Part shown: one piece after another, positions 1 to 20,000 of the stretch
How the letters are laid out: the number at the start of each line of letters is the position of its first letter
Position numbering within the stretch: position 1 is the first letter of the stretch
From: an uncultured virus (IMG/VR IMGVR_UViG_3300009610_000004)
Lineage: Duplodnaviria; Heunggongvirae; Uroviricota; Caudoviricetes
IMG/VR virus record: IMGVR_UViG_3300009610_000004
DNA length: 20,000 nucleotides
Reading direction: 5' to 3' (one strand)
The notes under the pieces: model-generated
Seen by the model: the letters and a program-made list of their open reading frames with translations, nothing else
Databases searched by the model: none
Told to the model about the DNA's origin: nothing
Made by a program: the position numbers and the translations under genes

Positions 1-470
1 ACCGGACGCCCACAGCGTATCACATCTTTATCCCTTTGCGCAAAATATTTTCCACTTGCGCTCCGGCCGCCTCCAGGCGCAAAATGGGAATCGTTAAAAT
101 GGACACCGCGGCTGAATCCCCAAATCGAGCGCGCCAGATCGGCTCTGCGCTTCTCGGAGCAAGGCCAGCGTTGTATACGGTCTCCCCGACCCGCTCCCCG
201 TGGCGGTCGGCTCTCTTACCTCAAAGCGGGACGGCTCCGATCGTCGAACTCAGCGCCTCTGCAATACCAAACACCGGGGTGAATAACCCGTGGGATCCTG
301 AGTTCGGGCTGCTACAGCACGAGGAAACGCCTCAAAACGACTATCCTCAAGATTGCAACGAAGTTAAGAGCAATCCGAAACTGTAGCCTCGGGGCCAAAT
401 ACGCCCCCCAACTCGGCCCGCCGCGAAACAACAGGAGCGTAGTCCCGTGCGGGGGATCATAGGGGGGCCT

Positions 471-476
471 TATAAT
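471..476 (+). promoter_or_regulatory. Sigma70-type -10 box of a probable leaderless transcript
   Basis: Perfect TATAAT at 471-476, ATG at 483, no Shine-Dalgarno between them. Confidence 0.55.
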
Positions 477-482
477 CCACTC

Positions 483-623
483 ATGCCCCTCCAAAAAGGC
501 TCTTCCTCCAAAACCATCCAGAAGAACATCAAAACCGAGATCGCAGCCGGGAAACCCCCAAAACAAGCCGCCGCGATCGCATACAACGTCGCCGGAAAAG
601 CAAAATCCTCCCCTAAAAAGTAA
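483..623 (+). CDS. 46-aa basic phage protein ([46 protein letters not shown])
   Basis: Translated by hand; below the ORF-track cutoff. Resembles a widespread small phage family of the form MPLKKG-S---I--NI--E---GKP-KQA-AIA (from recall). TATAAT lies 6 nt upstream of the ATG. Confidence 0.75.
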
Positions 624-1094
624 CCCACCACCACGGAAAACGGGGCCCCACCCTCGAAAACAGGCCCCGGACGGTTACTAGAACTACTAGCACCGATCCG
701 TCTTCCGCTGCTCCCGAGCCGCAGCCTGCGGCTGCTCGCATCCTTCGGATGCGGGGGGTTGGGAGGTCTGAAAGCTCAACGCGAGCGCAACGCGCAAGCG
801 CTCAAATGCTTCCTCAGGCTCGGCGGTGCGCCGGGCCGCAAATACTCCCTCTATCTCCCTTACCCCCACTACCTCCTCCAAAAAAAACCCCGATTTCGAA
901 CTTTCACACTCCCGCCAACCCTCTCCCGCTTTCCTCGAATTCTGTACTTCACACCTCTCGCAACACACCCCTCGGCCTGGCCGGCGGGGCCCCGCGGATT
1001 CCGGGCATGGGGTGGTCGCCTTCATCCTATTGAGCCGCATCGACTTGCTCGAGGTCGAGCCCTCAGAATCGGCCGGCGACCCGGCGAGCCTCCA

Positions 1095-2045
1095 TCAATC
1101 GGAGTCGAGGCCGTCGCCGTCTTCGCCGTCTTCGGCCCGATCCGACACACCTGACAATGTCCGTTGTAGGGTATCTTCCAGGGCCGGTGGGCCCGGCGGC
1201 ATCTCTACATCAATGAATTCCAGGGGGATTCCCGCCGCGACGTGCCCTTCCACTTGAGCGGCGGTCGCCGAAACCCGGCGGCGCGCATCATTGATACGAT
1301 GCCGGGCCACGCCGGGCCCGGCTCCGCTGGCCGGGATCGGCTGCAGTCCACTTGATAAGACCACCACCAGCGGGCCGGTGCCGCTCGCGCCGCCAGCGCC
1401 GAATGCGCCACGGCCCATCTGGGCCAGGAACTCACCCGTCTCGACGGCGGCGGCGCGCTCCAGGGCGCGTTCCTCTTGGAGCAGGCCGGTGTCGAGCCGC
1501 GCATCGACCACTTCCCGCCATTGATCCTTTGCCAAGCGGATCGACCGCATCTCTTTAACGATCAGGCCGGTCGCATCGCCCGCAACGCCGGGATCGGCCA
1601 TCGCGGCGCGGGCCTGGACCACTGCTTCCAATTGATCGGTGCGGCGCTGTATACGTGCGAGCCTGTTCTCAGCCTGCGTCACCGCCAGCTTCACGAACCG
1701 CTGATCAGCGCGGGCCTGCAATGCCTCCCGATTGGCAAGCAATCTTGCAGGCAAGTGCGTTTGGCCATGTCGATGAATCGAGTCATCACTGACCGCGAAT
1801 TCCCGCGCCAAGTCCGGGTAGCTCCGATCACCGGCCACCAGGAGCGCATCGATGCGGTCGCGGGCCGGGTGAGAGCACACGGTGCAGCGTGGGCCGGGAG
1901 TGCGAGGTGGAAGGCCGGTGAGCGGGCCGGTGGCGCTGGCGGGTGGGGGCGTGGTGATTCCAGAGCTCGACGGGTACACGGTGGCAGATTTATTTTCGGA
2001 TTCATCGCACCTGGCGTCATCCTGTTGATTCTGAGAGGGTTCCAT
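1095..2045 (-). CDS. Putative terminase small subunit-like protein (Zn-binding CxxC..H..H plus HTH)
   Basis: RCTVCSHPARDRIDALLVAGDRSYPDLAREFAVSDDSIHRHGQTHL is a CxxC-H / HTH / HxxxxH module typical of phage TerS-like proteins; it is followed by a coiled-coil-like stretch and an acidic tail. Confidence 0.55.
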   Translation of the reverse strand: MEPSQNQQDDARCDESENKSATVYPSSSGITTPPPASATGPLTGLPPRTPGPRCTVCSHPARDRIDALLVAGDRSYPDLAREFAVSDDSIHRHGQTHLPARLLANREALQARADQRFVKLAVTQAENRLARIQRRTDQLEAVVQARAAMADPGVAGDATGLIVKEMRSIRLAKDQWREVVDARLDTGLLQEERALERAAAVETGEFLAQMGRGAFGAGGASGTGPLVVVLSSGLQPIPASGAGPGVARHRINDARRRVSATAAQVEGHVAAGIPLEFIDVEMPPGPPALEDTLQRTLSGVSDRAEDGEDGDGLDSD

Positions 2046-2051
2046 GCGGTG

Positions 2052-2061
2052 AGCGTATCAC
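2052..2061 (-). promoter_or_regulatory. Extended -10 promoter (TGnTACGCT), leaderless, for the TerS-like gene
   Basis: Minus strand reads GTGATACGCT-caccgc-ATG; the same 10-mer recurs at 14-23. Confidence 0.5.
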
Positions 2062-2182
2062 GGTTGGAATAGTTCCGATTATCTCTCTAATAGGTGTAAC
2101 CTTCGGGTTGCCGGTGGCATCCTCAACTATTCGGCTCTCCGTTTCGAGATGAGAGGTACGAAGGGAAAGGTGAACAGAAGAG

Positions 2183-2449
2183 ATGAAAGCGATTATCGTT
2201 GGAATCGTGCTGGCCGGGATGGCGCTGGCCGAGACGGTGTACTTCGGATCGGCCTCGAAGGCGTTTCACAAGACGGTGGCGTGCAGTGCGAGGCCGGGCA
2301 AGCCTCACCAGTTGCACGCGGATCGAGCGGTGGCCGTGAAGCATGGGCTGAGTGAGTGCAAGCGTTGCTGGCGGGCGGCGAGCGCGAAGTCGAGCAAGGC
2401 GGGGAACGGCGCGTGGGCTGAGAAGGCCGAAGCAAAGGAGGTCAAGTAG
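2183..2449 (+). CDS. Small secreted protein with an Ada-Zn-binding-like Cys/His motif
   Basis: Signal-peptide-like MKAIIVGIVLAGMALA; FHxxxxC...A..HGLSECKRC; RBS AAGGTG upstream. Confidence 0.65.
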   Translation: MKAIIVGIVLAGMALAETVYFGSASKAFHKTVACSARPGKPHQLHADRAVAVKHGLSECKRCWRAASAKSSKAGNGAWAEKAEAKEVK

Positions 2450-2451
2450 AG

Positions 2452-2700
2452 ATGGCGAGACGTAAGCAGGAGCCCATGTCGGTCAAGCAATTGCGCGAGG
2501 CCGTGGTGCAAGCGGGCGCGTGGTACTGGTTCAAAGCGGAGAACGGCGACGAGCAGATCCAGAGCGCGTTGATGCGCGAGGGCTACCGGGCCGGTGTCGA
2601 TGCGTTGCGTTGCTACCAGGAAGGCGAGCCCACGGCGGCTGAGTTGTATGCGGCGGCGTTGAAGCTCTGGCCGGTGTCGCGGTTGCATCCATTGATCTAG
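2452..2700 (+). CDS. Hypothetical phage protein
   Basis: AGGAGG RBS; starts 2 nt after the upstream stop. Confidence 0.7.
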   Translation: MARRKQEPMSVKQLREAVVQAGAWYWFKAENGDEQIQSALMREGYRAGVDALRCYQEGEPTAAELYAAALKLWPVSRLHPLI

Positions 2701-2786
2701 CGGGTCGAGTCAGGGCCCACCGGCACCGGCCAGTGGGCTCCTGGCGCGGATCTGAGGATCGTAGCGAAGACGGAAAGGTGAAAGTG

Positions 2787-3236
2787 ATGCATCCGAGTTT
2801 GACGAGTTACGGAGAGCGGATGGCGAAGGTCGCCAGCGCGGCGGCGGAATTCCCCGCGACGTTTGGGTTGCGGGCCTTCCCCGGCGACCTGTTTCGGATC
2901 GACCTGAAGACGAGCTACCTCAACGATGCGGGCGAGGTGATGCTCTACACGCAACGGCGCGGGGAGCGCGGCGACTGGCTCGCGTTCGCCAAGGGATCGG
3001 TGCTCGAACTGAAGCGCGAGGCGACGGATCTGGCCCGGCCTGAGCGCACGTATCCGATCACGGTGTACGTGTCGCGGGTCGAGCGGCCAGCGCGGGCGTG
3101 GGTCTTTGGGGACAATGAGCGCAAACCGGCGACGTTGATCGGCCAGCGCGTGTTGGGCGTGTATGACAACGCCTCTGAGTTGGGCCGGGCCATGATCGAG
3201 TGGGCTGAGGGCGAGTGGACGGAGGTGTCGCGGTGA
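2787..3236 (+). CDS. Hypothetical phage protein
   Basis: ATG 2787 follows an AAAGGTG RBS; stop overlaps the next start (GTGA). Confidence 0.7.
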   Translation: MHPSLTSYGERMAKVASAAAEFPATFGLRAFPGDLFRIDLKTSYLNDAGEVMLYTQRRGERGDWLAFAKGSVLELKREATDLARPERTYPITVYVSRVERPARAWVFGDNERKPATLIGQRVLGVYDNASELGRAMIEWAEGEWTEVSR

Positions 3237-3499
3237 GCGGGATCTACCGGGTGCGGGTCGAGGCCGGTGACAACGTGTTCACGGCGTATCAGGGCGATTC
3301 GAGCACGCAAGCGATGAAGGCCATCGACATTGCGCGGGCCGTCCTGATCATGAGCGGCGGCACGGCGGCGATCTGGCTGAATGAGAGCGGCGGCGGTTTG
3401 GGCGAGCGGCCACCGGACCGGCTCGCGTGGACGGTGGCGGGTGGATCGGCGGCGGCGGGCCCGGCGGCACCGTGGATCGTGAAGGGAGCGGCGAAATGA
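3233..3499 (+). CDS. Hypothetical phage protein
   Basis: GGAGGT RBS; GTGA and ATGA overlaps at the two ends. Confidence 0.65.
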   Translation: MSGIYRVRVEAGDNVFTAYQGDSSTQAMKAIDIARAVLIMSGGTAAIWLNESGGGLGERPPDRLAWTVAGGSAAAGPAAPWIVKGAAK

Positions 3500-3792
3500 C
3501 GCACACGGCGGTATCGATGATTGTGGCGGTGGGCGAGGTGATCCAGATGCGGGCCGGGGAGTTGTGGGTGGACGTGATCGTGCGCGACGTCAAGAGCGCG
3601 TGGGGCAAGCACCGCTTGCTGGTGGGCCCGGTGGCCGGTGACGGCCAGCAGTGGGTCGAGATGTCGAGTGTGCGGCGCGGGCCGGTGGCGCGGGCGATGG
3701 CGGCGGCGGCGTTCGAGTGCCCGGTATGCCGGGGGCAGATGGAAGTAGATGGCGTGGCGGGCGCGTGCTGGCAGTGCGGGGACAATCGCTGA
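3496..3792 (+). CDS. Hypothetical protein with C-terminal Zn ribbon
   Basis: ATGA coupling; CPVC...CWQC. Confidence 0.65.
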   Translation: MTHTAVSMIVAVGEVIQMRAGELWVDVIVRDVKSAWGKHRLLVGPVAGDGQQWVEMSSVRRGPVARAMAAAAFECPVCRGQMEVDGVAGACWQCGDNR

Positions 3793-3876
3793 ATTCGGAG
3801 TCGCATCGCGCCGGTCGCAGACGGCGCGGGCGCGAGGCCGGGCAGTATCGCGGGATGACAGACAGAAAGGTGAACG

Positions 3877-4086
3877 ATGGAACGAAACAGATTTGACAGG
3901 TTCGAGGTCCAGGAGCAAACGCTCATCTGGACGGCGTTGCACATTGCTTGCGAGCAATGGCAGAAGGATGCGGTGATGATGATGAAGGGCACGCCCAATG
4001 CGCGCTTGGCGGCGCATTTCGAGGGCTACGTGGCGACGGCGGCGAAGCTCCGCGACGAGATCGAAGGGGAGGACGGCGATGCCTGA
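3877..4086 (+). CDS. Hypothetical phage protein
   Basis: AAAGGTG RBS after an intergenic hairpin. Confidence 0.7.
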   Translation: MERNRFDRFEVQEQTLIWTALHIACEQWQKDAVMMMKGTPNARLAAHFEGYVATAAKLRDEIEGEDGDA

Positions 4087-4495
4087 GAACCGGACCTATC
4101 AGAAGCACGGCCTGGAATTCCAGGTCGAGTGGAAAAACGACGACGACAGTGCGGATCTGAGCTACCTGGACTGCGTTGACGATGCGGCGCGGCTCGCGGC
4201 GTGGAACCGCAACGACTGGGTCATGTTGCAGTGCGGCGTGACGGCGCGCATTCGAACGGAGACCATGTGGGCCGTGCCTAACACGGTGGGCCGGGCCTAT
4301 CTGTCGCAGATCGAGTCGGACTCTGACGCGGCGTATCTGAGCGACGTAGAAGAGAGCCTTGAGGCCGAAGCACTCGCGGATGCGCGGATGACGATGGCGG
4401 CGTTGCAGCGGGCGCTGGCCCCGGCGGCGGTGGAGCCGCTCGATCTGCGCCAGATGGCGCTGGTGATCGAGGCATGGGTCGAGGTGGAAGCATGA
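4079..4495 (+). CDS. Hypothetical acidic phage protein
   Basis: GGAGG RBS; 8-nt overlap with the upstream gene. Confidence 0.7.
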   Translation: MPENRTYQKHGLEFQVEWKNDDDSADLSYLDCVDDAARLAAWNRNDWVMLQCGVTARIRTETMWAVPNTVGRAYLSQIESDSDAAYLSDVEESLEAEALADARMTMAALQRALAPAAVEPLDLRQMALVIEAWVEVEA

Positions 4496-4713
4496 GTGCC
4501 ATCGTGCGGATCGGCGAGCGACCGCTGAAACGCGAGACGGCGGTAGGCATCCGGGACGGAGGGCGCTCACGCGCCCTTCTCATCGAACTGCACCCGCGCC
4601 ATATCGAGTTGAGGCGCAAGGGAACGCAACGGCGGCTCACCGTGTCATACGACGCCATCTATGACCTCGCGAGCAAGCTCTTGGCGCGGGCTGAGAAGGG
4701 CGGTGGCAAGTGA
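4492..4713 (+). CDS. Hypothetical basic phage protein
   Basis: GAGGTG RBS; ATGA and GTGA coupling. Confidence 0.7.
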   Translation: MSAIVRIGERPLKRETAVGIRDGGRSRALLIELHPRHIELRRKGTQRRLTVSYDAIYDLASKLLARAEKGGGK

Positions 4714-5177
4714 GCGTGCCGATCTCGACGCTCGACTGGTTCCTCGCTTACCGGCGGCGCGGCGAGCGGGCGGTGGATTGCCTCTGGCGGGCCCGGTGCA
4801 ATGCGGCGGCGGTCAAGGATGCCGAAGATACGCTGGCGCGGTTGTCGCCGTCTTCGCGGGCCCGCGTCGAACGCTTCCATGAGTGGCTCATACGGTCAGA
4901 CGAGGTGATGGTGCTCCAGGAGGAACGCGACCGGGACTGGATCAATGAACCGGAGCGGGCCGGGCGGTGCCATGCGGCGGCTGATCACGGGTGCGACGGC
5001 AAGACTCACGCGGAGGTGATCGACGACTGGCGCGATGCGTTTCAGCAGTGGTGCCGGTGCCACGGCGGCAAGTGGGCCGAGACTCCGGTACGGTTCATCA
5101 CGGCGGTCGAGGCCCATGCGACGTTGTGCGAGCTATGGCACGAGTATCACGGCTCGCTGCATACGGAGATTGGCTGA
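4710..5177 (+). CDS. Hypothetical phage protein
   Basis: GTGA coupling; 155-aa ORF in the operon direction. Confidence 0.65.
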   Translation: MSVPISTLDWFLAYRRRGERAVDCLWRARCNAAAVKDAEDTLARLSPSSRARVERFHEWLIRSDEVMVLQEERDRDWINEPERAGRCHAAADHGCDGKTHAEVIDDWRDAFQQWCRCHGGKWAETPVRFITAVEAHATLCELWHEYHGSLHTEIG

Positions 5178-5249
5178 GAGTCGCGGAGGGCGGGCCCTCG
5201 ACGGCCCGTCCAGCGGGATTCTTTCCCAAATCAAACGAGGTGAAAGGCA

Positions 5250-5456
5250 ATGGCGAAAGCTAAAGCAGTGACAGTGACGATTGATACGGACCGCATTCTG
5301 GAAGCGGTCCAGGCAGACGACAATCTGGGGTTCTGCCTCGCGTGCGGCGAGGAAGCCTACGGCGTCGAACCGGATGCCCGGCGGTATCCCTGCGAGGCGT
5401 GCGGAGCCAAGCAGGTCTATGGGGCCGAAGAACTCATGATCATGGTGGTCGCATGA
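5250..5456 (+). CDS. Small Zn-ribbon phage protein
   Basis: GFCLACG...VEPDARRYPCEACG..VYGAEEL (two CxxC); strong RBS. Confidence 0.75.
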   Translation: MAKAKAVTVTIDTDRILEAVQADDNLGFCLACGEEAYGVEPDARRYPCEACGAKQVYGAEELMIMVVA

Positions 5457-5797
5457 GCGGCGCGGCGGCGAAGACGGCGGTGATCGCGCATCTCAACGAC
5501 CTCGCGCGGCGGGCGATGGGCGTTGGGTGCAAGCTGGTTGTCACGCCGGGCATTCGGGCGTTGCCAGATGCGGTCCAGTCGCGCATCCGCGAGCGGGTCG
5601 AGTTGTTCGACGACTTCAAAGAGTCGAACGATCCGTATGGCGAGCATGACTTTGGGGCCTTCGATCAGGCCGGGGCCGGGAAGGTCTTTTGGAAGATTGA
5701 CTACTACGGTCCTGACTTCATGTACCTGTCCGAGAACCCGGCCTCGACGGCGGCGACCCGGCGGGTTCTGACGATCATGCTCGCAGAGGAGTACTAG
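5453..5797 (+). CDS. DUF3768 family protein
   Basis: LND..R, FDDF...NDPYGEHDFG, FWKIDYY and TRRVLTIMLAEEY are the characteristic DUF3768 motifs. Confidence 0.9.
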   Translation: MSGAAAKTAVIAHLNDLARRAMGVGCKLVVTPGIRALPDAVQSRIRERVELFDDFKESNDPYGEHDFGAFDQAGAGKVFWKIDYYGPDFMYLSENPASTAATRRVLTIMLAEEY

Positions 5798-5799
5798 CC

Positions 5800-6045
5800 G
5801 TGAGGACGAGGTGGTTAGAGGTAGCGGCGTTGGCCGTGGCGGCGCTTGGGTTCATGGCGGCGGGTTGGGCGGCGGCGACCGCACGTTGGGCTCCTGGCGG
5901 GCCCTGCGATGACCGGGGAGAGCGTCTGGCGTGGAGCCAGGAGCTATGCTCGACGGACGCCGAGTGCGCCGTGCTGGAGGTCCGTCTGACGGAGCTTGGG
6001 TGGATACCGCCTGAGCCCATGTTCAGCGGCGACCGGCGGCGGTAG
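5800..6045 (+). CDS. Small membrane-anchored or secreted protein
   Basis: Hydrophobic N-terminus WLEVAALAVAALGFMAAGWAAA; GAGGAG RBS. Confidence 0.55.
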   Translation: MRTRWLEVAALAVAALGFMAAGWAAATARWAPGGPCDDRGERLAWSQELCSTDAECAVLEVRLTELGWIPPEPMFSGDRRR

Positions 6046-6065
6046 GATCGGCGGCGGCGGGATCG

Positions 6066-6092
6066 GGGGAGCCTTCGGGCTCCCCTTTTTTT
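6066..6092 (+). terminator. Intrinsic terminator
   Basis: GGGGAGCC-TTCG-GGCTCCCC followed by T7. Confidence 0.92.
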
Positions 6093-6313
6093 GTGCCTGG
6101 AGCCCGCTGGCCGGGCCGGGGGGACCGGCGGCCGGGATCGGTGAGCGGGCCCGCTGGCGGTGCCGTGGCGGGCCGGTGGCGACCGGCCTAGGCTCTGGCG
6201 CTATACGGCGGGCCGGTGGCCCGGTGCCGGCCGCTTTCCGGGCCGGGGCCAGCTCGCGCCAAGGTGCGACCGCCAGGTCGCGCCCGCGGGGCCTCGAGTT
6301 GGGGCGGGCGTCC

Positions 6314-6346
6314 GACAGGCGGGTGACAGGCGGGTGACAGGCGGCT
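6314..6346 (+). repeat. Three tandem 11-bp repeats GACAGGCGG(G/C)T
   Basis: Copies start at 6314, 6325 and 6336, just upstream of a -35 box. Confidence 0.85.
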
Positions 6347-6357
6347 GAGAAATATAA

Positions 6358-6386
6358 TTGACGCGGCAAGTTGCTCGTGTCATGCT
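6358..6386 (+). promoter_or_regulatory. Sigma70-type promoter for the second rightward operon
   Basis: TTGACG-N17-CATGCT with an extended TG at 6378-6379 and AT-rich sequence upstream. Confidence 0.65.
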
Positions 6387-6445
6387 CATTGGCAAGGCTC
6401 CCGTGGCAAGGGGCCGGTGAGAATACGACGAGGTGAAAGGACAAT

Positions 6446-7144
6446 ATGAAGTTCCAAGACTATCCGGTCTGGCCGTATGACGGCGGGCCGGTGAAAGAAA
6501 ACATGGAGGTTCCCCAGTGGGCTCTCGACGAGGGATTCGAAGATAGCTCCTGGCACAACGACGCGGCGGCGAGGATGTTTTTGACGCGCTCGCCCGGCGT
6601 CAATCTGTGGGTGGCAGAGGAAAGGCCAGAGGACCGCGAGTGTTCGACGGGCAAGCGGTACACGCTGCAAGTCGAGATCGACAGTGAGGCCAATACGTTT
6701 CTCACTACGGACGATCACGCCGAGATCATTCACTTCCTGAAGACGCCCACGCTCGAATTCACGGTGGCCCGCGCTTGCGCGGAGATCTGGCATGACATGG
6801 AAGACGGCACGGTGCCGCGTGAGAAGATCCGTTCGTTCAGCGACCTTCACGATTACGTGGACGCGAACGGGTACGGCGGTGCCTTCGAGGATTGGGCGTG
6901 GCGCGACTTCGATCCGCAGCCAATGGACATGGACTTCTGGAACAAGGTCCAGGACCAGTGCGACAAGTGGATCAAGGATGAGTTCGCAATGCAGCACGCG
7001 ATCAAAACCACCTTGGGCGAAGACTGCAAGCGGGTCTTGTTGGGCGAGGCCGATATCGTTCTGCTCATCGCGGCGTGCGAGGACCGCGAGGGCCAAGAGT
7101 GCTACGACAAGCTGGCGGCACGGCTCAGGGCGGTGTCGCTATGA
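6446..7144 (+). CDS. Hypothetical two-domain phage protein (N-terminal half paralogous to the next gene)
   Basis: Strong RBS; MKFQDYPVW...MEVPQWALDEGFEDSSWHND; C-terminal SFSDLHDYVDANGYGG block. Confidence 0.8.
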   Translation: MKFQDYPVWPYDGGPVKENMEVPQWALDEGFEDSSWHNDAAARMFLTRSPGVNLWVAEERPEDRECSTGKRYTLQVEIDSEANTFLTTDDHAEIIHFLKTPTLEFTVARACAEIWHDMEDGTVPREKIRSFSDLHDYVDANGYGGAFEDWAWRDFDPQPMDMDFWNKVQDQCDKWIKDEFAMQHAIKTTLGEDCKRVLLGEADIVLLIAACEDREGQECYDKLAARLRAVSL

Positions 7145-7506
7145 AGTTCAACGACTTTCCGATCTGGCTCGATCACGATGAGCGCCGTCCGACCGGCGGC
7201 ATGATGGAGATCCCCGAATGGGCGCTGGCCGCTGGCTTCGAGGACTGGAGTTGCCACAACGACGAGATGGCTCGTATGCGGCACAAGGACGCATGGGATC
7301 TGGTCTTGTGGATCGGCGACGAGCGATGCACGCCGCGCTACATCCTGACTCTTGAGGACTGGGATTATCCTGAGGACCGCGAAGAGACGTGGAGGTCTGC
7401 CAACGATCACCAGGAGGTGCTCGACTTCCTGGCCGACCCCAGACGGCAAGACTTCCGGTCCCAGTTGAAACTCGCCATCGAGCGCGACCCACGGGTGCGG
7501 AAGTAG
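7141..7506 (+). CDS. Hypothetical phage protein, paralog of the N-terminal domain of 6446..7144
   Basis: ATGA coupling; MKFNDFPIW...MEIPEWALAAGFEDWSCHND. Confidence 0.8.
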   Translation: MKFNDFPIWLDHDERRPTGGMMEIPEWALAAGFEDWSCHNDEMARMRHKDAWDLVLWIGDERCTPRYILTLEDWDYPEDREETWRSANDHQEVLDFLADPRRQDFRSQLKLAIERDPRVRK

Positions 7507-7578
7507 GAATCCGCGAGGCGGCTCTGAGTGTGACAGAGCCGACCGGCGGGATACTTCCCAAATCGAGGTGGAAAGGCA

Positions 7579-7944
7579 ATGGCAAGACACGTTGGAAGCG
7601 AGATCGAACTGGGGATCACGCGCCAGGAAGGGCGCATGGGCCCGGAGCGGGCCGTGCTGGTGATGAATACCGACCGGGGCACTTACGGCGGCGTGCATTC
7701 GGGAGCGATGGTGCAGTGGGTGAACGAGGCGAACGAGTACCGGTGCCATACGCTGGTGACCGATTATTGCGCGAAGGTGGCGGTGTCGATGGCGCGGGCG
7801 ACCCAACGCAATATCGACCGGCAGCACGCTCAGGCGTTCTCCGAGGAAACGGTGGCGAAGCTGGTCGAGGCGGCGAAGGCGCACTACGCGGGCGTCTGGC
7901 CCCCGCGCACGCTGAACCCGTGGGAAGGGGAGGTGGCGAAATGA
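7579..7944 (+). CDS. Hypothetical phage protein
   Basis: Strong RBS after an intergenic hairpin; ATGA coupling to the next gene. Confidence 0.75.
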   Translation: MARHVGSEIELGITRQEGRMGPERAVLVMNTDRGTYGGVHSGAMVQWVNEANEYRCHTLVTDYCAKVAVSMARATQRNIDRQHAQAFSEETVAKLVEAAKAHYAGVWPPRTLNPWEGEVAK

Positions 7945-8243
7945 CGCTCGCGATTCTGCAGTGGCGCGAGTACGGCGACGACGAGGACAGTTTGAGCGTG
8001 CATCTGATCGAGAGCCAGGACGACGACGACGACTATGGCTTCGACGCGGCCCGGCGGCTCGCCAAGCACGAGGCCGAAGTCAACGGGTTGCTCTACCGGG
8101 AACCGGACGAGGCGGTTAGCCGCTACGACGATGAAAAGGGCCATCTCATGATCATCAACATGATGGCGTTCAAGAACGGCGAGGTCATCACGGCCCAGGA
8201 CGAGCGGAAGTTCATTGTCCGGTTTGAGGAGGTGACCGAATGA
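7941..8243 (+). CDS. Small acidic hypothetical protein
   Basis: GGAGGT RBS, ATG 7941 (the ORF-track start at 7389 is over-extended); D/E-rich. Confidence 0.75.
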   Translation: MTLAILQWREYGDDEDSLSVHLIESQDDDDDYGFDAARRLAKHEAEVNGLLYREPDEAVSRYDDEKGHLMIINMMAFKNGEVITAQDERKFIVRFEEVTE

Positions 8244-8482
8244 AGCGAACCCTGACCCGCGAAGAGATGGAAGAGAAGTTCACGCTGGCGATGCGGCTGC
8301 TCTGGGAACTGGCAGACGACGAGGAAGCCTTCAATTCGGCAGTGGACGACGAGAACGGCGGCAAGTACGAACTCGACGAGTCGTTCGACGAGTTTTTGTG
8401 CCAGTTGGGGAGCAAGGTTCGCTTTGTCCCCGCCGGGCATTACGCGCGGATAGCGGAGAAGAAGAAAGCAGAGGTGAAGTGA
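8240..8482 (+). CDS. Small acidic hypothetical protein
   Basis: GGAGGTG RBS; ATGA and TGATG coupling. Confidence 0.75.
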   Translation: MKRTLTREEMEEKFTLAMRLLWELADDEEAFNSAVDDENGGKYELDESFDEFLCQLGSKVRFVPAGHYARIAEKKKAEVK

Positions 8483-8782
8483 TGGCGGCGACAATGGCGA
8501 TTCTGTGCTGGCGTCCCTACGACGGCGACCCGGACGACATCCATACGGCGATGGAGATCTACGACGATGAGGCGTGCGGCGGTTGGCGTCCGGTGACGTA
8601 CCTTGCCATGCAGCAAGCGGCGGAATACAACCTCCGCTACGACATGGACACCGATCAGCTCACCGAAGGAAGACCTGGAAGTACTGGGCTCGTATGAGAT
8701 CGGCGACGGCGAGAGCTACGGCGACGGCGAGATGGGTAGTGCGGTGTACAAGATCAGACTCGAAAAACAGGAGGTGAAGTGA
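8482..8782 (+). pseudogene. Frameshifted acidic protein gene, probable paralog of 7941..8243
   Basis: The frame from ATG 8482 stops at 8697; the +1 frame continues EDLEVLGSYEIGDG...YKIRLEKQEVK to TGA 8780-8782, which overlaps the next ATG. Confidence 0.65.
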
Positions 8783-9039
8783 TGGCGACGATAGCCGGTA
8801 AGTCGAGGAAGACGAGGACGCGGTTGTCCTATTGGATCGAGGCGCGGCAGCGGCTGGAGGCCGCTCAGACCGCGCAATCGGACTACTGGGATGCGGTCCA
8901 GGATCTGGAAAACTCGTTGCGGGCGTTGTTCCCCGAAGCGGAGATCGACGTGGAAGGCGACGACATAATCGAGGGCGTCGAGTTCGAAGACCTGATGGAG
9001 AAGTTCAACCTCAAAGAGGAGAAAGGCGAGGACGAGTAA
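8782..9039 (+). CDS. Small protein with acidic C-terminus
   Basis: GGAGGTG RBS; TAATG coupling to the next gene. Confidence 0.75.
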   Translation: MATIAGKSRKTRTRLSYWIEARQRLEAAQTAQSDYWDAVQDLENSLRALFPEAEIDVEGDDIIEGVEFEDLMEKFNLKEEKGEDE

Positions 9040-9659
9040 TGGACAGAGAATACAGGCTGCTCATACGCGCGCCCGGTACGACGGCCCGGTGCGGCTTTCT
9101 GGCGGCTAACGATCAAGCGGCACTCGCCGAAGCGCGGCGACTGGCGAGGACTCACGTCAGACCCGCCGCGATCGTACTGGACCGGATTCAGTGGGAGGCC
9201 ACCGGCCTGACCATCGTGGCGGCATACGCGGATGCGCCCGCATGGTGGGCGGCGGGCGCGGGCCCTTTCGAGCGATTCCTCGAGCCGGCCCTCGAGCCCG
9301 CGGGGGCGCCGGAGCCGGAGCGCATCGAACAGGCGGCTGAATTACAGGCGGCTGACAACGTGCCAGACCCGGAGGGCGTGCGGTTCTGGTGCCCGCAGTG
9401 CAAGAAGACCAATTGCATCGACGTGTCGGCAACGGTCTGGGTGCGGATCACCGAGAACAGCCTGGATAACGTCCAGACGGACGCTGACGAGTCGATGGAC
9501 GGTTCTCACTACTGGGATGACGACGCAGCGGCTACCTGCTGCGACTGCGGCTTCAGCGGCACGGTCGCTGACTTCGACAACGACGAGGCGATTATCGAGG
9601 CCAAGATGCGCGAAGAGATGCGCGAACAGATGGGCCTCCAGAAAGAAGAGGTGGAGTAA
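9039..9659 (+). CDS. Hypothetical protein with acidic C-terminal Zn-ribbon domain
   Basis: GAGG RBS; CPQC...CCDC. Confidence 0.7.
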   Translation: MDREYRLLIRAPGTTARCGFLAANDQAALAEARRLARTHVRPAAIVLDRIQWEATGLTIVAAYADAPAWWAAGAGPFERFLEPALEPAGAPEPERIEQAAELQAADNVPDPEGVRFWCPQCKKTNCIDVSATVWVRITENSLDNVQTDADESMDGSHYWDDDAAATCCDCGFSGTVADFDNDEAIIEAKMREEMREQMGLQKEEVE

Positions 9660-9964
9660 TGGTGACGATTCGAGAGTTGCGCGACTGGTTGGCGAACGTC
9701 TGGCATGAAGACGGCGGCGACGGGATGATTGCCATCGACGAGGGCGGTCTGACGCTGGTGGTGGTGGGCTCCGATCCCGAGCAGTACCTGGAGGTGGGCG
9801 GCGACGATTACGATGCCGAGGATCTGTGCGAGGCTTGCGGGCGCGTGAGCCTCGACTGCTCGAAAGACCCGTGCCCACGGGTGATCCATGACCGGGGCGA
9901 GTGCGGCGATGAACACGGGCGGGAATCCTGCCCCATTTGTGAAGAAGAAGAGGTGACCAAGTGA
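9659..9964 (+). CDS. Hypothetical acidic, Cys-rich protein
   Basis: TAATG coupling; CEAC, C..H...CPIC. Confidence 0.7.
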   Translation: MVTIRELRDWLANVWHEDGGDGMIAIDEGGLTLVVVGSDPEQYLEVGGDDYDAEDLCEACGRVSLDCSKDPCPRVIHDRGECGDEHGRESCPICEEEEVTK

Positions 9965-10380
9965 GCGACAAGAAGAAGAAGATTGCTTTGACCGGCAGAG
10001 CGCCGGTCCTGATTGTGGAGGACGACTGGCCGGTGATTGCCAGCGCCAGCGAGAACGACCGGCACGGGGCCCAGATCGGCAACGACCCGAATCAGGAGAC
10101 CGACTGGGTGATCGAGGTGCGCGAGCACCAGGACGGGCGGATGCTCGTGCTGGCCCTGTACGACTACTCGACGCTCTACCAGGACGAGAAGAGCGTCTCG
10201 TTGCGCGGCGGCGAGTTGCTGGATTCGTTCACGCACACGAGCGCGGGCATAGTGGCGGCGATCCAGCGGGTGGGCGCGGCCATCGAGGCCAGGATACTCA
10301 GCCGAGGCGATGAGAGCGGTGTGTTCCCCCGGCTGGTCGAGGAGTGCATCGCCGATCTGCCAGCGGAGGAACTCGTTTGA
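9961..10380 (+). CDS. Hypothetical phage protein
   Basis: GAGGTG RBS; GTGA coupling. Confidence 0.75.
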   Translation: MSDKKKKIALTGRAPVLIVEDDWPVIASASENDRHGAQIGNDPNQETDWVIEVREHQDGRMLVLALYDYSTLYQDEKSVSLRGGELLDSFTHTSAGIVAAIQRVGAAIEARILSRGDESGVFPRLVEECIADLPAEELV

Positions 10381-10676
10381 CAAACAGTGCGCGGTTGCGC
10401 CAGAAGAACGCGAGAGAGGCATACGAACGAACGGTCAAGAAACTGGGGGGCGGCAACGCCCCCCAGTTTCCGCCTAAGCCCACTGAACAGGCGGCTGCCT
10501 CGCCGCCGGCCAAGAGGAAGCCGGGCCGCAGACCCGGCGATCCGACAAACACGGGGCCAGGCCGGGGTTTGACGGTCCCGTGCTGGTGGGGCTGCGGCGA
10601 ACTGGTGAGCGGCGTGACGCTGCGGCCGCACTGGGTGAACTGCCCGAACCGGCCAGACAGGCGGCAGACGCCGTGA
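10377..10676 (+). CDS. Small basic protein with a C-terminal CxxxC..HxxxC Zn finger
   Basis: TTG start in a TTGA overlap, GGAGG RBS; CWWGC...HWVNC. Confidence 0.6.
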   Translation: MTNSARLRQKNAREAYERTVKKLGGGNAPQFPPKPTEQAAASPPAKRKPGRRPGDPTNTGPGRGLTVPCWWGCGELVSGVTLRPHWVNCPNRPDRRQTP

Positions 10677-11677
10677 CCTACGGCAGCGTGTTCGCCGGGA
10701 TCGGCGGGCTCGACCTTGGACTTGACCGGGCGGGTATGATCTGTCAGTGGCAAATAGAAAAAGACGAGTACTGTCGCCGCGTGCTGGCGCGGCACTGGCC
10801 GGGAGTGAAGCGGTATGACGATGTTCGAAGGATTGGAGGGGGAGAACTCTCCCCCGTCGATCTCATGTGCGGCGGGTTCCCCTGCCAAGACCTCTCCCAG
10901 GCGGGTAAAAAGGCGGGGCTCGAGGGAACTCGCTCGAGCCTTTGGTTTGAATTCGCCCGTCTCGTTGGGGTTCTTCGACCCGAGTACGTTCTCATTGAAA
11001 ACGTGTCAGGCATCCTTGTTCCAGGAGCACTTTCCCGAGTGGTTGGAGGTCTGGCCGAACGCGGGTATGTGGGATCGTGGCTCAGTCTACGAGCTTCTGA
11101 CTTCGGAGCCTCCCATCTCAGGAAGCGGGTCTTCATTGTGGCCTACCGCGATGACGACGGACTCAGCGAGCGCGGCGAGGCGAACGACGACGACGGGAGT
11201 CTCACATACGGGCACCACGTTGTCGGATGCGATAGTCACATGGCAGACGCCGGGGACCGACAGTTTCCGCTCACGGGGCGGGGACCGGAAAGAGGAGATG
11301 GGCCTCGACCAGCAAGCGCGGCACTTTCCCACGCCAGCGGCGAGGGATTACCGGACGCCGAACAAGCGCACCTACCAGGAGCGGGGAGGCCGGTTCAAGG
11401 GCGAACAGTTACAGAACTTTGTGGAGCATTCGCTCCCGGCCCCAACGATCCCAGATGGGCAGATATCCTCAGAGAGCGGCCCGATCTTGCACCGGCTCTC
11501 CCCAAGATTCGTCGAGTGGCTGATGGGATTTCCACCGGGCTGGACCGAGCTATGAACGAGCGCTCGAAGCGGCTCGCCCGGTTAGGGAACGCGGTGGTGC
11601 CGCAGATCGCCGAGTGGTTGGGGCAGTTGATACTGGCTTTTGAACAAGGAAGGACGCGCCGCCCCAGCGAGGGATAA
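10673..11677 (+). CDS. dcm: DNA (cytosine-5) methyltransferase, large (alpha-like) polypeptide
   Basis: Motif I FAGIGG, IV GGFPCQD, VI ENV, VIII HLRKRVF, X LGNAVVP; motif IX is absent from this frame; GTG start in a GTGA overlap. Confidence 0.92.
   Translation: MTYGSVFAGIGGLDLGLDRAGMICQWQIEKDEYCRRVLARHWPGVKRYDDVRRIGGGELSPVDLMCGGFPCQDLSQAGKKAGLEGTRSSLWFEFARLVGVLRPEYVLIENVSGILVPGALSRVVGGLAERGYVGSWLSLRASDFGASHLRKRVFIVAYRDDDGLSERGEANDDDGSLTYGHHVVGCDSHMADAGDRQFPLTGRGPERGDGPRPASAALSHASGEGLPDAEQAHLPGAGRPVQGRTVTELCGAFAPGPNDPRWADILRERPDLAPALPKIRRVADGISTGLDRAMNERSKRLARLGNAVVPQIAEWLGQLILAFEQGRTRRPSEG
10815..11555 (+). CDS. Nested +1-frame methyltransferase small (beta-like) polypeptide carrying motif IX
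   Basis: 246-aa ORF wholly inside the MTase gene; GGAG 9 nt upstream of the ATG; ends RLSPRFVEWLMGFPPGWTEL (motif IX). Confidence 0.8.
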   Translation: MTMFEGLEGENSPPSISCAAGSPAKTSPRRVKRRGSRELARAFGLNSPVSLGFFDPSTFSLKTCQASLFQEHFPEWLEVWPNAGMWDRGSVYELLTSEPPISGSGSSLWPTAMTTDSASAARRTTTTGVSHTGTTLSDAIVTWQTPGTDSFRSRGGDRKEEMGLDQQARHFPTPAARDYRTPNKRTYQERGGRFKGEQLQNFVEHSLPAPTIPDGQISSESGPILHRLSPRFVEWLMGFPPGWTEL

Positions 11678-11729
11678 GCACGTCCGTTCCAGGTTATGTG
11701 GGATTTGATTCAGTGTAGCGTGAGGGAAT

Positions 11730-11996
11730 ATGGCAACGATGACAGACGCGCAACGAGCGGCCCTGGTGCGTATGCAGGAGGCGAACGCGGCGAAGAAGCG
11801 CGCCGCCGCGGGTACGGCCTCGCCGGAGCCTCCCGAACAGGCGGCTGACGGTGTCCAGGGCGATCCTCCCAACCCGCCGGGCACGCGCTGGGCGGATGAG
11901 AAACTCAGCGAAACTCGGCAAAACTCGGCGGTCGCGAGTGAGCCTATTTGTGATATGTGCGGGCGTAGCTGGCAGAACTGCGAATGCTGGCGCTAA
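11730..11996 (+). CDS. Hypothetical protein with a C-terminal Cys cluster
   Basis: GAGGG RBS; CDMC..CEC; converges on the MBL gene with overlapping stops. Confidence 0.55.
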   Translation: MATMTDAQRAALVRMQEANAAKKRAAAGTASPEPPEQAADGVQGDPPNPPGTRWADEKLSETRQNSAVASEPICDMCGRSWQNCECWR

Positions 11997-12778
11997 CCTA
12001 GCACCCACGGGCCCGAAGACGCACCCGGCTCGATCACCTCAAGCTCTGCCGTGAACTTCAGGCGATCCAGTTCGCGCCGCGCCATCAGCCGCACGAGCTC
12101 CGGGTCGTTCGTCGAGAGCGACAGGTGCCCCAGGAGCAGGTACTTGGTCCGGTGCGTCATGTGCTCCGAGATCCACGCACAAGCGGCTTCGTTCGACAGG
12201 TGCGTCTTCAGGATGCGTTCCTTCAGCTTGTAGGCATACGGGCCCGCGCGGAGCATGTCCGGGTCATGGTTGGCTTCGACGAGGACGAGGTCCGAGTCGG
12301 CGATGTAATCGGCGAGGTCGCCGCCCAGCGTGCCGAGGTCCAGGGCGAACGAGGCCCGCTGCTTGCCCACTTCGACGGTAAAGCCGAGAGGCTCCTTGGT
12401 ATCGTGCTCGACGGCGAAGCACTCGCACCGGATCTTACCTATGTCCCAGCGGCTCGACTGGTTGATCTCGCGGAACCAGTGGTGGACCGGAATCACGCCG
12501 GGCATCGTCGCCCACGTCGAGTAGGAGCAGTAGACCGGCACGCACCGGCCTCCGCGCCGCCAGCGGCGGATGAGTGTGCCGAGGCCGGCGCAATGATCGA
12601 TGTGCGGGTGAGTCAAGAGGACGGCGTCGATGTTGTCGACGGACTCGCCGACCGCCGCCAGGCGCGTAGTGGTTTCGAGCAGCGAGAGTCCCGCGTCGAT
12701 CAACAGGCGGGTGGTGCCGTCTGACACAAACGTGGAATTGCCCGCGCTGGACGTGGCAAGGACGGCGACCGTCAGCAC
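11993..12778 (-). CDS. Metallo-beta-lactamase-fold hydrolase (YycJ/WalJ-like nuclease family)
   Basis: LATSSAGN, LIDAG, THPHIDH (HxHxDH), VEHD, EANHD, HLSN, GHLS. Confidence 0.9.
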   Translation of the reverse strand: MLTVAVLATSSAGNSTFVSDGTTRLLIDAGLSLLETTTRLAAVGESVDNIDAVLLTHPHIDHCAGLGTLIRRWRRGGRCVPVYCSYSTWATMPGVIPVHHWFREINQSSRWDIGKIRCECFAVEHDTKEPLGFTVEVGKQRASFALDLGTLGGDLADYIADSDLVLVEANHDPDMLRAGPYAYKLKERILKTHLSNEAACAWISEHMTHRTKYLLLGHLSLSTNDPELVRLMARRELDRLKFTAELEVIEPGASSGPWVLG

Positions 12779-12808
12779 GCCGCACCACCAAAGGCGTAGA
12801 CTAGATGC

Positions 12809-12842
12809 GAGCCGAGCGGTGTTGGAAGCACCGCAGCGGCTC
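12809..12842 (+). promoter_or_regulatory. Leader hairpin of the HNH gene
   Basis: GAGCCG-A-GCGGTG-ttggaag-CACCGC-AG-CGGCTC; a TAGACT -10-like box at 12797-12802; AAGGAG RBS downstream. Confidence 0.5.
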
Positions 12843-12870
12843 TGACCAATGAGATCTGAAAGGAGATCGC

Positions 12871-13317
12871 ATGGCTAGCACCAAGTCTACTGTCGCAGGA
12901 TACTTCTGCTGGAAAGCAATGATCAGGCGCTGCACCAGTGAGAGGCATTCTTCTTATCCCAATTACGGCGGTCGCGGCATTACTGTCTATCCGCCCTGGT
13001 TGGATTCCTTCCAGAGTTTTCTGAACCACATTGGACCGAGACCTTCTCCGCAGCACTCTATCGACCGTATGGATAACGATGGCAATTACGAACCGGGGAA
13101 CGTCCAGTGGGCTACCACAAAAGAGCAACGCAACAACGCCAGGAGTAACGTGTTCGTCGAAGTGGGCGGCGAGAGGATTCCGGTGCAAGAGGCAGCACGG
13201 CGCGTGGGGATATCCAGGCAAGCCATGACCAAGAGAATCCGGCTGGGATGTCCTCCCGAGAAGATCTTTACGTCTGCCCAACCGGGGCGGAAGTTTAAAG
13301 CTGGCGGGGGGATTTGA
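12871..13317 (+). CDS. Free-standing phage HNH-type (His-Me finger) endonuclease
   Basis: WxxMxxRC, YGGRGI and SIDRMDNDGNYEPGNVQWAT motifs; C-terminal HTH-like segment; oriented opposite to its neighbours. Confidence 0.85.
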   Translation: MASTKSTVAGYFCWKAMIRRCTSERHSSYPNYGGRGITVYPPWLDSFQSFLNHIGPRPSPQHSIDRMDNDGNYEPGNVQWATTKEQRNNARSNVFVEVGGERIPVQEAARRVGISRQAMTKRIRLGCPPEKIFTSAQPGRKFKAGGGI

Positions 13318-13425
13318 ACCCCCATTACCCACCAAAGGTGGAGTGCTGTTTTCGTCTTGTTCTGACGAGTCTCTCTGGGGCTGCAGCCCCTCGCCGGGGG
13401 AGTTCCCCGATTGCAGAACGCCAGC
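13299..13425 (-). ncRNA. 127-nt tRNA-like RNA with expanded core and no canonical anticodon arm
   Basis: Perfect 7-bp acceptor stem GCTGGCG/CGCCAGC; T arm GGGGG-TTCAAAT-CCCCC; U8, A14, A15, G18 and G19 at canonical positions; 95 nt between the acceptor 5' strand and the T arm. Confidence 0.7.
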
Positions 13426-13442
13426 CATTATTATTGCACCTC

Positions 13443-13475
13443 AAAAATAGGGCGTACAGATCGTCCGTACGCCCT
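13443..13475 (-). terminator. Probable intrinsic terminator upstream of the tRNA-like RNA
   Basis: Minus strand AGGGCGTAC-9nt-GTACGCCCT-ATTTTT. Confidence 0.65.
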
Positions 13476-13539
13476 TGGATGAAGGAATTGGACGCAATTG
13501 TTTTCCCGCTGGCCCCTCCTCCGAGACGGGCCAGCAGTT

Positions 13540-13869
13540 TTACGGCTTATCAAGATTAGCATTCGATCCTGCACGTTCCTTGAGTGCCTTGTCAAGGGCG
13601 AACATGCTCTGCAGCCCGTCCACGATGAAACAGGCGTCGTAGGGGCCGATCATGGCGATCGGCCAGCCGTTGCGCTCGACGTTGACGGTGTATGGATCGA
13701 CCTCTTCGATCTTCTCCCGGTGCGGATTGACCGTGAGCCAGAAGTCCCCCGCTTCGAACTTCCACAGGCCCGGCAGCTTATTGAGCGGGACGACGCCATC
13801 GCGCTCGGCGATGGTGCAGATCGAGGTCCAGAGGCCGGAAAGAAACTTCGCCTGATGTTCAGACGACAT
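13540..13869 (-). CDS. Hypothetical phage protein
   Basis: 109-aa ORF with GAGG RBS, overlapping the upstream gene by 11 nt. Confidence 0.7.
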   Translation of the reverse strand: MSSEHQAKFLSGLWTSICTIAERDGVVPLNKLPGLWKFEAGDFWLTVNPHREKIEEVDPYTVNVERNGWPIAMIGPYDACFIVDGLQSMFALDKALKERAGSNANLDKP

Positions 13870-14089
13870 GGTTCAGCCTCATGTGCTTGGACATGCGCGA
13901 GGCGCTGATGATGGCCCCGCATTCGAGGCACTTGGCCTTGCGCGCCGGCCGTCCCACGCCGCGCAGGAACGGTGCAAAGCCCACGCGCTTGCGCAGGTAA
14001 TCGCTCAGGGACAATTTCTGCTTGTCGGCCTTGGCCCAGAGCGCCTCCAGTTCCTGGTCGTTGTCGAGCTTCATCACTATTTGCGGCAT
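13859..14089 (-). CDS. Ribbon-helix-helix-like regulator with a C-terminal C2H2 Zn finger
   Basis: PQIVMKL (beta strand), two helices ending SLSDYLR, GRP motif, CLECG...HMRLNH; ATG 14089 lies 7 nt after a TAGAAT box. Confidence 0.65.
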   Translation of the reverse strand: MPQIVMKLDNDQELEALWAKADKQKLSLSDYLRKRVGFAPFLRGVGRPARKAKCLECGAIISASRMSKHMRLNHVV

Positions 14090-14096
14090 CGTGCCT

Positions 14097-14144
14097 ATTC
14101 TAAACACGATTAGTTTGCCATCGCAAGAGTGATTAGCGTACTAT
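14097..14144. promoter_or_regulatory. Overlapping divergent promoters
   Basis: Minus: TTGCGA(14126-14121)-N18-TAGAAT(14102-14097). Plus: TTGCCA(14115-14120)-N18-TACTAT(14139-14144). Confidence 0.55.
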
Positions 14145-14163
14145 TTGCATTGAGGTGAAAGCA

Positions 14164-14982
14164 ATGAGTCTGGCAACTCTGAACGCGAAGAACTCGCGCG
14201 AGCGCTACGCCGCCATCTGGCGCAACTTCGACCGGGATCTCACCGCCGAGGGCATCCGGTCCTACATCGTCGAGAAGCGGGACGGCGGGTATGCCCCGGC
14301 GACCGTGAACCTGCACCTGGCGGCGCTGAAGTTCCTGGCCCGCGAGAGCGCCGCGGCCGAGGAGCTCCCCGGCATCGAGGCCATCAAGAGCCTGCCGGTG
14401 CGCGGCGTTCGCATGGGGACGTGGCTCTCGCTCGAACAGGTGACCCGGCTGCTCGACTATGGTATCCCCAATCTCACCGCGGCTCGGGACCGGTGCCTCC
14501 TAGCCCTGCTGACCGGGTGCGCCCTGCGGAGGTCGGAGGTCGCATCTCTCCAAATTGGGCACGTCCAGACGCTGGACGGGCGCGTGGTGCTCCTGGATCT
14601 GGTGGGGAAGGGCCGCAGGGTCCGGACGGTTCCCGTCCCGTCCTGGGCCAATTCTGCGCTAAATTCGTGGCTCCAGGCGGCCGGCCTCTCGAAGGGACCG
14701 GTCCTGAGGCGGGTCTGGAAGGGCCAAGTGGGCGAGGAAGGGCTGACACCGGACCACATTCACGCGATCGTCAAACGGGCGGGTGAACGGATCGGCGTGC
14801 CCCAGCTTGCCCCGCACGATCTCCGCAGGACGTTTGCGCGGCTGGCTCTGAAGGGCAAGGCCCAGTTGTCCCAGATCCAGTTGACGCTCGGCCACTCGTC
14901 GGTGGCGATCACCGACAGGTATCTGAACAGCACGGTGGACCTGGAGAACCCCGCCTGCGATGCCATCAAACTATGCCAATAA
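14164..14982 (+). CDS. Tyrosine recombinase (Xer-like, no arm-binding domain)
   Basis: Catalytic residues: LRRSE (R), GKG (K), HDLRR (HxxR), LGH, TDRY (Y); GAGGTG RBS. Confidence 0.93.
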   Translation: MSLATLNAKNSRERYAAIWRNFDRDLTAEGIRSYIVEKRDGGYAPATVNLHLAALKFLARESAAAEELPGIEAIKSLPVRGVRMGTWLSLEQVTRLLDYGIPNLTAARDRCLLALLTGCALRRSEVASLQIGHVQTLDGRVVLLDLVGKGRRVRTVPVPSWANSALNSWLQAAGLSKGPVLRRVWKGQVGEEGLTPDHIHAIVKRAGERIGVPQLAPHDLRRTFARLALKGKAQLSQIQLTLGHSSVAITDRYLNSTVDLENPACDAIKLCQ

Positions 14983-14984
14983 AC

Positions 14985-15611
14985 ATGGAAACCCTCCCCG
15001 CGCGTATGCGCTCTCTGAAGCTCACCGACAAGGGCGTCCCGATCCCCTGGTTCGTCGCCTACGTCAACGGCAAACCCGAATTCAGGGCGATGGACAACCA
15101 AAAGTTCATCAGCGCCATCAAGCAGCGTTTGTGCTGGGTCTGCGGCGAACGCATGGGCGTCTGGAAGGTATTTGTCGCCGGGCCCATGTGCGGCGTCAAC
15201 CGCACGTCGAGCGAACCACCCAGCCACTCGGAGTGTGCGCTCTGGTCGGCGCAAAACTGCCCGTTCCTGTCGAACCCGAAGATGGTGCGCCGCGAGGACG
15301 AACTCATCAACAACGACCTGATGCGGGACAACGTGGGCGGTATGGGGATCACGCGCAACCCCGGTGTCGCCATGCTCTGGCTCACCCGCGAGTACGAGCT
15401 CTTCCGAACCGATACGGGCCCGCTGATCCAGATGGGCGAGCCGGATTCGGTGGGTTGGATCTGCGAGGGCCGGGACGCTACCAGGGCCGAGGTCCAGGCT
15501 TCGATTGACAGCGGGCTGCCTCTCCTCGAAGCGGTGGCCAAGACCGAGAAGGGCGGTCTGGAAGCGCTGCACAAGGCCGTGGCCCGGTTCGAGAAGTGGC
15601 TACCAGTATGA
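14985..15611 (+). CDS. Hypothetical Cys/His-containing phage protein
   Basis: GVPIPWF, CWVCG, GPMC, HSECA, CPFL; alternative start at 14973. Confidence 0.75.
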   Translation: METLPARMRSLKLTDKGVPIPWFVAYVNGKPEFRAMDNQKFISAIKQRLCWVCGERMGVWKVFVAGPMCGVNRTSSEPPSHSECALWSAQNCPFLSNPKMVRREDELINNDLMRDNVGGMGITRNPGVAMLWLTREYELFRTDTGPLIQMGEPDSVGWICEGRDATRAEVQASIDSGLPLLEAVAKTEKGGLEALHKAVARFEKWLPV

Positions 15612-16768
15612 GCAGCAACTATCCGGCCCCGAAGTATATTCCCTGTACCCATTGCGGCGCCGAGTTTCTGGGCAAGCCCTGGCAAGTGAAGAAATACAAC
15701 CGCACCAAGCGAGCGTACTGCTCGCCGGTCTGCGGCAACGCCGCTCTCCGCAAGCAGCGCAAACCAATGCCCATGTACACCTGTCCAACCTGCCTCGTCG
15801 AGTTCGGTTCACGCGCGCCGAAAAGGTACTGCTCGCTGAAGTGCTACATTACCTCCGATCAGTTCCGCCAGCACACGCTCGCCATGCAACCCAAGGGGAA
15901 TGCGGCGAGCGTGCTGGCCCAGACCGGGCGGCTCGCCGAGGGCACCATCGAGCAGCCGTGCCTCAACTGCCAAGCGACAATCCGGGTCGAGTTCGGTAAG
16001 CGGGGGAAGAAGAAATATTGCAGCACACGCTGCTACCGGGCCTTTATGGCGGGCCGCTTCGACCGCTGGATCGCCAATCCCCAGGAGATCGCCCTGCCCC
16101 AGTGCTACGACGAGTTCCTCATGCAGGACGAGTTGCCCTGCCTGATCGACGGCTGCGACTGGGTCGGCAAGCGCCTGGGGAACCACGTCAACTTCGCGCA
16201 CGGCATCCAGGCGGTCGACTTCAAGCGCGCCGCCGGGTTCAACAAGAAGACCGGCCTGCACACGCCTGACGTGGCGCAGCACTTGTCCGATCGCGCGCAT
16301 ATCCACGGGGCCACCTTTGGCGGCGGCTTCGACGGCATCCCCAACCCGATCCGCTCGCCGCGGTCCCTGGAAGCCGATGAGCACCTCCACAAGGCGCAGG
16401 CCCTCATGCGCGAGATCTATGTGCAGCCGGAGCGCGTCTGCGAGAGTTGCGGCGTGACCTACCAGCCGGCGCCGCTCGGCTGGAATTCAAGGTACTGCAC
16501 AAAGAAATGCCGGGAACAGTGGTACGCCAAGAACTATCAGAGGGCGCAATTCTGGTTCACTTGCGCCGTCTGCAAGAAAGCCTTCCAGGGGAACATAGCC
16601 CAGCGCCGCCGCCACGAGATACATGGCAAGCCGGTGTTCTGTTCGACGCATTGCCGTCAACTCAACAACAGCAACTGCTGGCGCAAGGGCCGGCCCAAGG
16701 GAGGCGGCCGGAAGAAAAGCGGTCCAGGCACTCGCGTGGACGTGACCGGAGATTCGCCTCAGGTGTGA
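15608..16768 (+). CDS. Multi-Zn-finger protein: five CxxC..(Y/F)C(S/T)xxC repeats around a Ros/MucR-like domain
   Basis: Repeats read directly from the translation; central CLIDGC..LGNHVNFAHGIQAVDFKRAAGF; ATGA coupling. Confidence 0.75.
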   Translation: MSSNYPAPKYIPCTHCGAEFLGKPWQVKKYNRTKRAYCSPVCGNAALRKQRKPMPMYTCPTCLVEFGSRAPKRYCSLKCYITSDQFRQHTLAMQPKGNAASVLAQTGRLAEGTIEQPCLNCQATIRVEFGKRGKKKYCSTRCYRAFMAGRFDRWIANPQEIALPQCYDEFLMQDELPCLIDGCDWVGKRLGNHVNFAHGIQAVDFKRAAGFNKKTGLHTPDVAQHLSDRAHIHGATFGGGFDGIPNPIRSPRSLEADEHLHKAQALMREIYVQPERVCESCGVTYQPAPLGWNSRYCTKKCREQWYAKNYQRAQFWFTCAVCKKAFQGNIAQRRRHEIHGKPVFCSTHCRQLNNSNCWRKGRPKGGGRKKSGPGTRVDVTGDSPQV

Positions 16769-16858
16769 GCACCCGGGAGGCGGGCTCATATCCGCCCCCC
16801 GAGTGCCTGCATCAACAGGTGCCAACAGAAACAAACCAATCAACAGGAGAATCCCAGT

Positions 16859-17167
16859 ATGCCAGAGAGAACTGAAGCGCAGCGCAAGAAGACCCGCGAC
16901 TACCAGCGGAAGCGGTACGCGCGGCTGAAGCAGGAGCAGGCCGAGGCCGCTTCGGACGCCCAGATCAAGGCCGCAGCAGCCCGCCTCGGGGCCAGCGTGG
17001 AGCGGGACTACGGGCCGAAGGCCAAACGGGCAGCTACCAAAGCGCCGGCCACGAGGCTGGCCTACATGATTCCCCGGCTGGTCGACCTCACGCTGGCGCT
17101 GCGCAAGGCCGGCTGCCGGATGGCCATCTGCACGTTCACGGACGGCTCGAAGATCACTTTGCGTTAG
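16859..17167 (+). CDS. Small basic hypothetical protein
   Basis: AGGAG RBS; K/R-rich N-terminal helix. Confidence 0.7.
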   Translation: MPERTEAQRKKTRDYQRKRYARLKQEQAEAASDAQIKAAAARLGASVERDYGPKAKRAATKAPATRLAYMIPRLVDLTLALRKAGCRMAICTFTDGSKITLR

Positions 17168-17241
17168 ATTGTGATGGGGGGAGACACCCAATGTCCCAAC
17201 AGGGCGGGCTGACTAACCGCCTGAGGCGTCTCCCCTGAACT

Positions 17242-17601
17242 TCACGAGGCCCTGGTCCTGTCCACTCCCCAACTGCACATGGTCCCCTGCGGGTGCAGTA
17301 GGTATTCCAGCGCCGCGATCATCGCGCAGAAGTTCCCCTCGGACACCCAGGTCTTCGGGTAGACCTGGAAAATGATGTCGAGGAGTCCTGCACACGTACG
17401 GCAGCGGGAGAGAGCAATGCCGTAGACGTACCCTCCTCCGGTCCTGTCGAGGAAACACTCGATCTCTTCCTTGTCGTCGGTGAGCCTCCAGACGCCCCCT
17501 TTGAACTTCCATTCCGTCTCGGGCGGCGCGTTGAGGATCTCCCTTGCGATCTCCCCTAAGTTCCGCAGCCCCTGCTTTTTTGGCCCCTTTTTCGGGATCA
17601 T
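17242..17601 (-). CDS. Hypothetical protein coupled to dnaB
   Basis: ATGA overlap with the DnaB stop; GAGG RBS. Confidence 0.65.
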   Translation of the reverse strand: MIPKKGPKKQGLRNLGEIAREILNAPPETEWKFKGGVWRLTDDKEEIECFLDRTGGGYVYGIALSRCRTCAGLLDIIFQVYPKTWVSEGNFCAMIAALEYLLHPQGTMCSWGVDRTRAS

Positions 17602-18953
17602 ATTTCGCCCTCCTCTATCCCTTCCACAATCCGCATCGTGGACGGCGTGAATACGAGTTTCACCTTCCCGGTCGCGCCGTTGCGCTGCTTGCGAATGATC
17701 AATTCGATCTCGTTGGCCCGGCGGTGGGCGATCGCCTCGCGGAGCTCGTCTTGGCTGGCGTGCAGAAACATGACTGTATTGGCGTCCTGCTCGATCGAGC
17801 CGGATTCGCGCAGATCGTGGAGCTCGGGTTCCCGTTTGTTCCTGGCAGTCTCCCGGTTGAGTTGGGAAAGGACGACGAACGGAAGCTTTAACTCGCTAGC
17901 GGCCAGCTTCAACGCACGGCTGATCTCACCGATCTCCTCAACGCGGTTGCTCCGTTTCCGCAGCGGGTAGAGGAGTTGCAGGTAGTCGACAATGACCAGT
18001 TTGGGCATAGGCTTTACTCGCTTGACCTCCGCAACGATGGCCTGCACAGTCGACCCGCTCCAGTCGTCGATCCGGAGGGCCATCTTGGACAGAGCACTCC
18101 CCGCAGCGGCGATCCGGTGCCGTGCGTCTTCGTCCTCGAAAGTCACCCCTTCGCTCAACGGTTTGAGCGGAACCTTGGCGTGTGACGCAATCATGCGCAG
18201 CCAGATCTCCCTCTCGCTCATTTCGAGCGAGAACACGATAACGCCCTGCTCACCGGCAAAGCGGGCTATCATGGCTGCCGCGGCGCTCTTGCCCAGTCCC
18301 GGCAGCGCCCCGATTACCACCAACTGGCCGGGCATGAAGCCTCCACCGGTCAGCAGTTTATTGAGATTCTCCCAAGGAGTCGGTACAGATACCCCTTTCT
18401 CGGGAGCCAGGAATTGAGCATAGCTGCCACCATACTCGGCGTCGAGGAAGGCTTCGAGCCCGCGCGAGCCGGGCCTGATTCGGGTACGGGTGCCGAGCTC
18501 CCTCAGGGCCGCCTCGGCCGAGGCGAGGACTTCCGGCCCGGCGCCGGGCATACAGCACTCCTCGGCATACTTGGCGTGCATGATGGCGGCGCGGCGCAGC
18601 GTGCTTTTGATCCGCAGCGTGCCGAGGTAGGTTTCGAGGTCAACAACCTTGGGCACGGTCGAGATCCCGCTCAGGTAGGTGAGCCCGCCCACGCTTTCCA
18701 GGTGCCGTGTGTCGGTGAGCCGCTGGCTGACCGACAGGAGGCTGATCTCCTGGCCGTTGTCGTCGCACCAGCGGCCGGCGTCGAGGATCCGCTTGTGCTG
18801 TTCGAGGTAGAAATCGTCCCGTTCCAGCGTCAGGATGGCGTTGGTGGCGTCCGGATCGTCCATGAGGACGCCCAGGACGAGCTTCTCGTACTCGACGGCC
18901 TCCGGCAAATTGGGGAGTATCTGGTTCATGAACTGTAGGGTCTGGTTGGTCAT
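17598..18953 (-). CDS. dnaB: Replicative DNA helicase, DnaB family
   Basis: N-terminal EKLVLG..DDFY...H; Walker A GALPGLGKS; FSLEMS; IVDYLQL; LSQLNR; DLRESGSIEQDA; KQRNG. Confidence 0.96.
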   Translation of the reverse strand: MTNQTLQFMNQILPNLPEAVEYEKLVLGVLMDDPDATNAILTLERDDFYLEQHKRILDAGRWCDDNGQEISLLSVSQRLTDTRHLESVGGLTYLSGISTVPKVVDLETYLGTLRIKSTLRRAAIMHAKYAEECCMPGAGPEVLASAEAALRELGTRTRIRPGSRGLEAFLDAEYGGSYAQFLAPEKGVSVPTPWENLNKLLTGGGFMPGQLVVIGALPGLGKSAAAAMIARFAGEQGVIVFSLEMSEREIWLRMIASHAKVPLKPLSEGVTFEDEDARHRIAAAGSALSKMALRIDDWSGSTVQAIVAEVKRVKPMPKLVIVDYLQLLYPLRKRSNRVEEIGEISRALKLAASELKLPFVVLSQLNRETARNKREPELHDLRESGSIEQDANTVMFLHASQDELREAIAHRRANEIELIIRKQRNGATGKVKLVFTPSTMRIVEGIEEGEI

Positions 18954-19816
18954 AAGCTCTCTTGCGGGGGAAGCCCTTCCTTGGCGCGGTCTCGGTTGAT
19001 CGCGGCCAGAATGCGTTTCTGTTTGGCGGCTTCTTCAGCCGGGTCGGAGGGCTCGAAGCCCGGAAGCAGAAGCTCGTCCTCGAAGCGCTCTTTGTTGAGC
19101 CAAGTACTCGGGTAGAGCGGGTTCCGGCCGCCTCCGATAGCTTGATCTTTGAGAATCGGGCCCTGCTGGATCGCCAGGGCGATGAGGCGGCGGCCACCGG
19201 CCTCGTCCTTGACGATCCGGTCCCAGGCGGCCTTGGCGTCTTTCTTGCCGACCTTGTACCAGACAATGGCCCAGAACTCCTCGAAGAAGTCAGGCGGGAG
19301 CTCCGGTTTGGGCTTCGGGGCTTTCCGCGCTTTCGGCGCTTTGAGAGGCGCAACCACAACCGCAGCCGCAATCGCAGATTGCGGTTCTGTGTCTGTAATT
19401 CTTATTTCTTCTTTATTGTTAGTGGGGGTTTTTTGGGGAAGTGTTGGGGCTTTGTTGGGGCTTTGTTGGGGGTTGCCTTGCCATCCGTTCTGGTAACGCT
19501 CAAAGTTTTCAACGGTATACAACGTAAATTTGTTGGTGGTTTTGGTGGCCAGTACGTGTGCTTTTGTTAGGGCTTCTATGGAGCCGCGAACTTGATCGCG
19601 TGTGACCCCGCACTGGGCCGCAATTTCGATGGAACTGCTGATGAAGCTGCCGACCGGGATGTCTATTCCCTGGTATGTTTTAGGCTTATAGGCGGCTTTC
19701 AGCAGGCAGTAAACGAAGATTTTGAAGTACGCCAGCGGGTACTTGGTGAATATTGGGTTGTCGAGCAGGCTCCGGTACAGAGCGACGTAGCCGCGAGACA
19801 GGTTGTCTTCGTTCAC
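18950..19816 (-). CDS. Phage replication initiator (lambda O / replisome organizer-like)
   Basis: GYVALYRSL N-terminus, HTH-like segment, repeat-rich linker, C-terminal FEEFW...K..A...W and PSTWLN..RFEDE; sits directly upstream of dnaB. Confidence 0.85.
   Translation of the reverse strand: MNEDNLSRGYVALYRSLLDNPIFTKYPLAYFKIFVYCLLKAAYKPKTYQGIDIPVGSFISSSIEIAAQCGVTRDQVRGSIEALTKAHVLATKTTNKFTLYTVENFERYQNGWQGNPQQSPNKAPTLPQKTPTNNKEEIRITDTEPQSAIAAAVVVAPLKAPKARKAPKPKPELPPDFFEEFWAIVWYKVGKKDAKAAWDRIVKDEAGGRRLIALAIQQGPILKDQAIGGGRNPLYPSTWLNKERFEDELLLPGFEPSDPAEEAAKQKRILAAINRDRAKEGLPPQESL
19396..19471. repeat. Iteron array plus AT-rich tract; probable phage replication origin inside the initiator gene
   Basis: TGGGG at 19423, 19434, 19445, 19456 and 19467 (exact 11-bp period), next to AT-rich 19396-19421. 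Confidence 0.8.
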
Positions 19817-19960
19817 TTCAGCCTTATCTGGCTCACCGGGGGCGGGCTGGATAAGGGCAGCCCGCGATTCCCGGTAGATTCCGTTCGTACGGCTCAGTGA
19901 TCAGCCGAGCCGCTTTCCGTCGAACGGACAATTCTAACTCTAGCCGCCGTTGATTTGCAA
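19817..19960 (-). promoter_or_regulatory. Promoter and structured 5' leader of the initiator gene
   Basis: TTGCAA-N18-TAGAAT on the minus strand (19960-19931); two long hairpins; a loop CCTTATC complementary to GATAAGG at the RBS. Confidence 0.6.
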
Positions 19961-20000
19961 TAGGGTTACGCTCATTTACGCTCAAGCACACGGCTCACCG

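Follow-up and report, generated by a model that had tools for sequence, protein, structure and literature searches.

A tRNA-shaped RNA occupies 13299..13425 on the minus strand of the window, by which we mean the whole stretch of 20,000 nucleotides that was analysed. In its native setting it is part of an mRNA, placed precisely between the AUG and the second codon of a gene for an MBL-fold putative phosphodiesterase. Comparison of its copies shows that the element belongs to a small family of structured RNAs, hitherto undescribed, which occurs in temperate phages of soil and sediment. Judged by its pairing, it is a mimic of the 'top half' of a tRNA and not a tRNA. We infer that it most likely gates or processes the MBL message in cis at the start codon, and we would put the probability of that reading at roughly 0.4. 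Mimicry of tRNA is known from the 3' ends of plant RNA viruses, from a few eukaryotic long RNAs and from bacterial leader regions. No covarying, tRNA-shaped RNA that stands in frame right behind the start codon of a DNA-phage gene is known to us, and a full-text search of the literature returned no description of a tRNA-shaped RNA in frame directly after a phage start codon.

The element is 127 nt long including a discriminator-like U, and positions 13425 to 13300, 126 nt in all, can be read as 42 codons in frame with the ATG 5' of them. Its ends are joined by an acceptor-like closing helix of 7 bp (GCTGGCG/CGCCAGC). Between the acceptor strand and the T arm are 95 nt with four extra hairpins, and no CCA is encoded at the 3' end. 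The minus-strand sequence itself reads just as the sequence-only reading had given it. The helices are as follows.

13419..13425, minus strand: 5' strand of the closing helix, which pairs with 13300-13306
13409-13395, minus strand: helix H1, CGGGG-AACUC-CCCCG, in the place of a D arm; with two more invariant G-C pairs it covers 13393..13414
13377..13390, minus strand: helix H2, GGGGC-UGCA-GCCCC, a tetraloop hairpin where a tRNA has its anticodon arm
13352..13368, minus strand: helix H3, UCGUC-AGAACAA-GACGA; its flanks are invariant, and no other part of the element is as well conserved
13329..13341, minus strand: helix H4, CCACC-UUU-GGUGG, with two compensatory pairs and one changed to a wobble
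13307..13323, minus strand: T arm, GGGGG-UUCAAAU-CCCCC, 5 bp, contiguous with the 3' acceptor strand

The MFE of the element is -57.9 kcal/mol against -44.9 +/- 3.9 for shuffled sequences (z -3.33), and none of 200 shuffles was as good. Four further distinct copies (L037, L038, L043 and L047) were found in phage and metagenome contigs with CM matches of 93-144 bits, and all six helices are kept in all five sequences. Standard pairs fill 99.4% of the 167 pair cells, and 14 of the 34 pairs have changed on both sides. None of 500 shuffles reached the observed level of covariation, a test made on only five distinct sequences and inflated by their shared ancestry; slid controls were 30-48% paired. 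RNAalifold run on a plain MAFFT alignment gave the same six helices, with compensatory changes in 15 of 38 pairs, and made the closing helix one of eight pairs by counting G13426, the third base of the ATG, opposite U13299. Five of the seven pairs of the closing helix are changed on both sides and 100% of its cells are paired. Compensatory change is seen in two of five pairs of H1 (CCGG-8 nt-CCGG in L037, CUGG..CCAG in L047), in two of five of H2 (G-C to A-U in L043 and L037; the helix is 6 nt longer in L047) and in three of five of the T arm, and H4 reads CUGCC/GGCAG in L038 and L043. All five pairs of H3 are invariant in the five sequences, so no evidence of covariation comes from it. In the H3 region the protein P0007 has DFSEQEKN where others have DSSEQDEN, and these would be the residues that two compensatory changes in H3 pairs give. 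G-U pairs occur solely in the MBL-sense strand. The T loop fits UUCRANY in every copy (UUCAAAU, UUCAAGU, UUCGAAU, UUCGAGC and UUCAACU), and the sequence of the acceptor varies from copy to copy.

Between copies the core of the element is 84-100% identical, as against 53-75% for the third codon positions of the MBL gene. Because the helices are kept, their pairs change in a compensatory manner and the core is more conserved than the synonymous sites of the neighbouring gene, the alignments argue that selection is acting on the RNA. The earlier view that this is a tRNA mimic and not the product of random decay is thus upheld by the covariation in five sequences and by the conserved core, with homologues from phages and metagenomes keeping the structure. 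That reading had also placed G18G19 and the D loop in canonical register and had seen in G18G19 a conserved elbow. Here we disagree, since those bases are paired in the covarying H1 and the register shifts in L037 and L047. Two other structures were considered and dropped. A pseudoknot between AGAAC of the H3 loop and GUUCU (nt 7-11) is complementary in the window, L038 and L043 and not in L037 or L047, and a hammerhead-like reading of GACGAAAC lacks the CUGANGA box by eye.

A 24-nt core pattern was found in five viral and three metagenome stretches, which come to four distinct sequences besides the window's own. Scanning with model R1 gave no match in 60 viral loci from a 15-mer scan (65 returned, five dropped as duplicates of contigs already included), a set that excludes the window and the four other copies. 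Among more distant MBL relatives, model R2 did not find the element in six further viral loci or 80 bacterial ones; one match at E 0.48, in L141, looks like an ordinary tRNA. A search for homologues by way of the p109 neighbour led only to the window's own virus, and G001 and L001 are fragments of that same virus and add no diversity.

The likeness to a tRNA lies in the acceptor helix (7-8 bp) contiguous with the T arm (5-6 bp) and in the T-loop consensus. The Rfam tRNA model (RF00005) matches the window element end to end and near its threshold, at 27.6 bits against a gathering score of 29 (E 0.0012 in a 551-nt search), and its alignment needs insertions of 22 and 46 nt. The same model has no match at E <= 10 in L037, L038 or L047; the similarity in L047 is confined to the T arm, which matches the tmRNA model weakly at 13.5 bits. 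What the element lacks is an anticodon arm. Among the loops of its hairpins are a tetraloop, a triloop and one 7-nt AGAACAA, and the earlier statement that no 7-nt loop has U33 is correct since this sole candidate has G there. It differs from a tRNA further by a covarying 7-bp bulged hairpin at the D-arm position, by two extra variable-region hairpins, by the missing CCA and by its location in an ORF. ARAGORN found no tRNA or tmRNA in the window element, and no Rfam family reached its gathering score there. These checks, which had been proposed at the outset, leave neither an intron-bearing tRNA (no helix offers a 7-nt loop with U33) nor a known Rfam family. A group I intron was also rejected: the P1-P9 core of such introns takes up at least about 200 nt, and the element is 126 nt, in frame and stop-free with no Rfam match.

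The tmRNA deserves a separate comparison. It too has a tRNA top half that encloses helices foreign to tRNA, with tRNA-like and message-like parts in one RNA. However, tmRNAs are 260-400 nt long, and the element, at about 127 nt, has no pseudoknots and no tag ORF with a stop; frame 0 runs without one. Pair 3-70 is U-A or G-C and not the G3:U70 of tmRNA (RF00023), and with ARAGORN negative we reject this identification. Weak cmscan matches of the window to mascRNA/MEN-beta (RF01684, 15.0 bits), to the Tymo TLS (RF00233, 13.6 bits) and likewise to plastid motifs are far below thresholds. By analogy, mascRNA and the viral 3' TLS resemble the element as acceptor/T-arm mimics within a longer RNA that may be cut by RNase P and Z. 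Those RNAs are eukaryotic or belong to plant RNA viruses and stand at 3' ends, whereas the element stands at the start codon of a DNA-phage gene and is translated in frame with it.

The position of the element is as telling as its fold. The features upstream of it, together with an open frame that runs through it, are these.

13426..13442, minus strand: SD GAGGTG at 13442-13437, an 8-nt A/T-rich spacer and ATG at 13428-13426
13441..13475, minus strand: intrinsic terminator of the upstream p82-p109 genes, a 12-bp stem (13475-13449) and a T-run
12772..13428, minus strand: open frame of 218 codons, from the element's ATG through the HNH gene in antisense, its TGA overlapping the MBL GTG (GTGCTGA)

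The ATG abuts the element, and an SD, 6-9 nt and an ATG are found at all five filled sites and at the empty site of L118. In every copy the SD, ATG and element are in frame with the MBL hydrolase ORF or ancestrally fused to it. Four copies have 126 nt between the ATG and the CTT codon and the other has 132 nt, a single independent length change. None of the five has a stop in frame 0 (frame 1 of L037 has three), though with a probability of no stop of 0.20-0.27 per shuffled sequence and about three independent lineages the statistics of the open frame are weak. L037 and L043 must use the upstream ATG, since the stretch from the element to the conserved SSAGN motif offers them no in-frame ATG, GTG or TTG. 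Comparison of the relatives indicates that there the element is translated as an N-terminal tail, for which disorder is predicted (residues 1-43 of P0007 have a pLDDT <50). The element is also optional: it is missing from this site in four syntenic phages. Filled and vacant sites that share their flanks can be set side by side (vacant L118 beside L037, vacant L122 beside L038).

The terminator and TGCAATAAT stand 5' of the element, and the terminator is at the same place in L037 and in the empty-site L118 and not in L038, L043 or L047. The sequence-only reading had pointed to a terminator and a TGnAATAAT box and proposed that the element is its own transcription unit. Both signals are present, but the box is also the spacer between the conserved SD and ATG. 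As a promoter it was rejected: the -10-like hexamer is not kept (GATAAT, GACAAT), and in L038 and L047 an upstream ORF reaches the ATG, ending 2-5 nt before it. We therefore think TGnAATAAT is better read as an SD-ATG spacer. A separate transcription unit is contradicted by the same ORF and by the fusion of SD, ATG and element to the MBL frame.

The window's arrangement of the MBL gene is not the usual one, since a homing-endonuclease cassette stands between the element and the body of the gene.

11993..12778, minus strand: MBL-fold hydrolase gene, 261 aa, GTG start (Lactamase_B_2 1e-24; phrog_392 3e-42)
12770..13293: homing-endonuclease cassette of about 524 nt
12779..12870: cassette 5' region, with a hairpin and the HNH SD on the plus strand and a new MBL SD, GGTGGTG, on the minus strand
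12871..13317, plus strand: HNH homing endonuclease gene, 148 aa (phrog_3377, E 9.4e-44)
14155-14982: tyrosine integrase, 730 nt from the element, syntenic in relatives

By sequence and predicted fold the MBL gene belongs to a branch that includes Apyc1, YhfI and RNase Z-like proteins, and its product is a putative phosphodiesterase. The protein has weak N-terminal matches to RNase Z/PhnP, and it matches Apyc1 (7u2r) at E 1.5e-6 by sequence with a fold TM of 0.53/0.68. Foldseek returned an ElaC homologue, YhfI, Apyc1, PhnP and PqqB, with Apyc1 no better than the ElaC homologue, YhfI or PhnP. Against the Apyc1 family PF23023, with its cut-off of 50 bits, the window protein scores 16.5 and that of L047 scores 22.7, both below it; precomputed PF23023 matches are listed for most of the MBL homologues. 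Apyc1 is an anti-Pycsar enzyme (PMC9117128).

The HNH gene fits a free-standing homing endonuclease in its family match and in its presence/absence polymorphism at a conserved site; the Pfam HNH domain was not found in it. Its homologues align only to about residue 134-137, and its last 12 or so codons are unconserved, running into the complement of the element to stop at a TGA in the complement of the T loop. L047 has a different HNH gene at the same junction (Pfam HNH_3, 9.7e-10). The two endonucleases are unrelated and yet, compared by eye, about 75 nt of the cassette 5' region are common to both. L037, L038 and L043 have no cassette at this junction. In a soil-metagenome contig 13316 is followed, after 43 letters of other sequence, by 12748, so that 567 nt are left out, and P0008 is a HEG-less, near-identical MBL protein. 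No element or tRNA was found beside any of 30-31 loci of HNH homologues in varied contexts, so the HNH gene is an intruder and not a partner of the element. Comparison with the uninterrupted copies shows that in the window the cassette has inserted just 3' of the element and that the MBL gene has acquired its own GTG start.

We return now to the proposed cis gate on the start codon. In the folds the SD and the AU are unpaired, and the first base of the closing helix is the G of the AUG. Because of that placement, closing the helix should both block initiation and create an RNase P/Z-type site at the start codon. Completion of the helix would have to wait for the transcription of its 3' strand, 120 nt further on. 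Ribosomes would therefore be able to load only as long as the fold is incomplete, or as long as a ribosome ahead keeps it from closing. The closed fold would occlude the mRNA beyond the AUG. Recognition of the acceptor/T-arm minihelix is well established for RNase P, RNase Z and the CCA-adding enzyme. The closed fold would show such a minihelix to RNase P on its 5' side, at the AUG, and on its 3' side, at UUAAA, the minihelix may be recognised by RNase Z or RNase E. Untranslated copies would thereby be cut at the start codon and switched off, with a stable tRNA-like RNA as the by-product. The RNase P/Z idea fits the anatomy, the element having the structural prerequisites for it. Among 24 sequencing runs listed, no RNA run contains this stretch. 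An analogue is the operator in the E. coli thrS leader, which is likewise a tRNA-like fold at a translation start, and like it the element could repress initiation. The thrS operator mimics the anticodon arm and is upstream of the start codon and untranslated. The element mimics the top half and lies downstream of the AUG. If a gate of processing or translation is correct, it would offer a compact and testable model of a long-range helix that kinetically controls initiation, and of host tRNA-processing enzymes put to use on a phage mRNA.

Two observations are awkward for the gate. In two of the five copies, those of the window and L047, the MBL gene lies apart from the element and starts on its own, and still all helices are intact. 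A gate that works in cis alone would not lead one to expect this, barring a recent date for the insertions or, in the window, a coupling that persists by way of the 218-codon frame. A gate by itself would also not need the invariant core of H3 and the junctions.

Both are natural points for the main rival, the view that the element works as a product in trans, which we consider possible, if unlikely. Excised by RNase P and RNase Z (or by RNase E and exonucleases) and perhaps CCA-tailed, it would build up as a stable tRNA mimic without an anticodon and tie up a host factor that recognises the acceptor end or elbow of tRNAs, such as a tRNA-targeting defence toxin. The MBL gene would serve as a mere carrier or as a partner in anti-defence. 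The helices that stay intact in the two copies uncoupled by endonuclease cassettes speak for it, and the invariant core suggests a specific partner. The trees also disagree, as the window's MBL is nearest to L037 (89% aa) and its core is identical to that of L038, which suggests a separate module. The neighbouring MBL falls in the branch that includes the anti-Pycsar enzyme Apyc1. However, an RNA acting in trans needs neither an exact place after the AUG nor a kept frame, its excision would destroy the MBL message in HEG-less phages, and an unconserved acceptor sequence argues against a fixed identity set. A released decoy, if that is what the element is, would add an RNA component to phage counter-defence beside an Apyc1-like enzyme.

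It is doubtful, in our view, that the element is only an optional, selfish insertion carried along with the homing endonucleases that visit the 5' end of the MBL gene. It would be tolerated because, in frame, stop-free and coding for a disordered tail, it does no harm, and its fold would serve its own spread or stability rather than the phage. The presence/absence polymorphism with identical flanks (five filled sites against four empty among the closer phage MBL loci examined) is what such an insertion would leave. So are the incongruent trees, the HEG-less allele in a near-identical phage and a hot spot where two unrelated HNH endonucleases entered the same junction. Free-standing homing endonucleases of the T4-type mob/seg kind split or invade phage genes, and the unrelated HNH genes at one junction, the polymorphism and the host gene with a new start are all reminiscent of them. 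That likeness concerns the cassette at 12770-13293 and not the RNA element, which is without an endonuclease in three of its five copies. Conservation runs opposite to a gradient of co-conversion, since variation is highest in H4, the T arm and the 3' acceptor strand, nearest the endonuclease site, while the core, farther from it, is identical. The filled and empty sites show no target-site duplication, each genome has a single copy, and harmlessness needs no RNA fold, yet the fold is what is conserved. The peptide signature is in no other gene family either, its three protein matches being the window's own 218-aa frame and two that are low-complexity or weak. The Rickettsia palindromic elements are structured in-frame insertions into ORFs, dispersed as repeats in many copies per genome. 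The element resembles them as a foldable piece of 100-150 nt that is in frame and translated as an extra peptide, and differs in being single-copy, in one gene at one codon position and with a tRNA-like T arm.

We are more sceptical still of a dual use, in which a cis gate on the start codon, one that ribosomes have to translate, would time an Apyc1-like anti-defence phosphodiesterase and the stable, anticodon-less mimic, once excised by RNase P/Z and given a CCA, would sequester in trans a host immune effector that attacks tRNA acceptor ends, the module moving from phage to phage with homing endonucleases.

A riboswitch-like aptamer that is translated through, with a small molecule such as a nucleotide signal setting MBL expression, is quite improbable. 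The architecture would suit one, with a P1-like helix that closes off five hairpins, stems that covary, junctions that do not vary and a T-loop motif, and so would the location at a translation start and an enzyme from a cyclic-nucleotide phosphodiesterase branch. The only Rfam matches at E <= 10 are to tRNA-like families, none of them at the gathering threshold, and no riboswitch family of Rfam 15 was matched at E <= 10 in the four element regions scanned (window, L037, L038 and L047). An aptamer downstream of the SD and AUG would be unusual, and the element persists when it is uncoupled from the gene.

Very little credence is due to the idea that there is no RNA function at all and the element is a decayed tRNA gene, an attP remnant copying a host tRNA or plain coding for an N-terminal peptide: the frame is open and phage attP sites, which often carry tRNA 3' ends, come to mind with an integrase so near, but an attP needs no compensatory changes in the non-tRNA helices H1, H2 and H4 and the 5' acceptor strand, the window core is identical to that of L038 without one synonymous change for MBL proteins only 74% identical, the 24-nt core pattern has 0 stretches in the genomes of 185,579 species (genome_contigs), and the 3' half is absent within two mismatches from four genomes tried, among which the true host may not be.

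The encoded peptide adds to the case against plain coding, being poorly conserved where the stems vary and disordered by prediction. It is important to realize what this means for annotation. The main constraint on a coding sequence can be the structure of its RNA, with the peptide a disordered passenger, and elements of this kind may be missed both by gene callers and by searches confined to intergenic regions. Gene callers would report an N-terminal extension or, in the window, a spurious protein of 218 aa. That frame, entered in the protein database as P0126, failed a filter of GC3 >= 0.72 and is probably a shadow ORF.

The element lies in phage DNA of about 63% G+C whose genes include a DnaB helicase, a replication initiator, a C5 methylase and a tyrosine integrase. 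The features that matter for its interpretation are as follows.

5342-5797 (+), DUF3768 protein (5e-29), among small plus-strand genes
10580-11677 (+), C5 cytosine DNA methylase (PF00145, 2e-43), converging on the MBL gene
11993-12778 (-), MBL-fold hydrolase gene, on the element's own strand and downstream of it
12871-13317 (+), HNH endonuclease gene of 148 aa, on the strand opposite to the element (phrog_3377, E 9.4e-44)
13475-13449, strong terminator just upstream of the element
13540-13869 (-), p109, no family
13859-14107 (-), p82, weak zinc-finger/NikA-like matches
15596-16768 (+), second HNH-like gene of 390 aa, near the integrase (phrog_1271, E 5e-15)

Throughout the phage group the genes p82 and p109, 5' of the element, keep their synteny with the integrase and MBL genes. 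By sequence the nearest solved relative of the MBL protein is Apyc1 (7u2r, E 1.5e-6, N-terminal part only); its Pfam Apyc1 score is 16.5 bits, below the 50-bit cut-off, and its fold neighbours are the ElaC homologue 1zkp, YhfI, Apyc1, PhnP and PqqB (TM to target 0.66-0.82). Hobbs et al. (PMC9117128) assign Apyc1, YhfI and RNase Z to one group, the class II MBL phosphodiesterases.

The nearest records, G001 and L001, are pieces of this same virus and contribute no diversity. A covariance model made from the window copy matches three loci with MBL homologues (L037, L038 and L040) at 102-144 bits, and each match ends exactly where the MBL match starts. Core-pattern scans gained a viral locus (L043) and a metagenome locus (L047), and a 15-mer scan found no further copy in 60 other loci. 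All comparisons of the element use five distinct sequences: the window, L037, L038, L043 and L047. It is absent from four syntenic phage contigs (L118, L119, L120 and L122; MBL 54-62% identical) and from all 80 loci of bacterial MBL relatives (at most 40% identical). Among 224 homologues in the protein database, the majority have a length of 255-270 aa and span the MBL part alone; the extended forms among 13 sequences examined are P0005, P0006, P0007 and the partial P0008. Upstream, L118 has what L037 has, a PEP-CTERM-like ORF end, an mmgR-like hairpin region, a terminator and GAGGTG, and then reads directly ATG-CTC-AAA-ATT. L122 shares its upstream gene with L038 and reads directly ATG-AAG-ATC. 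Since these two contigs have the same flanks without it, the element, about 126-130 nt, is an indel that falls precisely between Met1 and codon 2. It is optional.

The fold can be judged from how the copies differ. In the model-fitted alignment of the five sequences, 99.4% of 167 pair cells hold standard pairs and 14 of 34 pairs have changed on both sides; pairing falls to 30-48% once the partners are slid. The covariation score is 0.476 against 0.180 +/- 0.034 for shuffles (reached by none of 500), a test that overstates significance because the five sequences are related, so the slid controls and the count of double-changed pairs are the sturdier measures. RNAalifold, run on a plain MAFFT alignment, recovers all six of these helices, and 15 of its 38 pairs are compensatory. 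The closing helix, H1, H2, H4 and the T stem covary; H3 is invariant and is evidence neither way. G-U pairs are confined to the MBL-sense strand, and the T loop is UUCRANY in every copy. Core identity between copies is 84-100% (alignment columns 43-105) and that of adjacent MBL third codon positions 53-75%; the window and L038 have identical cores despite 74% identity of their MBL proteins. By these sequence comparisons the fold is under selection. As a separate observation on H3, the N-terminal extension of P0007 has AQRDFSEQEKNST where other proteins have QRDSSEQDENST, three residue changes that would be expected from two compensatory pair changes in the otherwise invariant H3, as read from the protein.

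The element is not a tRNA. On the minus strand, 13425-13299 reads GCUGGCG-UU-CUGC-AAUCGG ... GUAAU-GGGGG-UUCAAAU-CCCCC-CGCCAGC-U, with four hairpins within the 95 nt that separate the acceptor strand from the T arm and no CCA on its 3' side, exactly as the sequence-only reading described it. Of the checks which that reading proposed, ARAGORN finds no tRNA and no tmRNA in the window, and no family reaches its gathering score in Rfam. A permissive Rfam scan of 13100-13650 has tRNA as its best match, end to end (27.6 bits, E 0.0012; the tRNA threshold is 29 bits), at the price of 22- and 46-nt insertions in the D and anticodon regions. The window copy alone comes near this threshold: in 201-nt searches L038 and L037 have no tRNA match at E <= 10, and L047 matches in the T arm alone. 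The G18G19 claimed earlier does not survive, as those bases pair within H1 and the register is shifted in L037 and L047. The likeness to tRNA lies in the 'top half', where an acceptor-type helix stacks on a T arm. The strand folds at -57.9 kcal/mol against -44.9 +/- 3.9 for shuffles (z -3.33; none of 200 as good).

All five copies have a Shine-Dalgarno sequence (GAGGTG, GGAGG, AGGTGA or GGAGTG), then 7-9 nt, then an ATG abutting the element. The ATG, 42 element codons and the MBL gene form a single stop-free frame in L037, L038 and L043. L037 and L043 have no in-frame ATG, GTG or TTG from the element to the conserved SSAGN motif, so translation must begin at the ATG ahead of the element. Four copies of the element measure 126 nt and that of L047 measures 132 nt, and frame 0 is stop-free in all five (frame 1 of L037 has three stops). 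This is suggestive rather than strong support for a kept reading frame, because shuffling the element leaves frame 0 free of stops with a probability of 0.20-0.27. The encoded peptide is conserved solely where the RNA core is, and is predicted to be disordered (P0007 residues 1-43 have pLDDT below 50; residue 52 is where the MBL fold begins). The ORF that lies upstream in L038 and L047 stops 2-5 nt before the ATG, so the element is no separate transcription unit, contrary to what had been proposed from the sequence.

Folds with flanks leave the Shine-Dalgarno unpaired, as well as the A and U of the AUG; the 8-bp closing helix begins at the G, or one base later in L037 and L047. This helix would be completed late, and because its 3' strand is transcribed 120 nt after the 5' strand, initiation would be possible solely before closure or while a ribosome holds the helix open. 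RNase P, RNase Z and the CCA-adding enzyme recognise the acceptor/T-arm minihelix. Once closed, the element would present such a minihelix to them, and cleavage would take away the start codon. We rank first the reading that the element acts as a cis-acting gate and processing site, at a probability of about 40%. Second comes a released, stable decoy RNA, possible though doubtful, which better accounts for the invariant core and for intact copies uncoupled from the MBL gene. Third, and unlikely, is a selfish insertion tied to the traffic of endonucleases. That the element is a riboswitch seems very improbable, and that it has no RNA function at all even more so. In full-text searches, titles and abstract openings described no such element; phage tRNA-like candidates are reported in general terms in PMC10690425, whose supplementary tables might list the motif.

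Relative to L037, the window has an endonuclease cassette of about 524 additional nt (~12770-13293) right behind the CTT-AAA that follows the element. The last 19 nt of the HNH gene overlap the element; its homologues align only up to about residue 134-137, so the tail is read-through to a TGA in the T-loop complement. In a contig from a soil metagenome the sequence passes from 13316 to 12748, with 43 other letters in place of the 567 nt; this is the uninterrupted allele, and P0008 is its protein. After the insertion the window MBL gene starts at GTG 12778, preceded by GGTGGTG. At this junction L047 has another endonuclease, in matching orientation; it has 185 aa, matches Pfam HNH_3 at 9.7e-10 and is not related to the enzyme in the window (E 2.1). 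The MBL gene of L047 has its own ATG start, reading MLKV. By eye, both cassettes have about 75 nt in common ahead of the endonuclease start (window 12779-12870, L047 813-893), which suggests that the endonuclease ORF was exchanged inside a landing module that the two share. The shared stretch consists of a hairpin and AAGGAG. At 30 loci of HNH homologues the contexts varied, and neither the element nor a tRNA lay beside the HNH gene. The second HNH-like gene, near the integrase, means that the region has more than one endonuclease gene.

A 218-codon open frame (12772-13428, -), recorded as predicted protein P0126, begins at the element's ATG and crosses the HNH gene in antisense with the codons aligned, and its TGA overlaps the MBL GTG (GTGCTGA). 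Probably this frame is just the shadow ORF of a GC-rich gene; its translation, if it occurs, would link MBL translation to the element's ATG. In L037, after the ORF with the PEP-CTERM-like tail and immediately 5' of the MBL Shine-Dalgarno, 2276-2363 (+) matches mmgR/suhB (RF00519; 31.6 bits, gathering 41, E 0.0034), with a CCUCCUCC motif and a terminator; a homologous stretch lies at about 1385-1485 of L118. The mmgR/suhB family consists of alphaproteobacterial sRNAs, and this stretch may be an sRNA carried by the phage or may point to the host.
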